From: Escherichia coli
Lineage (GTDB): Bacteria > Pseudomonadota > Gammaproteobacteria > Enterobacterales > Enterobacteriaceae
Reading direction: 5' to 3' (one strand)
DNA: 64,000 nt
Assembly: GCF_003334255.1 (NCBI RefSeq)
Contig: NZ_QOWU01000024.1
Shown: positions 1 to 64,000 of the stretch, one piece after another
How positions within the stretch are numbered: the stretch's first letter is position 1
Layout of the letters: each line of letters opens with the position of its first letter
Made by a program: the position numbers and the translations under genes
The notes under the pieces: generated by a model
Seen by the model: the letters and a program-made list of their open reading frames with translations, nothing else
Databases searched by the model: none
Told to the model about the DNA's origin: nothing

Positions 1-76
1 ACGCGAGGCATCGTCTTAACGAGGCACCGAGGCGTCGCATTCTTCAGATGGTTCAACCCTTAAGTTAGCGCTTATG
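1..76. mobile_element. Right terminus of an IS186-like insertion sequence (partial; window begins inside the element). Positions 54-76 read caacccttaagttagcgcttatg, the reverse complement of the terminal inverted repeat I recall for IS186 (CATAAGCGCTAACTTAAGGGTTG).
   Basis: Recalled IS186 terminal repeat seen at 54-76; immediately flanked by GGGAGTAATCCCC (77-89), which fits the GC-rich GGG(N6)CCC-type target preference of IS186. No transposase ORF falls within the 76 bp present. Confidence 0.55.
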
Positions 77-186
77 GGAGTAATCCCCGCATATCCGGTT
101 GTCAGGTCAGGATGGTAAGGCACCTGCTTTACACTTTCGCCCGTGGTCAGTGATGGCTGCGGGCGAATCGTACCAGATGTTGTCAA

Positions 187-816
187 TTAATCGTGTTGGC
201 ACAGCGTTATGACTATCTTTTCTTTTATCTGCCAGTGCACAGCAAACATCTCATTCTCACGATGAATGATGACCTGCTGTTTATTCCAGCTAATTATCTG
301 ATAGTCCAGAAAACCTGCATCAGTTTGGATCTCACTTGCCTTAAATGCGCTCTCTTTGGCGGAAAATGCCAGTGTCAGCGCCAGAGAAAAGGCTAAACCG
401 CAGTCTGCGAGTCGCTCGTGTTCCGCTGGTGTAATAATGTTGTCTGTCAATTCTCTTGCGGTTTGTACAGAAAAAATTTCTTCTATATCAATGCCAATCG
501 GTTGACGAGATACCACGGCTAATGCCGTAGTCCCACAGTGGCTAATACTGCCGTATACCTCCGCAGGCCAGACAGGTTGGCGTAGCTCGCCGATTGCGGG
601 CACACATTTATAGCCATATTCCCGCAAAGCATAAACAGCAGCGATCCGTCCGGCTAAATGCTCTGTTTTACGTTTACGTCCAGCGTGTTGCAGTTGTGCG
701 TAGTGCGGCAGCCAGAGTAAATCCTGCTCACAAAAATTCGCCGGATCGAACTCAACAAAATGCAGCGTATGTCCGGCAAAGGGGAGGGAGGTATGCGTAG
801 TTTTCATATCGACCAT
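187..816 (-). CDS. entD: Enterobactin synthase component D, 4'-phosphopantetheinyl transferase
   Basis: Translation MVDMKTTHTSLPFAGHTLHFVEF... recognised as EntD. Track ORF extends to 957 but the first 47 codons run across REP elements; start set at ATG 816 (alternative ATG at 807). Confidence 0.9.
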   Translation of the reverse strand: MVDMKTTHTSLPFAGHTLHFVEFDPANFCEQDLLWLPHYAQLQHAGRKRKTEHLAGRIAAVYALREYGYKCVPAIGELRQPVWPAEVYGSISHCGTTALAVVSRQPIGIDIEEIFSVQTARELTDNIITPAEHERLADCGLAFSLALTLAFSAKESAFKASEIQTDAGFLDYQIISWNKQQVIIHRENEMFAVHWQIKEKIVITLCQHD

Positions 817-844
817 ATTCGAGACTGATGACAAACGCAAAACT

Positions 845-873
845 GCCTGATGCGCTACGCTTATCAGGCCTAC
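845..873. repeat. REP (repetitive extragenic palindromic) unit
   Basis: gcctgatgcgctacgcttatcaggcctac: typical E. coli REP palindrome in the fepA-entD intergenic region. Confidence 0.7.
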
Positions 874-907
874 ATGGTCCTGCAATATATTGAATTGGCA
901 AGATTTT

Positions 908-943
908 TGTAGGCCGGATAAGGCGTTCACGCCGCATCCGGCA
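908..943. repeat. REP unit, opposite orientation (BIME-like pair with 845-873)
   Basis: gtaggccggataaggcgttcacgccgcatccggcatg: canonical REP sequence; the same 36-mer core recurs at 22841-22880. Confidence 0.7.
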
Positions 944-981
944 TGAACGACGCGCACTTTGTCAACAATCTGACGTTAGCA

Positions 982-3222
982 TCAGAAGTGGGTGTTTACG
1001 CTCATATACCACGTACGTCCCGGCTCGTTATAGGTATACGCCCCGGCACCGGCGATATAGTTGGCCCCTGCCAAATCGCCCGTGGTCTGGGCATTACCCG
1101 CACGCCACAAACGTTTGTCGAACAGATTGTCCACGCCGCCGGTCAGACTGACATTCTTCGTCACATCCCAGGTCGCGCTCAGGCCAACAATGCTGTAAGG
1201 ACTAATTTCTTTGGTTTCCGGTCCAACCGCTGGCTGACCTTTATAGTTGTACTTCTTCGGCTGCTGCTTGCCGTACCAGGTGAAGGTCGTTTGCATCGAC
1301 AAATCTTCCCGTGCCTGCCAGCTCAGCGTTGAGTTCAACGTATACTCCGGGATGATCGACAAACGGTCGCCCGTGGTTTTGTTTTCACTCTTCAGCATAT
1401 AAGTGATGTTATTGGTCCACATCACCGTTTCGCTAACCGGTACGTTTAACGATCCTTCCAGACCTTCAACCACCGCTTTCGGCACGTTATCCCACTGATA
1501 GAGATCGGTGCCGACTGCGTTTTGCCCTACAGCCACATAGCCCGCTTCAATCTTATTGCGATAATCGTTACGGAACCAGGTGACGCCCGCCAGCCACCCG
1601 TCGCGTTTGAACTCCAGACCAATCTCTTTGTTGATGCTGGTTTCTGCTTTCAGGTCATCGTTACCTTGCAGATAGCAGCCGCCCGCGCTGGCATAGCAAC
1701 CCTGACCTTTACTGTAGAGAATGTAGTTCGGGTTAGTCTGGTACAGGCTCGGCGCTTTATAAGCACGGGCGATGCCCATTTTCAGCGTGAAGTCATCGCC
1801 TAAACCTTGCGATATGTTCAGCGCCGGGCTCCAGTTATTGCCGACAATACTGTGATGATCGAAACGCAGCCCCGGCGTTACGATGGTGCTGTCAGTCAGC
1901 TCCATGTTGTTTTCGGCAAACAGCGAGAAAATTTCTGCTTTTGAATACGGGCTACGGTCGGTGGTACTCACGCCATCAATAGCGCCACCGGTATTCGTTC
2001 CGGTCAGTGCCTGGGTGTTGGAACTTAAGTCCTTCATCCGTTGCTGATTCCACTCCGTACCCAGCGTCAGCGTCTGGTTAACGAGGAAATCAATCGGCAG
2101 GTTAACTTCGCTGTGCAGCATCACGTCATCAAGATCGATATCGACGAAATCCTGTGTCGCTTTTTCGTTAAATTTCCCTTCGGTACCGCCCGCCAGACCT
2201 TCCGGAATACGCGAGTTACGGGTGTGTTCGTACTGCACCCAGTTGCTGGTGGTCACGCCGTTATCCCAGCCACCGTTCCAGGTCAGCGCGTAGTTCTGGC
2301 GATACAGACGGTTGGTTTCATCGCCATATTTCGAGCGGGTATAGGAATCGGAGTTGGTATTCTGGGTGTCGCCCGCATACAGGTTACCCTGGCGGCTGTA
2401 ACCTGCTTCCAGTTCCAGCGATTGCAATGGCGCGAAATCCCAGCGCACCACGCCATTAATATCTTTGTTGATTACCCCTTCGCGCCCGGCTGGTAACGTC
2501 GTGGCATACGTTCCGGCACGCGCGGACTGATGGCCCTGGTTGATATCCCACGCGTCAGCCTGGGTTTTGTCGAGGTTGCCATACAAACGGAAGCTGAATT
2601 CGTCGCCCAGCGGACCGGTCAGGCTAAAGTTAGTGCGTTTGGTGGCACCTTCCTCTTTATGTTCTGGCGCATTGAAATATGCGTCCCAGGAGCCGTGCCA
2701 CTCGCCGCTGCCTTTTTTGGTAATGATGTTAACCACGCCGCCCGCCGCGCCGTTGCCATAACGCGCAGCTGCCGGACCACGCAGAACTTCAATACGTTCA
2801 ATCATTTCAGGTGGCACCCAGGAAGTATCACCACGGGTATCGCGCTCGCCACGCCAGCCCTGACGCACCGAGTTACGGCTGCTTACCGGCTTGCCGTCAA
2901 TCAAAATCAGCGTGTTTTCCGGACCCATACCGCGAATATCAATCTGTCGGTTATTCCCACGCTGACCACTGGTGGAGTTACCGGTCAGGTTAACGCCTGG
3001 CATGGTACGGATGATCTCCGACACATCGCGGGCAACCGGGTTTTTGCGGATTTCATCTGCGGTGATGGTCGAAACGCCAGGCGCCTGTAAGTTCTGCTCG
3101 GCGGCGGTAACGACAATAGTATCGTCATGTGAAACAGGAGTATCGGTCGGCTCTTGTGCCTGCGCTACCCCATAAATCCCCAGATTGACCAACAAGGCCA
3201 GGGAATGAATCTTCTTGTTCAT
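982..3222 (-). CDS. fepA: Ferric enterobactin TonB-dependent outer membrane receptor
   Basis: Translation from MNKKIHSLALLVNLGIYGVAQA (signal peptide) recognised as FepA, 746 aa, ending in the C-terminal aromatic residue (…NTHF) typical of beta-barrels. Track ORF extends 20 codons further upstream. Confidence 0.95.
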   Translation of the reverse strand: MNKKIHSLALLVNLGIYGVAQAQEPTDTPVSHDDTIVVTAAEQNLQAPGVSTITADEIRKNPVARDVSEIIRTMPGVNLTGNSTSGQRGNNRQIDIRGMGPENTLILIDGKPVSSRNSVRQGWRGERDTRGDTSWVPPEMIERIEVLRGPAAARYGNGAAGGVVNIITKKGSGEWHGSWDAYFNAPEHKEEGATKRTNFSLTGPLGDEFSFRLYGNLDKTQADAWDINQGHQSARAGTYATTLPAGREGVINKDINGVVRWDFAPLQSLELEAGYSRQGNLYAGDTQNTNSDSYTRSKYGDETNRLYRQNYALTWNGGWDNGVTTSNWVQYEHTRNSRIPEGLAGGTEGKFNEKATQDFVDIDLDDVMLHSEVNLPIDFLVNQTLTLGTEWNQQRMKDLSSNTQALTGTNTGGAIDGVSTTDRSPYSKAEIFSLFAENNMELTDSTIVTPGLRFDHHSIVGNNWSPALNISQGLGDDFTLKMGIARAYKAPSLYQTNPNYILYSKGQGCYASAGGCYLQGNDDLKAETSINKEIGLEFKRDGWLAGVTWFRNDYRNKIEAGYVAVGQNAVGTDLYQWDNVPKAVVEGLEGSLNVPVSETVMWTNNITYMLKSENKTTGDRLSIIPEYTLNSTLSWQAREDLSMQTTFTWYGKQQPKKYNYKGQPAVGPETKEISPYSIVGLSATWDVTKNVSLTGGVDNLFDKRLWRAGNAQTTGDLAGANYIAGAGAYTYNEPGRTWYMSVNTHF

Positions 3223-3390
3223 TGTTTTATTCCTGCATTTTTGCCACGAATTGCAACTGTCGGGCATGGTCGTCATCAACACGACGCATCCCGCTACCGC
3301 GAAAACCTTTGATCCTGAAAGACACGCAGTGCAGTTGGTTAATTAATGTCCGCGCTTCCCACGGCGCGCCATTACGCTATTGCAAATGCA

Positions 3391-3418
3391 AATAGTTATC
3401 AATAATATTATCAATATA
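3391..3418. promoter_or_regulatory. Fur box in the divergent fepA / fes-ybdZ-entF promoter region
   Basis: aatagttatcaataatattatcaatat resembles the Fur consensus GATAATGATAATCATTATC; location between divergent iron-regulated genes. Confidence 0.6.
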
Positions 3419-3464
3419 TTTCTGCAATCAATGAAAAATTGCACAGTAAACATGGGGTTATGGT

Positions 3465-4667
3465 GTGACGGCGTTAAAAGTAGGAAGTGAGAGCTGGTGG
3501 CAGTCGAAACATGGCCCGGAATGGCAGCGTCTGAATGACGAAATGTTTGAGGTCACTTTCTGGTGGCGTGATCCCCAAGGTTCTGAAGAATACTCGACGA
3601 TAAAGCGCGTATGGGTCTACATCACTGGTGTGACCGATCACCATCAGAACAGCCAGCCCCAGTCGATGCAGCGAATTGCAGGCACTAACGTCTGGCAGTG
3701 GACGACACAACTCAATGCCAACTGGCGCGGCAGCTACTGCTTTATTCCCACCGAACGCGATGACATTTTTTCTGTACCATCCCCCGATCGCCTCGAATTG
3801 CGCGAAGGCTGGCGAAAACTATTACCCCAGGCGATAGCCGATCCGCTGAACCTACAAAGCTGGAAAGGCGGGCGAGGGCACGCTGTTTCTGCACTCGAAA
3901 TGCCGCAAGCGCCTCTGCAACCGGGATGGGATTGTCCGCAAGCGCCAGAAATACCTGCCAAAGAAATTATCTGGAAAAGTGAACGGTTGAAAAAGTCACG
4001 GCGTGTATGGATTTTTACCACCGGCGATGCAACAGCAGAAGAACGCCCGCTGGCAGTTTTGCTCGATGGCGAATTTTGGGCGCAAAGTATGCCCGTCTGG
4101 CCAGTGCTGACTTCGCTGACCCATCGTCAGCAACTTCCTCCCGCCGTGTATGTGTTGATCGACGCTATCGACACCACGCACCGCGCCCACGAACTGCCGT
4201 GTAATGCGGATTTCTGGCTCGCAGTACAGCAAGAGTTATTACCCCTGGTGAAAGCTATTGCCCCTTTTAGCGATCGTGCCGATCGCACCGTGGTTGCCGG
4301 GCAGAGTTTTGGTGGGTTTTCCGCGCTGTATGCCGGACTGCACTGGCCTGAACGCTTTGGCTGTGTATTAAGCCAGTCAGGATCGTACTGGTGGCCGCAT
4401 CGGGGCGGGCAGCAAGAGGGCGTGTTACTTGAAAAGCTAAAAGCTGGTGAAGTTAGCGCCGAAGGTCTGCGCATTGTGCTGGAAGCGGGTATTCGCGAGC
4501 CGATGATCATGCGGGCCAATCAGGCGCTGTATGCGCAATTACACCCCATAAAAGAATCCATTTTCTGGCGTCAGGTTGACGGCGGACATGATGCGCTTTG
4601 TTGGCGCGGTGGCTTGATGCAGGGGCTAATCGACCTCTGGCAACCACTTTTCCATGACAGGAGTTGA
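3465..4667 (+). CDS. fes: Enterochelin (ferric enterobactin) esterase
   Basis: 400 aa ORF with GTG start; translation MTALKVGSESWWQSKHGPEWQRL... recognised as Fes; GQSFGG serine-hydrolase motif present. A shorter downstream start is possible. Confidence 0.9.
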   Translation: MTALKVGSESWWQSKHGPEWQRLNDEMFEVTFWWRDPQGSEEYSTIKRVWVYITGVTDHHQNSQPQSMQRIAGTNVWQWTTQLNANWRGSYCFIPTERDDIFSVPSPDRLELREGWRKLLPQAIADPLNLQSWKGGRGHAVSALEMPQAPLQPGWDCPQAPEIPAKEIIWKSERLKKSRRVWIFTTGDATAEERPLAVLLDGEFWAQSMPVWPVLTSLTHRQQLPPAVYVLIDAIDTTHRAHELPCNADFWLAVQQELLPLVKAIAPFSDRADRTVVAGQSFGGFSALYAGLHWPERFGCVLSQSGSYWWPHRGGQQEGVLLEKLKAGEVSAEGLRIVLEAGIREPMIMRANQALYAQLHPIKESIFWRQVDGGHDALCWRGGLMQGLIDLWQPLFHDRS

Positions 4668-4669
4668 AT

Positions 4670-4888
4670 ATGGCATTCAGTAATCCCTTCGATGATCCGC
4701 AGGGAGCGTTTTACATATTGCGCAATGCGCAGGGGCAATTCAGTCTGTGGCCGCAACAATGCGTCTTACCGGCAGGCTGGGACATTGTGTGTCAGCCGCA
4801 GTCACAGGCGTCCTGCCAGCAGTGGCTGGAAGCCCACTGGCGTACTCTGACACCGACGAATTTTACCCAGTTGCAGGAGGCACAATGA
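4670..4888 (+). CDS. ybdZ: MbtH-like protein, accessory to EntF adenylation domain
   Basis: Translation MAFSNPFDDPQGAFYILRNAQGQFSLWPQQCVLPAGWDIV... (72 aa) is MbtH-like; begins 3 nt after the fes stop and overlaps the entF start by 4 nt. Confidence 0.9.
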   Translation: MAFSNPFDDPQGAFYILRNAQGQFSLWPQQCVLPAGWDIVCQPQSQASCQQWLEAHWRTLTPTNFTQLQEAQ

Positions 4889-7800
4889 GCCAGCATTTAC
4901 CTTTGGTCGCCGCACAGCCCGGCATCTGGATGGCAGAAAAACTGTCAGAATTACCCTCCGCCTGGAGCGTGGCGCATTACGTTGAGTTAACCGGAGAGGT
5001 TGATTCGCCATTACTGGCCCGCGCGGTGGTTGCCGGACTAGCGCAAGCAGATACGCTGCGGATGCGTTTTACGGAAGATAACGGCGAAGTCTGGCAGTGG
5101 GTCGATGATGCGCTGACGTTCGAACTGCCAGAAATTATCGACCTACGAACCAACATTGATCCGCACGGTACTGCGCAGGCATTAATGCAGGCGGATTTGC
5201 AACAAGATCTGCGCGTCGATAGCGGTAAACCACTGGTCTTTCATCAGCTGATACAGGTGGCGGATAACCGCTGGTACTGGTATCAGCGTTATCACCATTT
5301 GCTGGTCGATGGCTTTAGTTTCCCGGCCATTACCCGCCAGATCGCCAATATTTACTGCACATGGCTGCGTGGCGAACCAACGCCTGCTTCGCCATTTACG
5401 CCTTTCGCTGATGTAGTGGAAGAGTACCAGCAATACCGCGAAAGCGAAGCCTGGCAGCGTGATGCGGCATTCTGGGCAGAACAGCGTCGTCAACTGCCGC
5501 CGCCCGCGTCACTTTCTCCGGCACCTTTACCGGGGCGCAGCGCCTCGGCAGATATTCTGCGCCTGAAACTGGAATTTACCGACGGGGAATTCCGCCAGCT
5601 GGCTACGCAACTTTCAGGTGTGCAGCGTACCGATTTAGCCCTTGCGCTGGCAGCCTTGTGGCTGGGGCGATTGTGCAATCGTATGGACTACGCCGCCGGA
5701 TTTATCTTTATGCGTCGACTGGGCTCGGCGGCGCTGACGGCTACCGGACCCGTGCTCAACGTTTTGCCGTTGGGTATTCACATTGCGGCGCAAGAAACGC
5801 TGCCGGAACTGGCAACCCGACTGGCAGCACAACTGAAAAAAATGCGTCGTCATCAACGTTACGATGCCGAACAAATTGTCCGTGACAGCGGGCGAGCGGC
5901 AGGTGATGAACCGCTGTTTGGTCCGGTACTCAATATCAAGGTATTTGATTACCAACTGGATATTCCTGATGTTCAGGCGCAAACCCATACCCTGGCAACC
6001 GGTCCGGTTAATGACCTTGAACTGGCCCTGTTCCCGGATGTACACGGTGATTTGAGTATTGAGATCCTCGCCAATAAACAGCGTTACGATGAGCCAACGT
6101 TAATCCAGCATGCTGAACGCCTGAAAATGCTGATTGCCCAGTTCGCCGCGGATCCGGCGCTGTTGTGCGGCGATGTCGATATTATGCTGCCAGGTGAGTA
6201 TGCGCAGCTGGCGCAGCTCAACGCCACTCAGGTTGAGATTCCAGAAACCACGCTTAGCGCGCTGGTGGCAGAACAAGCGGCAAAAACACCGGATGCTCCG
6301 GCGCTGGCAGATGCGCGTTACCTGTTCAGCTATCGGGAAATGCGCGAGCAGGTGGTGGCGCTGGCGAATCTGCTGCGTGAGCGCGGCGTTAAACCAGGGG
6401 ACAGCGTGGCGGTGGCACTACCGCGCTCGGTCTTTTTGACCCTGGCACTCCATGCGATAGTTGAAGCTGGAGCGGCCTGGCTACCGCTGGATACCGGCTA
6501 TCCGGACGATCGCCTGAAAATGATGCTGGAAGATGCGCGTCCGTCGCTGTTAATTACCACCGACGATCAACTGCCGCGCTTTAGCGATGTTCCCAATTTA
6601 ACAAGCCTTTGCTATAACGCCCCGCTTACACCGCAGGGCAGTGCGCCGCTGCAACTTTCACAACCGCATCACACGGCTTATATCATCTTTACCTCTGGCT
6701 CCACCGGCAGGCCGAAAGGGGTAATGGTCGGGCAGACGGCTATCGTCAACCGCCTGCTTTGGATGCAAAATCATTATCCGCTTACAGGCGAAGATGTCGT
6801 TGCCCAAAAAACGCCGTGCAGTTTTGATGTCTCGGTGTGGGAGTTTTTCTGGCCGTTTATCGCAGGGGCAAAACTGGTGATGGCTGAACCGGAAGCGCAC
6901 CGCGACCCGCTCGCTATGCAGCAATTCTTTGCCGAATATGGCGTAACGACCACGCACTTTGTGCCGTCGATGCTGGCGGCATTTGTTGCCTCGCTGACGC
7001 CGCAAACCGCTCGCCAGAGTTGCGCGACGTTGAAACAGGTTTTCTGTAGTGGTGAGGCCTTACCGGCTGATTTATGCCGCGAATGGCAACAGTTAACTGG
7101 CGCGCCGTTGCATAATCTATATGGCCCGACGGAAGCGGCGGTAGATGTCAGCTGGTATCCGGCTTTTGGCGAGGAACTGGCACAGGTGCGCGGCAGCAGT
7201 GTGCCGATTGGTTATCCGGTATGGAATACGGGTCTGCGTATTCTTGATGCGATGATGCATCCGGTGCCGCCGGGTGTGGCGGGTGATCTCTATCTCACTG
7301 GCATTCAACTGGCGCAGGGCTATCTCGGACGCCCCGATCTGACCGCCAGCCGCTTTATTGCCGATCCTTTTGCCCCAGGTGAACGGATGTACCGTACCGG
7401 AGACGTTGCCCGCTGGCTGGATAACGGCGCGGTGGAGTACCTCGGGCGCAGTGATGATCAGCTAAAAATTCGCGGGCAGCGTATCGAACTGGGCGAAATC
7501 GATCGCGTGATGCAGGCGCTGCCGGATGTCGAACAAGCCGTTACCCACGCCTGTGTGATTAACCAGGCGGCTGCCACCGGTGGTGATGCGCGTCAATTGG
7601 TGGGCTATCTGGTGTCGCAATCGGGCCTGCCGTTGGATACCAGCGCATTGCAGGCGCAGCTTCGTGAAACATTGCCACCACATATGGTACCGGTGGTTCT
7701 GCTGCAACTTCCACAGTTACCACTTAGCGCCAACGGCAAGCTGGATCGCAAAGCCTTACCGTTGCCTGAACTGAAGGCACAAGCGCCAGGGCGTGCGCCG

Positions 7801-8766
7801 AAAGCGGGCAGTGAAACGATTATCGCCGCGGCATTCTCGTCGTTGCTGGGGTGTGACGTGCAGGATGCCGATGCTGATTTCTTCGCGCTTGGCGGTCATT
7901 CGCTACTGGCAATGAAACTGGCAGCGCAGTTAAGTCGGCAGGTTGCCCGCCAGGTGACGCCGGGGCAAGTGATGGTCGCGTCAACTGTCGCCAAACTGGC
8001 AACGATTATTGATGCTGAAGAAGACAGCACCCGGCGTATGGGATTCGAAACCATTCTGCCGTTGCGTGAAGGTAATGGCCCGACGCTGTTTTGTTTCCAT
8101 CCTGCGTCCGGTTTTGCCTGGCAGTTCAGCGTGCTCTCGCGTTATCTCGATCCACAATGGTCGATTATCGGCATTCAGTCACCGCGCCCCAATGGCCCCA
8201 TGCAGACGGCGGCAAACCTGGATGAAGTCTGCGAAGCGCATCTGGCAACGTTACTTGAACAACAACCGCATGGCCCTTATTACCTGCTGGGGTATTCCCT
8301 TGGCGGTACGCTGGCGCAGGGTATTGCGGCGCGACTGCGTGCCCGTGGCGAACAGGTGGCATTTCTTGGCTTGCTGGATACCTGGCCGCCAGAAACGCAA
8401 AACTGGCAGGAAAAAGAAGCTAATGGTCTGGACCCGGAAGTGCTGGCGGAGATTAACCGCGAACGCGAGGCCTTCCTGGCAGCACAGCAGGGAAGTACTT
8501 CAACGGAGTTGTTTACCACCATTGAAGGCAACTACGCTGATGCTGTGCGCCTGCTGACGACTGCTCATAGCGTACCGTTTGACGGTAAAGCGACGCTGTT
8601 TGTTGCTGAACGCACACTTCAGGAAGGTATGAGTCCCGAACGCGCCTGGTCGCCGTGGATAGCGGAGCTGGATATCTATCGTCAGGATTGTGCGCATGTG
8701 GATATTATCTCTCCAGGGACGTTTGAAAAAATTGGGCCGATTATTCGCGCAACGCTAAACAGGTAA
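4885..8766 (+). CDS. entF: Enterobactin non-ribosomal peptide synthetase (C-A-PCP-TE), serine-activating
   Basis: Translation from MSQHLPLVAAQPGIWMAEKL... (1293 aa). Motifs seen: HHLLVDG (condensation), FTSGSTGRPKG and YRTGD (adenylation), GGHSL (PCP), GYSLGG (thioesterase). Track ORF starts 46 codons upstream, overlapping ybdZ. Confidence 0.95.
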   Translation: MSQHLPLVAAQPGIWMAEKLSELPSAWSVAHYVELTGEVDSPLLARAVVAGLAQADTLRMRFTEDNGEVWQWVDDALTFELPEIIDLRTNIDPHGTAQALMQADLQQDLRVDSGKPLVFHQLIQVADNRWYWYQRYHHLLVDGFSFPAITRQIANIYCTWLRGEPTPASPFTPFADVVEEYQQYRESEAWQRDAAFWAEQRRQLPPPASLSPAPLPGRSASADILRLKLEFTDGEFRQLATQLSGVQRTDLALALAALWLGRLCNRMDYAAGFIFMRRLGSAALTATGPVLNVLPLGIHIAAQETLPELATRLAAQLKKMRRHQRYDAEQIVRDSGRAAGDEPLFGPVLNIKVFDYQLDIPDVQAQTHTLATGPVNDLELALFPDVHGDLSIEILANKQRYDEPTLIQHAERLKMLIAQFAADPALLCGDVDIMLPGEYAQLAQLNATQVEIPETTLSALVAEQAAKTPDAPALADARYLFSYREMREQVVALANLLRERGVKPGDSVAVALPRSVFLTLALHAIVEAGAAWLPLDTGYPDDRLKMMLEDARPSLLITTDDQLPRFSDVPNLTSLCYNAPLTPQGSAPLQLSQPHHTAYIIFTSGSTGRPKGVMVGQTAIVNRLLWMQNHYPLTGEDVVAQKTPCSFDVSVWEFFWPFIAGAKLVMAEPEAHRDPLAMQQFFAEYGVTTTHFVPSMLAAFVASLTPQTARQSCATLKQVFCSGEALPADLCREWQQLTGAPLHNLYGPTEAAVDVSWYPAFGEELAQVRGSSVPIGYPVWNTGLRILDAMMHPVPPGVAGDLYLTGIQLAQGYLGRPDLTASRFIADPFAPGERMYRTGDVARWLDNGAVEYLGRSDDQLKIRGQRIELGEIDRVMQALPDVEQAVTHACVINQAAATGGDARQLVGYLVSQSGLPLDTSALQAQLRETLPPHMVPVVLLQLPQLPLSANGKLDRKALPLPELKAQAPGRAPKAGSETIIAAAFSSLLGCDVQDADADFFALGGHSLLAMKLAAQLSRQVARQVTPGQVMVASTVAKLATIIDAEEDSTRRMGFETILPLREGNGPTLFCFHPASGFAWQFSVLSRYLDPQWSIIGIQSPRPNGPMQTAANLDEVCEAHLATLLEQQPHGPYYLLGYSLGGTLAQGIAARLRARGEQVAFLGLLDTWPPETQNWQEKEANGLDPEVLAEINREREAFLAAQQGSTSTELFTTIEGNYADAVRLLTTAHSVPFDGKATLFVAERTLQEGMSPERAWSPWIAELDIYRQDCAHVDIISPGTFEKIGPIIRATLNR

Positions 8767-8783
8767 ATTAATATTATTTATAA

Positions 8784-8820
8784 ACCCATAATTACAGAAA
8801 ATAATTATGGGTTTTTTATT
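8784..8820 (+). terminator. Rho-independent terminator after entF
   Basis: Stem cccataatt / aattatggg with 11-nt loop followed by tttttta. Confidence 0.7.
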
Positions 8821-8981
8821 TGTTTGATTTATAGGTTTGATGAATATTTCTCTTAAATAGAGTGAATGTTGCATTCAGTGGAAGGAATTTACAAACTTCA
8901 GCTTCGGATAATTATCACCAACTGGTAAAGTGAGCGCCGTGGAGATTTCCCCCTATTGGACTCATTTTCAGGTTATACCCC

Positions 8982-10115
8982 ATGTCATCACTGAATATTA
9001 AACAGGGAAGTGACGCTCATTTTCCCGATTATCCTCTGGCGTCGCCCAGTAATAATGAAATTGATTTACTTAATCTAATCTCAGTTTTATGGCGGGCCAA
9101 AAAAACGGTCATGGCGGTCGTTTTTGCGTTTGCCTGCGCAGGCTTGCTGATCTCTTTCATCCTGCCGCAAAAATGGACCAGCGCGGCGGTTGTCACGCCT
9201 CCAGAACCTGTTCAGTGGCAAGAGTTGGAGAAATCATTCACTAAGCTTCGTGTGCTGGATCTGGATATCAAAATTGATCGTACAGAAGCATTTAACCTGT
9301 TTATCAAGAAGTTTCAGTCGGTTAGCTTGCTGGAAGAGTACCTGCGTTCATCACCTTATGTGATGGACCAATTAAAAGAGGCGAAAATCGACGAACTGGA
9401 TTTGCATCGCGCAATTGTCGCATTGAGCGAAAAAATGAAAGCGGTTGATGACAATGCCAGTAAGAAAAAAGATGAACCGTCACTGTATACCTCCTGGACG
9501 CTAAGTTTTACCGCGCCAACCAGTGAAGAGGCGCAGACCGTTTTGAGCGGGTATATCGATTATATCTCTACGTTGGTGGTGAAAGAGTCGCTAGAAAACG
9601 TCCGTAATAAACTGGAGATCAAAACCCAGTTTGAAAAAGAAAAACTGGCTCAGGATCGCATTAAAACGAAAAATCAACTTGATGCAAACATTCAGCGCCT
9701 CAATTATTCACTCGACATTGCCAACGCGGCAGGAATTAAAAAGCCCGTTTACAGTAATGGTCAGGCCGTTAAAGATGACCCCGATTTTTCTATTTCTCTC
9801 GGTGCAGACGGTATTGAACGCAAACTGGAAATAGAAAAAGCGGTCACTGACGTTGCGGAACTGAACGGTGAATTACGTAATCGGCAGTATCTTGTCGAGC
9901 AATTAACAAAAGCACATGTCAACGATGTGAATTTTACGCCGTTTAAATATCAGTTAAGCCCGTCATTGCCAGTGAAAAAAGACGGTCCGGGTAAGGCGAT
10001 TATTGTGATCCTTTCCGCGTTGATCGGCGGGATGGTGGCTTGTGGTGGCGTGCTGTTGCGCTATGCGATGGCATCCAGAAAACAGGATGCCATGATGGCA
10101 GACCACTTAGTTTAA
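8982..10115 (+). CDS. fepE: Wzz-like polysaccharide chain-length regulator
   Basis: 377 aa, recognised as FepE; N- and C-terminal hydrophobic segments flank a periplasmic coiled region. Confidence 0.9.
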   Translation: MSSLNIKQGSDAHFPDYPLASPSNNEIDLLNLISVLWRAKKTVMAVVFAFACAGLLISFILPQKWTSAAVVTPPEPVQWQELEKSFTKLRVLDLDIKIDRTEAFNLFIKKFQSVSLLEEYLRSSPYVMDQLKEAKIDELDLHRAIVALSEKMKAVDDNASKKKDEPSLYTSWTLSFTAPTSEEAQTVLSGYIDYISTLVVKESLENVRNKLEIKTQFEKEKLAQDRIKTKNQLDANIQRLNYSLDIANAAGIKKPVYSNGQAVKDDPDFSISLGADGIERKLEIEKAVTDVAELNGELRNRQYLVEQLTKAHVNDVNFTPFKYQLSPSLPVKKDGPGKAIIVILSALIGGMVACGGVLLRYAMASRKQDAMMADHLV

Positions 10116-10927
10116 CTATTTGCGGTTGAAGGTGCCGTTCGTCCGAGCGGCACCACAAGCGGCGTTCCGGCAACTGGATCGTCAATGATCATGCAGCGCA
10201 GACCATAAATGCGCTCAATCAGTTCAGCAGTGACAATCTCCTTCGGCGCTCCCTGAGCAACAATTTTCCCTTCCCGCAATGCAATCAAATGGCTGGCGTA
10301 ACGACAGGCCTGATTAAGATCGTGCAGCACCGCCGCCAGGGTATAGCCTTTTTCGCGGTTCAGTTCGCTTAACAACTCCAGCAAATCAATCTGATGACTG
10401 ATATCCAGCCAGGTCGTGGGTTCGTCGAGCAGCATAATTGCCGTTTCCTGGGCCAGCACCATCGCGATCCACGCTCGCTGGCGTTGTCCGCCAGAAAGGG
10501 TATCCACGCTTTGATCTGCCAGATGAGTTATTCCCGTGGCCTGCATTGCTTTCGTTACCGCTTCTTCATCCTCTTTGCGCCAGCGGGTAAACAGCGGTTG
10601 ATGCGGATAACGTCCACGCGCCACCAGCTCCTGCACGGTGATATCGCCCGGCGTGGTAGCATTTTGCGCCAACAGACCAATCCGGCGTGCAACCTCTTTA
10701 CTGGCGTAATGTTGAATGTGCTCGCCATCCAGCCAGACATGCCCATGAGCAGGCGTCATCAGGCGGCTTAAGGTACGCAGTAACGTGGATTTACCGCAGC
10801 CATTTGGCCCGATAATTGCCGTGAAGTGACCATCAGGTATTTCTACAGTCAGATTTTCCGCAACGGTATATTTGCCATATCCCAGGGTTAACTGTTCGCC
10901 GCGCAAACGGGCTACTGATTCGGTCAT
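10112..10927 (-). CDS. fepC: Ferric enterobactin ABC transporter ATP-binding protein
   Basis: Translation from MTESVARLRGEQLTLGYG... (271 aa); Walker A GPNGCGKST, ABC signature LSGGQRQR, Walker B MLLDEP. Track ORF extended upstream into fepG. Confidence 0.95.
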   Translation of the reverse strand: MTESVARLRGEQLTLGYGKYTVAENLTVEIPDGHFTAIIGPNGCGKSTLLRTLSRLMTPAHGHVWLDGEHIQHYASKEVARRIGLLAQNATTPGDITVQELVARGRYPHQPLFTRWRKEDEEAVTKAMQATGITHLADQSVDTLSGGQRQRAWIAMVLAQETAIMLLDEPTTWLDISHQIDLLELLSELNREKGYTLAAVLHDLNQACRYASHLIALREGKIVAQGAPKEIVTAELIERIYGLRCMIIDDPVAGTPLVVPLGRTAPSTANS

Positions 10928-11916
10928 TTTTTGCGAGACTCCTGAATTAACAAGACGATAAGGTAAATACCGCCGAGGCTGACGGTAACGACGCCAACCG
11001 GAAGTTGATACGGCATAAACAGTTGTTGGGCGCAGAGATCGGCCGCCAGCAGTAACAGCGCCCCGCATAGCGCCGCCTGGGTTAGCCCCCAGCGAGCGGT
11101 GCCGCTAATGCGTCGGGCAATGTGCGGTGCGACTAAAGCAATAAAGGAAATCGGCCCGGCAAGCGCTGTTGCCGCAGCGGTAAGCACCACTGCAACCAGC
11201 ATCATTAACAGACGCGAACGTTCGACGCTGACGCCCAGCGCACACGCGGTATCATCGCCCATTTCCAGCAAGCGCATCCGGCGTACCAGTAAGGCGGCGG
11301 CAATGAGCATCAATATAATGATGGGTGCGGAAGGCGAGGTTTTTGCCCACGTCAGGCCGTTGAGCGATCCGGCATTCCACAAACCTGCTGTTAGCGCCGT
11401 TTCTAAAGACGCTTTCAGCAACAGCCAGGTATTAAAGGCCACCAGCATGGCGCGAACGCCGATACCGATAATAATCAACCGAAAGGTGTCGATGCCGTTG
11501 CGCCAGGCGAGCAGCCAGACCAGCAGCGAAGTGACAATGCCGCCCACCATTGCTGACAGCGCGATAGCCGTCAGGTCCTGACCAAACAGCACCATCGCCA
11601 CCAGCACGCCGCTCCACGCCCCGGTGTTAAAGCCCATTACGTCAGGGCTGCCGAGCGGGTTACGCATCAGCGACTGAAAAATCGCGCCACTGACGCCCAG
11701 TGCTGCGCCAATCAACAGCGCCATCAGCACGCGTGGTAAACGCCATTCGGTGACCACCATCGTCATACTGCGCGGCGCATCGCCCATCAGCGCGGCGAAT
11801 ACCTGCGAGGTTTCCAGCGTGACGGCACCGCTGCGTAATCCCCAGATACCTGCAACCACACAGGCGGAAACCAGCAGCAAACAGGTGATGAGTAATCGGC
11901 GAGAGACGTAAATCAT
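10924..11916 (-). CDS. fepG: Ferric enterobactin ABC transporter permease
   Basis: 330 aa polytopic membrane protein recognised as FepG; 4-nt overlap (ATGA) with fepC start. Confidence 0.93.
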   Translation of the reverse strand: MIYVSRRLLITCLLLVSACVVAGIWGLRSGAVTLETSQVFAALMGDAPRSMTMVVTEWRLPRVLMALLIGAALGVSGAIFQSLMRNPLGSPDVMGFNTGAWSGVLVAMVLFGQDLTAIALSAMVGGIVTSLLVWLLAWRNGIDTFRLIIIGIGVRAMLVAFNTWLLLKASLETALTAGLWNAGSLNGLTWAKTSPSAPIIILMLIAAALLVRRMRLLEMGDDTACALGVSVERSRLLMMLVAVVLTAAATALAGPISFIALVAPHIARRISGTARWGLTQAALCGALLLLAADLCAQQLFMPYQLPVGVVTVSLGGIYLIVLLIQESRKK

Positions 11917-12917
11917 GCACCACCTCGCGTTTTACGTCGCACGAGGAAGATCAGCACCGGTGCACCAATAAACGCACTGACCACAGAAACGCGCAGTTCG
12001 CCGGGCACAATCACCCGCCCGATGATATCGGCAAACAGCAGCAGGGCAGGGGTAGCAAGTAGCGTGACGGGCAGCGACCAGCGATGATCGGCACCCACCA
12101 GCCAACGCGCCATATGCGGCATCATCAGGCCAATAAAGGCAATCGGGCCAACTATTGCCGTCGCACTACCACAAAGCACGGTAATCGCCAGCAGACCAAT
12201 CAACTGTGTGCGCGCCACGCGACTGCCCAGCGCCGTCGCGGTGTCGCTGCCGAGGCTCAAACTGTTCAGCGCGCGACTCAGTAATAGCGCAGTTGCTCCG
12301 GCGATCAGCACCGGGATCAGCACCACTTTTAAGGTATGTAGATTGCGAATATCCAGCGAACCGGCTTGCCAGAAACGCAACTGATCGTAGACGTCAGGAT
12401 TAAGCAGGGCGATGCCGCTGGTCAGTCCTTCCAGCACCGCCGCCAGCGCCACGCCCGCCAGGGTTAAACGCACCGGACTTAACTGCCCGCCGCCCTGACT
12501 GCCGGTAAAGGCAACAATCAATGAGGCCACCAGCGCCCCGGCGAAGGCCATCGCCAGTTGTTCCTGCGCGGAAGAGTAACCAAACAGCGCCGCACCCAGC
12601 ACAATGGCAAAGCTGGCTCCGGCGTTCACGCCAAGCAAGCCGGGGTCGGCAAGTGGGTTTCGGGTGAGGGTTTGCATTAACGCCCCGGCAAGGCCAAGCG
12701 CGCCGCCTGCCAGTAAACCGGCAAGGGTACGCGGCAGCCGCGCGTCGAGCACGATGGTGCAGTCGGCGCTCTGGCAGGTGCCGGAGAAGGCCTCCAGCAC
12801 TACGGAAGCGGGGAGTGATTTTGCCCCAATGAGCAGGCTTAATGCCGTCGCGATAATCAGTAATAACAGCAATCCGGGCACGGCAATGGCGCGTGTCACG
12901 GCAACAGAACCAGACAT
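11913..12917 (-). CDS. fepD: Ferric enterobactin ABC transporter permease
   Basis: Recognised as FepD (MSGSVAVTRAIAVPGLLLLL...); track ORF starts 4 codons upstream at 12929, true start uncertain by a few codons. Confidence 0.92.
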   Translation of the reverse strand: MSGSVAVTRAIAVPGLLLLLIIATALSLLIGAKSLPASVVLEAFSGTCQSADCTIVLDARLPRTLAGLLAGGALGLAGALMQTLTRNPLADPGLLGVNAGASFAIVLGAALFGYSSAQEQLAMAFAGALVASLIVAFTGSQGGGQLSPVRLTLAGVALAAVLEGLTSGIALLNPDVYDQLRFWQAGSLDIRNLHTLKVVLIPVLIAGATALLLSRALNSLSLGSDTATALGSRVARTQLIGLLAITVLCGSATAIVGPIAFIGLMMPHMARWLVGADHRWSLPVTLLATPALLLFADIIGRVIVPGELRVSVVSAFIGAPVLIFLVRRKTRGGA

Positions 12918-12928
12918 ACGAACTTCCA

Positions 12929-12955
12929 TGATAATGAAATTAATTATCGTTATCG
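12929..12955. promoter_or_regulatory. Fur box in the divergent fepDGC / entS promoter region
   Basis: tgataatgaaattaattatcgttatcg: tandem GATAAT / ATTATC hexamers typical of Fur sites. Confidence 0.65.
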
Positions 12956-13027
12956 ATCTTATTTGGATATGTTAGCATGTGCAGCCTAAGAATAGGTATT
13001 TAAAATATTTGATGGCAAGGCATTGTA

Positions 13028-14278
13028 ATGAATAAACAATCCTGGCTGCTTAACCTCAGCCTGTTGAAAACGCACCCGGCGTTTCGCGCAGTATTCCTCG
13101 CTCGTTTCATCTCAATTGTGTCTCTGGGTTTGCTCGGCGTCGCGGTGCCGGTGCAGATCCAGATGATGACACATTCCACCTGGCAGGTGGGGCTTTCGGT
13201 GACGCTGACCGGCGGCGCGATGTTTGTTGGCCTGATGGTCGGCGGTGTGCTGGCGGATCGCTATGAGCGCAAAAAAGTGATTTTGCTGGCGCGCGGCACC
13301 TGTGGCATTGGCTTCATTGGACTGTGCCTTAATGCACTGCTGCCGGAGCCGTCATTGCTGGCAATCTATTTACTTGGTTTATGGGATGGTTTTTTCGCAT
13401 CGCTTGGCGTTACGGCGCTATTGGCGGCGACACCAGCACTGGTAGGGCGTGAAAACTTAATGCAGGCCGGGGCGATCACCATGTTGACCGTGCGTCTGGG
13501 GTCGGTGATTTCGCCCATGATTGGCGGTTTATTGCTGGCGACCGGTGGCGTAGCCTGGAACTACGGGCTGGCGGCGGCGGGCACGTTTATTACCTTGCTA
13601 CCGTTGTTAAGCCTTCCGGCGTTGCCACCGCCACCGCAGCCGCGTGAGCATCCGTTGAAATCATTACTGGCAGGATTTCGTTTTCTGCTTGCCAGCCCGC
13701 TGGTGGGCGGGATTGCGCTGCTGGGTGGTTTATTGACGATGGCGAGCGCGGTGCGGGTACTGTATCCGGCGCTGGCTGACAACTGGCAGATGTCAGCGGC
13801 ACAGATTGGTTTTCTCTACGCGGCGATCCCGCTCGGCGCGGCTATTGGTGCGTTAACCAGCGGGAAGCTGGCACATAGTGCGCGACCAGGGTTATTGATG
13901 CTGCTCTCCACGCTGGGATCGTTCCTCGCCATTGGTCTGTTTGGCCTGATGCCGATGTGGATTTTAGGCGTGGTTTGTCTGGCGCTGTTCGGCTGGTTGA
14001 GTGCGGTCAGCTCGTTGCTGCAATACACAATGCTGCAAACGCAAACCCCGGAAGCGATGTTAGGGCGGATTAACGGTTTGTGGACGGCGCAGAACGTGAC
14101 GGGCGATGCCATAGGCGCGGCGCTGCTGGGTGGTTTGGGCGCGATGATGACACCGGTTGCTTCCGCAAGCGCGAGCGGTTTTGGTTTGTTGATTATCGGC
14201 GTGTTGTTATTGCTGGTGCTGGTGGAGTTGCGACATTTTCGCCAGACGCCGCCGCAGGTGACAGCGTCCGACAGTTAA
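13028..14278 (+). CDS. entS: MFS enterobactin exporter
   Basis: 416 aa, about 12 predicted TM segments, recognised as EntS (YbdA). Confidence 0.93.
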
Positions 14279-14281
14279 TGC

Positions 14282-15238
14282 TTAAAACAGCGCCTTAAGC
14301 CTATCCAGCACTTGCATGGCGCTGTAGTAATCCAGACGGAACGTCTCGGTTCCCAGCGCATAAACCTGCTTGTTTTGTACTGCAGGCAGGTGCGCGAGCA
14401 GCGGATTAGCATAAATAGCATCGGCATCTTTCTGATCACCGGCGAACAGGAATAGTGACTCGCCATTTAACCCTGCAGCCAGATTTTCCCCACCAAGCTG
14501 AATGATGTCATGGCGTTTACCCTGACTTTGGCTGGCATTTAACCCTGCGGGTAACTTCGCCAGCGTAAAGCCGAGTTGTTCCAGCATCTGCCCTTGTGCT
14601 GATTCTGGCGTCCAGAGATTGGCACTGTGTGCAGCGGCAGTATAGACAATGGCAGTGACCGGCTGCGGCGGTAATTTGATTTGCTCTTTCGCCGCCGCCA
14701 GTTGCTTATCAAACTGCGCAATCCGCTCTGCCGCTTGTTTCTCATGCCCGGTAATTTCGCCAAGTTGCGTTAACAGCGACTGCCAGCTTTTGTCGTCGTA
14801 ATTGATGATTAATGTCGGGGCGATGGTGGAAAGCTGATCATACAGTGCCAGCGCCGAATCCCCGCCGGTTGCGCTAATTAAAATCAGATCCGGCATTTGC
14901 GCGGCAACGGCTTCGGCGCTCGGTTCGCCGATATAGAGCCGTTGCAGTTTGCGTTCTTTCGCCACCTTGCTCCACTGGCGTAAAAAGCCCTGGTCATCCG
15001 CGACGCGGTTATTCGGCGTGGTCGCGCCGCTGGCGATCACCGGAGCATCAATCGCCAGCAGTGAGCCGGTCAGGGTGACGCTGGTGGAAACAATACGCTG
15101 CGGCTGGCTTTCCAGTGTATGTGTGCCACGGCTGTCAGTAATCTGACGCGGCCAGTCAGCGGCCTGAACTGCGGCTATTCCTGAAAGCAAAAGTCCTGTT
15201 AATAGAAGGGCGTTGCGGTAGAGCGGGGCGAGTCTCAC
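14282..15238 (-). CDS. fepB: Periplasmic ferric enterobactin-binding protein
   Basis: 318 aa, GTG start, signal peptide [26 protein letters not shown]; recognised as FepB. Confidence 0.93.
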
Positions 15239-15304
15239 AAATCAGCTTCCTGTTATTAATAAGGTTAAGGGCGTAATGACAAATTCGACAAAGCGCACAA
15301 TCCG

Positions 15305-15412
15305 TCCCCTCGCCCCTTTGGGGAGAGGGTTAGGGTGAGGGGAACAGCCAGCACTGGTGCGAACATTAACCCTCACCCCAGCCCTCACCCTGGAAGGGAG
15401 AGGGGGCAGAAC
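15305..15412. repeat. GC-rich palindromic repeat units (boxC/RIP-like) within the fepB 5' leader region
   Basis: cccctcgcccctttggggagaggg ... ttagggtgagggg ... aaccctcacccc ... gggagaggggg: nested inverted repeats of CCCTC/GAGGG-type motifs; a related unit recurs at 22770-22825. Confidence 0.5.
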
Positions 15413-15444
15413 GGCGCAGGACATCACATTGCGCTTATGCGAAT

Positions 15445-15470
15445 CCATCAATAATGCTTCTCATTTTCAT
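15445..15470. promoter_or_regulatory. Fur-box-like site (fepB side)
   Basis: catcaataatgcttctcattttcatt; partial match to Fur consensus. Confidence 0.4.
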
Positions 15471-15564
15471 TGTAACCACAACCAGATGCAACCCCGAGTT
15501 GCAGATTGCGTTACCTCAAGAGTTGACATAGTGCGCGTTTGCTTTTAGGTTAGCGACCGAAAAT

Positions 15565-15585
15565 ATAAATGATAATCATTATTAA
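15565..15585. promoter_or_regulatory. Fur box upstream of entCEBAH
   Basis: aaatgataatcattattaaag: near-perfect match to GATAATGATAATCATTATC. Confidence 0.75.
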
Positions 15586-15612
15586 AGCCTTTATCATTTT
15601 GTGGAGGATGAT

Positions 15613-16788
15613 ATGGATACGTCACTGGCTGAGGAAGTACAGCAGACCATGGCAACACTTGCGCCCAATCGCTTTTTCTTTATGTCGCCGTACCGCAGTT
15701 TTACGACGTCAGGATGTTTCGCCCGCTTCGATGAACCGGCTGTGAACGGGGATTCGCCCGACAGTCCCTTCCAGCAAAAACTCGCCGCGCTGTTTGCCGA
15801 TGCCAAAGCGCAGGGCATCAAAAATCCGGTGATGGTCGGGGCGATTCCCTTCGATCCACGTCAGCCTTCGTCGCTGTATATTCCTGAATCCTGGCAGTCG
15901 TTCTCCCGTCAGGAAAAACAAGCTTCCGCACGCCGTTTCACCCGCAGCCAGTCGCTGAATGTGGTGGAACGCCAGGCAATTCCGGAGCAAACCACGTTTG
16001 AACAGATGGTTGCCCGCGCCGCCGCACTTACCGCCACGCCGCAGGTCGACAAAGTGGTGTTGTCACGGTTGATTGATATCACCACTGACGCCGCCATTGA
16101 TAGTGGCGTATTGCTGGAACGGTTGATTGCGCAAAACCCGGTTAGTTACAACTTCCATGTTCCGCTGGCTGATGGTGGCGTCCTGCTGGGGGCCAGCCCG
16201 GAACTGCTGCTACGTAAAGACGGCGAGCGTTTTAGCTCCATTCCGTTAGCCGGTTCCGCGCGTCGTCAGCCGGATGAAGTGCTCGATCGCGAAGCAGGTA
16301 ATCGTCTGCTGGCGTCAGAAAAAGATCGCCATGAACATGAACTGGTGACTCAGGCGATGAAAGAGGTACTGCGCGAACGCAGTAGTGAGTTACACGTTCC
16401 TTCTTCTCCACAGCTGATCACCACGCCGACGCTGTGGCATCTCGCAACTCCCTTTGAAGGTAAAGCGAATTCGCAAGAAAACGCACTGACTCTGGCCTGT
16501 CTGCTGCATCCGACCCCCGCGCTGAGCGGTTTCCCGCATCAGGCCGCGACCCAGGTTATTGCTGAACTGGAACCGTTCGACCGCGAACTGTTTGGCGGCA
16601 TTGTGGGTTGGTGTGACAGCGAAGGTAACGGCGAATGGGTGGTGACCATCCGCTGCGCGAAGCTGCGGGAAAATCAGGTGCGTCTGTTTGCCGGAGCGGG
16701 GATTGTGCCTGCGTCGTCACCGTTGGGTGAGTGGCGCGAAACAGGCGTCAAACTTTCTACCATGTTGAACGTTTTTGGATTGCATTAA
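15613..16788 (+). CDS. entC: Isochorismate synthase
   Basis: Translation from [23 protein letters not shown]... (391 aa) recognised as EntC. Confidence 0.95.
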
Positions 16789-16797
16789 GGAGCGAGG

Positions 16798-18408
16798 ATG
16801 AGCATTCCATTCACCCGCTGGCCGGAAGAGTTTGCCCGTCGCTATCGGGAAAAAGGCTACTGGCAGGATTTGCCGCTGACCGACATTCTGACGCGACATG
16901 CTGCGAGTGACAGCATCGCGGTTATCGACGGCGAGCGACAGTTGAGTTATCGGGAGCTGAATCAGGCGGCGGATAACCTCGCGTGTAGTTTACGCCGTCA
17001 GGGCATTAAACCTGGTGAAACCGCGCTGGTACAACTGGGTAACGTCGCTGAATTGTATATTACCTTTTTCGCGCTGCTGAAACTGGGCGTTGCGCCGGTG
17101 CTGGCGTTGTTCAGCCATCAGCGTAGTGAACTGAACGCCTATGCCAGCCAGATTGAACCCGCATTGCTGATTGCCGATCGCCAACATGCGCTGTTTAGCG
17201 GGGATGATTTCCTCAATACTTTCGTCACAGAACATTCCTCCATTCGCGTGGTGCAACTGCTCAACGACAGCGGTGAGCATAACTTGCAGGATGCGATTAA
17301 CCATCCGGCTGAGGATTTTACTGCCACGCCATCACCTGCTGATGAAGTGGCCTATTTCCAGCTTTCCGGTGGCACCACCGGCACACCGAAACTGATCCCG
17401 CGCACTCATAACGACTACTACTACAGCGTGCGTCGTAGCGTCGAGATTTGTCAGTTCACACAACAGACACGCTACCTGTGCGCGATCCCGGCGGCTCATA
17501 ACTACGCCATGAGTTCGCCAGGATCGCTGGGCGTCTTTCTTGCCGGAGGAACGGTTGTTCTGGCGGCCGATCCCAGCGCCACGCTCTGTTTCCCATTGAT
17601 TGAAAAACATCAGGTTAACGTTACCGCGCTGGTGCCACCCGCAGTCAGCCTGTGGTTGCAGGCGCTGATCGAAGGCGAAAGCCGGGCGCAGCTTGCCTCG
17701 CTGAAACTGTTACAGGTCGGCGGCGCACGTCTTTCTGCCACCCTTGCGGCGCGTATTCCCGCTGAGATTGGCTGTCAGTTGCAGCAGGTGTTTGGCATGG
17801 CGGAAGGGCTGGTGAACTACACCCGACTTGATGATAGCGCGGAGAAAATTATCCATACCCAGGGTTACCCAATGTGTCCGGATGACGAAGTATGGGTTGC
17901 CGATGCCGAAGGAAATCCACTGCCGCAAGGGGAAGTCGGACGCCTGATGACGCGCGGGCCGTACACCTTCCGCGGCTATTACAAAAGTCCACAGCACAAT
18001 GCCAGCGCCTTTGATGCCAACGGTTTTTACTGTTCCGGCGATCTGATCTCTATTGATCCAGAGGGTTACATCACCGTGCAGGGGCGCGAGAAAGATCAGA
18101 TTAACCGTGGCGGCGAGAAGATCGCTGCCGAAGAGATCGAAAACCTGCTGCTGCGCCACCCGGCGGTGATCTACGCCGCACTGGTGAGCATGGAAGATGA
18201 GCTGATGGGCGAAAAAAGCTGCGCTTATCTGGTGGTAAAAGAGCCGCTGCGCGCGGTGCAGGTGCGTCGTTTCCTGCGTGAACAGGGTATTGCCGAATTT
18301 AAATTACCGGATCGCGTGGAGTGTGTGGATTCACTTCCGCTGACGGCGGTCGGGAAAGTCGATAAAAAACAATTACGTCAGTGGCTGGCGTCACGCGCAT
18401 CAGCCTGA
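16798..18408 (+). CDS. entE: 2,3-dihydroxybenzoate-AMP ligase
   Basis: 536 aa; adenylate-forming motifs [13 protein letters not shown] and YCSGD; recognised as EntE. Confidence 0.95.
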
Positions 18409-18421
18409 AGGAGAGAACACG

Positions 18422-19278
18422 ATGGCTATTCCAAAATTACAGGCTTACGCACTGCCGGAGTCTCACGATATTCCGCAGAATAAAGTTGACTGGGCCTTTG
18501 AACCGCAACGTGCCGCGTTGTTAATCCATGATATGCAGGACTATTTTGTCAGCTTCTGGGGCGAGAACTGCCCGATGATGGAGCAGGTGATCGCGAATAT
18601 TGCTGCGCTGCGCGACTACTGCAAACAGCACAATATCCCGGTTTATTACACCGCCCAGCCGAAAGAGCAGAGCGATGAAGATCGGGCGCTGTTGAATGAT
18701 ATGTGGGGGCCGGGCCTGACCCGCTCGCCGGAACAGCAAAAGGTGGTGGATCGCCTGACGCCAGATGCCGACGACACGGTGCTGGTGAAGTGGCGCTACA
18801 GCGCGTTTCATCGTTCTCCGCTGGAGCAAATGCTGAAAGAGAGTGGACGTAACCAGCTGATTATTACCGGGGTATATGCCCACATTGGCTGTATGACCAC
18901 CGCAACCGACGCATTTATGCGCGATATTAAACCGTTTATGGTGGCGGATGCGCTGGCCGATTTCAGCCGTGACGAGCATTTGATGTCGCTGAAATATGTG
19001 GCCGGACGTTCTGGCCGGGTGGTGATGACTGAAGAATTACTGCCAGCACCTATCCCCGCCAGCAAAGCGGCGCTGCGTGAGGTGATCCTGCCGTTGCTGG
19101 ACGAGTCCGATGAACCGTTCGATGACGACAACCTGATCGACTACGGTCTGGATTCGGTGCGCATGATGGCGCTGGCGGCGCGCTGGCGCAAAGTGCATGG
19201 TGATATCGACTTTGTCATGCTGGCGAAAAACCCGACCATCGACGCCTGGTGGAAGCTACTCTCCCGCGAGGTGAAATA

Positions 19279-19279
<1 letters not shown>
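18422..19279 (+). CDS. entB: Isochorismatase / aryl carrier protein
   Basis: 285 aa; N-terminal isochorismatase fold and C-terminal carrier domain (GLDSVRMMAL); recognised as EntB. Confidence 0.95.
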
Positions 19280-20441
<1,162 letters not shown>

Positions 20442-20483
20442 ACCCGACAGAATTAGATGAGATTGCAGGAAAACTCGGTTAAC

Positions 20484-20505
20484 GGAGTGATCGAGTTAAC
20501 ATTGT
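20484..20505. promoter_or_regulatory. Candidate CRP site in the cstA promoter
   Basis: gagtgatcgagttaacattg approximates TGTGA-N6-TCACA; cstA is known to be cAMP-CRP dependent. Exact site not verified. Confidence 0.4.
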
Positions 20506-20621
20506 TAAGTTAAATATTGGTTTCAACTCCGATTTACATGGTTGCTGTGTTGTTAAATTGTACAAAGATGTTATAGAAACAAAATGTAACATCTCTATGG
20601 ACACGCACACGGATAACAACT

Positions 20622-22727
20622 ATGAACAAATCAGGGAAATACCTCGTCTGGACAGTGCTCTCTGTAATGGGAGCATTTGCTCTGGGATACATTGCTTTAA
20701 ATCGTGGGGAACAGATCAACGCGCTGTGGATTGTGGTGGCGTCGGTCTGTATCTATCTGATCGCTTACCGTTTTTATGGGCTGTATATCGCCAAAAATGT
20801 GCTGGCGGTTGACCCGACGCGTATGACGCCAGCGGTGCGCCATAACGACGGGCTGGACTATGTGCCGACGGACAAGAAAGTGCTGTTCGGTCACCATTTT
20901 GCGGCCATTGCCGGAGCAGGTCCGCTGGTGGGGCCGGTACTGGCGGCGCAAATGGGCTACCTGCCGGGGATGATCTGGCTGCTCGCTGGGGTGGTTCTCG
21001 CCGGTGCGGTGCAGGATTTCATGGTGCTGTTTGTTTCTACGCGCCGTGACGGTCGCTCGCTGGGTGAGCTGGTCAAAGAAGAGATGGGGCCAACCGCCGG
21101 GGTGATTGCGCTGGTGGCCTGCTTTATGATCATGGTCATTATCCTTGCAGTGCTGGCGATGATCGTGGTGAAAGCCCTGACTCATAGCCCGTGGGGAACA
21201 TATACCGTTGCGTTCACCATTCCGCTGGCGCTGTTTATGGGGATCTACCTGCGCTATCTGCGTCCGGGGCGTATTGGCGAAGTGTCGGTCATCGGTCTGG
21301 TATTCCTGATTTTCGCCATTATCTCTGGCGGCTGGGTGGCAGAAAGTCCGACCTGGGCACCGTACTTTGACTTTACCGGCGTGCAGTTGACCTGGATGCT
21401 GGTGGGTTACGGTTTTGTGGCGGCGGTGCTGCCGGTGTGGTTACTGCTGGCCCCGCGTGACTACCTCTCTACCTTCCTGAAAATCGGGACTATCGTCGGT
21501 CTGGCGGTAGGCATTTTGATTATGCGCCCGACGCTGACCATGCCTGCGCTGACCAAATTTGTCGATGGCACTGGCCCGGTATGGACCGGTAACCTGTTCC
21601 CGTTCCTGTTTATCACCATCGCCTGTGGCGCGGTGTCTGGCTTCCATGCGCTGATCTCTTCTGGGACCACGCCGAAGATGCTGGCGAACGAAGGGCAGGC
21701 GTGCTTTATCGGCTACGGTGGGATGTTAATGGAATCCTTCGTGGCGATTATGGCGCTGGTTTCCGCCTGTATCATCGATCCGGGCGTGTATTTTGCCATG
21801 AACAGCCCGATGGCGGTGCTGGCTCCGGCAGGGACGGCGGATGTGGTCGCTTCTGCCGCGCAGGTGGTGAGTAGCTGGGGCTTTAGCATTACACCAGATA
21901 CGCTAAACCAGATTGCCAGCGAAGTGGGTGAACAGTCGATCATTTCCCGTGCGGGCGGTGCGCCGACGCTGGCGGTGGGGATGGCCTACATTCTGCACGG
22001 CGCGCTGGGCGGCATGATGGATGTGGCGTTCTGGTATCACTTCGCCATTTTGTTTGAAGCACTGTTTATTCTGACGGCGGTGGATGCAGGTACGCGTGCT
22101 GCGCGCTTTATGTTGCAGGATCTGCTGGGCGTGGTGTCTCCTGGCCTGAAGCGGACCGATTCACTGCCTGCTAACCTGCTGGCAACAGCGCTGTGCGTAC
22201 TGGCGTGGGGCTACTTCCTCCATCAGGGCGTGGTCGATCCGCTGGGCGGCATTAACACTCTGTGGCCGCTGTTTGGTATTGCCAACCAGATGCTGGCAGG
22301 GATGGCGCTGATGCTCTGTGCCGTGGTGTTGTTCAAGATGAAACGTCAACGTTACGCCTGGGTGGCGCTGGTACCAACGGCCTGGCTGCTGATTTGTACC
22401 CTGACCGCAGGCTGGCAGAAAGCGTTTAGCCCGGATGCGAAAGTCGGCTTCCTGGCCATTGCTAATAAGTTCCAGGCAATGATCGACAGCGGCAATATTC
22501 CGTCGCAGTATACTGAGTCACAGCTGGCGCAACTGGTGTTCAACAACCGTCTGGATGCCGGGTTAACCATCTTCTTTATGGTGGTCGTGGTGGTTCTGGC
22601 ACTGTTCTCGATTAAGACGGCACTTGCGGCATTGAAAGATCCGAAGCCAACGGCGAAAGAAACGCCGTATGAACCAATGCCGGAAAATGTCGAGGAGATC
22701 GTGGCGCAGGCAAAAGGCGCACACTAA
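20622..22727 (+). CDS. cstA: Carbon starvation protein A (peptide/pyruvate transporter family)
   Basis: 701 aa polytopic membrane protein recognised as CstA. Confidence 0.95.
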   Translation: MNKSGKYLVWTVLSVMGAFALGYIALNRGEQINALWIVVASVCIYLIAYRFYGLYIAKNVLAVDPTRMTPAVRHNDGLDYVPTDKKVLFGHHFAAIAGAGPLVGPVLAAQMGYLPGMIWLLAGVVLAGAVQDFMVLFVSTRRDGRSLGELVKEEMGPTAGVIALVACFMIMVIILAVLAMIVVKALTHSPWGTYTVAFTIPLALFMGIYLRYLRPGRIGEVSVIGLVFLIFAIISGGWVAESPTWAPYFDFTGVQLTWMLVGYGFVAAVLPVWLLLAPRDYLSTFLKIGTIVGLAVGILIMRPTLTMPALTKFVDGTGPVWTGNLFPFLFITIACGAVSGFHALISSGTTPKMLANEGQACFIGYGGMLMESFVAIMALVSACIIDPGVYFAMNSPMAVLAPAGTADVVASAAQVVSSWGFSITPDTLNQIASEVGEQSIISRAGGAPTLAVGMAYILHGALGGMMDVAFWYHFAILFEALFILTAVDAGTRAARFMLQDLLGVVSPGLKRTDSLPANLLATALCVLAWGYFLHQGVVDPLGGINTLWPLFGIANQMLAGMALMLCAVVLFKMKRQRYAWVALVPTAWLLICTLTAGWQKAFSPDAKVGFLAIANKFQAMIDSGNIPSQYTESQLAQLVFNNRLDAGLTIFFMVVVVVLALFSIKTALAALKDPKPTAKETPYEPMPENVEEIVAQAKGAH

Positions 22728-22769
22728 AGTCAGAGTGAGGGGGGGATGTTGGCGAATGTTGGCTTAGTG

Positions 22770-22825
22770 CCCAGGGTTCCCTCTCACCCTAACCCTCTCC
22801 CCGGTGGGGCGAGGGGACTGACCGA
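22770..22825. repeat. GC-rich boxC/RIP-like palindromic unit
   Basis: cccagggttccctctcaccctaaccctctccccggtggggcgaggggactgacc; related to the 15305-15412 units. Confidence 0.5.
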
Positions 22826-22840
22826 GCGCGTTGATAGCAT

Positions 22841-22880
22841 TTGTAGGCCGGATAAGGCGTTCACGCCGCATCCGGCACTC
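22841..22880. repeat. REP unit
   Basis: tgtaggccggataaggcgttcacgccgcatccggcactc; same 36-mer core as the REP at 908-943. Confidence 0.7.
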
Positions 22881-22909
22881 TTTCAGCAACATGGTTAGCG
22901 GAGGCCAAG

Positions 22910-23107
22910 ATGTTTGATTCACTGGCAAAAGCCGGAAAATATTTAGGTCAGGCGGCGAAGCTGATGATTGGTATGCCTGATTACGACAACTATGTCGAAC
23001 ATATGCGGGTTAACCATCCCGATCAAACGCCGATGACCTACGAAGAGTTTTTCCGTGAGCGGCAGGACGCGCGCTACGGTGGAAAAGGCGGCGCGCGCTG
23101 CTGCTAA
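22910..23107 (+). CDS. ybdD: Small DUF466-family protein, CstA partner
   Basis: 65 aa [58 protein letters not shown]...; recognised as YbdD. Confidence 0.88.
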
Positions 23108-23116
23108 ATTTGTACG

Positions 23117-24205
23117 TCAGGCTTTAAACGATTCCACTTTTTTGAACGCTGCACGCAACGTATCTGGTGTCAGCGTGACTGGCAGGTAATGAATGGACTC
23201 CACCGGACGCAGGGTGTGGGCAATCACTTTGTCGATCTCCGCCTGATTATTGATATCCACTTCCAGCTCCGCCAGTGTAGTCGGCAGATGAAAACGCTGA
23301 TACGCTCCAGTTAATTGCGCCAGCACATCATCCTGACCCAGCAAGGCGCTTTGCACCAGAATTCCGTAGGCGACTTTGGTGCCGTGGAGAAACTTCTCGG
23401 TTTGCGGCAGCACGGTCAGACCGTTATGCACGGCATGAGCTGCCGCCACACGCGTAAAACGATCGCCCAGACCACCAACCATCCCACCACCAGCAATAAT
23501 AGCATCCACCACATCGCAAAATGATTGCGTTAACTGTTGATTTTGCTGATCGCTCAGCGCCTGTTCGCTACTGTTTAACAAGACGTCGCGAATGGCTTGC
23601 GCATTATTGATCCCCAGTCGCACGGTTAGCGGCAACGTTTCTGGTTGCGGAGCCAGCACCACCGCTTCATACCATTTCGCCAGCGTGTCACCGATCCCCG
23701 CCAGCAGATATTGTTGCGGTGCATTGAGGATAATCTCCGGTTCCACCAGCACCATAAAATTGGCGTCGTCGAAAATCTCATAATGCAGCGCCTGTCCGGC
23801 ATCATTATACCAGACGGAGAGCGGTGTCCAGGCGGCGCAGGTGGCGGCGATCGTCGGAACGGCAACAAACGGCAGACCGAGACGGCGGGCGAGGGCTTTC
23901 GCGGTGTCGAGCAGTGCACCGCCACCGACGCCAATCACCACGCTGCGGTCGTCACCGGACTCAGCCGCCAGTTGTTGTACATCGCTTTCGCTGCAATGAC
24001 CGCGAAACAAAATATGCTTTGCCCCTGGCAGTCCAAACGCTGGCGGAAGTTTGGTTTGCGCCGCAGCAATGGCGCGTTTGCCGTAGATCCACACCGCGCG
24101 AGAAAGTTGTTCATCAGTGAAAAAATCGTGCAGGTGATTGAAACTTCCTGGATGTGAAAAGTAGTTAGCCGGGCCGACGACCACGCGGATAGGATTGTGA
24201 GGCAT
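23117..24205 (-). CDS. ybdH: Iron-containing (glycerol-dehydrogenase-like) alcohol dehydrogenase family protein
   Basis: 362 aa; GGGALLDTAK-type NAD-binding motif of the group III ADH family; recognised as YbdH. Confidence 0.88.
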   Translation of the reverse strand: MPHNPIRVVVGPANYFSHPGSFNHLHDFFTDEQLSRAVWIYGKRAIAAAQTKLPPAFGLPGAKHILFRGHCSESDVQQLAAESGDDRSVVIGVGGGALLDTAKALARRLGLPFVAVPTIAATCAAWTPLSVWYNDAGQALHYEIFDDANFMVLVEPEIILNAPQQYLLAGIGDTLAKWYEAVVLAPQPETLPLTVRLGINNAQAIRDVLLNSSEQALSDQQNQQLTQSFCDVVDAIIAGGGMVGGLGDRFTRVAAAHAVHNGLTVLPQTEKFLHGTKVAYGILVQSALLGQDDVLAQLTGAYQRFHLPTTLAELEVDINNQAEIDKVIAHTLRPVESIHYLPVTLTPDTLRAAFKKVESFKA

Positions 24206-24313
24206 GTTGTGTTGTCCTTATTGTTTTATTTAGACATCTAAACGTCTTGATTGCCAAATACTAGCATCGTGTTATAGTGCCTTCAACACGCAACTTCGTC
24301 AGGTACAATAAAA

Positions 24314-25474
24314 ATGACAAATAACCCTCTGATTCCACAAAGCAAACTTCCACAACTTGGCACCACTATTTTCACCCAGATGAGCGCGCTGGCGCAGCAA
24401 CACCAGGCGATTAACCTGTCGCAAGGCTTTCCTGATTTTGATGGTCCGCGCTATTTACAGGAGCGGCTGGCGCACCACGTTGCACAGGGGGCAAACCAAT
24501 ACGCGCCCATGACCGGCGTGCAGGCCTTGCGCGAGGCGATTGCTCAGAAAACGGAACGTTTGTATGGCTATCAACCAGATGCCGATAGCGATATCACCGT
24601 AACGGCAGGGGCGACGGAAGCGTTATACGCGGCGATTACCGCACTGGTGCGCAATGGCGATGAAGTGATTTGTTTTGATCCCAGCTATGACAGTTACGCC
24701 CCCGCCATCGCGCTTTCTGGGGGAATAGTGAAGCGTATGGCACTGCAACCACCGCATTTTCGCGTTGACTGGCAGGAATTTGCCGCATTATTAAGCGAGC
24801 GCACCAGACTGGTGATCCTCAACACTCCGCATAACCCCAGTGCAACTGTCTGGCAGCAGGCTGATTTCGCCGCTTTGTGGCAGGCGATCGCCGGGCACGA
24901 GATTTTTGTCATTAGCGATGAAGTCTACGAGCACATCAACTTTTCACAACAGGGCCATGCCAGTGTGCTGGCGCATCCGCAGCTGCGTGAGCGGGCAGTG
25001 GCGGTTTCTTCATTTGGCAAGACCTATCATATGACCGGCTGGAAAGTGGGTTATTGTGTTGCGCCAGCGCCCATCAGCGCCGAAATTCGCAAGGTACATC
25101 AGTATCTGACCTTTTCGGTGAATACCCCGGCACAGCTGGCGCTTGCTGATATGCTACGTGCAGAACCTGAGCATTATCTTGCGTTACCGGACTTTTATCG
25201 CCAGAAGCGCGATATTCTGGTGAATGCTTTAAATGAAAGCCGGCTGGAGATTTTACCGTGTGAAGGTACATACTTTTTGCTGGTGGATTACAGCGCGGTT
25301 TCTACCCTGGATGATGTTGAGTTTTGCCAGTGGCTGACGCAGGAGCACGGCGTAGCGGCGATTCCGCTGTCGGTGTTTTGCGCCGATCCCTTCCCACATA
25401 AACTGATTCGTCTCTGTTTTGCCAAGAAGGAATCGACGTTGCTGGCAGCAGCTGAACGCCTGCGCCAGCTTTAG
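24314..25474 (+). CDS. ybdL: PLP-dependent methionine aminotransferase
   Basis: 386 aa class I/II aminotransferase; SFGKTYHMTGWKVGY contains the PLP lysine context; recognised as YbdL. Confidence 0.9.
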   Translation: MTNNPLIPQSKLPQLGTTIFTQMSALAQQHQAINLSQGFPDFDGPRYLQERLAHHVAQGANQYAPMTGVQALREAIAQKTERLYGYQPDADSDITVTAGATEALYAAITALVRNGDEVICFDPSYDSYAPAIALSGGIVKRMALQPPHFRVDWQEFAALLSERTRLVILNTPHNPSATVWQQADFAALWQAIAGHEIFVISDEVYEHINFSQQGHASVLAHPQLRERAVAVSSFGKTYHMTGWKVGYCVAPAPISAEIRKVHQYLTFSVNTPAQLALADMLRAEPEHYLALPDFYRQKRDILVNALNESRLEILPCEGTYFLLVDYSAVSTLDDVEFCQWLTQEHGVAAIPLSVFCADPFPHKLIRLCFAKKESTLLAAAERLRQL

Positions 25475-26104
25475 CTATTTAACCGTCCAGGCGCGGGAAT
25501 ATTGACGGTCGGCAAACAACTCTTGCAGGCCGTTAATTTGCTTCAGGCGCAGCACTTCGTCGCTGTCCATTCCCAGCTCTTTGCCAATTTTATTATCGTC
25601 CCATCCCAACTGGCTAAGTTCACGGACGATTTCCGACATGGCGGTGATTTGATGGCGTCCACGAGCGCGATTATGACGAATAGTCGCGGCGATGCGTTGA
25701 TTACGCGTACCTTCCAGACAGGTCACCGGCAAATAACCTTTTAAGCGTAATTTTAATGATGATGAGCCTTTACCAATTTCATGGCGGTGAAAACCATCCA
25801 CGATTTCCATGGCATTTTTATCCGTATGTGTGACCACAATGGGTTGGGTAAAACCATCTATTTCAATGGATTTTTGCAGCAGTTTTTTTTCGGGTGGTGC
25901 CACGTTGTTTGGGTTGTAATCATTAGGCATAAGTTGGCTGTTTTTAACCCACAGAACGCAATCCACTGGCTCTTCACGAAAGGGGCTAACCTGATGGATC
26001 GCCATGCGGATTTCATTAATCGCTTTGATGCGATCATCTTCCGGCAAGCTGGCGAGAAATTGCGTTAAATCCTGCGTTAATCGTTGTTGCATAGTATCCC
26101 CCAT
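25475..26104 (-). CDS. ybdM: ParB/sulfiredoxin-like (DGxHR) domain protein, IbrB-like
   Basis: 209 aa; motif IVVTHTDKNAMEIVDGFHRHEIG (ParB N-terminal / Srx-like DGxHR) and a basic RHNRARGRH segment; recognised as YbdM. Confidence 0.85.
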   Translation of the reverse strand: MGDTMQQRLTQDLTQFLASLPEDDRIKAINEIRMAIHQVSPFREEPVDCVLWVKNSQLMPNDYNPNNVAPPEKKLLQKSIEIDGFTQPIVVTHTDKNAMEIVDGFHRHEIGKGSSSLKLRLKGYLPVTCLEGTRNQRIAATIRHNRARGRHQITAMSEIVRELSQLGWDDNKIGKELGMDSDEVLRLKQINGLQELFADRQYSRAWTVK

Positions 26105-27297
26105 TCCTGACGTTTTCCTTTTATCCGTTCGTTATAACGCTGATAGTTCTTCGATTTTGTGGGGCTAAATGATAATGCCCGACACCAGTAATCGTTATTG
26201 AGTAAAACTTTGCATATCCGCCGCCAGGAGGGGATATCTTTCGCGCCAATGTCCCCTTGCTGGGTTTGTGGAACCTCGATGCCTTTTTTCTGATACCAGT
26301 GCAAATAAATGGCGATTTTATTGCGGTAATGCTCAGCTGTTTTTTCCGGCATGCTATTGAGCAGCAATAATGCATATTCTTGCCAGTCTAAATGTTCTGG
26401 CTTGAGGATTTTCCGATGCCCATAGAAATGATTGTCATGTCCGGCGTAAATGCCGCCACTTTTTACCCCGCTGACTCGTGCGCACATAGCAGCCCAGCGA
26501 TCCGGTTCGATAACGTGATAGAGCCATAATCCTTGTCGTTGCTCCGGGCCAAAAGGTTCGCAAATTCGCATATGACGCAGAGGAACGCCTGCCTGATACA
26601 TTAGGTTATACAGAGGGTTGCAGAGACTTTGATGATTTGCATACCAGGTCCAGATATCAGCCACTTTCCAGTCGTAAATGGGGTAAATGTACCAGCTATG
26701 ACCGCCTGGTGCGGCCGTAGTCCAGGGTTTATCGTCGGCAAAACGTTGTTTATTTAAACTGGCGATGGCGACAAAACGGTTGTAGGACTCATCCGCACGG
26801 ATGCCGATCATCATCGCCGCCGGACGTTTTTGTGAAAACCATTCGGCAAACTCACGTACAAATTGTTCGAAGGTCATGCCTGGCTGGTAAAAGGAGAAAA
26901 AGTCAGGGTCGGTTATCGCATCTTGGGGAGGTTGACGTACCCATTCGACATCAGGTTCCCAGCACTGCCATTCGGGTTGGTATTGTGAAAGGGAATTTTG
27001 CGTCGTAAGCGGGAGCGCAACCCAGTAAAACTCTTCGATGACATCGGTGTACAACTCGCGCAGGGACTGAACATAGTTAATGGTGCAAGAGAATTGCGCC
27101 TCCCAGTCGATAAACAAAACGCAGATTTTTTTGCCCATTTGTCGGGCAAGTTCGGCTGTCAGATGCAGCATTAAACCAGAGTCTTTGCCGCCAGAAAATG
27201 AGACACAAACGCGGGGTAGGGTGTTGAGTGTCCAGGTAATACGCTCTCGTGCAGCTTCCAGAATATTGAGCGGAAGAGGAATTTTATAAATAGACAT
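26077..27297 (-). CDS. ybdN: PAPS-reductase-like PP-loop ATP pyrophosphatase family protein, IbrA-like
   Basis: 406 aa; PP-loop motif VCVSFSGGKDSGLMLHL near N-terminus; recognised as YbdN; 3' end overlaps ybdM start by 28 nt. Confidence 0.85.
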   Translation of the reverse strand: MSIYKIPLPLNILEAARERITWTLNTLPRVCVSFSGGKDSGLMLHLTAELARQMGKKICVLFIDWEAQFSCTINYVQSLRELYTDVIEEFYWVALPLTTQNSLSQYQPEWQCWEPDVEWVRQPPQDAITDPDFFSFYQPGMTFEQFVREFAEWFSQKRPAAMMIGIRADESYNRFVAIASLNKQRFADDKPWTTAAPGGHSWYIYPIYDWKVADIWTWYANHQSLCNPLYNLMYQAGVPLRHMRICEPFGPEQRQGLWLYHVIEPDRWAAMCARVSGVKSGGIYAGHDNHFYGHRKILKPEHLDWQEYALLLLNSMPEKTAEHYRNKIAIYLHWYQKKGIEVPQTQQGDIGAKDIPSWRRICKVLLNNDYWCRALSFSPTKSKNYQRYNERIKGKRQEWGILCNND

Positions 27298-27443
27298 CTG
27301 AAGACGCTCTCTGAACGTTACAGGGTGATCAGTGAGATAAGTCTGTTAATTATAAAGTAAACACTGTAAAGCAGAGTGTTTTATTTTTCATTCGCGCTGT
27401 GAATAAATAGATGAAAGTTATAGTAGCTGTCTGTAGTTATATA

Positions 27444-28346
27444 TCAAAAACTCTCATTTAGACGGTCAATAAATCGGGAGAACACCAAATTATTTAAAGA
27501 AGATTTATTATAGGAAATGTAAAGCTTTATTGAAGGTAACGGATGTTCTAGTTTTATCTCTTTTAAGTTAAGAAAGTCACGGTAGGAATTATAAAGTTCA
27601 TAGGGGACTATTCCCAGTAAATCTGTAACTGCAATGCTATTAATGATTGTCAGCAAAGAGGAACCACGAAATGAGATTTTGCGATTCATAAATCTCTCGT
27701 CTATTTCCATTTGAATATCATCAACCCCTGCTGATTTAGATATTAATTGGGTGAACTCTTCTGCCATAATTTGTTCATAAGTGCTATTGTCAGTAATTCG
27801 TGGATGCCTATTACTACAAATTAGAGTATTGCGAATCGTATGCAATGGCATGCAAATGACGGAACGGCTGATCACTGGCATTTGGGTGATCACCAGATCG
27901 GCTTTGCGGTGAACCAACAGTTCTTCAGCATTCTCTGCTGACATGAGGATATCATGGCACTCAATCTCGACAGAGGAATCTTGCCGTAGGCAGCGGATCA
28001 GCATACTATTATTAGAGCAAGAAATGAGCTGAGGGCCGTAGATAATAAAGTTTTTCTTTAGTTCGGACTTATTGACTATATTAATTGTTTGTTCAAGGCC
28101 TCTGAGATTTTTCTCAAGATGGTGATGCAGATTTAACCCTGTTGTCGTCGGCGCGATACCTTTTCCTGAGCGAATGAATAAAGGGTCATTAAATTGCGCA
28201 CGTAAGCGTTGTAACGACTGGCTCACGGCTGATGGGGTGATATATAGTGATTCAGCAGCTTTGCTAATGCTTAAATGCTGGTAAATACACTCAAATATGA
28301 CAAGAAGATTTAAGTCGAACTTTTTCAAGTCGTAGAGATTGGCCAT
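27444..28346 (-). CDS. ybdO: LysR-family transcriptional regulator
   Basis: 300 aa; N-terminal HTH (SISKAAESLYITPSAVSQSLQRLR); very AT-rich coding sequence. Confidence 0.88.
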   Translation of the reverse strand: MANLYDLKKFDLNLLVIFECIYQHLSISKAAESLYITPSAVSQSLQRLRAQFNDPLFIRSGKGIAPTTTGLNLHHHLEKNLRGLEQTINIVNKSELKKNFIIYGPQLISCSNNSMLIRCLRQDSSVEIECHDILMSAENAEELLVHRKADLVITQMPVISRSVICMPLHTIRNTLICSNRHPRITDNSTYEQIMAEEFTQLISKSAGVDDIQMEIDERFMNRKISFRGSSLLTIINSIAVTDLLGIVPYELYNSYRDFLNLKEIKLEHPLPSIKLYISYNKSSLNNLVFSRFIDRLNESF

Positions 28347-28554
28347 ACACTACTCCGGTTATATTTTTCTTCCATGATATATTCACTTAATCAATGTTTT
28401 TTGCGTATATATTTTTATTGATTATGTTTTTTTGCTTAACTCAGGATTAAGTTTTTCTAAAATAGCACAGCCACTTAGGGCAGAGCGAGCAATTCATGCT
28501 TTTTTAGGATGGTTGAAAAGCAGGGATATAGTTCAACCATCCATGAATTACCTT

Positions 28555-29301
28555 TTATTTATTCCCCATAATGATATTAAGCGTTTTCTGATCGGGCAAC
28601 CCCACGGCCTGTTGTAGCGTATTTTCCTTACTCATGTAATAGATAGCCGGCGTGACATTTGCCCCCAGATCGTCCATCAGTTTCTCATTGTCACTTAACA
28701 CTTTCATTTGCTCTGTACTTACGTTTGCAGGCACGTTTAGCTTAAGCTTGCCACCAGAGGCTTCATATTGTTGCCAGGTTTTTGCGGGATCTTTGGAGGC
28801 AAGAATTGCCGCTGCTGTCGCCGGGCTTTCTGGCTTGATAACCCCAACCAACAATGTTCTTAATTGCACTTTGCCAGAATCTACCCACGGGCGCGCCTGC
28901 TGCCAGAACTGTTTACAATATGGGCAGAACGGATCGGCGAAGACGTAGACAATGACCGGCGCATCTTTTTTACCGTCGAGGAGCCAGTGGGATTGTTCCA
29001 TCCGTTGCCACATTTCGCGTCCGGCTGGTGCGTAAATTTCTTTTTCGATAAGTGTGTTACTCAGGTTTTCACCTTTCTCGTTGTACATGTAACCAGAGAT
29101 AGCGTGCTTACCATCTGGAGTCAGGTAGATGGTGACGCCCATATCCTGATACTTTCCGAGATAACCTTTCATTCCTCCGGGGGCATCGAATGTTTTGATG
29201 ATTGTAATGCCCTGTTTTTCAATCGCTTTTACTGGAGCAGGAAGTTCCTCTGCGAAGACGATTGCAGGAAGCAGAGCCAGTAAAAGTATCTTTTTTAACA
29301 T
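28555..29301 (-). CDS. dsbG: Periplasmic thiol:disulfide interchange protein
   Basis: Translation from [17 protein letters not shown] (248 aa precursor); CPYC active site; track ORF extended 20 codons upstream. Confidence 0.93.
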
Positions 29302-29672
29302 TAATTTGTCCTTTTCAGTCAGTGCAAAAGTCGAGTAAAAGGCATAACCTATCACTGTCATAGGTAAGAGCTTAGATCAGGTGATTGCCCTTTGTTTATG
29401 AGGGTGTTGTAATCCATGTCGTTGTTGCATTTGTAAGGGCAACACCTCAGCCTGCAGGCAGGCACTGAAGATACCAAAGGGTAGTTCAGATTACACGGTC
29501 ACCTGGAAAGGGGGCCATTTTACTTTTTATCGCCGCTGGCGGTGCAAAGTTCACAAAGTTGTCTTACGAAGGTTGTAAGGTAAAACTTATCGATTTGATA
29601 ATGGAAACGCATTAGCCGAATCGGCAAAAATTGGTTACCTTACATCTCATCGAAAACACGGAGGAAGTATAG

Positions 29673-30236
29673 ATGTCCTTGATTAACACCAAAATTAAAC
29701 CTTTTAAAAACCAGGCATTCAAAAACGGCGAATTCATCGAAATCACCGAAAAAGATACCGAAGGCCGCTGGAGCGTCTTCTTCTTCTACCCGGCTGACTT
29801 TACTTTCGTATGCCCGACCGAACTGGGTGACGTTGCTGACCACTACGAAGAACTGCAGAAACTGGGCGTAGACGTATACGCAGTATCTACCGATACTCAC
29901 TTCACCCACAAAGCATGGCACAGCAGCTCTGAAACCATCGCTAAAATCAAATATGCGATGATCGGCGACCCGACTGGCGCCCTGACCCGTAACTTCGACA
30001 ACATGCGTGAAGATGAAGGTCTGGCTGACCGTGCGACCTTCGTTGTTGACCCGCAGGGTATCATCCAGGCAATCGAAGTTACCGCTGAAGGCATTGGCCG
30101 TGACGCGTCTGACCTGCTGCGTAAAATCAAAGCAGCACAGTACGTAGCTTCTCACCCAGGTGAAGTTTGCCCGGCTAAATGGAAAGAAGGTGAAGCAACT
30201 CTGGCTCCGTCTCTGGACCTGGTTGGTAAAATCTAA
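29673..30236 (+). CDS. ahpC: Alkyl hydroperoxide reductase, peroxiredoxin subunit C
   Basis: 187 aa [23 protein letters not shown]...; peroxidatic Cys in FTFVCPTEL; highly biased codon usage. Confidence 0.97.
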
Positions 30237-30480
30237 ATTTCCTTCGTCTTTCACGCCATAGCGGCGTTGGCGTCGCCCGCTCACCCCGGTCACTTACTTG
30301 TGTAAGCTCCCGGGGATTCACAGGCTAGCCGCCTTGCTCTGACGCGAAATACTTCGGAAATTCACCTAATTCTTCGGGTGCTGCGGCACCCGATTTTCTT
30401 CCCCGCACCATGATGCAAGCTGCATCCAGGTAGCCGCAGAGGCCGCTTGCATGATGATGTTTAAAGCCCAGGAGATAAAC

Positions 30481-32046
30481 ATGCTCGACACAAATATGAA
30501 AACTCAACTCAAGGCTTACCTTGAGAAATTGACCAAGCCTGTTGAGTTAATTGCCACGCTGGATGACAGCGCTAAATCGGCAGAAATCAAGGAACTGTTG
30601 GCTGAAATCGCAGAACTGTCAGACAAAGTCACCTTTAAAGAAGATAACAGCTTGCCGGTGCGTAAGCCGTCTTTCCTGATCACCAACCCAGGTTCCAACC
30701 AGGGGCCACGTTTTGCAGGCTCCCCGCTGGGCCACGAGTTCACCTCGCTGGTACTGGCGTTGCTGTGGACCGGTGGTCATCCGTCGAAAGAAGCGCAGTC
30801 TCTGCTGGAGCAGATTCGCCATATTGACGGTGATTTTGAATTCGAAACCTATTACTCGCTCTCTTGCCACAACTGCCCGGACGTGGTGCAGGCGCTGAAC
30901 CTGATGAGCGTACTGAACCCGCGCATCAAGCACACTGCAATTGACGGCGGCACCTTCCAGAACGAAATCACCGATCGCAACGTGATGGGCGTTCCGGCAG
31001 TGTTCGTAAACGGGAAAGAGTTTGGTCAGGGCCGCATGACGTTGACTGAAATCGTTGCCAAAATTGATACTGGCGCGGAAAAACGTGCGGCAGAAGAGCT
31101 GAACAAGCGTGATGCTTATGACGTATTAATCGTCGGTTCCGGCCCGGCGGGTGCAGCGGCAGCAATTTACTCCGCACGTAAAGGCATCCGTACCGGTCTG
31201 ATGGGCGAACGTTTTGGTGGTCAGATCCTCGATACCGTTGATATCGAAAACTACATTTCTGTACCGAAGACTGAAGGGCAGAAGCTGGCAGGCGCACTGA
31301 AAGTTCACGTTGATGAATACGACGTTGATGTGATCGACAGCCAGAGCGCCAGCAAACTGATCCCAGCAGCAGTTGAAGGTGGTCTGCATCAGATTGAAAC
31401 AGCTTCTGGCGCGGTACTGAAAGCACGCAGCATTATCGTGGCGACCGGTGCAAAATGGCGCAACATGAACGTTCCGGGCGAAGATCAGTATCGCACCAAA
31501 GGCGTGACCTACTGCCCGCACTGCGACGGCCCGCTGTTTAAAGGTAAACGCGTAGCGGTTATCGGCGGCGGTAACTCCGGCGTGGAAGCGGCAATTGACC
31601 TGGCGGGTATCGTTGAGCACGTAACGCTGCTGGAATTTGCGCCAGAAATGAAAGCCGACCAGGTTCTGCAGGACAAACTGCGCAGCCTGAAAAACGTCGA
31701 CATTATTCTGAATGCGCAAACCACGGAAGTGAAAGGCGACGGCAGCAAAGTCGTTGGTCTGGAATATCGAGATCGTGTCAGCGGCGATATTCACAACATC
31801 GAACTGGCCGGTATTTTCGTCCAGATTGGTCTGCTGCCGAACACCAACTGGCTCGAAGGCGCAGTCGAACGTAACCGCATGGGCGAGATTATCATTGATG
31901 CGAAATGCGAAACCAACGTGAAAGGCGTGTTCGCAGCGGGTGACTGTACGACGGTTCCGTACAAGCAGATCATCATCGCCACTGGCGAAGGTGCCAAAGC
32001 CTCTCTGAGTGCTTTTGACTACCTGATTCGCACCAAAACTGCATAA
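30481..32046 (+). CDS. ahpF: Alkyl hydroperoxide reductase, flavoprotein subunit F
   Basis: Translation from [17 protein letters not shown] (521 aa); CHNC and CPHCDG redox motifs, FAD GSGPAG motif. Confidence 0.96.
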
Positions 32047-32075
32047 GAAGAAGTAAGATTCACCTGCAATTGCTT

Positions 32076-32108
32076 AGCCGCCGGGGTCAAACCTGGCGGC
32101 TTTTTTAT
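32076..32108 (+). terminator. Rho-independent terminator after ahpF
   Basis: agccgccgggg...cctggcggc followed by ttttttat. Confidence 0.7.
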
Positions 32109-32166
32109 GGCATTAAAAAGCCCCGCCGGGATGGCTCCGGGCAGAGCGGGATACTTATTCTGGCAA

Positions 32167-32595
32167 TTAACGCACAACCAGCACCGGCAGATTGGCGTGG
32201 CGGATCACGCTCGAGGCGTTAGAACCTAACAGATGGGTCGAAATCGATGGGTTGCGAGAACCAATAACTACAACATCAGCCCCCAGTTCTTCTGCCAACT
32301 CATTGACTTCATCCCGCACGCTACCAAAACGGACATGTTGTTTAATGCGGGAAGGATCGATGGTGAAGTGGCTGACCATCGTTTGCAGACGTTCTTGTGC
32401 TTCATGTTGCAGATGCTCTTCAAAACGACGCACATCAGCGGCAAAACGGTGCAGGCTCAGGCTGGCTGACCCGGGTAGTACGTGAAGTAGATGAATAACT
32501 CCGTCATCCTGGGCGAGGAATTCAGCGTGGCGAACAGCTTTGTCGCTCAATTCCATTTCAAATACATCAACTGGCATAATGATTGTCTTATACAT
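32167..32595 (-). CDS. uspG: Universal stress protein G
   Basis: 142 aa [26 protein letters not shown]... recognised as UspG (YbdQ). Confidence 0.92.
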
Positions 32596-32815
32596 AACCC
32601 TTTCTCCCTGTTAATCATGAACAAATCATTCGCCATGATTATAATATTTATCCCTGATATTTGTCTGGTTCTTTTTCCTTACGAACTGTTTCTGTGATGA
32701 ATATATTCTCACTGAACACCAGGAATTCTCCCAAAACCTGTGGTACCGCCCGTTTTCCCGCTGTGATAGCTACCCTTAAAGACTGACTCTTTTTTGAACT
32801 GTCTCTGGAGGTTGC

Positions 32816-34054
32816 ATGAAAGCATTGACTTATCACGGCCCACATCACGTTCAGGTAGAAAATGTTCCCGATCCGGGCGTTGAACAGGCAGATGATATTA
32901 TTCTGCGTATTACGGCAACGGCGATCTGTGGCTCTGACCTCCATCTTTATCGAGGCAAAATACCTCAGGTTAAACATGGCGATATTTTTGGTCATGAATT
33001 TATGGGGGAAGTAGTTGAAACCGGAAAGGACGTAAAAAATTTGCAAAAAGGCGACCGAGTGGTAATTCCGTTCGTCATTGCTTGTGGCGACTGTTTTTTC
33101 TGTCGATTGCAACAATATGCCGCCTGCGAAAATACCAATGCGGGTAAAGGCGCTGCGCTCAATAAAAAACAGATACCAGCTCCAGCGGCATTGTTTGGTT
33201 ATAGTCACCTGTATGGCGGCGTTCCTGGTGGGCAGGCGGAATATGTCCGCGTCCCTAAAGGGAATGTGGGGCCGTTTAAAGTACCGCCTTTGCTTTCAGA
33301 TGATAAAGCGCTTTTCCTTTCTGATATTCTGCCAACGGCATGGCAGGCAGCAAAAAATGCGCAGATCCAACAAGGTTCAAGCGTTGCAGTCTATGGTGCT
33401 GGTCCTGTGGGATTGTTGACAATCGCCTGTGCACGGTTGCTCGGTGCGGAACAGATTTTTGTTGTTGATCATCATCCCTACCGCTTGCATTTCGCCGCCG
33501 ACCGCTACGGCGCGATCCCGATTAATTTTGATGAAGACAGCGATCCGGCACAGTCAATTATTGAACAAACGGCAGGTCACCGGGGCGTGGATGCAGTAAT
33601 AGACGCCGTCGGTTTTGAAGCGAAAGGCAGCACCACGGAAACGGTGCTGACTAACCTGAAACTGGAGGGCAGCAGCGGTAAAGCGTTGCGTCAGTGTATT
33701 GCGGCGGTCAGGCGTGGCGGCATTGTTAGCGTACCGGGCGTCTACGCTGGATTTATTCACGGTTTCCTGTTTGGCGACGCCTTTGATAAAGGGTTGTCGT
33801 TTAAAATGGGACAGACCCACGTTCACGCATGGCTGGGAGAATTATTACCGTTAATTGAGAAAGGATTACTGAAACCAGAAGAAATTGTTACCCACTATAT
33901 GCCGTTTGAAGAGGCCGCCCGGGGATATGAGATTTTCGAAAAACGTGAAGAGGAGTGCCGTAAGGTGATTCTGGTACCCGGTGCACAAAGCGCAGAGGCG
34001 GCGCAGAAGGCGGTTTCAGGTCTGGTGAATGCGATGCCGGGGGGAACAATATGA
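32816..34054 (+). CDS. ybdR: Zn-dependent alcohol dehydrogenase family oxidoreductase
   Basis: 412 aa; GHEFMGEV Zn-binding region and GAGPVGL Rossmann motif; recognised as YbdR. Confidence 0.9.
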
Positions 34055-34284
34055 TCGTCAGGAGTGGTTTTCGAGGTAAAGGACAGCCATGACGATAATC
34101 GCCGCCATAATCAGAAATCCTATCAGGATGTAAAATGCTTCTGCCATGGTTATTCCCACAAACGAAACGGAATAATTTTGCAGCAAAAGTGAACAGTGAG
34201 AACCAGGAAAAATTGCTGATTTTGCGTAAAGAGGATGCGAGTGCATCCTCTGGGCAAAGCGAGTTATCGCTTGTGCAGATGGGA

Positions 34285-34695
34285 TTAAAGCAGGTAGTCG
34301 CCAGCAGCTTCTGGCTGGTATTCGAGTTCCAGCACTTCAAGGTGGGTTGCAACGCCGCCCGGAAGTTCCCAGTGAATGGAATCGCCAACGCGCAGCCCCA
34401 GCAGTGCGGCACCTACCGGAGCCATAACGGAAAGCTGAGTATTGCTATCGGTCATTTTTGCCGGATACACCAGCGTGCGCACACGCACTTCGCCATCGCT
34501 AAGATTGCGGAATTTAACCCGGCTGTTCATTGTCACCACGTCGTGTGGCATCTCTTCTGGCGAACACATTTGGGCGCGATCCAACTCTGCGTTTAACGCG
34601 TCGGCGATTGGCAAACCAGCATAGGCGGGTTGCTCCAGCAGAATATCGATGCGTTCGGCATCCAGGTCGTTAATGATGATAGTTGGTCTGGACAT
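34285..34695 (-). CDS. rnk: Regulator of nucleoside diphosphate kinase (GreA/GreB-like C-terminal domain)
   Basis: 136 aa [22 protein letters not shown]... recognised as Rnk. Confidence 0.92.
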
Positions 34696-34924
34696 TTTTA
34701 CTCCATGTCGTCGGTGCTGCGAGTGTCGCAGATAAACATACCCAAAAGAAAACCCTCACCGTCAGGCGGCGAGGGTTTAACTCACATGATGATACTGACT
34801 GTTGCTCACTCTTTGAAGTGATTTGCGTCACATTCAGGGAATTCCTCAATGCAGCGCATTATGTATAAATCTTAATCGCCTTGGTTTATGGAAGACGAAT
34901 TAGCGTGTTTTGTAAATCAGATGA

Positions 34925-35731
34925 TTAATAACCCGCTTTATCAATCACAAAGGTTTTGCCACAGTTACCTGGGTGAGGTTGTGGCAAGAATGAGTTTGCA
35001 GAAAGCGGAGCGTTGATGGCGTCAGCTTTGATCGAGATCTGAATTTCAGTCAAATACGCAGGGTTACCCTGGCACGTTAGCTTAACTGCTTTCACGTTCT
35101 CTTTTCCCCAGCTTTTGGCAAAGGCGGCGTCAAAGTCACGGCGGCTCACTGTTTTACCGTAATTATCCGCAAGGAATTTTCCGGCTTCGCTCTCTTTAAT
35201 TTCTTGATTCAGGCGTACCATCGTACCGAAGTATGCGTCCGGATCAAAACCAAAGCAGGCACCGTGTTTGGCATATTCGTAGCGTTCCAGGCAGGAACGT
35301 CCGCCAGCTCCTGGCATGACTTCACTTAGTTTAGCGGCCGTTTCCAGTGATAATCCGGTTTCCGGCGATGAACACATTCGGCTGGCGCGCGCTTCTGGTA
35401 GATTCGGGATTGGGCGAGTAGCGCAACCGAAGCGCATCCAGCGGCGTTCATCAACACCACGGGCAGCAACCGATTTAGGCAATCCTGGCCACAGACCATG
35501 TACGGTCAGAAAATCAGCTTTGTTGGTCGTTTCGGTTTGCAGGCGACATTCATCTCGTTCGTTACGATTTCGATCGTGTTGACTCTGGCAAAATCCGGTT
35601 TGCCAGGAGAGGGCCAGGACATAGCGATCAAAATCGCCATACTGTTTTGCCTGCAACGCTAAGGCGTTGGCAGAAGAGAAGGGAAGCAGAGAAACCGCGA
35701 GCAACGCGGCGTTACGCCAGAATGCTTTCAT
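34925..35731 (-). CDS. rna: Periplasmic ribonuclease I (RNase T2 family)
   Basis: Translation from MKAFWRNAALLAVSLLPFSSANA (268 aa); track ORF starts 6 codons upstream. Confidence 0.92.
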   Translation of the reverse strand: MKAFWRNAALLAVSLLPFSSANALALQAKQYGDFDRYVLALSWQTGFCQSQHDRNRNERDECRLQTETTNKADFLTVHGLWPGLPKSVAARGVDERRWMRFGCATRPIPNLPEARASRMCSSPETGLSLETAAKLSEVMPGAGGRSCLERYEYAKHGACFGFDPDAYFGTMVRLNQEIKESEAGKFLADNYGKTVSRRDFDAAFAKSWGKENVKAVKLTCQGNPAYLTEIQISIKADAINAPLSANSFLPQPHPGNCGKTFVIDKAGY

Positions 35732-35780
35732 AATGGGTGTGGAACTCATACATACACTGAATACTATCTATTAAATCATA

Positions 35781-35815
35781 AAAAAGCCCGCCAGGTGGGC
35801 TTACCTGGCGGGCGT
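35781..35815 (-). terminator. Rho-independent terminator downstream of citT (minus strand)
   Basis: gcccgccaggtgggcttacctggcgggc hairpin; on the minus strand it is followed by a T-run (ttttttatgattt). Confidence 0.7.
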
Positions 35816-35844
35816 GATGATTTATTCAGCGTTTGGCGAACGTA

Positions 35845-37308
35845 TTAGTTCCACATGGCGAGAATCGGCCAGCCAACCAACAGCAACATAGAGATGTAAA
35901 TCACCCCGAAGATTGCGCCAAGACGCCAGTAATCTTTTGATTTCACATAGCCACAGCCGTAAATAATCACCCCAGGACCGGTTGCATACGGCGTCAGACA
36001 GCCCATGATACCGATAGACAGCACCAGCAGGATACACAGTTGTTCCATTGGTACGCCCGGAATACCTTTACCGACGGCCAGAATAACCGGCAGCATGGTT
36101 GCGGTGTGCGCAGACAGGCTGGCAAACAGGTAGTGTGCAAAGTAGAACACCAGAACCAGTACAATCACCGTTGCGTTTGGTGAGAATCCTTCCAGGTGCG
36201 TACTCATGGTACCGGCGAACCAGTCAATAAAACCAGAACGAGTCAGGCCGTTAGCCATCACAACCAGAGTTGCCAGGTTGACCAGTGTGTTCCATGCGCT
36301 GTTATAGCGGGTAATGTCTTTCCAAGGCACAACGTGCAGGGCCAGCATTAGCGAAACTGCCAGCAGACCAACCGCAGTAGCATTAATGACTTCACTGCCA
36401 AATACCCACAAACCTAAGCTGAGCAATACAAGGCCAATCAGTGTCCACTCTCTGCGTGTCAGCGCACCCATGGTTTTCAGTTCATCACCCGCCCAGGTTG
36501 CCACTTCTTCACTGTGTGTGATTTCCGGTTTGTACAGCACGTAGGAAAGCCACGGCGCAATGATAAGCAAGATAACCCCAACCGGCAGGAAGCAGAGGAA
36601 CCACTGCAACCAGCTAATCTGGATACCGGCAATTTTGCTGACGAACTCCAGACCCAGCACGTTTGGTGCCGCACCGGTGACAAACATGGACGAACTCAGA
36701 CTGGTACTAATGACCATCATCCACATCAAATAGCCGCCAATACGACGCGCGGACGGATCGTTCGGGAATGATTTAAACAACGGCGGCAGGTTTTTAATGA
36801 CCGGAAAAACCGTACCCCCGGTACGCGCGGTGTTGGAAGGTGTAAACGGTGCCAGCAGAATGTCGATAATGACAATCGCATAACCCAACGTCAGCGTGCG
36901 TTTGCCCATGAATTTCACCAGGAAAAGGGCAATGCGACGACCTAACCCGGAAACTTCATACCCTAATGCAAAAATAAATGCGCCAAATACCAGCCATACC
37001 GTGGTGCTGGAAAAACCAGCCAGGCCCCATTTCAGCGCCTGTTTTTGCGCATTAAACGCTGGGTCAGCTAATTCTTTGGCATCAAAGAGCAGGTAATTAC
37101 TGCCAATAACGCAAATAGTAACCGCAATAAAACTGATCGCTGTTGCCGGAATTGGCTCGAGGATCATGCCGACAATCATTGCCACAAACACAGCGAAGTA
37201 ATGCCATGCCTGCGGCGGCATACCGTCGGGGACAGGGATAAGAAACATGACACCCATCACCACCAGTGGGGCCAATAGTTTCCATATATTATCTTTTGCT
37301 AAAGACAT
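35845..37308 (-). CDS. citT: Citrate:succinate antiporter
   Basis: 487 aa polytopic membrane protein recognised as CitT. Confidence 0.93.
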   Translation of the reverse strand: MSLAKDNIWKLLAPLVVMGVMFLIPVPDGMPPQAWHYFAVFVAMIVGMILEPIPATAISFIAVTICVIGSNYLLFDAKELADPAFNAQKQALKWGLAGFSSTTVWLVFGAFIFALGYEVSGLGRRIALFLVKFMGKRTLTLGYAIVIIDILLAPFTPSNTARTGGTVFPVIKNLPPLFKSFPNDPSARRIGGYLMWMMVISTSLSSSMFVTGAAPNVLGLEFVSKIAGIQISWLQWFLCFLPVGVILLIIAPWLSYVLYKPEITHSEEVATWAGDELKTMGALTRREWTLIGLVLLSLGLWVFGSEVINATAVGLLAVSLMLALHVVPWKDITRYNSAWNTLVNLATLVVMANGLTRSGFIDWFAGTMSTHLEGFSPNATVIVLVLVFYFAHYLFASLSAHTATMLPVILAVGKGIPGVPMEQLCILLVLSIGIMGCLTPYATGPGVIIYGCGYVKSKDYWRLGAIFGVIYISMLLLVGWPILAMWN

Positions 37309-37358
37309 ACGGGTTCTCCGAAAATTAATATTTCCAAATTTATCAAGTGCTTAAATAA

Positions 37359-38763
<1,405 letters not shown>

Positions 38764-38766
38764 GGC

Positions 38767-40299
38767 TTATTCCTTCACCTGATGCACAACATCGATCACC
38801 GAGCCATCGCGGTAACGCACAACGGCAACGACGCGGTCTGTGAATTCAATCGGCTGTGGTTCACCGGTCAGCAGACGCGCACGTTCGCGCAGCCACTCAA
38901 TGGAAACCACTTTAATGCCCGCTTCCTGCAGACGTTCTGCCAGTTCCGGACGTGCCGGGTTAACTGCGATACCGTGGTCTGTGACCAGAATATCGACACT
39001 GGAGCCTGGGGTGATGCAGGTCAGTACGTTATCCACCAGAGTCGGAATACGACCGCGTACCAGCGGCGCGACGATGATGGAAAGCGCAGAGGCAATCGCG
39101 GTATCGCAGTGACCACCGGAAGCACCACGCAGTACGCCGTCAGAGCCGGTCAGCACGTTAACGTTGAACTGGGTGTCAATTTCCAGCGCGCTCAGTACCA
39201 CCACGTCGAGACGATCAACCGATGCGCCTTTCGAACCCCAGTTAGCGTACTGGTTGGCGCTGATTTCGATGTGATTGGGGTTACGGGCCAGCGATTGCGC
39301 AGCATGGCTGTCAAAGCTCTGCACATCCAGCAGTTTGCGGATCAGACCTTTTTCGTGCAGGTCAACCATCGTCGCGGTAATACCGCCAAGGGCGAAGTCG
39401 GCGCGAATATCGCGGCTACGCATTTTGTCTTCCAGGAAACGGGTTACCGCCAGCGATGCGCCGCCGGTGCCGGTTTGCATGGAGAAACCTTCTTTGAAGT
39501 AGCCAGAGTTGACAATCACATCCGCAGCGCTACGGGCAATAAGCAGTTCGCGCGGGTTAGTGGTCATACGGGTCGCGCCAGCGCCGATTTTTGCAGCATC
39601 GCCAACGCGGTCAACTTTGACGATCAAATCAACCTGATCTTGCTCAATGCTTGCCGGATTATGCGGATAAGGCAGCAGTTCTTCGGTAAGCATCACGACC
39701 TGTTTTGCGTTGTCGGCATCAACCATTGCATAGCCGAGGGAGCCGCAGCAGGCTTTACCGGTGTAGCCGTTGGCATTACCGAATTCATCACAGGACGGGA
39801 CGCCGAGGAAAGCCACGTCGATATTCAGTTCGCCGCTCTGTACCAGATGCACACGACCGCCGTGAGAGTGGATCTGCACCGGTTCTGCCAGCAGACCACG
39901 GGAGATCTCTTCCGCCAGTGGACCACGCAGGCCGGAGGTATAAATGCGGGTAACCACGCCCTGGCGAATGTGTTCTACCAGCGGCGCATGGCAATCACTC
40001 AGGGAGCTGGACGCCAGGGTCAGGTTTTTAAAGCCCATCTTCGCGATGACGTCCATCACCATATTGACGGTCAGGTCACCGCCACGGAAAGCGTGATGGA
40101 AGGAAACCGTCATGCCGTCCTGTAAACCAGAGCGACGAATCGCTTCTTCCAGGTTGGCGCACAGTTTGCGATCGCGCGCTTTTTCAGCCTGGTAGGTTTG
40201 CTTTGGCGAGTTCTGGAAAGCGGCAAGATCGCATTCAGCGCGACGATTCCAGGCCGCTACCCGTTCTTGTCGTTGAGATTGTTCAATTTTCTGCGTCAT
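38767..40299 (-). CDS. citF: Citrate lyase alpha subunit (citrate CoA-transferase)
   Basis: Translation from MTQKIEQSQRQERVAAW (510 aa); track ORF starts 14 codons upstream. Confidence 0.93.
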   Translation of the reverse strand: MTQKIEQSQRQERVAAWNRRAECDLAAFQNSPKQTYQAEKARDRKLCANLEEAIRRSGLQDGMTVSFHHAFRGGDLTVNMVMDVIAKMGFKNLTLASSSLSDCHAPLVEHIRQGVVTRIYTSGLRGPLAEEISRGLLAEPVQIHSHGGRVHLVQSGELNIDVAFLGVPSCDEFGNANGYTGKACCGSLGYAMVDADNAKQVVMLTEELLPYPHNPASIEQDQVDLIVKVDRVGDAAKIGAGATRMTTNPRELLIARSAADVIVNSGYFKEGFSMQTGTGGASLAVTRFLEDKMRSRDIRADFALGGITATMVDLHEKGLIRKLLDVQSFDSHAAQSLARNPNHIEISANQYANWGSKGASVDRLDVVVLSALEIDTQFNVNVLTGSDGVLRGASGGHCDTAIASALSIIVAPLVRGRIPTLVDNVLTCITPGSSVDILVTDHGIAVNPARPELAERLQEAGIKVVSIEWLRERARLLTGEPQPIEFTDRVVAVVRYRDGSVIDVVHQVKE

Positions 40300-40309
40300 T
40301 TTGATTGCC

Positions 40310-41218
40310 TTATTCTTCGCGGATGCCGGAAAGTTCTGCACGGGAGAGCACCAGACGGGCGCGATCGATAACCGGACCGTCCACCATCTTGCCGTTCAGG
40401 GAAACCACGCCGAGGCCTTCGCGAGCGGCGGCTTCAGCGGCTTCTACGACGCGGCGGGCGTGATCCACTTCTTTCTGGGTCGGTGCGTAGAGGTTGTGCA
40501 GCAGATCAATCTGACGCGGGTTGATCAGCGATTTGCCGTCAAAGCCCAGCTGTTTGATGTGGGCGGCTTCTTGCAGAAATCCGGCTTCGTTGTTAGCGTC
40601 GGAATAGACGGTATCGAACGCCTGAATACCCGCAGAGCGCGCGGCCTGCAAAATGGAACAGCGTGCGAACAGCAGTTCAGTTCCTTCCGGGGAGCGTTCT
40701 GTACGCAGGTTGCGCACATAGTCTTCTGCACCGAGGGCGATACCGATCAAACGCTCGGAAGCGTGAGCGATTTCCACTGCGCGGGTAATCCCCAGCGGAG
40801 ATTCAATCGCCGCCAGCAGGCCGGTGCTGCCGGGTTCACGACCACAGGCTTTTTCGATACGCAGGATCTCTTTTTCAATATCCAGAACATCCTGAGCGGT
40901 ATCGGTTTTCGGCAGACGCACAACGTCCGCACCACCGCGAACGACGGCTTCCAGGTCGTTAACACCCCATTCGGAATCCAGCGCGTTGACACGCACAATG
41001 GTTTCAATATCGCGATACAGCGGATGTTGCAGCGCGTGGTAAACCATGCGGCGGGCGGTGTCTTTTTCACGCAATGCTACGGAGTCTTCGAGGTCAAACA
41101 TCAGGGCATCAGCCGGGTAGATGAAGGAGTTGCTGACCATCGCGGCATTGGCACCAGGCACAAACAACATGCTGCGGCGGGTGCGAGTTTTACGTTGTTG
41201 CAGCGAAGCGGAAATCAT
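40310..41218 (-). CDS. citE: Citrate lyase beta subunit (citryl-CoA lyase)
   Basis: Translation from [22 protein letters not shown] (302 aa). Confidence 0.93.
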
Positions 41219-41511
41219 TGGCAATCCTCCCATGGCAGAGCCGGGATACCGCTGGCGCGTGCCAGCAGGGCTTCCAGTCGTGCACGTAAAATGCAGTCCA
41301 GTGCGCCTTTGTCATCGACATTCAGCTGTACGCCGCGCACGTTGTAGCGGGCGAGAACGTCCAGAATGGTGGTGCGAATTGCATCGCCAAACTGTTTCTC
41401 AACGCTGCTATTGATTTGCAGGTCGATATCCTGCGTATCGAGTGGGGCGATGCGTATCATCACATCCCCAGACTCAAGGGTGCCTGCAACGGCGGGCTGG
41501 TTTATTTTCAT
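41215..41511 (-). CDS. citD: Citrate lyase acyl carrier protein (gamma subunit)
   Basis: 98 aa [24 protein letters not shown]...; 4-nt overlap with citE. Confidence 0.93.
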
Positions 41512-41525
41512 TTTTCACCTGTTTC

Positions 41526-42584
41526 TCATGCGGGGGTCTTTTGACGAGCTGCCGCGTCCTGGCGGGAGTGCTCAAGCAGGTTCTGCAAATAATGCAGCGT
41601 GACTGCAGGGACCAGCGGCGCGATAGCCGTGAGATCGTTTTTCGCCAGCAGTTGACGTACCCGGGAAGCGGATATCGGCATCTCCTGGTAACGCAGCCGC
41701 TCAATTTCAACCAGTTCGATGGGCGGTGCGGAGATAGTCGGCGTTTCCAGCCAGTAGCGCATATCCTGGTTGTACTGGGCGGTAACGCGACAAAAGGGTT
41801 CAGTACCGACAAAGCGGTGAGTTACACCCAGCGCGGGAGCGAGGTACTGACGGAAAATCTTCAGATCAATTTCGGTGTAACAATGGTTAATGACGCTCTG
41901 TTCTTTAATGAAGTAGCAAGGGAACGTAGCGCGGGAGATGATGTATTCGGAGCCACGATGCACAGTCAGGCGTGGAATATCGGCGGTGCCTTTTAACACC
42001 AAATCCAGCCGGTCTTCATAGGGGAAGCGTGAAGAATCTTCTTTGACTAAAAACAGATGCAACCAGTCGCACTGTGCCGCAGCCTGTTGAATCAGATAAC
42101 GGTGACCATTCGTAAAGGGATTGGCGTTCATCACAATGCAGCCAATCTTGTTCCCTGGATGACGAAATTTTTTCAGCGATTCGGCATAGCGTTTCAGTCG
42201 CGTGGCGCTGTTTTCCATCAGCACCATCACGCCGGGTACGCTGGTCAGCGTGGAAAAACCGCACTGGCGGAACAGCGCCTCGTATTCGGTTTTGGTATAA
42301 ATAAACAGATGCGTGCTGTGCCGCTCATAGGCGAGGTTTATCAATTCAGTGGCTAATGTCAGCGCCAGTCCTTCACCGCGGACGGATTCACTGATAGCAA
42401 CGCATTTAATAATATTTCCGGCAATTCCACCGCACGCGATAAGCTTTTCATCGCGGGTTACGGTAATAAATACTTCGACTGTGGTGTCAACGCTCAAATC
42501 ATTTTCATGCAGGAATTGGGCGATTTCCGCCATTTTTTTATTTTCTGAACGTTTTACGCGGGTGAAAATATCATTGCCGAACAT
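41526..42584 (-). CDS. citC: [Citrate (pro-3S)-lyase] ligase
   Basis: Translation from MFGNDIFTRVKRSENKKMAEIAQF (352 aa); track ORF extends 29 codons upstream into the AT-rich control region. Confidence 0.9.
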   Translation of the reverse strand: MFGNDIFTRVKRSENKKMAEIAQFLHENDLSVDTTVEVFITVTRDEKLIACGGIAGNIIKCVAISESVRGEGLALTLATELINLAYERHSTHLFIYTKTEYEALFRQCGFSTLTSVPGVMVLMENSATRLKRYAESLKKFRHPGNKIGCIVMNANPFTNGHRYLIQQAAAQCDWLHLFLVKEDSSRFPYEDRLDLVLKGTADIPRLTVHRGSEYIISRATFPCYFIKEQSVINHCYTEIDLKIFRQYLAPALGVTHRFVGTEPFCRVTAQYNQDMRYWLETPTISAPPIELVEIERLRYQEMPISASRVRQLLAKNDLTAIAPLVPAVTLHYLQNLLEHSRQDAAARQKTPA

Positions 42585-42962
42585 AATAAATAGTATCCTG
42601 AAGGTGCATGTTGTTATCGATTTGCAACGAATGTTGTTCAATGTTGCAAACTGATAACCTTTTATTTTCACTTGGGAGAAAGGGGGTGATCGAGGTATAT
42701 CTTTTTCTCCTTTCGCTATACATCCTAAGGAGTATTTCGGCGTGAAATTTTGATTTATTTCACATAGAGTTAGTGGTTTTTTATTTATTTAATGATTTTA
42801 AGTTTTTTAATTAATGTAATTACGAAATGACTCGCAGGTTTAAGTGATTTAATTGATTTAATGAATAAAATTTGCCACGATCATAATTAATATCTATGTA
42901 TTTTGATTCAACATTTTAATTACATCCGTCAAAGAGGCTCGGGACAACCCGCAAGGAAAACA
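42585..42962. promoter_or_regulatory. Divergent citCDEFXGT / citAB control region (expected DpiA/CitB target region)
   Basis: AT-rich 378 bp between divergent operons; tandem direct repeat TGATTTAAT x2 at 42845-42862; inverted repeat GTGAAAT-N9-ATTTCAC at 42742-42764. Confidence 0.5.
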
Positions 42963-44621
42963 ATGTTGCAGCTTAACGAGAATAAACAGTTTGCATTTTT
43001 CCAAAGACTGGCATTTCCGCTGCGTATCTTTTTGCTGATTCTGGTGTTCTCAATATTTGTCATTGCAGCCCTGGCGCAATATTTTACGGCCAGTTTTGAG
43101 GACTATTTAACGCTTCATGTACGCGACATGGCAATGAATCAGGCGAAAATTATTGCCTCCAATGACAGTGTCATCTCTGCGGTGAAAACGCGTGACTACA
43201 AACGGCTGGCGACCATCGCTAACAAATTACAAAGAGATACCGATTTTGATTATGTGGTGATTGGGGACCGGCACTCGATCCGCCTTTACCATCCTAATCC
43301 GGAGAAAATTGGTTATCCTATGCAGTTCACCAAACAGGGCGCGCTGGAGAAAGGGGAGAGCTACTTCATTACCGGGAAAGGGTCAATGGGGATGGCGATG
43401 CGCGCCAAAACGCCAATCTTTGATGACGATGGAAAAGTCATCGGCGTGGTGTCGATTGGCTACCTGGTGAGTAAAATCGATAGCTGGCGGGCTGAGTTTT
43501 TATTACCGATGGCAGGTGTGTTTGTCGTGCTGTTAGGGATTCTGATGTTGCTGTCGTGGTTCCTGGCCGCGCATATCCGTCGGCAGATGATGGGCATGGA
43601 GCCAAAGCAAATCGCACGCGTGGTCCGTCAGCAAGAGGCGCTGTTTAGTTCGGTTTATGAAGGGCTGATTGCGGTGGATCCGCATGGTTACATTACCGCC
43701 ATCAATCGTAACGCAAGAAAGATGCTGGGGCTGAGTTCCCCCGGACGGCAATGGTTGGGTAAACCCATTGTTGAAGTGGTCAGGCCCGCCGATTTCTTTA
43801 CCGAACAGATTGATGAAAAACGTCAGGATGTGGTGGCGAACTTTAACGGTCTGAGCGTTATTGCCAACCGGGAAGCTATTCGTTCAGGTGATGATTTGCT
43901 GGGGGCCATTATCAGCTTTCGTAGTAAAGACGAAATTTCCACCCTCAATGCGCAACTGACGCAAATAAAACAATACGTTGAGAGCCTTCGTACATTGCGA
44001 CACGAGCATCTCAATTGGATGTCGACGCTCAATGGTCTGTTGCAGATGAAAGAGTATGATCGCGTGCTGGCGATGGTGCAGGGGGAGTCTCAGGCCCAGC
44101 AACAGCTTATTGACAGCCTGCGCGAGGCGTTTGCCGATCGCCAGGTGGCGGGGCTGCTTTTTGGTAAAGTGCAGCGCGCCCGGGAACTGGGGCTAAAAAT
44201 GATCATTGTCCCCGGTAGCCAGCTTTCGCAACTGCCGCCAGGACTGGATAGCACCGAGTTTGCAGCCATTGTGGGCAATTTACTTGATAACGCCTTCGAA
44301 GCCAGCCTGCGTAGCGATGAAGGAAACAAGATCGTTGAATTATTCCTCAGCGATGAAGGCGATGATGTGGTGATTGAAGTCGCCGATCAGGGCTGCGGCG
44401 TTCCAGAGTCTCTACGAGACAAAATATTTGAGCAGGGGGTCAGTACGCGTGCTGACGAGCCCGGTGAACATGGCATTGGGTTGTACTTGATTGCCAGCTA
44501 CGTAACGCGCTGCGGTGGTGTTATCACTCTCGAAGATAATGATCCCTGCGGTACCTTATTTTCAATCTATATTCCGAAAGTGAAACCTAATGACAGCTCC
44601 ATTAACCCTATTGATCGTTGA
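42963..44621 (+). CDS. citA: Citrate-sensing sensor histidine kinase
   Basis: Translation from MLQLNENKQFAFFQRLAFPLRIFLL (552 aa); two TM segments flanking a periplasmic domain, H-box LRHEHLN, ATPase G-boxes; also named dpiB. Confidence 0.93.
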   Translation: MLQLNENKQFAFFQRLAFPLRIFLLILVFSIFVIAALAQYFTASFEDYLTLHVRDMAMNQAKIIASNDSVISAVKTRDYKRLATIANKLQRDTDFDYVVIGDRHSIRLYHPNPEKIGYPMQFTKQGALEKGESYFITGKGSMGMAMRAKTPIFDDDGKVIGVVSIGYLVSKIDSWRAEFLLPMAGVFVVLLGILMLLSWFLAAHIRRQMMGMEPKQIARVVRQQEALFSSVYEGLIAVDPHGYITAINRNARKMLGLSSPGRQWLGKPIVEVVRPADFFTEQIDEKRQDVVANFNGLSVIANREAIRSGDDLLGAIISFRSKDEISTLNAQLTQIKQYVESLRTLRHEHLNWMSTLNGLLQMKEYDRVLAMVQGESQAQQQLIDSLREAFADRQVAGLLFGKVQRARELGLKMIIVPGSQLSQLPPGLDSTEFAAIVGNLLDNAFEASLRSDEGNKIVELFLSDEGDDVVIEVADQGCGVPESLRDKIFEQGVSTRADEPGEHGIGLYLIASYVTRCGGVITLEDNDPCGTLFSIYIPKVKPNDSSINPIDR

Positions 44622-45270
44622 GGACGAAACGCCGCTGGCAGAGATGCATGCGGAATATATTCGTCACATTCCCGGATTCAGTCAGATATTACTGGCGGGA
44701 AATCTGGCGCAGGCCCGAATGATGATCGAGCGTTTTAAGCCGGGGCTAATCTTGCTCGATAACTATCTTCCTGACGGTAGAGGGATTAATTTACTGCATG
44801 AACTGGTGCAGGCGCATTATCCCGGCGACGTGGTGTTTACCACTGCAGCCAGCGATATGGAAACGGTGTCTGAAGCCGTACGTTGTGGTGTATTTGATTA
44901 TCTCATTAAGCCCATTGCCTATGAACGGCTGGGGCAAACGCTAACCCGTTTCCGCCAGCGTAAACATATGCTGGAAAGTATTGATAGCGCCAGCCAGAAG
45001 CAAATTGATGAGATGTTTAATGCTTATGCTCGCGGTGAACCTAAGGACGAGCTACCGACCGGCATTGACCCCTTGACGCTAAACGCGGTGCGAAAACTGT
45101 TTAAAGAGCCTGGTGTGCAACATACGGCAGAAACGGTGGCGCAGGCACTGACCATCAGCCGCACCACTGCCAGGCGTTATCTTGAATATTGCGCCAGCCG
45201 CCATCTGATTATTGCTGAAATTGTTCACGGCAAAGTTGGCAGACCACAACGCATATACCACAGTGGGTGA
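44590..45270 (+). CDS. citB: Response regulator of citrate fermentation
   Basis: 226 aa MTAPLTLLIVEDETPLAEMHAEYI...; receiver domain plus C-terminal HTH; overlaps citA end by 32 nt; also named dpiA. Confidence 0.93.
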   Translation: MTAPLTLLIVEDETPLAEMHAEYIRHIPGFSQILLAGNLAQARMMIERFKPGLILLDNYLPDGRGINLLHELVQAHYPGDVVFTTAASDMETVSEAVRCGVFDYLIKPIAYERLGQTLTRFRQRKHMLESIDSASQKQIDEMFNAYARGEPKDELPTGIDPLTLNAVRKLFKEPGVQHTAETVAQALTISRTTARRYLEYCASRHLIIAEIVHGKVGRPQRIYHSG

Positions 45271-45310
45271 CATGATAAAGCCGGAGGAAACTTGCCTCCG
45301 GCATTACTAT

Positions 45311-46696
45311 TTACTTGCCTGTGACCGCTGCTGCCGTTCCTGGCACCATCAGCTCTGTAGCAACGATAACAATCACCAAACCAACAAGCACCGGTACCGA
45401 GGTGCGTTTTACGACTTCAAACGGCGAGATCTTCGCCATCCCGGCAACCGCAACGACTACGCCAGAAACGGGCGAAAGGGTACGGCCAAGGTTTGACGCC
45501 TGCAGCATCGGGATAGTCAAATACGCCGGGTTAATGCCGGAAGAGTGCGCCAGTTTCGGGATCATCTCAACAAACGCATAAAACGGCGCATTGCCTGAAC
45601 CGGTCGTGACTGCCGCCAGCATTGTCAGAATCACCAATACCAGCATCAGGATGATACTCGCCGAACCAAACGAGGTAGCGATAGAAATCAGACTTTGAAT
45701 AAAGCCGATGGTGCTAAGCCCCTGAGCGAATACCCCAGCGGCAACCAGCAGCATCACCACGTTAGCAAACGCATCTGCCATCCCGCGATAAGCCACTTCC
45801 AGACCAGAGAAAACTTTCTGGGTATTAAAGCTGCGGAGGAACTCCAGAATGGAGGCAATCAGCATACAAATCACCAGAATAGTGATGATGTGTAATTGCG
45901 GACCCCATTTACCGTCAAAAATCAGTACACCGATGATCGGCGTGAACGGCAAAATGGCATAAAACGCAGGAGCAGTGGTGGTGATTTCACTGACATCTAA
46001 CATTTCATGAGAGATGTGCTCTTTTTTATCCAGATAACGTTGCCAGAAGAAGTGGGCGATCGCCATGCCGATAATTGCAGCAATTGAGATAGGCAGCGTC
46101 GTTTTGAAGGCGAAGTCAATCAGCGACATTTCGGAAGCTTGCGCCGCCAGCACCACATCCCCTGAAGTCGGTGCGAGAATAATCGCCGCCGGGGAGGCAC
46201 AAATGGCAGCAGCTGCGCCACGACTGATACCAACGTTTACCATCACCGGAAATAGGGTTGCCATCAGCAAAACACCCAGACCGGTTGCGGAAGAGACGGC
46301 CAGAGACATCAGACAGGCGACAAAATAGGCGGCAATCATCAGCAGGTAAGGGGAGTTAATATACTGCAATGGTTTTGACGCCAGCTTGACCACCATATCA
46401 TTCGCGCCGATATGGGTCATGTAAGCGGCAAATCCACACAGCATCATAATCATCATGCCGAGGTCGCCGCCGCGGCTCATTAGTAATATTTTAACGTATT
46501 CAACGATATCCGTGGCGCTGTAGCCTGTTGAAGCCTGGCTGGACGGTAACACTTTGTGCCCCATAATGGCACTGATAATCAGCAATAACAGGCCACCGAT
46601 AAATAACACACCAGTGGCGGAATACCCTTTAATGATGTAGCGAGCTACACCCACAATAACCACAACCCCAATAAGGAGCTCAATGAATGTCAGCAT
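45311..46696 (-). CDS. dcuC: Anaerobic C4-dicarboxylate transporter
   Basis: 461 aa polytopic membrane protein recognised as DcuC; intact, not interrupted by any IS element. Confidence 0.93.
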   Translation of the reverse strand: MLTFIELLIGVVVIVGVARYIIKGYSATGVLFIGGLLLLIISAIMGHKVLPSSQASTGYSATDIVEYVKILLMSRGGDLGMMIMMLCGFAAYMTHIGANDMVVKLASKPLQYINSPYLLMIAAYFVACLMSLAVSSATGLGVLLMATLFPVMVNVGISRGAAAAICASPAAIILAPTSGDVVLAAQASEMSLIDFAFKTTLPISIAAIIGMAIAHFFWQRYLDKKEHISHEMLDVSEITTTAPAFYAILPFTPIIGVLIFDGKWGPQLHIITILVICMLIASILEFLRSFNTQKVFSGLEVAYRGMADAFANVVMLLVAAGVFAQGLSTIGFIQSLISIATSFGSASIILMLVLVILTMLAAVTTGSGNAPFYAFVEMIPKLAHSSGINPAYLTIPMLQASNLGRTLSPVSGVVVAVAGMAKISPFEVVKRTSVPVLVGLVIVIVATELMVPGTAAAVTGK

Positions 46697-47284
46697 AATT
46701 TTTCCTGTCTCCAGGCCCCAAAGTAAATAATAAAAAATTCCTAAAGCTTAAGGAAAAAATATGCCCAATAAATTGGCGATGAATGCTGATTAAAATCAAG
46801 AAAAACTGCCATTAAGACATTGAAGTTGCTGTTTTTATACATAGATAACAAAACGCATATTTAGCGGTTGGCAATTATCACATAATAATGTGTGCAAATT
46901 GATGGTGGATTGATGCAAATTTGTTAATTGCAATGGTGTTAGCTGCGGCTGTGCGCTCAAAAAATAATCTAATATGAGCATAGGTTGACGATATATATTA
47001 TATACTTCGTTAAGATGATTGTTGTATCTCGTTAAAAAATAAAATAATTTTTCCTTGATTGCATTTTGTCATCAAAAAAGACTTGGTTTTTCTTTTTTGA
47101 CTATTCCCATCGCAGAAAACGACGCATCATCTTTAATCGATGCGCGGAAATATTTAACTTGAACAAGCGGAAATAAATAGAGCAGCTATTCAGATTATTC
47201 TTTATGTTGGGTCTATTAAGGTTATGTTAATTGTAGCTTTGCTATGCTAGTAGTAGATTTTTGATAAATGTTTTATGGTCACAA

Positions 47285-47845
47285 ATGAACGTGAGTAAAT
47301 ATGTCGCTATCTTTTCCTTTGTTTTTATTCAGTTAATCAGCGTTGGTAAAGTTTTTGCTAACGCAGATGAGTGGATGACAACGTTTAGAGAAAATATTGC
47401 ACAAACCTGGCAACAGCCTGAACATTATGATTTATATATTCCTGCCATCACCTGGCATGCACGTTTCGCTTACGACAAAGAAAAAACCGATCGCTATAAC
47501 GAGCGACCGTGGGGTGGCGGTTTTGGCCTGTCGCGTTGGGATGAAAAAGGAAACTGGCATGGCCTGTATGCCATGGCATTTAAGGACTCGTGGAACAAAT
47601 GGGAACCGATTGCCGGATACGGATGGGAAAGTACCTGGCGACCGCTGGCGGATGAAAATTTTCATTTAGGTCTGGGATTCACCGCTGGCGTAACGGCACG
47701 CGATAACTGGAATTACATCCCTCTCCCGGTTCTACTGCCATTGGCCTCCGTGGGTTATGGCCCAGTGACTTTTCAGATGACCTACATTCCGGGTACCTAC
47801 AACAATGGCAATGTGTACTTTGCCTGGATGCGCTTTCAGTTTTGA
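47285..47845 (+). CDS. pagP: Lipid A palmitoyltransferase (outer membrane beta-barrel)
   Basis: Translation from [30 protein letters not shown] (186 aa); ends in the aromatic C-terminus RFQF. Confidence 0.93.
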
Positions 47846-48019
47846 GACAAATGAAGTTTTAGTAACTTCTTTAAAATCAATAGCTAAAATAAGTAACATC
47901 AAAAATAACGCGACTTTTATCACTTTTTAGTAAAGTTACACTGGACAAAGCGTACCACAATTGGTGTACTGGTAACCGACACAGCATTTGTGTCTATTTT
48001 TCATGTAAAGGTAATTTTG

Positions 48020-48229
48020 ATGTCTAAGATTAAAGGTAACGTTAAGTGGTTTAATGAGTCCAAAGGATTCGGTTTCATTACTCCGGAAGACGGCAGCAAA
48101 GACGTGTTCGTACACTTCTCTGCAATCCAGACTAATGGTTTTAAAACTCTTGCTGAAGGTCAGCGCGTAGAGTTCGAAATCACTAACGGTGCCAAAGGCC
48201 CTTCTGCTGCAAACGTAATCGCTCTGTAA
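48020..48229 (+). CDS. cspE: Cold shock-like protein E
   Basis: Translation [37 protein letters not shown]... (69 aa); RNP motifs KGFGFI and VFVHF. Confidence 0.97.
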
Positions 48230-48249
48230 GATACGTCAGCAAGAATTCA

Positions 48250-48277
48250 AAACCCGCTTAATCAGCGGGTTTTTTTT
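48250..48277. terminator. Bidirectional rho-independent terminator between cspE and crcB
   Basis: aaaacccgcttaatcagcgggtttttttt: stem cccgc/gcggg flanked by A-run and T-run. Confidence 0.8.
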
Positions 48278-48282
48278 GGTCT

Positions 48283-48666
48283 TTAGTGTGCGGTTGAGGC
48301 CGAAAACAGCCAGAATGCCAGTGCGGTCATGGCAAAAGACCCCAGAAGGTTGACGAAAACGTTCAGTAATGCCCAGCCAAAGCGGCCCTCTTGTAACAAA
48401 AACACCACTTCTGCCGAAAATGTTGAGAAGGTTGTTAGACCGCCACAAAATCCGGTGGTGATTAATACTTTCCACACTGGATCAATGTTCGTCATCCTGC
48501 TGAACCATGCGAATCCTATTCCTATGATGAATGCCCCAATCAGGTTTGCTGTCAGCGTCCCCAACGGAATCGCCTGATGCAGTGGGTTAAATCGCATACT
48601 TAACAGCCATCTCGCCACGCTTCCCGTACCACCGCCAATAAAAACTGCTAAAAGAAGTTGTAACAC
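48283..48666 (-). CDS. crcB: Fluoride channel (Fluc family)
   Basis: 127 aa [27 protein letters not shown]... recognised as CrcB/FluC. Confidence 0.93.
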
Positions 48667-48752
48667 TGCAAAATCCTGCTATTTGATTTGTATGAGTGAT
48701 AAGTGTAACGCCGAATAATCGTCGTTGGCGAATTTTACGACTCTGACAGGAG

Positions 48753-49546
48753 GTGGCAATGCTGGTTGCCGCAGGACAGTTTGCTGTTACATCTGTGTGG
48801 GAAAAGAACGCTGAGATTTGTGCCTCGTTGATGGCGCAGGCGGCGGAAAACGACGTATCGCTGTTTGTCCTGCCGGAAGCATTGCTGGCGCGCGATGATC
48901 ATGATGCAGATCTATCGGTTAAATCAGCACAGCTGCTGGAAGGCGAATTCCTCGGACTTTACGGCGAGAAAGTAAACGTAACATGATGACGACAATTCTG
49001 ACGATTCATGTTCCTTCAACGCCGGGGCGCGCATGGAATATGCTGGTGGCACTTCAGGCAGGAAACATCGTCGCCCGTTATGCCAAACTGCATCTCTATG
49101 ATGCATTTGCCATTCAGGAATCACGCCGTGTTGATGCTGGTAATGAAATCGCTCCGTTACTGGAGGTGGAAGGGATGAAGGTCGGTCTGATGACCTGTTA
49201 TGACTTACGCTTTCCAGAGCTGGCGCTGGCACAGGCATTACAGGGAGCTGAAATCCTGGTACTTCCTGCCGCCTGGGTTCGCGGGCCGCTCAAAGAGCAT
49301 CACTGGTCAACGTTGCTTGCCGCTCGTGCGCTGGATACCACCTGTTATATGGTGGCGGCGGGGGAGTGCGGGAACAAAAATATCGGTCAAAGCCGGATTA
49401 TAGATCCCTTTGGCGTCACCATTGCGGCAGCGTCAGAAATGCCTGCACTCATTATGGCGGAAGTGACGCCCGAACGTGTGCGTCAGGTGCGCGCGCAACT
49501 GCCCGTCTTAAACAACCGTCGCTTTGCGCCGCCGCAATTATTATGA
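48753..49546 (+). pseudogene. ybeM: C-N hydrolase (nitrilase superfamily) amidase gene split by a frameshift into 77-aa and 187-aa ORFs
   Basis: ORF 48753-48986 ends at TGA 48984-48986; the continuation ([12 protein letters not shown]... through [11 protein letters not shown]... and the conserved Cys region) lies in a different frame from 48983; the two pieces together resemble one ~260 aa C-N hydrolase. Confidence 0.75.
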
Positions 49547-49674
49547 TGTTTTTTTACTCGGCGCTTGATTCACCTTGTTACAGATTGCTATTGTGTGCGC
49601 GCGTCGAATGACCGTTAATATTCTCTGGTTTTTAAGGCGCGTTCTGTTGCCGGTTATATGTCAAGAAGGTATCT

Positions 49675-49878
49675 ATGGGTGAGATTAGTATTACCAAACT
49701 GCTGGTAGTTGCGGCGCTGGTCGTTCTGCTGTTTGGGACTAAGAAGTTACGTACGCTGGGCGGAGACCTTGGAGCGGCCATTAAAGGGTTCAAGAAGGCG
49801 ATGAATGATGACGATGCTGCGGCGAAAAAAGGCGCAGACGTTGATCTTCAGGCTGAAAAGCTCTCTCATAAAGAGTGA
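49675..49878 (+). CDS. tatE: Sec-independent protein translocase subunit (TatA paralogue)
   Basis: 67 aa [43 protein letters not shown]... Confidence 0.95.
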
Positions 49879-49918
49879 CGTGGCGAGCAGGACGCTCCCT
49901 CAATATCTTGTTCGATAC

Positions 49919-49950
49919 AAAAAACCCGCTTCAAAAAGCGGGTTTTTTAT
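49919..49950. terminator. Bidirectional rho-independent terminator between tatE and lipA
   Basis: aaaaacccgcttcaaaaagcgggttttttat. Confidence 0.8.
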
Positions 49951-49978
49951 CAGACAGATGTAAGTAATTATTACAGGA

Positions 49979-50944
49979 TTACTTAACTTCCATCCCTTTC
50001 GCCTGCAAATCGGCGTGGTAAGAAGAGCGGACAAACGGACCGCATGCAGCATGGGTAAAGCCCATCGCCAGCGCTTCGGCTTTCATTTCGTCGAACTCAT
50101 CCGGGCTAACGTAACGTTGAACCGGCAGGTGATGGCGGCTTGGCTGCAAATATTGCCCCAGCGTTAACATCGTCACACCATGACGGCGCAGGTCGCGCAT
50201 TACCTCAATAATTTCTTCATTGGTTTCACCCAGTCCCACCATCAGACCAGACTTGGTCGGGATTTCCGGATGCGCTTCTTTAAAGCGTTCCAGCAGCTTC
50301 AGCGACCAGTTGTAATCTGCACCAGGCCGTACCTGACGGTAAATACGCGGTACGTTTTCCAGGTTATGGTTGAACACATCTGGTGGCGTTGCAGTCAGAA
50401 TATCCAGAGCACGATCCATACGACCGCGGAAATCCGGCACCAGAGTTTCAATTTTGATTTGCGGGCTTTTTTCCCGAATGGCAGTAATGCAATCCGCAAA
50501 GTGCTGGGCACCGCCATCGCGCAGGTCATCACGGTCAACGGAGGTGATAACCACATAACGCAGCGCCATATCGGCAATGGTCTGCGCCAGTTTCACTGGT
50601 TCATTGGCATCAGGAGCTACCGGGCGACCGTGGGCAACATCACAGAACGGACAACGGCGGGTACAAATAGCGCCGAGGATCATAAACGTTGCTGTGCCGT
50701 GGTTGAAGCATTCCGCCAGGTTAGGGCAGGAGGCTTCCTCGCAGACAGAATGCAGGCCATTTTTGCGCATTGCGGCTTTGATGCCCTGGATACGTGTAGA
50801 GTCCGCTGGAAGCTTGATTTTCATCCATTCCGGCTTGCGCAGCAGGGCTTCGCGCTCTGTTGCCACGTTTTTAACCGGGATAAGGGCCATCTTATCGGCA
50901 TCGCGGTATTTAACACCGCGTTCCATCACAATGGGTTTACTCAT
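49979..50944 (-). CDS. lipA: Lipoyl synthase (radical SAM)
   Basis: 321 aa; Fe-S cysteine motifs [12 protein letters not shown] and CTRRCPFC; recognised as LipA. Confidence 0.96.
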
Positions 50945-51152
50945 AGCGTGCGTGTTCCAGTTGCGAATTACGAAGGAAAGCGTTTCAATTCAATAGATTG
51001 TTGTAATTATCAACTATTTTTGAATTAACGACTGGCAGTATATCATTGAAACGGACCTGAAAGCAGCCAAAGCGGTCGCGAAAATGTAAAATTGTTGTTG
51101 GATTGTGCCATTTTATCGTTCTGCGCTGTGATCTGGCTGTAACAATACTTTT

Positions 51153-52106
51153 TCAAAATGCATTACGGATAACATCTATTACTCCGTGCAGGATGGGATC
51201 ACGCAGGCTGAATTTGTTGTAGTGGATAGAGAAATCTATTTGCTCCTCATTTAAGGACGGAAAAGGCAGTTTTTCCAGCGGCCAGCAGCGGCTAAACAGG
51301 TTATAAAAACGGCTGGGAATAATCGCTAACATGTCACTGTTGGCAACCAGTGCAGCGATTGTCAAAATGTTGTAGCTGGTGAAATTGATTTGCCGGTCCG
51401 GAAACATTTCTTGAACTCTCTGCCGCAGACCGCTGAAATTTTGCTCTTCCGGTAACAGAAGTACATGCGCAGCGTTGTCGATAGTCTCTCTGTCATCTTC
51501 TAAAGAGAGTAGTGGATTTCCCTCGCGGCAAATTAACACCATATTGTCGGTGAACAGAACATGATGTTGCACCGTACGATTGGTGCAAAACATGTTATCG
51601 ATGATGAGATCGGTTTGAAACTGACTGAGTTGGTTTTCCGCGTCGCTGATGGGCGGGTTGCGCAGTAAAAGCTGCGGATAGTGAGTTTTAATCGCCCGAT
51701 AGATGACAGGAAGGACCAGTGCTCCGACCGAGGGAGTGGTCGCAATAGTTATCGTTCGTTGCTTATCATAGCTTCCTTCGATATCCAGCGCGCCAAGAAT
51801 GGACTCAAGGCCCTGACTGATATACTCATGTAGATGCATCGCAAATGCGGTAGGAGTGACACCCTGGCCTTTGCGAATAAACAATGGGTCAGGGAATATA
51901 ACGCGCAGTTTCTGAATAGACTGACTGATTGCCGAGGGGGTCAGATTAAGCACTTTCGCTGCATTAACGATCCCTTTATGTACATATACAGCTTCAAAAA
52001 TAGTCAGAAGGTTAAGATCAATATTTCGTAAGGTTGTAAATATTTGTGGTTTACCTTCTGACGACTTTCTGCTTAAACAGGGTTCAATTTGATTATTACT
52101 ATCCAC
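51153..52106 (-). CDS. ybeF: LysR-family transcriptional regulator
   Basis: 317 aa with N-terminal HTH (AAKVLNLTPSAISQSIQKLR); recognised as YbeF; true start may be downstream of the track start. Confidence 0.85.
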   Translation of the reverse strand: MDSNNQIEPCLSRKSSEGKPQIFTTLRNIDLNLLTIFEAVYVHKGIVNAAKVLNLTPSAISQSIQKLRVIFPDPLFIRKGQGVTPTAFAMHLHEYISQGLESILGALDIEGSYDKQRTITIATTPSVGALVLPVIYRAIKTHYPQLLLRNPPISDAENQLSQFQTDLIIDNMFCTNRTVQHHVLFTDNMVLICREGNPLLSLEDDRETIDNAAHVLLLPEEQNFSGLRQRVQEMFPDRQINFTSYNILTIAALVANSDMLAIIPSRFYNLFSRCWPLEKLPFPSLNEEQIDFSIHYNKFSLRDPILHGVIDVIRNAF

Positions 52107-52364
52107 GCACTTACTCCAATTTTATTCATGGAAAAATAATATTTAAAAAATTACAATAATCTTATGTCTAATTGGAACGGAACGCTTTTGCTCACCATAA
52201 TCAACTATTTCAATAGGTTAATCAATGGGGTGAGTTACGGAGCAAGGCGTGGCACCGCATTTCTGCAAGTGATAAAGAAAATATACAAACGCGAAGGAGA
52301 TGTAAAGCATTAGCAGATATTATGAGTAATGACCCAGTGTAAATTGGGCCATTGATGTATGGAA

Positions 52365-53006
52365 TTAAGCGGTAATATATTCGAAGTCCGGATTGTTTAG
52401 TAGCGCTAAAATATTTTCCAGTAAACGTGGAGCAATATTATTAGTCGTCGCTTCGGGTTTCCATTGTGATATTTTAGCCATTTCCATTCCGGCATACCCA
52501 CAAGGATTAATACGTAAAAATGGTGAAAGATCCATATTGACGTTTAATGCCAGACCGTGGAATGAACAACCGCGTCGAATACGTAAACCCAGTGAGCAAA
52601 TTTTCTTTTCCCCAACATAGACACCTGGCGCGTCAGCCCGAGGATGCGCTTCTATACCCAGTTCAGCCAGGGTATTCACCACTGTTTGCTCAAGCAAGGT
52701 CACCAGTTCACGCACACCGAGTTTACGGCGTTTCAGGTTAAGCAACACATACATCACCTGTTGCCCCGGCCCGTGATAAGTCACCTGCCCACCGCGATCG
52801 CTCTGGATCACCGGAATATCACCCGGCATTAAAATGTGCTCCGCTTTTCCTGCCTGACCTTGGGTGAATACCGGATAGTGCTCGACCAGCCAGATTTCAT
52901 CAAGGGTACTATCATCGCGGGTATCGGTGAATTCATGCATAGCCTGGGAGATTGGCTCGTAAGGCTGAAGACCGAGCTGGCGGACAAGAATTTTATCCTG
53001 ATACAA
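52365..53006 (-). CDS. lipB: Octanoyl-[ACP]:protein N-octanoyltransferase
   Basis: 213 aa [26 protein letters not shown]... recognised as LipB. Confidence 0.93.
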
Positions 53007-53106
53007 AACGGCATCTCCGTGGAGAATGAGTAAAAGTGGGGGAAAAGTATATCACAGCGAGGAGAGGGGAGTTACCCGACCAGGAGCCGGGTAACGGAGA
53101 AGCGAG

Positions 53107-53370
53107 TTACAGAACCATGCGGACAATATCGATTTTGCCCAGTTCTTCATACAGTGTTTCAACCTGCTCGATATGAGTGGCGTTGATAGTGATAGATACC
53201 GAGTGGTAGTTGCCTTTGCTGCTTGGTTTTACCGTTGGGGTGTAGTCACCTGGCGCATGGCGCTGTACCACTTCAACCACCTGATCAACCAGCTCAGGTA
53301 ACGCCTGCCCCATAACTTTGTAAGTAAAAGGAGTAGGGAATTCAAGCAGTTCGTTAAGTTTGGTTTTCAT
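53107..53370 (-). CDS. ybeD: UPF0250 family protein
   Basis: 87 aa [30 protein letters not shown]... recognised as YbeD. Confidence 0.92.
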
Positions 53371-53400
53371 GTCAGCTCCGGCGTAACGTAATTAAATAGC

Positions 53401-53429
53401 AACTCCCGCCAGAAGGCGGGAGTTTTTTA
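53401..53429 (-). terminator. Hairpin downstream of dacA (probable terminator)
   Basis: aactcccgccagaaggcgggagtttttt: stem ctcccgcc/ggcgggag; T-run on the + strand, A-run before and T-rich sequence after on the - strand. Confidence 0.5.
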
Positions 53430-53479
53430 CTGATGCTTAGTATATGGGGACGGAAATTACACTTTCAAGTGTTTAATTT

Positions 53480-54691
53480 TTAACCAAACCAGTGATGGAA
53501 CATTAATTTAATGTAATCAATGATTTTGCCGAAGAAGTTACCTTCCGGGATTTCTTGCAACACAACCAGCGGGCGTTGCTCGATCGTTTTGCCATCAAGC
53601 TGGAAGTTGATAGTTCCGACGACCTGATTCTTTTGCAGCGGCGCATGCAATTCACTGCTGTTCAGCACATAGCTGGCTTTCAGATCTTTCATGCGACCAC
53701 GCGGAATGGTCAGGTACACGTCTTTATCAACCCCTAACGAAGCGCGATCAGAATCACCAAACCAAACCGGTTCAGAGGCGAACTCTTTACCTACTTTCAG
53801 TGGGTTAACGGTTTCAAAGAAACGGAAGCCCCAGGTTAGCAGTTTTTTACTTTCGGCTTCACGGCCTTTAAAAGTACGTCCGCCCATTACCGCAGAAATC
53901 AAGCGCATCTGGCCTTCAGTCGCAGAAGCAACAAGGTTGTAACCTGCTTTGTCAGTGTGTCCGGTTTTGATGCCGTCGACATTCAGGCTGTTATCCCATA
54001 ACAGGCCGTTACGGTTCAGCTGGCGAATACCGTTAAACGTAAATTCTTTTTCTTTATAGATCGAGTATTCATTCGGTACGTCACGGATCAATGCCTGGCC
54101 GATCAGCGCCATATCTCGCGCGGAGCTGTACTGACCATCAGCATCCAGACCATGTACCGTCTGGAAGTGGGTATTTTTCAGGCCCAGTGCGTTAACGTAG
54201 CTGTTCATCAAGCCAACAAAAGCGTCCTGGCTACCAGCGGCAAAATCGGCCATGGCGACACAAGCATCGTTACCCGATTGCAGGTTAATACCGCGGATCA
54301 GCTGAGAAACCGGAACCTGCATGCCCGGTTTGAGGAACATCAGCGAAGAACCTTTAAACACCGGGTTACCGGTGGCCCATGCGTCGTTGCCGATAGTGAC
54401 TAAATCAGTTTCTTTAAATTTACCGGCTTTCATTGCCTGGCCGATAACGTAACTGGTCATCATTTTGGTCAGGCTGGCAGGATCGCGGCGGACATCTGCG
54501 TTCTGTTCGGCGAGCACTTTGCCGGAGTTATAGTCAATCAGGATGTAGGACTCCGCATCGATCTGCGGTACACCCGGGATCATAGTTTTGATATTCAGGT
54601 CATCGGCATGTGCAGCAGAGATAAAGGCTGTGCAAAGAGCCGTGGTGAGCGCCAGGCGCTTCATGATACGAGCGGAAAAAATGGTATTCAT
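53480..54691 (-). CDS. dacA: D-alanyl-D-alanine carboxypeptidase, penicillin-binding protein 5
   Basis: Translation from [29 protein letters not shown] (403 aa); SLTK active-site motif (in [10 protein letters not shown]), SGN and KTG motifs; track ORF starts 24 codons upstream. Confidence 0.95.
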
Positions 54692-54829
54692 GGTCTGAAC
54701 TACGACATCCGTGATGGAATTAAAAAAGTGCCCTACTATAGCAAATGCACTACCGGCAGGCATCTGACTTTCCGCGTGACTTTGTTAACGTCATTTACAG
54801 AAATTGACACATCAGATGCCTGCTTTACG

Positions 54830-55918
54830 CTACTGCGCGGTAGTAATAAATGACTGTAATTGGGCTTCGGTTTGCAAACGTTGCTGCAAGGTACTGGCTT
54901 CGGCTTTGCTGGCGAATGGGCCAAGCTGGATCCGCCAGACCGCGCCATTTTGAGTTACGCGACCGGGGACGCCGAACTTCTGTCCCAGTTGCTGTTGGTA
55001 CTGTTGCGCACGAGCCTGATCGCTTACGGCCCCGACTTGCACCATAAAGTTGCCGCTGGCGCTTTGCGAGACGGCTTGCGGTGTCACCATTGCAGGCGAG
55101 GTTGCAGGCGTTGTCGACGGAGCTGTAACAACGGGCTGTGGCGCAGGCGTCGGTTCGCTGCCTTCCAGTACACCAGGCGCTAAGGTCGTTGGTGCGCCGA
55201 GGAAACCGCTACTGGTTACCGGCGCGCCGGTCGGATCTTCGCTTTTTAGCGTCGAATTACTGACCGGAAGAATGTCACCCTGCGGGCCAGACACTGAACT
55301 TGTTCCCGCGCCACCGCTTAAATCGGGAGGTGCAGGCAGGGCGTAAGTCTGTTTGGCGACTGTGGTACAAGCCATACCAGGACCAGAAAGCGAACCATCC
55401 TGGGCAACAATAATCGGATCGATACGAACTTTGGTGTTGTTTGACGTGTTAAGACGGTCAGCTGCCGCGCGAGAAAGTGAAATAACGCGGTCGTTGCCGT
55501 AAGGGCCGCGATCATTAATGCGCACCACGATCATTCGCCCGTTAGCCAGGTTAGTGATTCTGGCGTAGCTGGGGATCGGAAGCGTTGGATGGGCTGCCGT
55601 CAGCTGTGTCGGATCGAATGCTTCGCCAGAGGCCGTCAGGTTACTGCCGGGTTCGGCATCATAGATTGCCGCCAGTCCCGCCTGGCTAAATCGAGACGGA
55701 TCCTGCACGATTTTGTAGCTTTTACCGTCGCGCTGGTAATCCTGATTTGCCGTCGCGTTCAGTGGTTCGAAACGCGGGTCCGCCCCGCTAATTTCAACTA
55801 TAGGGCCGTTACATACCGCAGGCTGCGGTACACTTACCGTCTGTTGCTGACCATCATCGCTTGTACATGCCGCGAGCATTCCTGCCGCGATGCAGATCCC
55901 GAGCCACTGCTTACGCAT
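54830..55918 (-). CDS. rlpA: Septal lytic transglycosylase / rare lipoprotein A (DPBB plus SPOR domain)
   Basis: 362 aa; lipoprotein signal AAGMLAAC; Pro/Thr/Ala-rich linker; recognised as RlpA. Confidence 0.93.
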   Translation of the reverse strand: MRKQWLGICIAAGMLAACTSDDGQQQTVSVPQPAVCNGPIVEISGADPRFEPLNATANQDYQRDGKSYKIVQDPSRFSQAGLAAIYDAEPGSNLTASGEAFDPTQLTAAHPTLPIPSYARITNLANGRMIVVRINDRGPYGNDRVISLSRAAADRLNTSNNTKVRIDPIIVAQDGSLSGPGMACTTVAKQTYALPAPPDLSGGAGTSSVSGPQGDILPVSNSTLKSEDPTGAPVTSSGFLGAPTTLAPGVLEGSEPTPAPQPVVTAPSTTPATSPAMVTPQAVSQSASGNFMVQVGAVSDQARAQQYQQQLGQKFGVPGRVTQNGAVWRIQLGPFASKAEASTLQQRLQTEAQLQSFITTAQ

Positions 55919-55928
55919 TGCGCACCTC

Positions 55929-57041
55929 TTACACGCTTTTCGACAACATTTTCCTGTGGGTGTGGATTGACATTACAATCCCGAACCCAGCCATCAGCAC
56001 AATTAGCGCCGATCCTCCATAACTGACCAGTGGGAGCGGAACCCCTACAACCGGCAGAATACCGCTTACCATACCAATATTTACGAAGACATAAACGAAT
56101 AATATCAGCATTAAGCCGCCAGCCATGACGCGACCAAAGGTGGTTTGCGCTCTGGCGGCTATCCACAGCCCGCGCATGATCAGCAGAATGTAGAGAGCGA
56201 GCAGAATCAGAATGCCCACTAATCCCAGCTCTTCCGCCAGTACCGCGAAGATAAAGTCAGTATGGCGTTCGGGGAGAAATTCAAGCTGTGACTGAGTGCC
56301 GTGCAGCCAGCCTTTGCCGCGTAATCCGCCGGAGCCAATAGCAATTTTAGACTGAATAATGTGATAGCCCGCGCCGAGTGGGTCTGATTCCGGGTCCAGG
56401 AGCATCATTACGCGCTGGCGCTGGTAATCATGCATCAGGAAGAACCACAGAATCGGAATGAACGCCGCTACCAGCACTACTGCGACGCCAATCAGACGCC
56501 AGCTAAGGCCAGAGAGGAACAGTACAAACAGACCGGAAAGCGCAACGAGGATTGATGTTCCCAGGTCAGGCTGTGCAGCCACCAGCAGCGTGGGCATAAA
56601 TATCAGCACCAGCGCGATGCCAGTGTTCTTCAACGATGGCGGGCAAACGTCGCGGTTGATAAAGCGCGCAACCATCAGTGGTACGGCTATTTTGGCAATT
56701 TCCGACGGCTGAAAACGAACAATACCGAGGTCCAGCCAGCGTTGAGCACCTTTAGAGATGGCACCGAAAGCATCTACCGCCACCAGCAAAATAATACAGA
56801 TGATATAGAGATAGGGGGCCCAGCCTTCATAAACGCGTGGAGGAATTTGCGCCATCACCACCATGATGACCAGACCCATCGCGATTTGGCCGATTTTACG
56901 CTCCATCATGCCAATATCCTGACCGCTGGCGCTCCAGATAACCAGGGCGCTGTAAACCAGCAATGCCAGTAAGATCAGCAGCATTGTGGGATCGAGATGG
57001 ACTTTATCCCAGAATGTTTTTTTATTCGGATTATCCGTCAT
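55929..57041 (-). CDS. mrdB: Peptidoglycan glycosyltransferase RodA (SEDS family)
   Basis: 370 aa polytopic membrane protein recognised as RodA. Confidence 0.95.
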
Positions 57042-57043
57042 GA

Positions 57044-58945
57044 TTAATGGTCCTCCGCTGCGGCAACCGCTGGATTTTCCGCAGGCAGATCGGTGTTGTT
57101 ATCACCCAGCATAATGTGGTCGAGGATCTGGCGCATCAGTGTACCAACCGCCGGACCCGCACCACCGTTCTCCAGAATCATGGCGACAGCCACTTGCGGA
57201 TTGTTGTATGGCGCAAAGGCGGTCATCAGTTTGTGGTCACGTAAACGCTCGGCAATTTTGTGCGCATTATAGGTTTCGTTCGCTTTCAGACCGAAGACCT
57301 GAGCGGTACCGGATTTCGCCGCAATTTTGTACGGTGCGCTAGCAAAGTATTTATGCGCCGTACCGTTAGGGCGGTTAGCAACACCGTACATACCGTCTTT
57401 CGCCAGCTCCCAGTAACCGGAATGAATATCGCCGACGGGCGGTTCATGCGGCTGTACCCATGGCACCTGTTTGCCGTCTTCGGCGGTGCTCATCAGCAAA
57501 TGAGGAACCTTCACGATACCGTCATTAATCAGGATCATCAGTGCCTTACTCATCTGGATTGGGGTCGCTGTCCAGTAACCCTGACCGATACCAACCGGAA
57601 TGGTGTCACCCTGATACCACGGTTTTTTAAAGCGTTTCTGTTTCCATTCGCGGGTAGGCATGTTGCCGGAACGTTCTTCCGCCAGGTCGATACCGGTGTA
57701 ATGACCATAACCGAATTTACCCATCCATTCGGAGAGGCGATCGATCCCCATATCGTAGGCCACCTGATAGAAGAAGGTATCCGCAGATTCTTCCAGCGAT
57801 CTTGTGACATTCAGACGCCCGTGGCCCCATTTTTTCCAGTCACGATAACGTTTTTCCGAACCTGGCAGTTGCCACCAGCCTGGGTCAAACAGCGTCGTAT
57901 TGCGCGTGATCACCCCGGCGCTCAATGCCGAAACCGCCACATAGGGTTTAACTGTAGACGCGGGAGGATAAACCCCCTGTGTGGCGCGGTTCACCAGCGG
58001 TGTATTCGGATCGTTCAACAAGGCGGAATAATCTTTGCTGGAGATACCGTCAACAAACAAGTTTGGGTCATAACTAGGCGTGGAAACCAGCGCCAGCACC
58101 CCACCTGTACGCGGATCGGTGACTACCACAGCTGCGCGGCTACCCGCCAGCAGCGTTTCAATATATTGCTGGAGTTTGAGATCCAGCGTCAGGTAAATAT
58201 CGTGTCCGGCTTGCGGTGGTACTTCTTTTAACTGGCGAATAACACGCCCACGGTTGTTAACTTCAACCTCTTCATAACCGGTCTGACCGTGCAGCACATC
58301 TTCATAGTAACGCTCAATGCCCAGCTTACCGATATCATGCGTTGCCGCATAGTTGGCCAGTTTGCCGTCATTATTCAGGCGTTCGACGTCTTTATCGTTG
58401 ATTTTCGACACATAGCCGATGACGTGGGTCAACGCCGAACCGTAAGGATAGTAACGACGTTTATAGCCTTTAACTTCGACACCCGGAAAACGGTACTGAT
58501 TGACGGCAAAGCGAGCTACTTGTACTTCGGTCAGGTTAGTTTTCACCGGAATAGAGGTGAAACGGTGTGAACGTGCGCGCTCTTTTCGGAATGCAGCAAT
58601 ATCGTCATCGGTCAGATCTACCACGCTGCGCAAAGCGTCCAGCGTTTGCTGCACGTTATCGACTTTCTCCGGCATCATTTCTATCTGGTAGATAGTGCGG
58701 TTGAGGGCCAGAGGGATACCGTTACGATCGTAGATAATGCCGCGGCTGGGCGCGATAGGCACCAGCTTAATGCGGTTTTCATTAGAGCGGGTCTGGTAGT
58801 CGGTAAAGCGAACAATTTGCAGATTATACAGGTTGGCGATAAGCACGCCGGTCAGCAGCAAAATCCCCAAAAAGGCGACCAGCGCCCGGCGCACAAACAG
58901 CGCGGACTCTGCCGTATAGTCGCGAAAAGAGTTCTGTAGTTTCAT
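57044..58945 (-). CDS. mrdA: Peptidoglycan D,D-transpeptidase, penicillin-binding protein 2
   Basis: 633 aa; transpeptidase motifs STVK and KSGTA; recognised as PBP2. Confidence 0.95.
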
Positions 58946-58975
58946 CCGCTGCGTTTTCTACTCAAAGCTCCCTTA

Positions 58976-59443
58976 TCACTCACGGTGATAAGGATGGTTG
59001 GTGGTGATGCTCCACGCCCGGTACAGACTCTCTGCGACCAGCACGCGAACCAGCGGATGGGGGAGGGTAAGCGCCGACAGCGACCAGCTCTGCTCAGCCG
59101 CCGCTTTACAGGCAGGCGACAACCCTTCAGGCCCGCCAATCAGTAGACTGACGTCGCGACCATCCAGCTTCCAGCGTTCCAGCTCAGCGGCTAACTGCGG
59201 CGTATCCCAGGGCTTGCCTGGAATATCGAGGGTGACAATGCGGTTTTTGCCTGCGGCCGCCAACATCTGCTCACCCTCTTTGTCGAGTATGCGCTTGATG
59301 TCCGCATTCTTGCCGCGTTTTCCGGCCGGAATTTCAATCAGCTCGAAGGGCATATCTTTCGGAAAACGACGCAGGTACTCGGTAAAACCGGTTTGTACCC
59401 AGTCCGGCATTTTCGTTCCCACGGCGACAAGTTGCAGCTTCAC
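58976..59443 (-). CDS. rlmH: 23S rRNA (pseudouridine1915-N3)-methyltransferase
   Basis: 155 aa [27 protein letters not shown]... recognised as RlmH (YbeA). Confidence 0.95.
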
Positions 59444-59446
59444 GCA

Positions 59447-59782
<336 letters not shown>

Positions 59783-60023
59783 TCAAATAGATAAAAATGG
59801 TCTGTCAGTATACCTGAACCAGAGGCGATTTCGGGACAATTGTCGCCGAATCGGCTTTCGAAAGTGGGCTATCATCCCACCCCGCGCCGCAGATTGCATC
59901 GCCATTTTTGTAAAACAATTTCTACAAAGTCGTGTCTGGCGGAAAAAGTCTGGCTGCGGAGAATATCAGCCTGCCCGGGTCTGTCAATGGTCGTTGCGGC
60001 TTACCCGTAAAAAAACAGAAAAG

Positions 60024-60635
60024 TCATGCATTCTCGACCCCGATGGCACGGCTATTGAGGACGCGTAGCGTCGCGAATTTTTGGTTGATATCAATGGCGC
60101 TCCAACACCCCTGGTCAACGCGAAAATGCCACATAGCCTCGGCAGGCATGCCAATTAAACGGGCGATTAACAGACTCAGTACACCCTGATGGCTGACGAC
60201 TAAAATATTCTGATAGTGCTGAAATTCACTAAGCCTTGCGATAAAGCGTTCCACACGTTGCGAAAATGCCTGAAATCCTTCACCGTTCGTGGGGATTGCA
60301 TGCTGCCAGTCATTGCACCACGCGCTATAGTTTTCGGCATCTTCTTGCATGAGGTCGCGATGATGTCGCATCTCCCAGTCGCCAAAAAACATTTCGTTGA
60401 GTTCAGGTATGATTTGCACGGGGAGCTGGCGGTCACTGAGAACCAGTCGCGCGGTATGCTGTGCCCGTTCCAGTTCACTGCATAAAACCAGATCAAAGGA
60501 AACACCATGTAGCAGCGTATGCAGATTTTGCGCTTGCTCAATACCGCGCGCGGTCAGGGGGGTGGGCGCATGACCGCTGTAAAGACCATCGATATTCGCT
60601 TGCGTTTCACCATGACGAATTAACCACAGTCGCAT
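60024..60635 (-). CDS. cobC: Adenosylcobalamin/alpha-ribazole phosphatase (histidine phosphatase family)
   Basis: Translation from MRLWLIRHGETQAN (203 aa; RHGE catalytic motif). Confidence 0.92.
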   Translation of the reverse strand: MRLWLIRHGETQANIDGLYSGHAPTPLTARGIEQAQNLHTLLHGVSFDLVLCSELERAQHTARLVLSDRQLPVQIIPELNEMFFGDWEMRHHRDLMQEDAENYSAWCNDWQHAIPTNGEGFQAFSQRVERFIARLSEFQHYQNILVVSHQGVLSLLIARLIGMPAEAMWHFRVDQGCWSAIDINQKFATLRVLNSRAIGVENA

Positions 60636-60658
60636 CATGCCCTCCGTAACGACAGGTA

Positions 60659-61300
60659 TCAGCGATACAAGCCTTGTTGGTTAATGTAAGTCAGTACCGG
60701 TTCCGGCAATAAATCCTCACATGATTCACCGTTTTGCAAACGTTCGCGGATGATGGTCGCCGAGATGTTAAACCACGGCGTTTCAGCCAGATAAATTTTA
60801 CCGGCAGGCTGAAGGTGAAGATCTTCCGGGTTATGTGTCAAATGATCTTCCAGCCATTGCTGGTATTGCGGTTGCGCCATTTCAAGTGGGTAACCTGGAC
60901 GCCGACAGACGATCAAATGTGCATTGTCGAGTATCGTTTCGTATTCGTACCAGGTCGGAAAGGTCAGCAGTGAATCCTGACCAATAATAAACGCCAGCGG
61001 CACGTCCGGTCCTTGTTCCTGCCGCCACTCTTTCAGTGTTTGCGCAGTGTAAGAGGGGGCATTGCGCTTTAGCTCGCGTTCATCAAGAGTAAATAATGGC
61101 TTGTCGGCAATCGCCAGTTCAAGCATGTGTTTACGCTGCACGCTGTTCGCTTCCGGCTGGGGACGATGCGGAGGAACATTATTAGGGATGATTGTGACCC
61201 GCGTCAGACCAATCAAATTCGCCAGCGTTTCCACGGGTTTTAGATGACCATAGTGCACCGGATCAAAGGTGCCGCCAAACAGAGCCTGTAAAGATTTCAT
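60659..61300 (-). CDS. nadD: Nicotinate-nucleotide adenylyltransferase
   Basis: 213 aa; [11 protein letters not shown] nucleotidyltransferase motif. Confidence 0.95.
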
Positions 61301-61301
61301 A

Positions 61302-62333
61302 TCAACCGTCGATAAATACGTCCGCCAGGGGTTTATGGCACAACAGAAGAGATAACCCTTCCAGCTCTGCCCACACTGACTGACCGTAATCTTGTTTGAG
61401 GGTGAGTTCCGTTCGTGTCAGGAGTTGCACGGCCTGACGTAACTGCGTCTGACTTAAGCGATTTAACGCCTCGCCCATCATGCCCCGGCGGTTCTGCCAT
61501 ACCCGATGCTTATCAAACAACGCACGCAGTGGCGTATGGGCAGACTGGCGTTTCAGGTTAACCAGTAACAACAGTTCACGTTGTAATGTGCGCAACAAAA
61601 TAACCGGTTCGCTGCCTTCCAGACGCAGTTGCTGAAGAATATGCAATGCGCGCTTACTTTTTCCCATCAACAAAGCATCAACCCAATGAAAAGGGGTGAA
61701 ATGCGCGGCATCATTCACCGCCTGTTCAACGCGCGGTAATGTCAATTTGCCGTCTGGCCAGAGCAGCGATAAACGCTCCAGTGCCTGAGCCAGCGCCAGC
61801 AGGTTACCTTCATAACAGTAGCAGAGCACCTGATTTGCCGCGTCATCCAGTTCTAAGTTGAGCTGTTTTGCGCGCGCAGCAACCCAGCGGGGAAGCTGAG
61901 CCTGCTCCGGTGTCTGACAGGTCACCTGCACGCTGCGATTCGCAAGCGCAGTAAACCAGGCGGCATTTTCTTGCGCTTTGCTTAATTTATTACCGCGGAC
62001 GATCAACAGCAGGTCGTCATGCAGAAGTCCGGTGAGTGTGAGAAGTTGCTCATTGATCGCCGCATTCGGTCCGTTTTCTGGTAACAACAGCAATAGCGTT
62101 TGTCGACTGGCAAACAGACTCATAGCCTGGCATAACGAAAAGATCGCATTCCAGTCAGTGTTGGGATCAATGGAAAAAGTGTGGTGTTCTTCGAATCCTT
62201 GTGCCGCAGCTACCTGACGAACAGCGTCCTGGCTTTCCTGCAATAACAGAGGATCGTTACCAAGTAAAAGATACGCCGCGCGCAGCCCTTCATTGAGCTG
62301 CGCGCGGAGTTGTTCCGGGTACAACCGAATCAT
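61302..62333 (-). CDS. holA: DNA polymerase III delta subunit
   Basis: 343 aa [31 protein letters not shown]... recognised as HolA. Confidence 0.95.
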
Positions 62334-62914
62334 CAGTTACCCAGCGTGGTGGAGACGCGTGCAGGCGTTGCCGGAGTATCCGTTGTGGTCGACGTCTGTT
62401 CTTCGTCGGAACGAATATCCGCAGCACGGATGCTTGGCAGCTTACGAATCAGCTGTTCGGCAGCACGGTCGTACATCTCTTTTACGATCATGTCTTGTTC
62501 GTTATCTTTCGCTAACGCCATTTGCGGGTTATCGAAGAACGAACGGAAGACTTTGGCGCTAATCGGGTAGATATCACGGCCGGGGATCAACACGGTCGCA
62601 TTAACCGTCATGATCATCTGATACTCTGCTGTTTGACCGTTACGGAATACCGATGCGGTATCTTTCGCGATGCTCACTTTACCCAAACGCAAGGATGGAA
62701 CGTCCTTACGCGTGGTTTCTTTATCAAGCAACTCGACACCATTCAGACGTAACTGGTTACGCACCGCACGGCTTAATGGCCCGTTCGGATCGCCTGAGTC
62801 CAGGATCATGACCTTCATAGTGGAAGGAACCTGCGTGGTATCACGCAGATGCCAGCCACACCCGGCGGTGATTAACACCGCCAGAGATAACAACAATGTT
62901 GCCAGATATCGCAC
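62333..62914 (-). CDS. lptE: LPS assembly lipoprotein
   Basis: 193 aa; lipoprotein signal [13 protein letters not shown]; recognised as LptE (RlpB); 1-nt overlap with holA. Confidence 0.95.
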
Positions 62915-62928
62915 GCTTCCTCCCGCGC

Positions 62929-64000
62929 TTAGCCAACGACCAGATTGAGGAGTTTACCTGGTACGTAAATCACTTTACGTACAGTAACGCCATCAAGATA
63001 TTTTGCTACCAGATGTTCCTGGCCAGCACGTTCGCGAACCTGTTCTTCCGTTGCGTCCACCGGAACGGTGATTTTGGCACGGACTTTACCGTTAACCTGC
63101 ACCACGACCAGCGTGGAGTCTTCCACCATCGCTTTTTCGTCAGCAACCGGCCACGGCGCGTTGTCGATATCGCCTTCGCCTTTCAGTTCCTGCCACAGCG
63201 TGAAGCAGATGTGCGGGGTGAACGGGTTAAGCATACGGACAACGGCCAGCAGTGCTTCCTGCATCAGAGCGCGATCCTGCTCGCCATCGGTTGGTGCTTT
63301 CGCCAGTTTGTTCATCAGCTCCATAATCGCCGCAATTGCGGTGTTGAAGGTCTGACGACGGCCGATATCATCGGTCACTTTAGCGATCGTTTTATGCACA
63401 TCGCGACGCAGCGCTTTCTGATTTTCAGTCAGCGCATCAACGTTCAGTGCCGCAACATCACCTTTTGCTGTGTGCTCGTAAACCAGTTTCCAGACACGTT
63501 TCAGGAAGCGGTTAGCCCCTTCCACACCGGATTCCTGCCATTCGAGAGTCATATCAGCCGGAGAAGCAAACATCATAAACAGACGAACGGTGTCCGCGCC
63601 GTAACGTTCAACCATCACCTGCGGGTCGATACCGTTGTTCTTCGACTTGGACATTTTGCTCATGCCGGTATAAACCAGTTCATGGCCTGCCGCATCTTTC
63701 GCTTTCACGATACGGCCTTTCTCGTCACGTTCAACGATAGCATCAACCGGGGAAACCCAGTTACGTTCGCCGTTTTCGCCAACATAGTAGAAGGCATCTG
63801 CCAGCACCATACCCTGACACAGCAACTGTTTCGCTGGTTCGTCAGAGTTCACCATGCCTGCATCACGCATCAGTTTGTGGAAGAAGCGGAAGTAGAGCAG
63901 GTGCATAATGGCGTGTTCAATACCACCAATGTAGATATCCACCGGCAGCCAGTAGTTAGCCGCTTCGGAATCCAGCATACCTTCTTTGTACTGCGGGCAA
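62929..64000 (-). CDS. leuS: Leucyl-tRNA synthetase, C-terminal part only (gene continues beyond the window end)
   Basis: Open frame to the window edge; translation ...[12 protein letters not shown]... contains the class I KMSKS motif and the C-terminal domain of LeuS. Confidence 0.95.

Follow-up and report, generated by a model that had tools for sequence, protein, structure and literature searches.

An IS-like end stands at the border of the enterobactin region in the 64,000-nt stretch of Escherichia coli DNA analysed here (contig NZ_QOWU01000024.1 of assembly GCF_003334255.1; in the following, the window), a short distance from the 3′ side of entD. The question is which element this end belongs to, how the element came to lie at this position, and which of the neighbouring genes is really affected by it.

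Identification of the IS186 right end

The first 90 bases of the window read ...ggttCAACCCTTAAGTTAGCGCTTATGGGAGTAATCCCCgc. The 23-nt terminal inverted repeat of IS186, CATAAGCGCTAACTTAAGGGTTG, matched the 64-kb window only once, at positions 54-76 on the minus strand with 0 mismatches, and it was matched in none of 100 shuffles of the window, even though up to 3 mismatches were permitted. When a match over at least 80% of the length was required, positions 1-76 were found in 2142 of 5426 complete E. coli genomes, nearly all with at least 99% identity (E = 3e-31). The positive genomes had a median of 3 copies of this IS186 end, which were located on chromosomes and plasmids, and a sequence that is multicopy, near-identical and present on both types of replicon has the signature of a mobile element. 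In MG1655, each of the three IS186 copies (IS186A, IS186B and the third one between nupC and pdeA) has a right end identical to positions 1-76, and positions 1-200 were identical to the right end of IS186B together with its flank. Positions 1-76 (plus strand) were annotated as the non-coding right-hand end of IS186, based on the identity to the three MG1655 copies (IS186A, B and C) and on the IS186B annotation in NC_000913.3.

The initial annotation had proposed an IS186 terminal inverted repeat at positions 54-76, to be checked by a database comparison of the element end. The repeat is indeed an exact 23-nt copy, and the hits of positions 1-76 in complete E. coli genomes were strong and 100% identical to IS186 right ends. 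A chance resemblance to the IS186 repeat can be dismissed, since thousands of IS186 ends share all 76 bases at the above E value and no shuffle gave a match.

The whole window was collinear with MG1655 (NC_000913.3, 609273-673272), with 12 SNPs and 0 indels. The SNPs were located at window positions 3018, 4317, 26614, 26894, 29258, 32145, 38317, 39724, 46600, 48856, 48868 and 60138, which means that none of them lies within positions 1-200. At the corresponding site, NC_000913.3 carries the feature "insertion sequence:IS186B" (608007-609351) with insL2 (b0582), between hokE (b4415) and entD (b0583), and the RefSeq annotations there read "insertion sequence:IS186B" and "IS186/IS421 transposase". 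The site, orientation, duplication and neighbours (hokE and entD) of IS186B are the same as those in the window, but the window holds just 76 bp of the element. With 12 SNPs in 64 kb, the source is a very close relative or derivative of K-12, and not demonstrably MG1655 itself. The element was correctly identified in the initial annotation and was already known: it is IS186B of the K-12 lineage, at a catalogued site.

Structure of the complete element

IS186 is a member of the IS4 family of approximately 1.34 kb, with perfect 23-bp terminal inverted repeats and the DDE transposase InsL. In the source window only 76 bp of the element are visible, and everything further left (transposase, left repeat, left duplication copy) was read from genomes sharing the junction. 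In one of these (L001), two perfect 23-nt inverted repeats bound the element, which measures 1339 bp from outer base to outer base. The right terminal inverted repeat (window 54-76, minus strand, CATAAGCGCTAACTTAAGGGTTG) is exact and is perfectly complementary to the left repeat in L001; left and right repeats were identical in L001 and in five other IS186 copies. The L001 element was flanked by the 12-nt direct repeat GGGAGTAATCCC, with a start-to-start spacing of 1349. The length of the target duplication can be read as 10-12 bp, because the target's G and C runs pass without a break into the G and C at the tips of the element, which makes the boundary ambiguous by one base on each side (76-87). 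The unambiguous core is GGAGTAATCC, which lies at window positions 77-86 (no strand assigned) and was annotated as the right copy of the target-site duplication from the L001 direct repeat and the junction sequences.

The insL gene reads toward the right end, and in genomes with the same junction its stop is 96 bp left of window position 1 (insL ends at L001 2905, and window position 1 is L001 3001), so positions 1-76 are a non-coding element end. The InsL protein (370 aa) from a junction-sharing genome scored 133.3 bits against NCBIfam NF033592 (IS4 family transposase), for which the curated cut-off is 115. The transposase, left inverted repeat and target-site duplication that were expected upstream of the window are all present in the genomes sharing the junction.

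We infer that the IS186 copy in the source genome is complete. The alternative is that it is a defective or truncated copy, either a solo end or an element with a frameshifted transposase, and thus a fossil rather than a mobile element. The window ends 76 bp into the element, with its completeness out of view, and imperfect copies do exist. G1/2, G6/7 and G8 were perfect matches to both 25-kb stretches searched, and the G1/2 copy (L006 2737-4076) has 1340 bp versus 1339 bp, with a transposase annotated as frameshifted; in strain 602354, the second hokE copy has only the left end of IS186, cut by IS100. Given the G1/2 frameshift, the IS186 copy upstream of the window could be defective. However, the element was full-length in every inspected genome with the right junction (L001, L004, L006 and L009), and the MG1655 region, only 12 SNPs from the window in 64 kb, has an intact insL2. 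The 1340-bp copy in G1/2 is either a dead copy or the result of a homopolymer sequencing error in its extra single base, and we consider a defective copy in the source genome unlikely. G1/2 itself was rejected as the source strain, since some 2 kb of the window are missing from it and it carries an IS1 in the ybdL-dsbG interval.

Target site of the insertion

A GGG(N6)CCCC-type target had been described directly after the terminal repeat. The sequence in question is GGGAGTAATCCCC at window positions 76-88, and it is indeed of the IS186 type, being the right half of a split target; the only slip, a trivial one, is that G76 was counted twice, as this base is common to GGGAGTAATCCCC and the terminal repeat. 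The right half of the split G4N6C4 target was annotated at positions 77-90 (plus strand), and it corresponds to the 3′ arm of the GC-rich hairpin in the hokE 3′ UTR.

In EC195 (L002), a genome without the element, the position reads gtgcGGGGAGCAATCCCCgcat, and tgcGGGGAGCAATCCCCgca in L002 spans the empty target. The site without the element, GGGGAGCAATCCCC, is GGGG-AGCAAT-CCCC, that is G4N6C4, which fits the published IS186 target 5′-GGGG(N6/N7)CCCC (PMC6925257, citing Chong 1985, SaiSree 2001 and Lee 2016). All three IS186 copies of K-12 occupy G4N6C4 sites, namely GGGGAGTAATCCCC next to hokE, GGGGATCACTCCCC next to hokC and, between nupC and pdeA, GGGGATAATTCCCC, a hairpin flanked by A and T runs; the pattern of target duplication was the same at the other two sites as at hokE. 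The 64-kb window has no intact G4N6C4 left (chance expectation, 0.7), and the only G4N6C4 site of the region was the one now occupied.

A close counterpart is IS186A at hokC (gef; NC_000913.3 15387-16731), the same element with an identical right end. Its target, too, was a G4N6C4 hairpin (GGGGATCACTCCCC), some 20 nt downstream of a hok stop codon. IS186A differs from the window copy in the hok paralogue, the chromosomal site and the target spacer. In the third K-12 copy, between nupC and pdeA (L007 1225-1260 and 2554-2600), the split hairpin has an A run on one side and a T run on the other (aaaaaagCCGGGGATAATTCCCCGGttttttt) and looks like a bidirectional intrinsic terminator, so IS186 appears to target GC-rich RNA hairpins in general. 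Insertions of IS186 at lon follow the same GGGG(N6/N7)CCCC rule and are recurrent, in both orientations and at one exact position (PMC3045373, PMC3861542, PMC6925257). At hokE, too, both orientations of IS186 were found. But at lon a promoter is disrupted, the insertion is unstable and the phenotype is strong (mucoidy and Lon deficiency), whereas the hokE insertion is downstream of the coding region and is stably carried by whole lineages.

Predicted consequences for the hokE mRNA

The insertion site is 21 nt past the hokE stop codon, and its target sequence forms a GC-rich hairpin that this type I toxin mRNA has in its 3′ UTR. The MG1655 annotation places hokE and sokE immediately to the left of the element, in sequence that the window does not include. 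The Rfam sok model (RF01794) matched the L002 locus with 84.4 bits (gathering score 59), and from this match and the annotated sokE and hokE we regard the locus as hok/sok.

The uninterrupted hokE mRNA was folded from L002:2689-3092, with a 5′ end assumed on the basis of where the Rfam sok match starts and of a −10-like TAAGAT. With this inferred 5′ end, the minimum-energy and centroid folds both gave a predicted structure of classical hok architecture, with a z-score of −7.04. The predicted tac/fbi closing helix has 10 bp, in which GCGGGUGCCU on the 5′ side pairs with AGGCACCUGC near the 3′ end (window 118-127). The G4N6C4 sequence is predicted to form, just after the hokE stop, a hairpin with 10 bp in the stem and 4 nt in the loop. 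In the window, positions 118-127 (plus strand) would represent the orphaned fold-back inhibitory (fbi) element of the hokE mRNA, AGGCACCTGC, as judged by its predicted pairing with GCGGGUGCCU. Positions 136-167 (plus strand) would represent the orphaned 3′-terminal hairpin, with a 14-bp stem and a GUGA loop, which was predicted in the uninterrupted mRNA as well as in the window fragment. Compared with hok/sok of plasmid R1, the uninterrupted hokE mRNA is predicted to be alike in the 5′-3′ closing helix, the GC hairpin after the stop, the terminal hairpin and the sok region. Unlike in R1 hok/sok, the window has just the severed 3′ tail of the mRNA, and hokE is chromosomal and, according to the literature, inactive in K-12.

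The proposed course of events is as follows. IS186 transposed, presumably by the cut-and-paste mechanism known from the literature, into its preferred GGGG-N6-CCCC target with duplication of 10-12 bp (GGAGTAATCC), and this target is the GC-rich stem-loop that starts a few bases past the hokE stop in the 3′ UTR. The insertion would split the hokE transcript in such a way that the promoter, tac, the mok/hok ORFs and sokE remain left of the element, outside the window, while the fbi element and the terminal hairpin would be stranded on its right (window 118-167). Stability and later activation of hok mRNAs are reported to depend on the pairing of tac with fbi and on processing at the 3′ end (PMC9841398), so the split hokE locus is regarded as inactivated. 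The hokA, hokC and hokE genes of K-12 have been described as inactivated by insertion elements (PMC12214031, PMC7232551, citing Pedersen and Gerdes 1999), and we infer from this literature that carriers of the insertion have lost hokE function. The gene really affected is hokE, which lies just outside the window and was overlooked in the initial annotation. Taking all of this together, we are nearly certain that positions 1-76 are the right end of an IS186 copy at the IS186B site, inserted by transposition in a target in the hokE 3′ UTR, by which the hokE mRNA is split and entD is not disrupted.

Distribution of the insertion in E. coli

A query of 50 nt of the IS and 50 nt of the flank was used for the right junction, and the exact junction was present in 1730 of the 5426 complete genomes, K-12, BL21, HS and J53 included. 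Another 386 genomes had IS186 in the opposite orientation at the same site. The insertion had been called strain-specific, which does not agree with an identical junction in so many genomes. The matching left junction (hokE-IS186) was found in 1873 genomes. This is 143 genomes more than for the right junction, and the excess indicates that some genomes have a second hokE copy, other IS elements or deletions right of the element. The unoccupied site configuration was found in 3647 genomes. The insertion at hokE was present in about 32-39% of complete genomes, a percentage that is approximate because 1730 + 386 + 3647 is more than 5426 and the totals of occupied and unoccupied sites overlap. The overlap likely comes from tandem hokE duplication, by which one genome holds an occupied and an unoccupied site; the search can also join non-collinear pieces, as in strain 602354. 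Provided that no genome falls in both orientation classes, IS186 would occupy the hokE hairpin in up to 2116 of the 2144 complete genomes that are IS186-positive. In this sample, which includes laboratory strains, the hokE copy could be the ancestral or the most stable copy, or the site could be the hottest target.

The hokE hairpin site is used by IS186 more than once. In some strains hokE/sokE is tandemly duplicated with a period of about 503 bp (L005 1338-2020; L004 1-2060), with a GGGGAGCAATCCCC hairpin in each copy, and tandem duplication of hokE has also been reported in strain NRG857c (PMC7232551). In strain 602354 both tandem hokE copies were hit by IS186 at the equivalent hairpin, and the second was later truncated by IS100. 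In strain 8600 (L003 1670-3035), IS186 was found in the opposite orientation at the identical position, which corresponds to window 54-88. The two copies of the L003 duplication differ by one base, with GGAGTAATCC on the left and GGAGCAATCC on the right, and the T and C alleles both occur at unoccupied sites; the difference points to a later mutation or to recombination with the other allele. An inversion in place, including the flanks, via the 38-nt extended inverted repeat was also considered for the opposite orientation and was rejected, as the predicted flank GGATTACTCC was not seen in L003. The opposite-orientation copies would have arisen either by crossover inside the repeats or by independent insertion.

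Pedersen and Gerdes are said to have linked IS elements to hok loci already in 1999. In a population survey of mobile elements, hok/sok genes were found near several E. coli insertion hotspots (bioRxiv 10.1101/527788). A more far-reaching reading would be that IS186 has a preferential, lineage-wide relationship with hok, in which the hairpin of the hok 3′ UTR serves as a "safe harbour" through which the species retains IS186, with selection favouring silencing of the toxin. This reading starts from the coincidence of the G4N6C4 target with the conserved GC hairpin of the hok 3′ UTR, from the high share of IS186-positive genomes with a copy at hokE (up to 2116 of 2144), from the presence of both orientations, and from the hits in both tandem hokE copies. 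We put it forward as a speculation, and a rather doubtful one. If it is true, the new part would be the near-universality and the safe-harbour reading, as the link between IS elements and hok is already published.

Effect of the insertion on entD

The entD gene (187-807, minus strand; from the annotation of identical sequence in L001, L006 and L010) is intact and convergent with hokE and insL. The IS end is on the 3′ side of entD, as stated in the initial annotation, at a distance of 110 bp from the stop codon of the gene. Outward-facing sequences of IS186 had further been supposed to affect neighbouring genes. A consensus scan of window positions 1-1000 gave no promoter-like and no terminator-like site, and a literature search for an outward promoter of IS186 found no report; with entD convergent and complete, this supposition is not supported.

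A related explanation is that the insertion matters mainly for the expression of entD and enterobactin, by read-out from the right end of IS186 antisense to entD. It is true that insL is transcribed toward entD, that the genes converge, and that the scan of positions 1-1000 gave no terminator-like site. But the scan also gave no promoter-like site in the IS end or its flank, and no outward promoter of IS186 is on record in the literature searched. In addition, the element lies past the 3′ end of entD and leaves its coding sequence unchanged. K-12 has working enterobactin synthesis, and about a third of complete genomes carry the insertion, such enterobactin-proficient strains included. An antisense read-through effect on entD is possible and finds no support here, and a main role of the insertion in enterobactin expression is very unlikely.

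The longest ORF in the entD frame extends over 187-957 (minus strand, GTG start, 256 aa), while the annotated entD (187-807, 206 aa) uses a shorter start. Rfam matches above the gathering score in the window were the ES036 (CssrF) sRNA model at 866-907 (minus strand) in the entD-fepA intergenic region, STnc70 at 29435-29528 (plus strand) upstream of ahpC, the rnk leader at 34741-34849 (minus strand), and the cspA thermoregulator model at 47835-48277 (plus strand) over cspE and its leader.

Collinearity of the flanks

In the inspected genomes with the right junction, the flanks were ybdK-hokE on the left and entD-fepA on the right, collinear with genomes without the element, and the target duplication was intact. 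The IS end had been taken to mark a rearrangement point; as read from these flanks, the insertion between hokE and entD is a simple insertion. It would be a breakpoint if recombination between IS186 copies, or an adjacent deletion, had brought sequence other than hokE to the left flank of entD. Events of this type are known, since IS186 copies can recombine, with plasmid integration via IS186 as an example (PMC6925257), and a "hokE_large" deletion removing the fep/ent operons arose in evolved lines of E. coli B (PMC4557228); the excess of 143 genomes with the left junction (1873 versus 1730) could also be taken in this sense. However, the left flank was hokE-ybdK in all inspected genomes with the right junction, with the duplication intact, and the window is collinear with MG1655 over the full 64 kb, which makes a breakpoint at this position highly improbable. 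The general point that IS186 is potentially a source of instability was reasonable, and no instability is visible here.

Meaning of the insertion

The simple insertion in the hokE 3′ UTR corrects the emphasis for this locus: the hokE toxin locus is affected, not entD, and the element and its site are already catalogued. Added here are the link to the hairpin in the hokE 3′ UTR and the population counts. Positions 77-167 of the window, rather than being intergenic sequence without explanation, are predicted to be the cut-off tail of the hokE transcript, and the enterobactin cluster right of the element is in its normal context. The population counts are a modest illustration of how a sequence-specific IS repeatedly hits one site that encodes an RNA hairpin.

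Follow-up and report, generated by a model that had tools for sequence, protein, structure and literature searches.

The spacer between fepB and entC (374 bp, 15239-15612) raises the question of why it is so long in this E. coli strain, and whether the palindromic repeat lying in it serves fepB. All positions are given in the window, i.e., the whole 64,000-nt stretch of DNA that was analyzed. Over 801 compared bases, window 15028-15828 is identical to 624300-625100 of E. coli K-12 MG1655 (NC_000913.3), and subtraction of 609,272 from an NC_000913.3 position gives the window position. The elements named in a preliminary description of this region were all recovered at or near the places it assigned to them. 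Its judgment that the spacer is unusually long was borne out by the lengths of 187-189 bp found in about 60 of 80 other Enterobacteriaceae species, including E. albertii, Citrobacter, Enterobacter, Klebsiella and Leclercia.

Promoters, Fur operators and translational signals

The features of the locus are collected in Table 1. BoxC identity of the repeat, its borders, its polymorphism and the ancestral state were established here, and the fepB transcription start (+1), the Fur footprints and the RyhB site were taken from the literature. In supplementary Table S1 of Wang 2015, the fepB construct with the "entire 5′ UTR" is entered as spanning -217 to +24, and the -217 boundary places the fepB +1 at window 15455. 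This start fits a putative promoter composed of TTGCAT (15486-15491), a 17-nt spacer and GAAAAT (15463-15468). The exact hexamers assigned to entC are likewise probable ones, read from the sequence. Both real promoters fell below the thresholds of the consensus scan for promoters and terminators and were hence identified by eye and from the literature; the promoters that the scan did call were only AT-rich pseudo-promoters derived from the Fur boxes and were discarded.

According to the consensus scan, each of the two Fur sites departs from the 19-mer consensus in 4 bases. Both are enclosed by the footprints of Brickman 1990, as tabulated in PMC2189734 and converted to window positions. The information scores in PMC2189734 are 23.1 bits (4 sites) for entC and 16.7 bits (2 sites) for fepB, in agreement with the earlier reading of a strong Fur box by entC and a weaker one toward fepB. 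Fur box 1 overlaps the -10/-35 elements of fepB, whereas the +1, -10 and -35 of entC all lie upstream of Fur box 2 (PMC5020551). Each of the two promoters is overlapped or adjoined by a Fur box, as in a Fur-regulated divergent promoter. The best Fur consensus matches of the window, two overlapping ones with 3-4 mismatches at 12930-12954, can presumably be assigned to the divergent promoter of fepD and entS; a fepD-entS Fur footprint is also listed in the table of PMC2189734.

The translational signals of fepB are borne by a segment of about 31 nt, AUUAACUUCAUUAAUAACAGGAAGCUGAUUU-GUG. Its untranslated part was found in short alleles, in long alleles and in other genera, and is referred to below as ancestral. 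In 2007, Hook-Barnard reportedly described a translational enhancer of AU-rich sequence directly before the fepB Shine-Dalgarno (SD) sequence. The small RNA RyhB pairs around the same SD (Wang 2015, PMC4666370). Enhancer, SD, RyhB site and GUG all fall within the ancestral 31 nt, outside the insert described in the next section.

Table 1. Features of the fepB–entC region and the related unit after cstA (window positions)
Feature	Position	Strand	Description and source
fepB coding sequence	14282..15238	minus	GTG start at 15236-15238; ORF list and RefSeq annotation of the identical MG1655 stretch
Ancestral piece of fepB 5′ UTR	15239..15268	minus	AU-rich stretch, Shine-Dalgarno AGGAAG, 7-nt spacer
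BoxC inverted dimer with tails, 186-nt insertion	15269..15454		Best-split comparison with two empty-site alleles; spacer lengths
Unit 1 tail	15274..15306	plus	TAATGACAAATTCG...GCGCACAATCCGT; imperfect terminal inverted repeat with 15430-15453
BoxC/TMECO unit 1, type A	15307..15342	plus	CCCTCGCCCC-TTTG-GGGAGAGGG-TTA-GGGTGAGGGG; TMECO no. 7 of MG1655
Central spacer, loop of the large palindrome	15343..15368		Sequence and predicted folds
BoxC/TMECO unit 2, type B	15369..15404	minus	CCCTCTCCC-TTCCA-GGGTGAGGG-CTG-GGGTGAGGGT; TMECO no. 8 of MG1655
Unit 2 tail, right end of the insertion	15405..15454	minus
fepB Fur operator	15444..15474 (footprint); 15450-15468 (Fur box 1)		PMC2189734 Table 3, converted; consensus scan; box sequence in PMC5020551
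fepB transcription start (+1)	15455	minus	Wang 2015 supplementary Table S1; leader of 217 nt
Probable entC promoter	15523..15551	plus	TTGACA, 17-nt spacer, TAGGTT; read from sequence; kept in other genera
entC Fur operator	15559..15607 (footprint); 15565-15583 (Fur box 2 core)		PMC2189734 Table 3; consensus scan
entC coding sequence	15613..16788	plus	ORF list and RefSeq annotation of the identical MG1655 stretch
Single type A BoxC downstream of cstA	22781..22815	minus	Third block degenerate, GGGTGAGAG; tail runs toward 22845

An inverted BoxC pair inserted behind the fepB transcription start

The repeat finder returned inverted arms of 41 nt at 15301-15341 and 15370-15410 (76% complementary), with shorter arms of 9-14 nt (91-100% complementary) nested in them and outer arms of 24 nt at 15274-15297 and 15430-15453 (71% complementary). 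These are the nested CCCTC/GAGGG-type inverted repeats, about 110 bp at 15305-15412, of the preliminary description. The motif GGGTGAGGG occurs 4 times in the window versus 0.29 expected. With up to 3 mismatches allowed, the 22-mer GGGGAGAGGGTTAGGGTGAGGG occurs twice versus 0 in 100 shuffles, the copy near cstA having one mismatch.

The repeat belongs to a family first named BoxC; its later names are PIT (potential intrastrand triplex) and, after that, TMECO (Holder et al. 2015, PMC4666352). The TMECO consensus of that paper, CCCTCNCCC-N3-6-GGGNGAGGG-N3-GGGNGAGGG, was used as a regular expression and matched exactly at 15307-15341 (plus) and 15370-15404 (minus). In Table 1 of PMC4666352, TMECO no. 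7 is placed at 624579-624614 (type A) and no. 8 at 624676-624641 (type B); conversion of these coordinates is sound because window 15028-15828 is identical to NC_000913.3. At each of the five paired sites of MG1655, one type A unit is combined with one type B unit, the two being inverted relative to each other (PMC4666352). Here, the loop is TTA in unit 1 and CTG in unit 2, and the two units lie on opposite strands in an intergenic region, which is the configuration of a BoxC pair. The pair is therefore like published BoxC/PIT/TMECO copies in consensus, in being listed, in intergenic location, in its inverted A and B composition and in the strain variability of its locus. The published description is extended here by the finding that pair and tails together make up one delimited insertion of 186 nt, for which an empty site was defined.

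The repeated unit exceeds the 34-37 nt motif: a stretch of about 140 nt (15276-15417) could be aligned, at 83-85%, to the pairs located between ygfF and gcvP and between alx and sstT. An upstream tail of about 35 nt ending in ATGACAA is common to type A units (gcvP, sstT and cstA loci), and the BoxC units here carry tails, each of roughly 35-50 nt. Earlier work on BoxC and PIT includes that of Bergler (1992), Bachellier (1996), and Hoyne and Maher (2000, 2002). An Rfam scan of 14000-24000 returned no family at threshold; sub-threshold microRNA-like matches on the palindrome, with E-values up to 1, were set aside as chance or generic hairpin matches.

Owing to a TAA on both flanks, the borders of the insertion are ambiguous by 3 nt (15266-15451 to 15269-15454). 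The first inserted base is +2 to +5 of the fepB transcript, 1-4 nt past the transcription start. With +1 at 15455 (Wang 2015), the whole repeat lies inside the 217-nt 5′ UTR, as the preliminary description had it, and makes up 186 of the 217 nt (86%) of the K-12 leader. In short alleles, with +1 assumed as in K-12, the leader would be about 31 nt.

The frequency of the insertion was surveyed in 5,426 complete E. coli genomes with a 574-bp query that extends across the spacer; coverage of this wide query reached 80% or more in 2,755 of them. A tighter, insert-centered query found a near-full insert in 2,723 of the 5,426. Some 32 genomes reach at least 80% of the wide query and less than 80% of the insert-centered one, and are candidates for further partly deleted alleles. 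All 14 genomes sampled from those below 80% coverage of the wide query span 388 bp in place of 574, with a fepB–entC gap of 188 bp (the empty site). About 49% of E. coli genomes lack the insertion. Some O157:H7 genomes also appear to be without the insert altogether, their best match lying elsewhere.

To polarize this variation, fepB loci from 80 other Enterobacteriaceae species were compared. The TMECO motif was found in none of the 80 fepB–entC spacers; the insertion is missing from 79 of these species, and E. whittamii carries a collapsed remnant. The distance from Fur box 1 to the fepB start codon is 26-30 nt in 68 of the 74 motif-bearing species versus 216 nt here, and the two Fur motifs are 114 nt apart in 51 species, exactly the spacing in K-12. 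Taken together, the short spacers and the Fur box positions across relatives indicate that the short form is ancestral. Given an ancestral empty site, the main polymorphism at fepB–entC is an insertion and not a loss. The promoters, both Fur operators, their spacing and the AU-rich/SD/GUG segment were left undisturbed by it. We consider the identity of the repeat as BoxC and its history as an insertion practically certain.

The E. whittamii spacer is 288 bp long and has the insertion borders and tails of K-12, with the center collapsed to TCCCCTCGCCCC-AACCTTC-GAGGGGCG, a simple hairpin. Counted by eye, about 10% of the tail positions differ between E. whittamii and K-12, much as in the flanking spacer. 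Since the borders are common to both at this divergence, the insertion must be old, with a later internal deletion in E. whittamii. In E. coli RM6927, BoxC unit 1 has lost 6 bp (GGTTAG, window 15329-15334), comprising its second loop and a portion of one block. The RM6927 deletion and the E. whittamii collapse are signs of decay rather than of maintenance.

We propose that an inverted BoxC pair, type A and type B with their tails, entered an ancestral 188-bp region as one 186-nt insertion. Landing 1-4 nt past the fepB +1, it would have extended the 5′ UTR of K-12, and of about half of E. coli, from about 31 to 217 nt. Once transcribed, the insert would pair with itself into a long imperfect hairpin, predicted to stay clear of the ribosome-binding region. 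It would have no role for fepB and would be a tolerated passenger from a dispersed, unstable repeat family. As a whole, this passenger account seems likely to us. Its most exposed part is neutrality: from the distribution of alleles and the predicted folds we infer, with some reservation, that the insert has no meaningful effect on fepB expression, and regard this as the somewhat favored outcome.

Predicted structure of the fepB leader and its bearing on expression

The leader was folded as 233 nt (15456 to 15224) and compared with 200 shuffles. Its minimum free energy was -96.2 kcal/mol versus -73.3 ± 4.8 kcal/mol for shuffled sequences (z = -4.76), and 0 of 200 shuffles were as stable. The predicted structure is a single long imperfect hairpin over leader nucleotides 6-180 in which the insert is paired with itself. 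This fold agrees with the very stable RNA structure anticipated in the preliminary description, and the insert probably folds in vivo as well. For accessibility, long and short transcripts were folded with 60 nt of coding sequence on each. The predicted probability that the SD is unpaired was 0.33 in the long allele and 0.35 in the short one, and the mean over the ribosome-binding window (-20 to +15) was 0.48 and 0.50, respectively. The consensus scan found no terminator-like site in 15150-15700.

A stable hairpin that lies wholly within the 217-nt leader, begins about 5 nt from the 5′ end and belongs to an old and common allele could be taken for a cis-acting RNA element. It would tune fepB post-transcriptionally through protection of the 5′ end from decay, as an RNase III substrate or by slower ribosome loading. 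However, about 49% of E. coli and 79 of the 80 other species regulate fepB without the insert, internal deletions are eroding it where it is present, and BoxC also occurs in unrelated contexts, e.g., downstream of cstA and at hrpB-mrcB. Co-conservation with the gene across species, by which conserved cis-regulatory 5′ UTR RNAs are recognized, is lacking. Neither sequestration of the ribosome-binding site nor a terminator is predicted, the hairpin appearing self-contained, and the five unpaired 5′ nucleotides may be more than ompA-type protection tolerates. In the summary of earlier PIT studies given in PMC4666352, promoter activity, terminator activity and an effect on RNA polymerase are reported as not found. 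Our literature search for RNase III acting on fepB returned only the entS-fepB convergent overlap and indirect CsrA effects. A cis-acting role of the BoxC hairpin thus appears unlikely, although it may have a modest influence on the fate of the mRNA.

The proposal that the repeat is a regulatory feature of fepB was accordingly not sustained: it is a copy of a dispersed family, gone in about half of E. coli and 79 of 80 species, and access to the SD and start codon is predicted to be unchanged. The comparison with Enterobacteriaceae lacking the insertion, suggested in the same description, bore out the generality of the short 187-189 bp form but not the regulatory interpretation. We prefer the passenger account because half of E. 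coli and 79 of the 80 other species do without the insert and because decaying alleles exist. Two points weigh against it: a hairpin of about 175 nt only 5 nt from the 5′ end could alter mRNA half-life or be cut by RNase III, and the allele, although old, persists unpurged at about 50% frequency.

The leader also contains an open reading frame of 69 codons (15451..15242, minus) that spans the insert and might be coupled to fepB initiation. Its UGA stop lies 3 nt ahead of the fepB GUG, it has a TTG start and an in-frame AUG at 15448, and the 6-bp deletion of RM6927 preserves the frame. Against a coding function, the frame is not preceded by a Shine-Dalgarno sequence, its start is at most 8 nt from the 5′ end, and its product is of low complexity. 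The opposite strand has an open frame of 63 codons, which makes the present one unremarkable. In E. whittamii, the frame is disrupted by the 86-nt collapse, and wherever the insert is missing there is no such frame. A coupled upstream frame is hardly credible, and we attribute it to chance.

The Fur boxes, footprints, +1 and RyhB site known from work on the 217-nt fepB leader (Elkins & Earhart 1989; Brickman et al. 1990; Hook-Barnard et al. 2007; Wang et al. 2015) coincide with features of the window. In their treatment of the leader, these papers appear to take the K-12 form as the fepB leader, whereas in our comparison it is mostly a lineage-specific insertion. The K-12 leader is atypical in that about 49% of complete E. 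coli genomes have a leader of about 31 nt. Caution is due with post-transcriptional conclusions drawn on K-12 fepB, since it is only for the ancestral 31 nt that they hold directly.

Individually, all the components had been described before, namely the long leader with its BoxC pair, the two Fur sites and the site of RyhB pairing. Added here are the exact borders of the insertion, its place right after the +1, the ancestral 188-bp architecture, the approximately 50:50 polymorphism in E. coli and the collapsed allele of E. whittamii. Since variation of TMECO loci among strains had been reported in a general way by Holder et al. (PMC4666352), even these additions are an elaboration. The two alleles form a natural pair with an unambiguous empty site, usable for questions that date from the 1990s, namely the effects of BoxC on transcripts and its mode of insertion.

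Possible instability and mobility, and related repeats

The repeat might also matter at the level of DNA. Under this reading, an intrastrand triplex would arise from the G-rich strand, or a cruciform from the palindrome, the locus would be prone to recombination or deletion and possibly impede polymerase, and its significance would lie in genome instability. An intrastrand purine-motif triplex was reported in vitro for a consensus oligonucleotide by CD and NMR, and rearrangement was reported to be more frequent around TMECO than around control sites (PMC4666352). The fepB–entC locus has presence/absence, 6-bp deletion and collapsed-palindrome alleles, other BoxC loci vary too, and the single-stranded DNA fold is predicted at -40 kcal/mol (z = -4.3). 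However, in vivo DMS footprinting in PMC4666352 gave no triplex protection, the ancestral empty site points to insertion rather than loss, and the genes and promoters on either side are undamaged and conserved. We consider a primarily DNA-level significance quite unlikely; it is compatible with, and not opposed to, the passenger account.

A more far-reaching version holds that the 186-nt dimer is a discrete mobile unit with a TAA target duplication at +2. The long and short alleles would then differ functionally through RNase III or 5′-end-dependent decay, tuning FepB dosage and ferric-enterobactin uptake by lineage. In size and ends the insert resembles a MITE: it is 186 nt long, its terminal inverted repeats (15274-15297 and 15430-15453) are 71% complementary, and it is an imperfect palindrome overall. 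The empty site is clean, with TAA on both flanks, and these 3 nt could also be microhomology. Similarity to other paired loci extends to two loci and to about 140 nt only, at 83-85%. No clean empty site was found at alx-sstT, ygfF-gcvP or cstA-ybdD, where collapsed palindromes, partial deletions or replaced sequence were seen instead. We know of no transposase, proven target-site duplication or RNase III processing for BoxC. This combined proposal is very doubtful, and the tolerated passenger remains our preferred reading.

Other BoxC pairs proved variable as well. In another strain, the alx-sstT pair has collapsed between direct CCCTCTCCC blocks, as in E. whittamii, a pattern in line with the "palindrome effect" that Holder et al. 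described (PMC4666352). The ygfF-gcvP and alx-sstT pairs are polymorphic through collapse, replacement by about 220 nt of unrelated sequence, or loss of ygfF beside gcvP. A query with the BoxC pair gave 1 to 13 matching places per E. coli genome. A perfect 38-nt match on "plasmid" p94_0962-1 (NZ_CP074792.1, 1627-1664, flgF–flgG) was discounted as evidence of plasmid mobility, the genes of this 155-kb replicon being chromosome-like.

The related unit noted earlier after cstA (22770-22825) is a degenerate type A BoxC. It departs from the TMECO expression at one base, in the third block, which accounts for its absence from the 23 TMECOs of PMC4666352. In the cstA-ybdD spacer (22728-22910), this BoxC adjoins a REP element at 22846-22887. 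A naRNA4 match on the REP element scored 38.2 bits versus a gathering score of 59.5 and was dismissed as sub-threshold and generic or due to chance. In other E. coli strains, the hairpin part of the BoxC at this spacer is deleted, and the REP element is present or absent.

REP/BIME elements are, like BoxC, a dispersed GC-rich palindromic extragenic family of E. coli. In contrast to BoxC, they have another consensus, and RAYT transposases and effects on mRNA 3′-end stability are known for them but not for BoxC. ERIC/IRU and the Correia elements of Neisseria share with the BoxC insert a length below 200 bp, an imperfectly palindromic sequence, AT-rich sites in UTRs and long RNA hairpins, but have no sequence similarity to it.

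The fepB–entC spacer took independent insertions in several other species. In Klebsiella grimontii, about 122 nt are inserted between the two promoters, and in Salmonella enterica subsp. arizonae, about 125 nt lie in the entC leader past Fur box 2. We take both to be ERIC-like, given an 83% match to the ERIC core. Further gains are +45 nt in Kluyvera (6 loci), +60 in Pseudocitrobacter (3 loci) and +156 in the entC leader of Intestinirhabdus alba. In Citrobacter amalonaticus, the fepB leader is longer by about 70 nt, with the start codon extrapolated.

Follow-up and report, generated by a model that had tools for sequence, protein, structure and literature searches.

The genes cstA and ybdD of Escherichia coli lie one behind the other on the same strand and are separated by 182 nucleotides. 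We analyzed this spacer within a window of 64,000 nt, by which we mean the whole stretch of DNA under study. The window is E. coli K-12 DNA; its segment 22600–23110 is 100% identical to MG1655 and related strains, and window positions are converted into MG1655 coordinates with an offset of 609272, derived from the gene calls and RefSeq. The genes and elements in and around the spacer are the following.

20622–22727, plus strand: cstA, the upstream gene, an open reading frame of 701 aa (RefSeq b0598) for a pyruvate/peptide transporter
22722 (MG1655 631994), minus strand: peak of a Rho-termination region, antisense to cstA (PMC7815308, supplementary file 2)
22728–22909: the cstA-ybdD spacer, 182 nt
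22732–22790, plus strand: hairpin H1, beginning 5 nt past the cstA stop codon, −23.2 kcal/mol
22746–22765, plus strand: 10-nt tandem unit (G)AATGTTGGC in the loop of H1, 1–3 copies by strain in the allele alignment
22775–22840, minus strand: BoxC/PIT/TMECO/HPG1 unit, core 22779–22816, conserved flank to about 22840
22793–22815, plus strand: hairpin H2, predicted for the BoxC core within a cstA-ybdD mRNA, CCCUCUCCCC-GGU-GGGGCGAGGG
22826 (MG1655 632098), plus strand: RNA 3′ end from Term-seq (Adams et al. 2021, PMC7815308, supplementary files 1 and 3)
22841–22880, no strand assigned: single Y-type REP, GTAG foot 22841–22844, stem 22847–22876
22900–22904, plus strand: Shine-Dalgarno motif GGAGG of ybdD, 5 nt before the ATG, read from the sequence
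22910–23107, plus strand: ybdD, 65 aa, PF04328/DUF466 family (RefSeq b4512)

RefSeq places hcxA/ybdH convergent to the gene pair, and its annotation of MG1655 shows the spacer without any feature. The expression of cstA is reported to be under CsrA control. Constitutive pyruvate uptake requires cstA and ybdD together, which act as one system (Hwang et al. 2018, PMC5847655); operon data are absent from that paper. A sequence-only reading of this DNA had described the 182 bp between the genes as mostly repeats. Its gene calls were right, and about 148 of the 182 nt (81%) are repeat-derived. Open reading frames within the spacer, for example 22746–22898, are artefacts of the repeat sequence. The spacer is filled by two well-known families of dispersed repeats, BoxC and REP.

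The REP had been placed at 22841–22880 already in the sequence-only reading, and this is borne out by its foot, by an identical copy and by its hairpin. The GTAG foot, the recognition feature of TnpA-REP/RAYT, stands just before GCCGGAT. The REP pattern GCCGGATAAGGCGTTCACGCCGCATCCGGC occupies 22847–22876 and is found a second time, identical over 30 nt, at window position 913–942, where shuffled sequences are expected to give 0 matches. With two arms of 14 nt each (22847–22860 and 22863–22876) that are 86% complementary, the element is an imperfect palindrome; its hairpin has −21.1 kcal/mol and z = −4.6 against dinucleotide shuffles, and the stem-loop in the mRNA would span 22845–22879. From the REP end at 22880 to the start of ybdD there are 30 nt, just as had been read. 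A BIME, which consists of at least two alternating REPs with linkers, is ruled out because the spacer holds one REP. In a permissive-threshold search of Rfam the family naRNA4 (RF02564), which is derived from REP325, gave a half-length match of 38.2 bits (E = 4e-5) that remains below the gathering score of 59.5, and all other matches were at chance level. A 511-nt query holding both the REP and the BoxC unit has a median of at least 37 places per genome.

For the second repeat the earlier reading had proposed a boxC-like unit at 22770–22825. The assignment to the BoxC family stands, but the extent has to be corrected to about 22840, as the unit carries a flank of about 25 nt common to other copies, and it lies on the minus strand. 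The flank was delimited in an alignment with the two window copies at 15307–15341 (plus) and 15370–15404 (minus) and with copies from other genera, and the shared part reads AAATGnnATCAAnGCGCnCGGTCnG. On the minus strand the core reads CCCTCGCCCC-ACC-GGGGAGAGGG-TTA-GGGTGAGaGGG. The family has received several names. According to PMC4666352 BoxC is the original name from the 1990s, PIT stands for potential intrastrand triplex element and TMECO is the name of the intrastrand-triplex motif; HPG1 denotes a G-quadruplex/hairpin motif (PMC5100583). PMC5100583 already tabulates the copy in the spacer; the entry, MG1655 632058 (minus), gives distances of 51 bp to cstA and 108 bp to ybdD. It is strictly intergenic, that is, it lies between the stop codon of cstA and the start codon of ybdD. 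The 65-nt segment 22766–22830 has a median of 14 places per genome and occurs in 5,411 of 5,426 complete E. coli genomes.

The K-12 copy deviates from the strict TMECO consensus CCCTCNCCC-N3-6-GGGNGAGGG-N3-GGGNGAGGG (PMC4666352) by one G-to-A exchange in its third block, the last G block (GGGTGAGaGGG). This mismatch falls in a Hoogsteen block. When the last three bases of the consensus are omitted it matches at 22783–22815 on the minus strand, with 0 matches expected by chance, and the O157 allele of the same cstA-ybdD locus agrees with the strict pattern. Judged by its sequence, the K-12 BoxC is a point-mutated family member outside the strict pattern for triplex prediction. Triplex formation and G-quadruplex/hairpin switching were seen only in vitro with consensus oligonucleotides (PMC5100583, PMC4666352), and in vivo footprinting does not support a stable triplex.

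Hairpin H1 combines the 5′ arm AGAGTGAGGGGGGG with the first C block of BoxC as 3′ arm. Since the H1 segment aligns collinearly with the inverted pair of BoxC copies at 15307–15404, its 5′ arm resembles the final G block of a truncated BoxC, and H1 is probably what remains of a second copy in inverted orientation. H1 is found in all Escherichia alleles, E. albertii included. The 10-nt unit GAATGTTGGC in its loop is a small VNTR with 1 to 3 copies across E. coli strains; TRF reports period 10 and 3.0 copies for strain E50 (L004 445–474), and the K-12 array falls under the TRF threshold. The inverted pair itself consists of two strict BoxC/TMECO copies 28 nt apart and forms a long composite palindrome between the divergent open reading frames 14282–15238 (minus) and 15601–16788 (plus), presumably fepB and entC.

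H2 is predicted at −17.2 kcal/mol and accounts for 76% of the ensemble. The fold of the full K-12 spacer is not significantly above shuffles (z = −1.5), a weak value that we attribute to the GC-rich sequence of the spacer. Elsewhere in the window the short intergenic spacers 35750–35844 (co-directional gene pair, z = −6.9) and 45271–45310 (convergent pair, z = −5.4) fold far above shuffles and are probably REPs or terminators. The tails past H2 and the REP are GACUGACC and ACUCUUUC. An intrinsic, Rho-independent terminator is ruled out by the absence of a U-tract behind H1, H2 or the REP, and a consensus scan found no terminator-like site within 22728–22909.

The Term-seq 3′ end at 22826 was mapped in stationary phase, in LB at OD600 2.0, is classed as “orphan” and lies at −84 from the ybdD ATG (PMC7815308). 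It is the sole published Term-seq 3′ end in the K-12 spacer, seen in one condition with a low read count. The position is 11 nt past H2 and 15 nt before the REP and is without a U-tract. This end points to the BoxC hairpin no less than to the REP. RNase II and PNPase stall at such structures, and exonuclease trimming leaves ends like one 11 nt past a stem that lacks a U-tract. The end at 22826 is consistent with exonuclease trimming at H2. Its proximity to BoxC is mildly unexpected, since earlier reporter assays cited in PMC4666352 had shown neither promoter nor terminator activity for PIT/BoxC elements. The list of Adams et al. 2021 (PMC7815308) has no end at the REP or downstream of ybdD, and the two remaining growth conditions yield none. 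Two further 3′ ends of this study fall just inside the start of cstA, at window positions 20642 and 20682 (MG1655 629914 and 629954, plus strand), and suggest premature termination or processing in the cstA leader or early open reading frame.

Co-transcription of the two genes was the condition under which the sequence-only reading gave the REP a role. The comparison with other species makes co-transcription plausible. A scan for YbdD with one genome per species gave 80 loci, 76 of them with usable upstream sequence, and in 76 of 76 of these Enterobacteriaceae loci cstA lies directly upstream of ybdD on the same strand. The spacers have a median length of 63 nt and range from 14 to 195 nt, so that K-12 with 182 nt is near the top. 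The invariant adjacency and the short spacers favor one operon, and a consensus scan found no promoter-like site in the K-12 spacer. In Salmonella cstA and ybdD are reported to be co-induced. It could be argued that cstA and ybdD are separate units in K-12, with the hairpins ending the cstA transcript and a promoter for ybdD in the spacer or in the 3′ end of cstA. The mapped end at 22826 indeed falls upstream of ybdD, a spacer of 182 nt could accommodate a promoter and the promoter scan is insensitive, as it returned zero plus-strand sites in 20300–23400, where the cstA promoter should be. We nevertheless consider separate units improbable. The spacer without a promoter-like site is 81% repeat sequence, the hairpins are without U-tracts, the spacers of 14–63 nt in most genera are too small for a promoter, the genes are co-induced in Salmonella and neither cstA nor ybdD is present in the TSS table that we searched. 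The published transcript datasets that we searched gave no TSS, full-length or read-through transcript for ybdD; the supplements of SMRT-Cappable-seq, Dar & Sorek 2018 (PLoS Genet) and Romero 2014 hold no entry for cstA or ybdD.

Translational coupling, which had also been proposed in the earlier reading, is excluded by the gap of 182 nt between stop and start codon and by the GGAGG motif of ybdD itself, which is kept in all Escherichia alleles of our alignment. The predicted cost of opening the ribosome-binding site is 7.2 kcal/mol in K-12, 7.8 in O157, 6.1 in E50, 5.6 in the REP-only allele and 2.1 in B2. In this purely thermodynamic prediction the spread stems from substitutions downstream of the REP and not from the REP itself.

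The spacer also has to be considered from the other strand. The Rho peak at 22722 marks the end of read-through from hcxA, antisense to ybdD and the spacer, at the low resolution that results from computing the Rho score over 800-nt windows. ExcludonFinder lists ybdD-hcxA as a convergent excludon (PMC12288877). Taken together, the Rho region and this listing imply that the repeat cluster is also transcribed antisense, within a long hcxA 3′ UTR. The cluster could then act mainly on this strand, with a G-quadruplex-capable BoxC strand in the hcxA 3′ UTR antisense to ybdD, or at the level of DNA as non-B DNA, a gyrase-binding site or a recombination hot spot. The Rho peak lies just beyond the cluster and the locus is highly variable; the G-rich strand of BoxC is the minus strand, and G-quadruplex/hairpin switching as well as triplex formation have been seen in vitro. 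We regard such a role as very improbable in view of the coarse Rho score, the footprinting result and the many alleles without BoxC, which speak against a required function; moreover, the Term-seq list has no end on the minus strand here (PMC7815308).

Within E. coli the spacer occurs in several architectures.

182/181 nt: BoxC and REP (K-12, O157)
154/143 nt: BoxC only, the lengths differing by copies of the 10-nt unit GAATGTTGGC (E50, EC11)
127 nt: REP only (CFSAN061763)
112 nt: neither repeat; H1, a coreless BoxC flank and a small hairpin, GCCCTC...GAGGGC, are present (phylogroup B2, as in clone D i14 and Nissle 1917)

Junction-specific megablast queries of 5,426 genomes found BoxC and REP together in at least 3,690, neither in 1,187, REP only in 134 and BoxC only in 125, the rest being unclassified. 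The REP is absent from about a quarter of the E. coli genomes. In genomes without BoxC or REP both flanking genes are intact. Since each repeat is missing from hundreds to more than 1,000 such genomes, a necessary or conserved function is excluded for both. E. albertii, E. whittamii and a cryptic Escherichia clade have H1 and the REP and no BoxC. This distribution makes it probable that the REP goes further back in the genus and that the BoxC core was gained or lost inside E. coli, in agreement with the published variability of TMECO loci. In the B2 allele (clone D i14, L002 470–500) the flank CCGAGCGTGTTGATAG is retained and the BoxC core is gone; at the REP position there is a Citrobacter-like hairpin GCCCTC...GAGGGC, followed by ATTTGT. 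This allele suggests deletion scars and repeated remodelling of the spacer.

Such polymorphism speaks for the main rival explanation, in which the repeats are selfish or neutral passengers of an insertion-tolerant spacer and leave the expression of cstA and ybdD without measurable change. In E. coli at least four architectures segregate between intact genes, and the B2 allele with its flank and no core resembles a deletion scar. TMECO/BoxC loci are reported to be unusually variable between strains and, as mentioned, without promoter or terminator activity, and the effects of REPs are reported to be highly context-dependent. Against this explanation speak the Term-seq 3′ end directly after the BoxC hairpin and the recurrence of a hairpin in 73 of 76 spacers despite the turnover of sequence, and also between btsT and yjiX. 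In our view it is possible but rather unlikely.

The hairpins of the other genera deserve a closer look. All spacers of at least 47 nt hold a strong hairpin of −16 kcal/mol or better, and only three loci, from three genera and with spacers of 14–20 nt, are without one. Against dinucleotide shuffles z is below −2 in 62 of 72 cstA-ybdD spacers (median z = −3.3) and in 2 of 10 other co-directional spacers of the window, a comparison in which the 72 loci are phylogenetically related, the control is small and the statistics ignore kinship. The hairpins are non-homologous and belong to at least seven unrelated sequence families. Citrobacter, Salmonella and Kosakonia have stems of the CCCTCTCC type, Enterobacter and Lelliottia a different REP family (GCCGGGTGGCGC...), Kluyvera CCCGGCC stems and Atlantibacter a terminator-like stem, and in several genera we found single or paired BoxC. 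Of the 72 spacers, 8 have 5 or more U within 8 nt of tail, and 22 have 4 or more. The paralogous gene pair of K-12 has a spacer of 49 nt, whose hairpin of −20.4 kcal/mol (z = −3.1) has a GC stem of 8 bp that is closed by a UUCG loop and followed by a U-rich tail.

MG1655, L007 2081–2129, minus strand: btsT-yjiX spacer with terminator-like AGCCCCGC-UUCG-GCGGGGCU, then UUGUUCUU

In almost all Enterobacteriaceae, and in the paralogous pair as well, the position retains some GC-rich hairpin whose sequence is interchangeable, which is a mildly novel angle on these repeats. One may go further and postulate a selected structural slot between the gene of the CstA family and its DUF466 partner, in cstA-ybdD and btsT-yjiX alike. 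A stem-loop would be required there for the ratio of the two messages while its sequence would be free, and lineages would refill the slot with any hairpin at hand, be it a simple terminator-like stem, a REP of one or another family or a single or paired BoxC. The four architectures of E. coli would then be an allelic series in CstA:YbdD output and pyruvate uptake, and BoxC would be a determinant of RNA 3′ ends despite the negative reporter assays. We regard this extension as rather improbable.

Some loci of the scan are peculiar. Tenebrionibacter intestinalis (L042) has the longest spacer, 195 nt, and the protein encoded upstream shares only 45% identity with the C-terminus of CstA; this locus seems to be rearranged or to carry a divergent paralogue. 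A 465-bp contig labelled Streptomyces sp. DH24 (L012) encodes a 98% identical YbdD, and a MAG contig labelled “Bacillota bacterium” (L038) carries an Enterobacter-like cstA-ybdD locus. Both are probably contamination or mis-binning in public assemblies.

We favor, with a probability of roughly 0.55, a reading in which the spacer is the intercistronic region of a cstA-ybdD unit that was colonized in the K-12 lineage by a truncated BoxC, a full minus-strand BoxC and a Y-type REP, whose hairpins serve as exonuclease barriers and/or weak attenuators. It builds on the identity of the repeats, their hairpin potential, their polymorphism, the synteny and the one 3′ end from the literature; co-transcription in K-12, the barrier or attenuator mechanism and an effect on the CstA:YbdD ratio are what we infer from these. 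We suggest that events on the message could proceed as follows. In the cstA-ybdD mRNA the repeats are predicted to fold into three consecutive stem-loops, H1, H2 and the REP. These would be barriers to 3′-to-5′ exonucleases and/or weak, possibly Rho-assisted, attenuators. Transcripts of cstA alone, ending just past a hairpin, would accumulate and only part of the message would carry ybdD. On the read-through RNA the strong ribosome-binding site of ybdD would allow its independent translation. The repeats would be recent and strain-variable occupants of the spacer which tune expression and are not essential. Any effect they have must be dispensable, given the 1,187 genomes without both repeats and the three genera without a hairpin.

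The sequence-only reading had suggested that the REP could control the ratio of the transporter and its small partner. This agrees with the established behavior of REPs, which are partial Rho-dependent terminators and stabilizers of the upstream mRNA (preprint 10.64898/2026.03.23.713779). For 146 REP-containing tandem pairs the median log up/down ratio is 0.96 versus −0.09 in controls, and the effects are strongly context-dependent with large variance (10.64898/2026.03.23.713779). The mapped 3′ end, on the other hand, follows BoxC and none is listed at the REP. The proposal was a reasonable use of a known mechanism, is partly supported by the synteny and the one public 3′ end and over-weights the REP.

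The classic case of an intercistronic REP is malE-malF. With such Y-type REPs, including REP325 in yjdM-yjdN, the element described here shares the family sequence, the GTAG foot and the imperfect palindrome. It likewise lies between co-directional genes of one functional unit, of which the upstream one is expected to be favored. It is single, in contrast to the multi-REP array of REP325. Unlike in the known intercistronic cases there is no mapped 3′ end at the REP, and the element is absent in about a quarter of the E. coli genomes. It also differs from stop-proximal REPs, for which Liang, Rudd and Deutscher reportedly described a mechanism with ribosome stalling in 2015. This mechanism is inapplicable to the spacer REP, because the latter is more than 110 nt from the cstA stop codon. 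To invoke it for H1, which begins 5 nt past the stop codon, would be speculation.

With the BoxC/PIT/TMECO/HPG1 family the spacer copy shares the three-block C/G/G build, the 25-nt flank, the intergenic position, the multiple copies and the strain-variable locus. It departs from strict TMECO by the G-to-A exchange in the third block, and cstA is missing from the main text of PMC4666352. It is atypical in being fused to a truncated inverted partner, and an RNA 3′ end maps just after it, whereas the family is reported to be without terminator activity. As in operons that are tuned by intercistronic stem-loops, a stable GC-rich hairpin is found between a large gene and a small downstream partner, and its position is conserved across genera and in btsT-yjiX. 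Unlike in those operons the canonical U-rich tail is present in only 8 of 72 spacers, the sequence is not conserved and the role here is putative. The likeliest role of the cluster is that of a strain-variable hairpin barrier or attenuator which biases the message toward cstA over ybdD.

Both repeat families, this BoxC copy and the standard REP mechanism are already known. The finding is real but ordinary and as it stands matters little; the repeats probably only fine-tune the amount of message that reaches ybdD. Its value is that of a test case. CstA and YbdD have a joint phenotype in pyruvate uptake and 3-fluoropyruvate sensitivity, and the natural E. coli alleles are ready-made constructs with and without BoxC and REP. 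Such a test case could show whether dispersed repeats tune the ratio of genes within an operon and whether BoxC can define RNA 3′ ends.

Follow-up and report, generated by a model that had tools for sequence, protein, structure and literature searches.

The ybdN–ybdM pair of Escherichia coli poses the question of what a PP-loop enzyme, named in RefSeq as a sulfur-assimilation reductase, does together with a ParB-like protein encoded by an overlapping gene. The feature itself is an already known E. coli gene pair and was analysed here in a window of 64,000 nucleotides, the whole stretch of DNA under study. A first-pass annotation, made from the sequence, had placed ybdM, ybdN and ybdO, picked out SGGKDS and DGFHR as motifs and noted that ybdN and ybdM overlap by 28 nt; all of this was confirmed from the open reading frame (ORF) list and the translations (Table 1).

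Table 1. Features of the ybdM–ybdN–ybdO region, with positions in the window
Feature	Position	Strand	Description	Basis
ybdM CDS	25475..26104	-	209 aa; IbrB-type, ParB/Srx + HTH	ORF list
ybdN CDS	26077..27297	-	406 aa; IbrA-type, PP-loop	ORF list, Pfam, phrog_2302, AF2
ybdO (citR) CDS	27444..28346	-	300 aa; AT-rich, LysR-type repressor of ybdNM, H-NS-repressed	NCBIfam NF047710, PMC9068703, PMC4720273
PAPS-reductase-like PP-loop alpha/beta domain	26596..27210	-	YbdN residues 30-234	
SGGKDS PP-loop	27178..27195	-	YbdN residues 35-40	Translation; invariant or nearly so in 47 diverse homologs
DUF3440, all-helical, C-terminal, IbrA-family-specific	26146..26589	-	YbdN residues 237-384	Pfam, AF2, phrog_15645
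Overlap of ybdN 3' end and ybdM 5' end	26077..26104	-	28 nt	ORF coordinates
NDYNPN motif	25907..25924	-	YbdM residues 61-66	Translation, 18 IbrB sequences
DGFHR motif	25784..25798	-	YbdM residues 103-107; ParB/Srx GxxR-type nucleotide-pocket motif	Translation, IbrB comparison
IRHNRARG motif (earlier 'basic stretch')	25658..25681	-	YbdM residues 142-149; invariant	Translation, IbrB comparison
Predicted helix-turn-helix of YbdM	25535..25597	-	Residues about 170-190, DNKIGKELGMDSDEVLRLKQI	
ybdO-ybdN intergenic	27298..27443	-	34% GC	
dsbG-ybdO intergenic	28347..28554	-	32% GC; ybdO promoter and upstream H-NS element	GC count, PMC4720273

The overlap was kept in all 11 of the enterobacterial orthologous loci examined (longest-ORF calling) and is therefore not due to chance. 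Outside loci of the enterobacterial type, 4-nt ATGA overlaps were the commonest ibrA/ibrB junction. Because overlap or abutment is conserved across loci, the co-translation of ybdN and ybdM proposed earlier is plausible. An alternative start for ybdM is an in-frame ATG (Met5) behind a better-spaced, Shine-Dalgarno-like GGGGGA run, with which the overlap would be 16 nt. The genes from ybdN to ybdO had also been described as an AT-rich block. This was clearly so for ybdO (38.6% GC; intergenic flanks 32–34%), but ybdM (46.8%) and ybdN (47.6%) lie only 4–5 points under the window mean of 51.8% and are similar to dsbG (46.0%); the cstA, ybdH and ybdL genes are at 54–57%. A sigma-70-like hexamer pair in the gap between ybdO and ybdN (27447–27420) is a consensus match only, no commoner than in shuffled sequence.

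YbdN matched the Pfam models PAPS_reduct (1e-13) and DUF3440 (5e-23), as well as the phage families phrog_2302 (5e-77, residues 2–387, full length) and phrog_15645 (1e-86). In the AF2 model (pLDDT 89) the DUF3440 region is helical, and no match to this region was seen among solved structures in the structure comparison. The nearest solved folds were FMN adenylyltransferase (FAD synthase), the APS/PAPS reductases and CysD, at 14–21% identity; these enzymes act on small molecules (FMN, sulfate, APS) and, unlike YbdN, have neither DUF3440 nor a DNA-binding partner. SGGKDS, DxE and GxRxxES were conserved in 47 diverse homologs. Motifs and model together identify YbdN as a predicted PP-loop nucleotide alpha-hydrolase of the PAPS-reductase/FMN-adenylyltransferase/CysD fold, with a canonical SGGKDS and a helical DUF3440.

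Two specific enzyme identities were rejected for YbdN. Scores against the NCBIfam CysH/PAPS-reductase models were far under the cut-offs (TIGR02057, 34.8 bits against 254; PRK02090, 34 against 154; TIGR00434, 24.8 against 165), and neither a CysH-type catalytic cysteine (ECGLH-type) nor Fe-S cysteines were conserved in the 47 sequences, the best column having Cys in 37 and Ala in E. coli. This excludes a CysH-type PAPS/APS reductase. A phosphorothioation sulfurtransferase of the DndC/SspD/BrxP type was rejected on the same lack of conserved Cys, on partial matches and on absent partner genes. In PADLOC, DndC matched over residues 155–254 only (2e-5) and BrxP over residues 29–102 (1e-4); TIGR03183, the NCBIfam DndC model, scored 22 bits (cut-off 290), and similarity to SspD was also weak and local. 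No cysteine desulfurase, DndA/D/E, SspA/B/C or BREX genes were found near ybdNM, where the neighbours are ybdL, ybdO and dsbG. Sulfate assimilation and sulfur transfer of the Dnd/Ssp kind are both ruled out as the role of the pair.

For YbdM the Pfam ParB_N match was weak (3e-4), the phage family phrog_2159 matched at 4e-69, and the RefSeq name is 'IbrB-like domain-containing protein'. N61, Y63, N64, P65 and N66, though not residue 62, were invariant in 18 IbrB sequences. Also invariant among IbrB sequences were the D, G and R of DGFHR, the ParB/KorB-type helix-turn-helix (HTH) and the whole of IRHNRARG, which from its residues is probably the counterpart of ParB box III. YbdM joins an alpha/beta N-domain of the ParB/Srx type, carrying GxxR, to an HTH behind it. 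Among solved structures, the YbdM part was matched best by KorB, a transcriptional repressor, and this match extended to the DNA-binding domain of KorB on its operator. YbdM is therefore a small member of the ParB/Srx superfamily, of the kind that has an HTH like those of KorB and ParB. The ParB domain of IbrB additionally matched ParB domains fused to DNA methyltransferases (phrog_498, 2.5e-10; PADLOC MTase_II).

A role as a chromosome or plasmid partition ParB was rejected, as the window ORF list holds no ParA gene next to ybdM, DGFHR is found and not GERRxRA, and the 209-aa protein has no C-terminal dimerisation domain; the NCBIfam Noc model gave 20.8 bits against a cut-off of 315. With CysH, CysD, DndC and Noc matches all far under the NCBIfam cut-offs, no conserved Cys and no ParA, the earlier view that the pair has no housekeeping role in sulfate assimilation or partition was borne out. 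YbdM shares its layout of ParB N-domain and HTH with the CTP-switch clamps KorB, VirB and ParB, and by analogy a regulatory or anti-silencing read-out is plausible. However, the resemblance is at the level of motifs only (DGFHR, HNRAR), and YbdM differs from these clamps in its short length, its missing dimerisation domain, its lack of a ParA or KorA partner and the replacement of GERRxRA.

In YbdN the PAPS_reduct PP-loop domain is followed by DUF3440, as in IbrA, and YbdM matches IbrB in being a small ParB-like protein whose gene follows immediately and overlaps or abuts that of its partner. By sequence, ybdN–ybdM is an IbrA/IbrB-type dyad, as the first-pass annotation had suggested and as is seen in the 'IbrB-like' RefSeq name and the matches to phrog_2302/15645 and phrog_2159 (about 1e-69 to 1e-87). 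At 75 of the 79 genomic loci, gene B came directly after gene A on the same strand. Of 82 viral-contig and phage loci with IbrA, 74 also had an IbrB-type ORF, in a gene order that is variable. The pair is often accompanied by a minimal SNF2 helicase or by either of two small accessory proteins, and one of these two is sometimes found as a fusion with IbrB. The SNF2-type dsDNA translocase, whose likeness to the Zorya, Dpd and DISARM helicases is at a generic domain level, adjoined the pair at 15 genomic loci, at 27 viral loci and, among cultured phages, in four; it was absent from all enterobacterial copies. A fused-chain AF2 model, made for a possible complex, reached a pTM of 0.55. Apart from the core copy, the family was found mostly on pathogenicity islands, phages and plasmids; on the last two, as on IMG/VR contigs, it is abundant. 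Phage copies sit among replication, nin-type and packaging genes; in Firmicutes phages the module takes a moron position behind the lysis genes. The module neighbourhoods contained no conserved effector (nuclease, toxin or membrane protein), and no cognate restriction or reader genes were found alongside the pair.

The copy in the window belongs to the core genome. It is present at one locus in 5421 of 5426 complete E. coli genomes and is under purifying selection, and the order dsbG-ybdO-ybdN-ybdM-ybdL is kept in Klebsiella and Salmonella. It is the chromosomal, vertically inherited and anciently fixed enterobacterial copy of the IbrA/IbrB module, and any horizontal acquisition is older than the divergence of the genera of E. 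coli, Salmonella and Klebsiella. Because of this near-universal single syntenic locus, the suggestion of a defence-island or anti-mobile-element module fails for ybdNM; PADLOC 2.0 also has no specific model for IbrA, IbrB or the small partners and gave only the weak partial DndC/BrxP matches. Identity with a catalogued anti-phage defence system was rejected, there being no full-length PADLOC match and a distribution that is core and not island-like.

The suggested H-NS silencing has experimental support for ybdO, for which a transcription start 107 bp upstream of the start codon and upstream and downstream H-NS elements have been mapped (PMC4720273). YbdO scored 467 bits (cut-off 400) against the NCBIfam CitR equivalog NF047710, and YbdO/CitR represses ybdNM according to ChIP-exo and RNA-seq; deletion of citR raised ybdN expression by log2 5.5 and also induced the cys regulon (PMC9068703). 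The K-12 pair is kept off by H-NS together with the neighbouring LysR repressor. No paper assigning a function to ybdN or ybdM was found in the literature searched, in agreement with the first-pass annotation.

A second, accessory paralog, 58% identical to YbdN, was found in 2148 of the 5426 E. coli genomes (40%), including O157:H7 and UTI89, and on 855 plasmids. Accessory copies lie on islands and plasmids, have no ybdO, and adjoin YadA-like adhesins, fimbriae, autotransporters, the siderophore genes iroBCDN and regulators of the PerC and CaiF/GrlA families. The GC content of their upstream regions was 25–35% in five of seven examined and 45% and 50% in the other two. In F-type plasmids the pair is among cargo genes, away from the leading-region genes (four contexts read). 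Hundreds of Klebsiella plasmids carry the module, in the one context read between fecIRA and salmochelin genes. The SEED label for the family is 'co-activators of prophage gene expression'. IbrAB of ECOR-9 (the 'IbrAB genetic island' of Sandt, Hopper & Hill 2002) has the same composition of two genes, PAPS_reduct plus DUF3440 and then an overlapping ParB-like/HTH gene, and was defined as an activator of prophage eib genes, as related in a citing paper. A phenotype, eib activation, has been reported only for this accessory type, from ECOR-9; ybdNM differs from it in being core and syntenic and in having its own LysR repressor.

Precedents exist for a ParB-like protein working with a DNA-modifying enzyme, namely DndB/DndC and DpdB/DpdA (PMC12839542). 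The Dnd pair (with SspD and BrxP) also joins a ParB/Srx-fold DGxHR protein to a PAPS-reductase-fold PP-loop ATP pyrophosphatase, which in Dnd acts on DNA. YbdN, however, has no Fe-S or cysteine motifs, DndC has no DUF3440, and the model match covers only ~70–100 residues. In Dpd and in ParB-methyltransferase fusions a ParB-like NTPase or DNA-binding domain works for a DNA-modifying enzyme, as IbrB may for IbrA, and Dpd includes an SNF2 helicase (DpdE), but YbdN is a PP-loop enzyme and not a transglycosylase or methyltransferase. Dpd 7-deazaguanine modification was rejected for ybdNM, as no TGT-family gene is present at the locus in the window and phage phiFN37 carries an IbrA/IbrB module beside a ParB-plus-TGT pair as separate gene sets. 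The proposed analogy with DNA-modification dyads is reasonable as a way of working; membership of Dnd or Dpd fails.

The module probably acts on DNA and not in sulfur metabolism. A DNA target is suggested by the SNF2 neighbour, the IbrB match to methyltransferase-fused ParB domains and the Dnd and Dpd precedents, and a link to silenced foreign DNA by eib activation, the virulence-type neighbours and the AT-rich upstream regions of accessory copies. The best explanation overall, held tentatively and at somewhat less than an even chance, is that this enterobacterial IbrA/IbrB copy is a DNA-targeted, adenylation-based system whose visible effect is the expression of silenced foreign DNA. YbdM would bind double-stranded DNA, probably in a nucleotide-dependent manner like ParB, KorB and VirB, and would position or activate YbdN. 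YbdN would spend ATP, by alpha-beta cleavage and AMP transfer, so that a phosphate or carbonyl in DNA, or in a DNA-bound target, becomes activated; in many phage and bacterial copies it would be helped by the minimal SNF2 translocase or by one of the small accessory proteins. The altered DNA state would allow silenced, horizontally acquired genes to be expressed, as for eib with IbrAB in ECOR-9; a phage module would act on phage DNA, from an early or nin-type region. The closest solved folds of YbdN use small molecules and not nucleic acids, which counts against this explanation, as does the lack of SNF2 in every enterobacterial copy, and the lack of restriction or reader genes argues against a self/non-self DNA mark, which would need them. 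A bolder version, which we consider unlikely, is that IbrA/IbrB, with an optional SNF2 or small accessory protein, forms an unrecognised cysteine-independent, adenylation-based DNA-modification or chromatin-switch system. Its KorB-like DNA binder would bring a PP-loop enzyme to duplex DNA, and adenylation of a base carbonyl or backbone phosphate by this enzyme would permit that group to be substituted; phages, islands and virulence plasmids would mark their own DNA in this way and switch on H-NS-silenced cargo. In Enterobacteriaceae one copy would have become fixed, controlled by a LysR repressor of its own.

DNA binding alone could just as well account for the eib phenotype. YbdM/IbrB would then be a nucleotide-switched clamp like VirB or KorB that spreads and counters H-NS or contacts RNA polymerase, YbdN/IbrA would only bind, make or consume a ligand, and the DNA would be chemically unaltered. 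VirB, a ParB-like protein that needs CTP and relieves silencing on the virulence plasmid of Shigella, counts for such a non-covalent regulator, as do KorB as nearest solved relative of the YbdM part, eib trans-activation as the sole family phenotype reported (in the SEED label and in the citing account of Sandt 2002), and accessory copies beside AT-rich virulence-type cargo with PerC and CaiF/GrlA regulators. We nevertheless judge it doubtful, since it leaves unexplained a 400-aa enzyme with invariant PP-loop and GxRxxES that is kept with IbrB in ~95% of loci, as well as the recruitment of the SNF2 translocase and other small proteins; the missing dimerisation domain and the DGFHR in place of GERRxRA also speak against a clamp. 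A conflict system, either bacterial defence against phages and plasmids or phage and plasmid anti-defence or self-protection (for example an anti-restriction DNA mark) with the core copy as a domesticated relic, would suit the abundance of the family on mobile elements, the moron position in Firmicutes phages, the generic likeness of SNF2 to defence helicases, the weak likeness of YbdN to DndC, BrxP and SspD, and the slightly increased cost of a resistance plasmid on ybdM deletion (PMC8764527). It is improbable given the lack of PADLOC models and of a conserved effector, the core, single-locus, silenced and invariable K-12 copy and the cargo position on F-type plasmids.

Induction of the cys regulon when ybdNM is derepressed (PMC9068703) could instead indicate a link to sulfur or nucleotide pools. 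YbdN might adenylate an RNA or tRNA base (compare TilS, TtuA, ThiI), a small molecule (FMN adenylyltransferase, CysD) or a protein (QueC-like Cap9), with YbdM as a ParB/Srx-fold kinase or NTPase subunit (sulfiredoxin, SbnI, free serine kinase). Such a non-DNA substrate is improbable beside the invariant HTH of YbdM, a recurrent third gene for a dsDNA translocase and phage copies among replication, nin-type and packaging genes. E. coli already possesses cysH. This stands against YbdN being a genuine CysH-like PAPS/APS reductase, as do the 25–35 bit scores against cut-offs of 154–254, the absence of conserved catalytic or Fe-S cysteines, the canonical ATP-type SGGKDS and an obligate partner that is a DNA-binding ParB-like protein. 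Sulfur assimilation is effectively refuted, despite the Pfam PAPS_reduct match, the RefSeq product name 'phosphoadenosine phosphosulfate reductase' and the counting of the DUF3440 clade with viral CysH auxiliary metabolic genes (bioRxiv 10.1101/2021.01.05.425418).

The IbrA/IbrB module extends well past K-12, as a core copy in Enterobacteriaceae, as a second copy in ~40% of E. coli, and on plasmids and phages. In phages it routinely carries the annotation of a sulfur 'auxiliary metabolic gene'. The findings speak against this label, as they do against classing the pair with phosphorothioation or with known defence systems, and they narrow the question to a DNA-directed, ATP-pyrophosphatase-based mechanism. 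Should new DNA chemistry or anti-silencing emerge, it would be relevant to phage biology, virulence-plasmid regulation and metagenome counts of viral metabolic genes.

The NinC protein of phage lambda and other phage proteins of the 'PAPS reductase family' (phrog_424), from the nin/early region of temperate phages, share the PAPS-reductase fold with YbdN. The match of YbdN to phrog_424 (1.6e-17) is far weaker than that to phrog_2302. NinC was dispensable for lytic growth in the earlier literature, as tabulated in PMC10695390, and in the CRISPRi assay of that study nin-region knock-downs, including ninC, scored as essential.

The positions proposed in the first-pass annotation for ybdO (citR), ybdN and ybdM were confirmed, with all three found as co-directional ORFs on the minus strand, and translation recovered the motifs it had listed, namely SGGKDS in YbdN and DGFHR and a basic stretch in YbdM (see table). 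The genes lie in the E. coli K-12 ybd region (99.9% match to MG1655), with dsbG/ahpCF to one side and ybdL/ybdH/ybdD/cstA to the other. The 28 nt overlap reported between ybdN and ybdM was also found; the true start of ybdM is uncertain, and use of the in-frame ATG at Met5, where a preceding SD-like run (GGGGGA) is better spaced than at the annotated start, would reduce the overlap to 16 nt. The ybdL (+) and ybdM (-) genes are convergent and their stop codons touch at 25474/25475 with zero intergenic bases, so their transcripts must overlap, and the two have been catalogued as a convergent excludon (PMC12288877). Promoter and terminator scans gave matches that were no more abundant than in shuffled sequence. 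In the dsbG-ahpC intergenic region, Rfam matched STnc70, an sRNA of enterobacteria, at 42.7 bits against a gathering score of 40.

Features of the ybdO-ybdN-ybdM locus (window positions) and examples from retrieved comparison loci (L-numbers, with positions in the locus)
Feature	Location	Strand	Details
ybdO	27444-28346	-	300 aa (ORF table)
ybdN	26077-27297	-	406 aa (ORF table)
ybdM	25475-26104	-	209 aa (ORF table)
SGGKDS	27178-27195	-	YbdN residues 35-40 (translation)
DGFHR	25784-25798	-	YbdM residues 103-107 (translation)
IRHNRARG, basic stretch	25658-25681	-	YbdM (translation)
ybdM Met5	26090-26104		in-frame ATG
STnc70	29435-29528	+	Rfam match
s6 family	L091:302-682, L113:8775-9992		and 21 further viral loci; alignment A3
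c4 family	L030:1760-2167		and 23 further Bacteroidota loci; alignment A4
Accessory pair, K. pneumoniae plasmid NZ_CP140259.1	L167:9689-11550		58%-identical pair between fecIRA and iroBCDN
Accessory pair, E. coli plasmid p100, NZ_CP023358.1	L166:7904-13844		adjoins YadA-like adhesins, OmpA-family gene and S6 (SPATE-type) peptidase gene
Accessory pair, plasmid			adjoins F4-like fimbrial operon
Accessory pair, Salmonella plasmid			adjoins inverse autotransporter and CaiF/GrlA regulator
Accessory pair, UTI89			IS-rich island; adjoins TonB-dependent receptor gene
Accessory pair, E. coli O157:H7 JEONG-1266	L171:8936-11139		island; ibrAB then PerC-family regulator, cah autotransporter gene ~4 kb away

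Of 5426 complete E. coli genomes, 5421 carry a single copy of the ybdNM DNA at 90–100% identity, and the order dsbG-ybdO-ybdN-ybdM-ybdL is kept in Klebsiella pneumoniae and Salmonella. Close orthologs (70–85% amino acid identity) were found in Citrobacter, Enterobacter, Klebsiella, Yokenella and Trabulsiella, amongst others. The dN/dS ratio of ybdM was approximately 0.10 in comparisons with Salmonella and Klebsiella, and dS was saturated for ybdN. The ybdNM genes are a core pair, fixed anciently and under purifying selection, rather than part of a variable defence island.

The AT-richness that had been noted from ybdN through ybdO is strong in ybdO but only moderate in ybdNM, as GC content is 38.6% in ybdO and 32–34% in the intergenic regions flanking it, but 47.6% in ybdN and 46.8% in ybdM (window mean 51.8%; cstA, ybdH and ybdL 54–57%). 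The H-NS silencing suggested for this block stands for ybdO, which is bound and repressed by H-NS in K-12, SE11 and SE15 and has been treated as a horizontally transferred, H-NS-bound gene (PMC4720273). YbdO passes the NCBIfam equivalog model for CitR (467 bits against 400). A ChIP-exo peak for CitR lies upstream of citR-ybdNM, and deletion of citR raised expression of ybdN by log2 5.5 and of ybdM by log2 2.5 (PMC9068703). The core copy of ybdNM is silenced. YbdM protein was 29-fold up in carriers of a CTX-M-15 plasmid, and over-expression of YbdM, described by the authors as 'completely uncharacterized', had a 10% growth cost (PMC8764527).

In YbdN, Pfam identified a PAPS_reduct domain (residues 30–234, 1e-13) followed by DUF3440 (residues 237–384, 5e-23), and the NCBIfam matches to CysH, PAPS reductase, CysD, DndC and TilS were all short and far under the curated cut-offs. 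AF2 modelling of YbdN on 47 diverse homologs gave a confident structure (pLDDT 89, pTM 0.87), and a structural search with the helical DUF3440 domain gave no neighbour. Sequence searches of YbdN and YbdM against solved structures also gave no useful match. The PP-loop, D64xE66, several tryptophans, G165xRxxES171xxR174, D209W210, D214, N227, Y230 and R244 are conserved across the family. No cysteine is conserved; the best cysteine column is occupied in 37 of 47 sequences and holds alanine in E. coli. This speaks against a thiol mechanism of the CysH type and against an Fe-S centre like that of DndC. Together with the canonical SGGKDS loop, the lack of a conserved cysteine points, by analogy with established PP-loop enzymology, to cleavage of ATP between the alpha and beta phosphates, and YbdN would then catalyse adenylyl transfer.

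YbdM matched ParB_N weakly and nothing else in Pfam, and matched the phage family phrog_2159 at 4e-69. As a substitute for complex prediction, AF2 was run on a fused chain of YbdN and YbdM joined by a 30 aa linker, using 18 paired sequences (pTM 0.55). In this model the core of YbdM had pLDDT values of approximately 75–92, and the HTH region 48–67. From these matches and the model, YbdM has a ParB/Srx domain at its N-terminus and a ParB/KorB-type HTH after it, and lacks a C-terminal dimerization domain. From Enterobacteriaceae to Clostridia and Bacteroidota, the invariant positions are N61, Y63, N64, P65 and N66 of an N-YNPN motif, the D, G and R of DGFHR, the sequence IRHNRARG-H, and G178, M179, D182, E183 and Q189 of the HTH. 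β-strands at YbdN residues 5–11 and YbdM residues 204–208, present in the fused model and absent from the model of YbdN alone, give only a hint that the two proteins may be in physical contact. Adenylation of the IbrB C-terminus by IbrA was considered and dropped, as the C-termini of IbrB proteins differ in sequence and length.

When 1.84 billion representative proteins were searched exhaustively with HMMER, the family comprised 1693 clusters at a threshold of E<=1e-3, and 217 when the threshold was set to E<=1e-30. A genomic set of 79 loci was taken from contigs of one genome per species, and a viral set of 82 loci comprised 78 from IMG/VR (up to 55% identity to YbdN) and four from cultured phages. 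The coupling of the two genes is near-obligate: an IbrB-type ORF was found by clustering in 77 of the 79 genomic loci, in 75 of them directly after IbrA on the same strand, overlapping it or a few bases apart, and in 74 of the 82 viral loci, where gene order is variable. A minimal SNF2-family helicase of approximately 390–420 aa (Pfam SNF2-rel_dom, PHROG family phrog_62) lies directly upstream in 15 of the 79 genomic loci, which belong to Clostridia, Alphaproteobacteria, Listeria and Chitinophaga, and SNF2 was also present in 27 of the 82 viral loci. Cultured Firmicutes phages carry a phrog_27058-SNF2-IbrA-IbrB module with the lysis cassette on one side and the early genes on the other. The relatives in Flavobacterium, Mycobacterium and Arthrobacter phages are shorter and are found just ahead of terminase or portal genes, accompanied by more ParB-like genes and a methyltransferase, and many proteobacterial-type viral contigs carry a terminase or DnaB gene within a few kb of the module. 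NinC of lambda is a nin-region protein of the PAPS-reductase family (PMC10695390). When the 55%-identical IMG/VR copy was used in a megablast search of E. coli genomes, no match was found. In the Fusobacterium phage phiFN37 (L007:6001-12033) the order is IbrA-IbrB-phrog_27058-SNF2, and approximately 1.4 kb past the SNF2 gene there is a second, separate ParB-like gene adjoining genes for a queuine tRNA-ribosyltransferase (DpdA-like) and a queuosine-precursor transporter, placing two ParB-plus-enzyme modules next to one another in one phage.

Two families of small partner proteins were also detected. The first, s6 (~139 aa, signature W-x-SCEH-x-LTN ... NR-x-AW-x-GHA), was found in 23 of the 82 viral loci in the orders B-s6-A, s6-A-B and A-B-s6, and had no match in Pfam, PHROG or PDB. 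In locus L113, IbrB and s6 form one fusion protein, a 405 aa IbrB with a visibly s6-like C-terminal half; IbrB ORFs of comparable length (367–412 aa) are present in L109, L111, L112, L115 and L121. The second, c4 (136 aa), is encoded immediately before IbrA in 24 Bacteroidota loci; it had no match in Pfam or PHROG, and a resemblance to acetyltransferases was non-significant. Comparison by hhalign found s6 and c4 to be unrelated. Several of the Bacteroides c4 loci have common chromosomal neighbours, encoding proteins of approximately 970 and 1080 aa.

Enterobacteria also have a second, accessory ibrAB-type copy. In a tblastn search, YbdN-like genes with approximately 58% identity, each with a 'ParB N-terminal domain' gene after it, were found in 855 plasmid records (including 323 from Klebsiella, 204 from Escherichia and 123 from Shigella), and 2148 of 5426 complete E. 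coli genomes have the accessory paralog on the chromosome. All of the contexts read, on plasmids and in UTI89 and O157:H7, were cargo or island regions (see table). An anti-defence role in the leading region of F plasmids was dropped, as all four contexts read were cargo regions. Since Eib proteins are YadA-like adhesins, the p100 context agrees, as a single case, with the original link between IbrAB and eib. In p100, the OmpA-family gene and ibrA are 1.35 kb apart, with a spacer of 31.6% GC. The accessory copies lack ybdO and the genes themselves are approximately 50% GC; the upstream non-coding sequence is 25–35% GC in five of seven loci, and 45% and 50% in the other two. Alignment of the regions upstream of accessory ibrA copies and K-12 ybdN revealed no common motif. 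Four listed records of Shigella virulence-type plasmids (H132–H135) retain only 10–13% remnants of YbdN, and in two of them the remnant adjoins a 'ParB N-terminal domain' gene, which suggests that Shigella invasion plasmids may carry a decayed ibrAB copy.

The IbrA/IbrB module combines a PP-loop ATP-type active site without conserved cysteines and a ParB/Srx-HTH partner; a dsDNA translocase is often recruited and the pair is carried by mobile elements. Our tentative model is that the module acts on duplex DNA. IbrB would bind DNA, possibly in a nucleotide-gated manner, IbrA would perform adenylation chemistry on DNA or a DNA-bound target, and silenced DNA would change expression as the outcome. 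Precedents are DndB/DndC and DpdB/DpdA (PMC12839542) and ParB-methyltransferase fusions (phrog_498 match). As a whole this DNA-directed adenylation model is possible rather than probable, and it leaves one observation unexplained: deletion of citR also induces, besides the flagellar regulon, all of the cys regulon (cysDNC, cysJI, cysAWU; PMC9068703 Table 1), where the effects of CitR loss and of derepressed YbdNM are not separated.

The main rival, a non-covalent regulator resembling KorB or VirB with IbrA as a mere nucleotide-handling accessory, is unlikely, though it must be taken seriously. A role in defence or anti-defence is improbable. PADLOC scans, one of the profile checks that had been proposed, gave only generic or weak matches, both for the three window proteins (YbdN, YbdM and YbdO) and for the plasmid paralog, one clostridial pair, SNF2 and the small partners. 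A substrate other than DNA is a little less probable still, set beside the HTH of IbrB and the SNF2 partner. True sulfate assimilation is scarcely credible, as YbdN has no conserved cysteine. In architecture and domains ybdNM conforms to the IbrA/IbrB family, as first proposed, and it lacks the tested defining features of CysH, DndC/SspD/BrxP, partition ParB and any PADLOC system.

The ybdN/ybdM pair itself is already known and annotated, and our literature search found no functional study of ybdN/ybdM, IbrA/IbrB or DUF3440. The present analysis adds that ybdNM is a core and syntenic pair and that no cysteine is conserved, together with a structural placement for YbdN and for YbdM, the SNF2, s6 and c4 partners (with the IbrB-s6 fusion), and the extent of the accessory paralog and its settings on virulence plasmids and islands. 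A count of viral cysH auxiliary metabolic genes took in the DUF3440 clade (bioRxiv 10.1101/2021.01.05.425418). Two features of the clade speak against this label: it has no conserved cysteines, and its ParB-like partner is obligate. In phage records the product name 'phosphoadenosine phosphosulfate reductase' is given to IbrA-type proteins, those of the DUF3440 clade among them.

Follow-up and report, generated by a model that had tools for sequence, protein, structure and literature searches.

A mosaic of an ERIC repeat, a probably leaky terminator and an RNase III processing hairpin in the ahpC-ahpF spacer of Escherichia coli

In E. coli, hydrogen peroxide at low levels is scavenged mainly by AhpCF. 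AhpC is required in large excess over its reductase, AhpF, and the AhpC protein is found in excess over AhpF. The spacer between the two genes bears on how a single operon can supply its two partners in unequal amounts. We analyzed this spacer in a 64,000-nucleotide stretch of an E. coli genome (contig NZ_QOWU01000024.1 of assembly GCF_003334255.1), referred to below as the window, in which the gene order is dsbG (minus strand), ahpC, a 244-nt spacer, ahpF and uspG. The ahpC coding sequence (29673–30236, plus strand, 187 aa), taken from the open reading frame list and the RefSeq annotation of an identical sequence, ends with the stop codon TAA at 30234–30236. The ahpF coding sequence (30481–32046, plus strand, 521 aa) begins with an ATG at 30481, which is also the RefSeq start. 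The spacer thus delimited (30237–30480, 244 nt) has boundaries that agree with RefSeq. It is made up of three separate modules, namely an ERIC repeat, a probably leaky terminator and an RNase III site. We consider it probable, at roughly 85%, that these are independent RNA modules, transcribed together as a mosaic, and that they jointly uncouple the expression of ahpC from that of ahpF. As such, it illustrates how unequal output of two partners can be obtained from one operon by a leaky terminator combined with stabilizing RNase III processing.

Window positions 29428–30528 are identical to positions 638700–639800 of E. coli K-12 MG1655 (NC_000913.3), without a single difference, so that a K-12 coordinate equals the window coordinate plus 609272. 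A first-pass annotation of this DNA had described inverted repeats in the spacer. These repeats are real: both lie within 1 nt of the positions it gave, and the sequence is better folded than shuffled sequence. catgatgcaagc (30409–30420) and gcttgcatgatg (30445–30456) are complementary at 11 of 12 positions, with one G.G mismatch, and constitute the core of an inverted repeat with 21-nt arms (30406–30426 and 30439–30459) that are 81% complementary. gtgctgcggcaccc, found at 30378–30391 after a correction of 1 nt, forms the upper part of a stem of eight uninterrupted base pairs (30374–30381 paired with 30386–30393). When native folding energies were compared with those of dinucleotide-preserving shuffles, the z-score was −2.2 for the whole spacer, −3.8 for the segment containing the ERIC repeat (30235–30365), −5.2 for the terminator hairpin, which was equaled by none of 200 shuffles, and −2.5 for the segment containing the larger hairpin (30401–30463), referred to here as hairpin 2. 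When the spacer is folded as a whole, its minimum-free-energy structure places the three modules side by side, and no pairs form between them. An Rfam scan of 29000–31500 at a permissive E-value gave no above-threshold match in the spacer; weak minus-strand matches to V_AS5 and CssrA over the ERIC repeat scored far under the gathering scores and were rejected.

The 5′ half of the spacer is occupied by one 127-nt imperfect palindrome (30236–30362, minus strand), whose first base is the final A of the ahpC stop codon and which is predicted to form a single long interrupted hairpin (−46.1 kcal/mol). The sequence of primer ERIC1R is present at 30300–30321 on the plus strand (20 of 22 positions, two mismatches) and that of primer ERIC2 at 30278–30299 on the minus strand (21 of 22 positions, one mismatch). 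Both primer sequences were confirmed in the published ERIC-PCR literature, and neither is matched in shuffled sequence. The ends carry the 7-bp inverted repeat AATTTCC/GGAAATT, described as an ERIC feature by Delihas (PMC2229807). On the left, the element adjoins the stop-codon TA. Both the right flank and the "empty" allele are diverged, so that no clean TA duplication is readable. In a sensitive blastn search of 5426 complete E. coli genomes, copies were detected at 41233 places, with copies in all genomes and a median of 8 detected per genome. The ahpC copy aligns end to end with those at rpsB-tsf, 3′ of ybiT, at ybhI-ybhJ and at ardC-mobH. By its inverted repeats, fold, primer matches and dispersed copies, the element at 30236–30362 is a canonical ERIC/IRU, a textbook member of a family that was reportedly described by Sharples and Lloyd in 1990 and by Hulton and colleagues in 1991; the ahpC-ahpF locus is presumably listed in the early ERIC/IRU catalogues. 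It shares with the family the length of 127 nt, the imperfect palindrome, the central inverted repeat covered by ERIC1R and ERIC2, the 7-bp terminal inverted repeats, a transcribed intergenic site, several dispersed copies per genome and the occurrence of internally deleted short forms. No structural difference from the family was found; the ahpC copy adjoins a stop codon and is polymorphic among E. coli lineages. The ardC-mobH copy (L088:601–701, E. coli AVS0754) is located inside an apparent integrative or conjugative element. Plasmids carry 31 ERIC matches; ERICs are therefore able to travel on mobile DNA.

The second module is an intrinsic terminator of ahpC (30374–30400, plus strand), identified in a terminator scan. 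Its stem, TCGGGTGC/GCACCCGA, has 8 bp, of which 6 are G-C pairs, and is closed by the 4-nt loop TGCG and followed by the tail TTTTCTT (−16.6 kcal/mol). Term-seq of K-12 by Adams et al. 2021 (PMC7815308, Supplementary file 1) mapped RNA 3′ ends in the same sequence context at 639668 (score 17950) and 639670 (score 7690). On conversion, these in vivo ends fall at window positions 30396 and 30398 on the plus strand, the third and fifth positions of the U-tract tail. The table of Rho-termination regions in the same study (PMC7815308) has no entry starting with 6396. The first-pass annotation had proposed a partial terminator between ahpC and ahpF and had named RNA 3′ ends in the spacer as its test. 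Both the ends and the terminator exist, the latter as the gtgctgcggcaccc hairpin, to which that annotation gave little attention, with its Term-seq ends and the compensatory changes described below; the 30408–30460 hairpin that had mainly been put forward for this role is a different element. Since the U-tract is interrupted (UUUUCUU), the 30396/30398 ends could in part reflect exonuclease trimming back to the hairpin. The ends were labeled "orphan" in the Term-seq data because they lie 160 nt past the stop codon, a distance that is due to the ERIC repeat.

A strong orphan end at such a distance (PMC7815308), preceded by a terminator hairpin and a U-tail, would also be expected if the 160-nt ahpC 3′ UTR, made up of ERIC and terminator, were released as a 3′-UTR-derived regulatory RNA or sponge. 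We regard this as highly unlikely. The content of such an RNA would be a polymorphic repeat, its U-tail is short, it has no known processing 5′ end, and in the literature searched we found no paper that ties ahpC to Hfq or to RIL-seq 3′ UTR RNAs.

Spacers between ahpC and ahpF were gathered at 80 loci from a species-level genome collection. Nearly every Enterobacterales spacer in this set has the terminator hairpin. It is retained even in minimal spacers of 68–80 nt (Pantoea, Erwinia, Providencia, Brenneria and Arsenophonus), with the ahpF ATG following about 20 nt later. In an alignment of 21 Enterobacterales spacers, 94.7% of the cells are paired, and 4 of the 9 pairs have changes on both sides, including the compensatory variants GGGUGC/GCACCC, GGAUGC/GCAUCC and GGCUGC/GCAGCC. 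The alignment has a covariation score of 0.267, compared to 0.133 in shuffles (0 of 500 reached the observed value) and at most 0.044 in slid controls. Among 46 loci from more distant Proteobacteria, 26 have a comparable hairpin followed by a T-run in the ahpC-ahpF interval. Judged from these comparisons, the terminator is ancient and its structure has been maintained in evolution. In having a G+C-rich hairpin and a U-tract that separate a strongly expressed first gene from a weaker second one, 3′ ends inside the U-tract and a distal gene supplied by read-through, it resembles other intra-operon partial terminators. It differs from them in the interruption of its U-tract and in the 65-nt processing hairpin that the Escherichia/Citrobacter/Enterobacter clade adds 3′ of it; in Pantoea, Erwinia, Providencia and Brenneria, unlike this clade, the Shine-Dalgarno sequence lies directly 3′ of the terminator. 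We also considered whether the U-tract decayed when hairpin 2 was acquired; this idea is unconvincing, as the AUUUUCUU tail is shared by Pantoea Mb-10, which lacks hairpin 2.

The third module, hairpin 2, is an imperfect stem-loop of about 56 nt (30405–30460, plus strand; −23 kcal/mol) built from the 21-nt arms noted above, which provide the extended double-stranded helix, about two turns long, expected of an RNase III substrate. This is the hairpin emphasized in the first-pass annotation, which overlooked that an RNase III processing site had been published here. In the data of Gordon et al. 2017 (PMC5371410), with NC_000913.3 as the alignment reference, 639695, "Intergenic (ahpC-ahpF)", ranks second in strength among the novel RNase III sites, with a coverage of 4 reads in the wild type and 3598 reads in the rnc mutant (a ratio of about 900). 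This coordinate corresponds to window position 30423, in the upper 5′ strand of hairpin 2. The same study (PMC5371410) reports that purified RNase III cleaves ahpC-ahpF RNA in vitro and that the half-life of ahpC mRNA is about 14 min in the wild type and about 6 min in the rnc mutant, with the stability of ahpF unchanged; the stabilized transcript is named as ahpF in its abstract and as ahpC in its results text. The in vitro template spans window positions 30163–30922 and thus includes the ERIC helix too. For this reason, it is the RNA-seq dip at 30423 that assigns cleavage to hairpin 2. The 3598 reads in the rnc mutant lie downstream of the terminator, so read-through into an ahpCF message does occur. 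From these data, and from the position of all mapped promoters upstream of ahpC, we infer that the terminator acts with partial efficiency and that read-through feeds ahpF.

Among the sites of Gordon et al. 2017 (ahpC-ahpF, pflB and yajQ), the hairpin described here is the same ahpC-ahpF locus, without any difference. The shared features are arms of about 21 nt in an imperfect hairpin, a loss of coverage that depends on rnc, cleavage in vitro and stabilization of the upstream product by a remaining 3′ hairpin. Our comparison adds that hairpin 2 is single-copy, is confined to one enterobacterial clade and has sequence-invariant arms without covariation. With one copy per E. coli genome, it is not another dispersed repeat, a possibility that was also considered. 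It is present only in the Escherichia/Citrobacter/Enterobacter/Leclercia/Superficieibacter group, always between the terminator and the Shine-Dalgarno sequence, and spacers that contain it have a terminator-to-ATG distance of 84–91 nt. In 13 spacers of the Escherichia/Citrobacter/Enterobacter clade, the arms are nearly invariant and the apex is variable. A search for covariation in these 13 spacers found zero compensatory changes, and the few substitutions present break pairs. As no covariation was found, the comparative data neither prove nor disprove the helix. The same fold is also predicted in six other genera, and the proposed structure of hairpin 2 draws on its energy, the invariance of its arms and the RNase III experiments in the literature. 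The near-invariant arms could have a sequence-specific role beyond RNase III, for example as a target for a protein or small RNA. The G.G mismatch low in the stem (30412/30453, alignment columns 13 and 60) is kept in all 13 spacers and could be a determinant of the position or strand of the RNase III cut.

Another reading of hairpin 2 had been translational control, in which the 30405–30460 hairpin or a neighboring helix sequesters the ahpF ribosome-binding site and limits initiation. The hairpin is indeed near the Shine-Dalgarno sequence AGGAGA (30470–30475, plus strand, 5 nt before the ATG), and a perfect helix of 7 A-U pairs, formed by AUGUUUA (30457–30463) and UAAACAU (30476–30482), could enclose it and engage the A and U of the start codon in pairing. 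However, hairpin 2 ends at 30460, 10 nt 5′ of the Shine-Dalgarno sequence, which lies outside it and in predicted folds is unpaired or contained only in a weak, non-conserved helix. The A-U helix is the sole helix touching the start codon, and it is absent from Citrobacter, Enterobacter and Leclercia spacers that retain hairpin 2. The region 30445–30500 is no better folded than shuffles (z = +0.26). Moreover, RNase III destroys hairpin 2 on essentially all read-through RNA, as the wild-type and rnc read counts indicate (PMC5371410). The earlier suggestion that the 30408–30460 hairpin occludes the ahpF start is thus not supported, and we give translational control very little credence; hairpin 2 is better read as the RNase III processing site.

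The start codon itself was also considered. Upstream of its ATG, the ahpF frame stays open as far as ATGATGATG at 30451, and a start there would yield 531 aa. An N-terminally extended AhpF from this ATG was rejected. The upstream ATGs (30451–30459) lie in the 3′ arm of hairpin 2, lack a Shine-Dalgarno sequence and are out of frame in Citrobacter, and the ATG at 30481 is therefore the real start of ahpF. A promoter scan of the spacer found no sigma-70-like site. On inspection, the TTGCAT at 30447–30452, a candidate for an ahpF-specific promoter within hairpin 2, has no −10 element at a workable spacing and was rejected. The three mapped promoters of the operon are all upstream of ahpC (Conway et al. 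2014, PMC4161252).

The contribution of the ERIC repeat can be judged from its distribution among strains. The full 244-nt spacer is present in 1763 of 5423 E. coli genomes, and a 128-nt spacer without ERIC in 1112 of the 5423, O157:H7 strains among them. A 170-nt spacer, with the ERIC reduced to its outer 53 nt as a short hairpin, probably accounts for about 2550 of the 5423 genomes, a count obtained by subtraction, with at least 1512 confirmed directly. The ERIC, which takes up half of the spacer here and went unrecognized in the first-pass annotation, is truncated or missing in about two thirds of E. coli genomes. At the 3′ end of the spacer, 110 nt comprising the terminator and hairpin 2 are identical in the 244-, 170- and 128-nt alleles, from which it follows that the ERIC is not needed for the function of the remaining spacer. 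The ERIC at ahpC is probably a dispensable passenger.

Full ERICs occupy the same position after ahpC in an Enterobacter, in Citrobacter werkmanii, in Superficieibacter and in one metagenome-assembled genome. The Superficieibacter electus copy (L018:2064–2190) is 95.3% identical to that of K-12 (121 of 127 positions), compared to identities of 66.8% at ahpC third codon positions and 74.4% in the non-ERIC part of the spacer; the same-site ERICs in the three other taxa are 77–84% identical to the K-12 copy. The high identity between Escherichia and Superficieibacter could be due to selection, to recent lateral exchange or to repeated insertion of one subfamily. Other Enterobacteriaceae have REP-like palindromes (e.g. 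GCCGGATGGCGCGATGCTTATCCGGCCTAC) in place of the ERIC (L012:2065–2170, L010:2065–2105 and L015:2065–2115). Small repeats thus seem to have landed repeatedly in the ahpC-proximal part of the spacer, the terminator-proximal part being stable.

A role for the ERIC has a precedent in Yersinia, where, according to De Gregorio et al. 2005 as summarized by Delihas 2008 (PMC2229807), an ERIC has an orientation-dependent effect on the stability of the flanking mRNA. By analogy, ribosomes terminating on ahpC would unwind the ERIC stem and thereby uncover a site for RNase E, and the full, short and empty alleles would differ in ahpC mRNA stability. Because the ERIC begins on the stop codon, its left arm must be covered by the terminating ribosome. 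The occupation of the same site in four other genera, with one copy at 95% identity where ahpC third positions are at 67%, is also in keeping with a function. However, the element is missing from 1112 genomes and probably truncated in about 2550 while the remaining spacer is unchanged, and K-12, which has the full ERIC, has a long-lived ahpC mRNA (about 14 min). As far as that summary describes them, the Yersinia ERICs resemble the ahpC copy in being co-transcribed between two genes of one operon, directly after a stop codon; a stability effect is reported for the Yersinia elements and not for the ahpC copy, whose strain polymorphism argues that it is dispensable. We therefore consider a functional ERIC at this locus unlikely and favor the passenger. 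It is similarly doubtful, taken as a whole, that the three alleles (full ERIC, 53-nt remnant and none) alter ahpC mRNA stability or the AhpC:AhpF ratio among lineages, that the hairpin 2 arms act sequence-specifically and that the 95% ERIC identity stems from selection or exchange.

The independence of the modules also bears on whether the terminator is regulated. In an attenuator, the ERIC arm or hairpin 2 would pair alternatively with the terminator, and peroxide, a ribosome or a protein would switch termination. The short direct repeats AATACTTCGG and AATTCTTCGG, which flank the ERIC end and the terminator, speak for it. Against it, the modules fold independently, and the spacer has no Rfam cis-regulatory match, two results that also tell against the attenuator offered by the earlier annotation as an alternative to a partial terminator. 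The terminator stands in the same context in alleles without ERIC, and it is present in genera without hairpin 2, where the Shine-Dalgarno sequence follows directly. There is no conserved leader peptide: the small open reading frame at 30411 (MMQAASR*) is not conserved in the compared spacers and was discarded. Of the hallmarks of an attenuator, a riboswitch or a translational operator, the analysis found no mutually exclusive structures, leader peptide, RNA family or conserved start-codon helix in the spacer. A regulated attenuator is accordingly given hardly any weight.

Taken together, these modules suggest the following course of expression, in which the structures and their conservation come from the present analysis, and the 3′ ends, the rnc-dependent processing and the stability effect from published data. 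Transcription from the promoters 5′ of ahpC would run through ahpC and the ERIC, ahpF having no mapped promoter of its own. The ERIC, as a passenger, would at most lengthen the ahpC 3′ UTR by a long hairpin. At the terminator (30374–30400), part of the polymerases would stop and yield a monocistronic ahpC mRNA ending at 30396/30398. The remaining polymerases would continue into ahpF, such that ahpC message exceeds ahpF message. The read-through RNA is then cut in hairpin 2 by RNase III, separating the cistrons and leaving ahpC with a protective 3′ hairpin that slows its decay. AhpF would be translated from an accessible Shine-Dalgarno sequence, and transcription of the operon would end at the strong terminator at 32076–32108. 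In this manner, the modules would set the AhpC:AhpF protein ratio.

Each of the three modules belongs to a known class, and two of them have already been reported at this exact locus in K-12; literature searches linking ahpC with ERIC returned nothing relevant. The main value of the analysis lies in a corrected first reading of the spacer, in which the terminator is the small hairpin and the large hairpin is a processing site rather than a translational operator. The allele frequencies in 5423 genomes, the covariation of the terminator, and the clade restriction and invariance of the RNase III hairpin may be new, if incremental. The 95% identity of the Superficieibacter ERIC to that of K-12, against 67% at ahpC third codon positions, may also be new, as may the repeated occupation of the stop-codon-proximal slot by ERIC or REP elements.

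Two further features were noted in the surroundings of the operon. The intrinsic terminator at its end (32076–32108, plus strand), found in the terminator scan, has a 10-bp stem with 8 G-C pairs followed by TTTTTTAT; it is strong and is arranged back to back with the end of uspG, which converges on the operon. At the other side, the gap between dsbG and ahpC contains an Rfam match to the enterobacterial sRNA STnc70 (29435–29528, plus strand; 42.7 bits, gathering score 40), with a hairpin and a U-run at its end. A published Term-seq "orphan" 3′ end at K-12 position 638796, equivalent to window position 29524, falls inside this match. A small RNA encoded on the same strand as ahpC thus appears to end 149 nt 5′ of the ahpC start.

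Follow-up and report, generated by a model that had tools for sequence, protein, structure and literature searches.

The control region between the divergent genes citC and dpiB of Escherichia coli appears to be built from two conserved 22-bp operators, called here B and C, which probably bind the response regulator DpiA/CitB, from one recognition site of CRP/FNR type, called here site A, and from a −10 element of the form TAnnAT that would serve the citC promoter. We give this reading a probability of about two in three. A preliminary description of the same region had pointed to two repeats, one tandem and one inverted, as candidate binding sites for CitB/DpiA or for global regulators. That regulator sites are present there is borne out by operators B and C and by the CRP/FNR-type site, but the repeats that had been picked are not themselves the functional units.

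The spacer between the two genes occupies positions 42585-42962 of the window, i.e., the whole stretch of 64,000 nucleotides that was analyzed, in which coordinates equal those of NC_000913.3 minus 609272. The window is DNA of E. coli K-12 type. The 378 bp of the spacer are identical in sequence to MG1655, and out of 5426 complete genomes of E. coli, 5421 contain a match to a 1-kb stretch around it. According to the RefSeq annotation, the start codon of citC lies at 42584-42582 on the minus strand and dpiB (citA) begins with the ATG from 42963 on the plus strand, in agreement with the limits proposed earlier for the citC–citA spacer; citDEFXGT follow downstream of citC, and dpiA plus dcuC follow downstream of dpiB. 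The AT-rich background that had also been noticed corresponds to 69% A+T over the entire spacer and to 77% over its core, 42741-42930. Previous work has already characterized it as the divergent promoter region that serves citCDEFXGT and dpiBA (citAB) (Yamamoto 2008; Scheu 2012; EcoCyc), and the two repeats noticed in it are an ordinary finding.

The comparative evidence derives from a scan for CitC in the representative genomes of GTDB, which yielded 80 loci. About 45 of these have a divergent dpiB homologue lying approximately 380-390 bp upstream of citC, and together they span Escherichia, Citrobacter, Salmonella, Hafnia, Buttiauxella, Atlantibacter, Edwardsiella, and Providencia; in L068, the sole locus obtained from Klebsiella, the gene upstream of citC encodes a transporter and runs in the same direction, so that the region is not divergent. 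Spacers were aligned from 22 close sequences, belonging to Escherichia, Citrobacter, Salmonella, and Intestinirhabdus, and from 23 more distant ones. The alignments contain conserved blocks with sharp edges and variable DNA in between, as is apparent from the identity to the window of the 16 close sequences that are not from Escherichia: 1.00 for site A (42749-42764), 0.93 for operator B (42793-42814), 0.50 for the spacer separating B from C (42815-42834), 0.74 for operator C (42835-42856), and 0.43 for the variable stretch at 42884-42907. A core of about 147 bp (42716-42862) is gapless in all 22 close sequences and in 19 of the 23 distant ones, whereas the length of the citC leader ranges from 87 to 137 nt across the aligned sequences.

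Operators B and C are paralogous direct repeats of 22 bp, both oriented along the plus strand, and their starts are exactly 42 bp apart, a distance equivalent to four helical turns, which would place them on the same face of the DNA. They lie between the putative promoters of citC and dpiB, with B as the proximal and C as the distal copy for citC, C being in turn the proximal copy for dpiB. Their K-12 sequences are TGATTTTAAGTTTTTTAATTAA for B and CAGGTTTAAGTGATTTAATTGA for C, while the family consensus, drawn from a table of 38 sequences ranging from Escherichia to Providencia, is TGGTTTTWAKTTNNTTAATTRA; the K-12 version of C fits this consensus only moderately, and is identical to B at 15 of 22 positions. 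Within each operator, TTwAk motifs recur in 9-bp phase, and in E. coli each operator consists of three TTTAA motifs spaced in this way. Such phased triplets occur twice in the 64 kb of the window, both times in the cit spacer, and they are found in none of 100 shuffles of the whole window and in none of 5000 shuffles of the local core having 77% A+T. When no mismatch is allowed, the consensus has matches in 33 of 86 loci, all situated upstream of citC and on one strand, and wherever two exact matches are present in these loci they are always 42 bp apart. Within the 64-kb window, a tolerance of up to three mismatches retrieves a single match, operator B, against 0.03 expected. Part of operator C and of the DNA that follows it, 42849-42861 (TTAATTGATTTAA), is invariant in the 22 sequences of Escherichia, Citrobacter, Salmonella, and Intestinirhabdus.

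This organization accounts for the tandem direct repeat that had been placed at 42845-42862 and is indeed exact at those coordinates (TGATTTAAT-TGATTTAAT, 42845-42853 and 42854-42862 on the plus strand), since it consists of the 3' portion of operator C and the next 6 nt. Among 2000 dinucleotide-preserving shuffles of the spacer, 14 (0.7%) contained an exact tandem unit of at least 9 nt, so that the repeat is moderately beyond chance. Both the tandem and the inverted repeat are invariant in ten E. coli genomes sampled to cover the identity range from 96.6 to 100%. The exact 9-mer duplication is thus found in all ten of these genomes, in the window and in four of five other Escherichia lineages; E. 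whittamii has at the same position the form TTGTTTAAT-TGATTTAAK, which is shared with most Citrobacter, Salmonella, and distant genera. Given the form present in most other genera, the exact duplication can be considered a substitution pattern within Escherichia. The second tandem unit, 42854-42862, has an identity of 0.92 to the window in the 16 close sequences outside Escherichia. Hence, what the tandem 9-mer shows is the periodicity inside operator C, and it has meaning only as a piece of that larger conserved operator.

Regarding the protein that binds these operators, indirect evidence comes from Citrobacter rodentium, in which the truncation of PcitC named DTR305 has lost the citrate response (PMC12405535). 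The forward primer of DTR305, CATCTAACTCTTTGTGAAATAAATCAAA, corresponds to the window from about 42776 down to 42749 and matches the Citrobacter sequence of L007 type; this truncation, a coarse one obtained in an organism other than E. coli, retains site A together with the core promoter while removing B, C, and the two conserved blocks D and E that lie closer to dpiB. The DpiA sites of EcoCyc were located by alignment and fall in the dpiB-proximal part that was deleted, according to the same work by Riglar and colleagues (PMC12405535). Considering the loss of response in DTR305 together with the lack of operator matches at dcuB and dctA, we take DpiA/CitB, with moderate confidence, to be the regulator that binds B and C. 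The origin of pSC101, which reportedly is another DpiA target, has no match to the operator consensus. The earlier statement that the regulator is not derivable from sequence alone largely holds, even if the comparison of genomes and the published truncation do point to candidates.

There is a second candidate among response regulators, for operator C and perhaps also B could be bound by DcuR, a paralogue of DpiA, either instead of DpiA or besides it, in a cascade leading from DcuSR to citAB. A DcuR site reportedly precedes citAB, and C is the operator copy nearer dpiB. Moreover, CitB and DcuR are members of one family (PMC4797297), and TTTAA and TGATT motifs are likewise abundant in the dctA region, which has its DcuR site at −105.5. 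However, no match to the operator is present upstream of either dcuB or dctA with up to five mismatches and ±1 variation in spacing, while all genera examined have the operator at one and the same place upstream of citC; furthermore, blocks D and E could also be the DcuR site. We therefore regard binding by DcuR as clearly the less likely possibility, albeit one to be taken seriously, and retain DpiA/CitB as the probable ligand of B and C.

The promoter that these operators would control can be placed from the candidate −10 hexamer of citC at 42722-42727 on the minus strand, which reads TAGGAT in Escherichia and for which other genera have TACGAT, TACTAT, TATTAT, TAATAT, or a similar hexamer; the form TAnnAT is present in 44 of the 45 aligned sequences (22/22 close and 22/23 distant), as would be expected of a −10 element kept by selection. 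From this hexamer, transcription of citC is predicted to start near 42715. Site A, the centre of which is fixed 29.5 bp upstream of the hexamer, would then lie at −41.5, the geometry of class II CRP/FNR sites, and operators B and C would be centred near −88.5 and −130.5, respectively. The scan for sigma-70 consensus elements (−35/−10), which was combined with a scan for terminators, returned no matches, and the promoter has no −35 element, a situation that fits dependence upon an activator. A PcitC-gfp fragment constructed by Fellner et al., starting at 42672 as deduced from the primers, is induced by citrate under anaerobiosis, which lends this placement of the promoter separate support. In the strain Ecol_AZ155 (L084), an IS1A element is inserted at the equivalent of approximately 42751, with duplication of TGAAATTT; it sits between the −10 region of citC and the CRP/FNR-type site, and consequently the core promoter is uncoupled there from all upstream regulatory sites.

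Expression of the cit genes has been reported to be repressed by nitrate and induced by citrate and by anaerobiosis (PMC12405535). A NarL-like element of 7-2-7 type, TACTCCT-TA-GGATGTA (42719-42734, minus strand), overlaps the −10 hexamer and would fit the reported repression by nitrate. It has two mismatches to the pattern TACYYMT-NN-AKRRGTA and belongs to a block that is 82% conserved; the 7-2-7 pattern is not above chance in the window (two matches versus 2.8 expected), and we consider the element as a lead only, made suggestive by its conservation and by its place over the −10.

Site A, at 42749-42764 on the minus strand, reads TGTGA-AATAAA-TCAAA in the sense of citC. Its half-sites are conserved and the six central bases vary across genera, which is the signature of a recognition site of CRP/FNR type and also the pattern found for CRP sites. 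There is one match per locus in 40 related loci, plus three copies of the E. coli region, and the start of operator B is always 50 bp away wherever B matches its consensus. Outside Escherichia the site is essentially invariant, with one substitution, in Intestinirhabdus, among the 16 sequences compared; across a wider range, TGTGA and TCAA are kept in nearly all genera examined, the distal half being degenerate in Providencia and Moellerella, and the complete GTGA-N6-TCAC is found in Pantoea and Erwinia. Compared with the CRP consensus TGTGA-N6-TCACA, the site agrees at 9 of 10 core positions and at 15 of 22 positions of the full consensus, whereas it agrees with the FNR consensus TTGAT-N4-ATCAA at 8 of 10 positions, the promoter-proximal half being perfect in E. 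coli. The distal half is GTGA, with the discriminating base of CRP type. These features point to binding of site A by a protein of the CRP/FNR family, as predicted from the sequence; CRP is favoured by TGTGA, a perfect half-site that is also conserved, and has a precedent in K. pneumoniae, while the ATCAA half is FNR-like. In published data, citC, dpiB, and citA are absent from the tables of FNR ChIP-seq peaks and predicted sites that were obtained in glucose minimal medium only (Myers 2013), and neither citC nor dpiB is named in the main text of the paper on CRP SELEX. Cross-regulation by cAMP-CRP has been asserted, without site data (PMC12405535).

In mechanistic terms, citrate would lead phosphorylated DpiA/CitB to bind operators B and C, and this regulator, together with a CRP/FNR-family protein positioned at −41.5, would activate a citC promoter that is devoid of a −35 element. 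One might go further and consider the mixture of half-sites, TGTGA of CRP type and ATCAA of FNR type, to be a deliberately hybrid site gating the DpiA-dependent promoter. Carbon status and anaerobiosis would then be integrated at one position, with CRP and FNR competing or alternating, and this could explain why cit requires both anaerobiosis and a co-substrate. We consider such a design improbable, and the same applies to the other refinement that may be proposed, namely that a change at 42795 weakens the binding of DpiA. At this position of operator B, DNA of K-12 type has A (TGATTTT), and G (TGGTTTT) is present in eight of the ten sampled E. coli genomes and in every other enterobacterial sequence examined; on this basis, the G-to-A change in the K-12 lineage may weaken DpiA binding in laboratory strains. 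Edwardsiella has a change at the adjacent base of its operator B, and a different substitution in the same operator, T42812C, occurs in two of the ten E. coli genomes.

Could the repeats of this region simply reflect its base composition? The A+T-rich elements would then have no sequence-specific partner, being curved DNA silenced by H-NS in which replication slippage produced the duplication. The core does have 77% A+T, the exact 9-mer duplication is lineage-specific, and, according to Table S11 of Myers 2013, the expression of citCDEFXGT depends on O2 solely in the Δhns/ΔstpA background, which suggests that H-NS silences the A+T-rich cit region. Yet the conservation is specific to individual bases, for every G in TGG and TTGAT is kept throughout, and identity to the window falls to 43-50% in the A+T-rich spacers close by; more than ten genera agree in both spacing and strand, and no composition-matched shuffle out of 5000 reproduced the phased TTTAA triplets. 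This explanation is consequently very unlikely.

The other repeat of the preliminary description was an inverted one, GTGAAAT and ATTTCAC separated by 9 nt and ending at 42764. Both arms are present, at 42742-42748 (plus strand) and 42757-42763, but the spacer measures 8 nt and the end is at 42763. A perfect 7-nt inverted repeat having a spacer of 0-20 nt appeared at least once in 1191 of the 2000 shuffles (60%), so that its presence is not beyond chance; the cit spacer holds three such repeats, compared with a mean of 1.25 in the shuffles. The right arm falls inside the 16-bp CRP/FNR-type site TTTGATTTATTTCACA, which is essentially invariant outside Escherichia, whereas the left arm has there an identity of 0.66; the two arms are not both conserved, as those of a palindromic operator would be. 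Even if the arms match perfectly over 7 nt and are invariant within E. coli, the idea that GTGAAAT-N8-ATTTCAC itself is the palindromic operator of a dimeric regulator is very improbable, given the 60% of shuffles with such a repeat, the unconserved left arm, and a conservation that begins exactly at 42749 and follows the 5-6-5 pattern of CRP/FNR sites without that arm. The inverted repeat arises by chance, one arm being an unconserved heptamer and the other belonging to one half of the CRP/FNR-type site.

Between the promoter and citC, the putative leader contains an imperfect inverted repeat with arms of 16 nt (42613-42628 and 42643-42658, plus strand), absent from the preliminary description, which is followed by CTTTTATTTT, with its run of T at 42660-42669. 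Only two of 500 shuffles had a comparable repeat, and the RNA fold has a z score of −3.1; the hairpin looks like an intrinsic terminator on the plus strand. RNAalifold applied to the citC leader found no structure conserved across genera, which indicates that the hairpin is specific to Escherichia, and Rfam gave nothing credible in 42300-43200. The antisense ORF nog1 (42349-42654, 101 aa, GTG start; Fellner 2015) ends at this hairpin. A longer version of citC, annotated in the style of EDL933 with a GTG at 42671 and 381 aa, was considered as well and found to be unsupported: the stretch 42585-42671 has indels of 1-2 nt between close genera. Combined with an identity to the window of only 59% over this stretch, the indels make the RefSeq ATG at 42584 the likely start of citC, in which case nog1 would be only partly embedded in citC. 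Two short motifs in the leader, TGAAAAnAAAAnGTTATCA (42652-42670, minus strand) and TGTTG (42633-42637), are conserved over a range of genera extending from Escherichia to Hafnia and Buttiauxella, within a leader that otherwise varies in sequence and length.

On the side of dpiB, the alignments reveal block D (AATyTGyAACGATC, 42869-42883), which contains GATC, and block E (AAACAwwTTnATTACAT, 42908-42925, plus strand). The end of the latter provides a candidate −10 for dpiB at 42920-42925 on the plus strand; most genera have TACATT there, and E. coli has TACATC. If this hexamer were the −10 element, transcription of dpiB would start near 42932, with operator C near −87 and operator B near −129, in what is approximately the mirror image of their positions on the citC side; such an arrangement could give autoregulation. 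A SELEX peak for the RpoS holoenzyme has been described in the cit spacer (PMC5493296). Binding of ArcA to block E was also considered, for its minus strand resembles the direct-repeat box of ArcA, TGTTA-N6-TGTTA, and is retained as a lead only; dpiB and citC are absent from the text and supplements of Park 2013, a ChIP study of ArcA.

What is gained from this analysis is a refined definition of the functional units of the region, namely a phased pair of 22-bp operators, a CRP/FNR-type site in class II position and a −10 element, rigidly conserved across Enterobacterales. The result has little importance beyond annotation and raises no new question, though it could help the builders of citrate biosensors and the re-annotation of the start and leader of citC.

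How does this organization compare with known systems? The CitA/CitB (DpiB/DpiA) system of E. coli reportedly controls both citCDEFXGT and citAB. It belongs to the very locus considered here, from which nothing is demonstrably different. The published DpiA sites lie in the dpiB-proximal part of the spacer (PMC12405535), and the comparison of B and C with them is by region rather than by footprint coordinates. With class II promoters dependent upon CRP or FNR, the citC promoter shares a 5-6-5 palindrome of half-sites centred 29.5 bp upstream of the candidate −10 and the lack of a −35 element, and with those promoters of this class that use an additional response regulator it shares upstream activator sites on the same face of the DNA. 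The difference lies in the half-sites of the cit site, which are a conserved mix, the distal TGTGA being of CRP type and the proximal (A)TCAA of FNR type or else a degenerate CRP half-site. The citS–citC region of Klebsiella pneumoniae is said to be controlled by CitB plus CRP. That region is likewise divergent and contains CRP sites as well as CitB targets rich in A+T (PMC2735749), and the likeness consists in combining a specific response regulator with a global regulator of the CRP family, a logic known from its description rather than from aligned sequences. The two systems diverge in the partner of citC, which is citS-oad-citAB in K. pneumoniae and dpiBA in E. coli.
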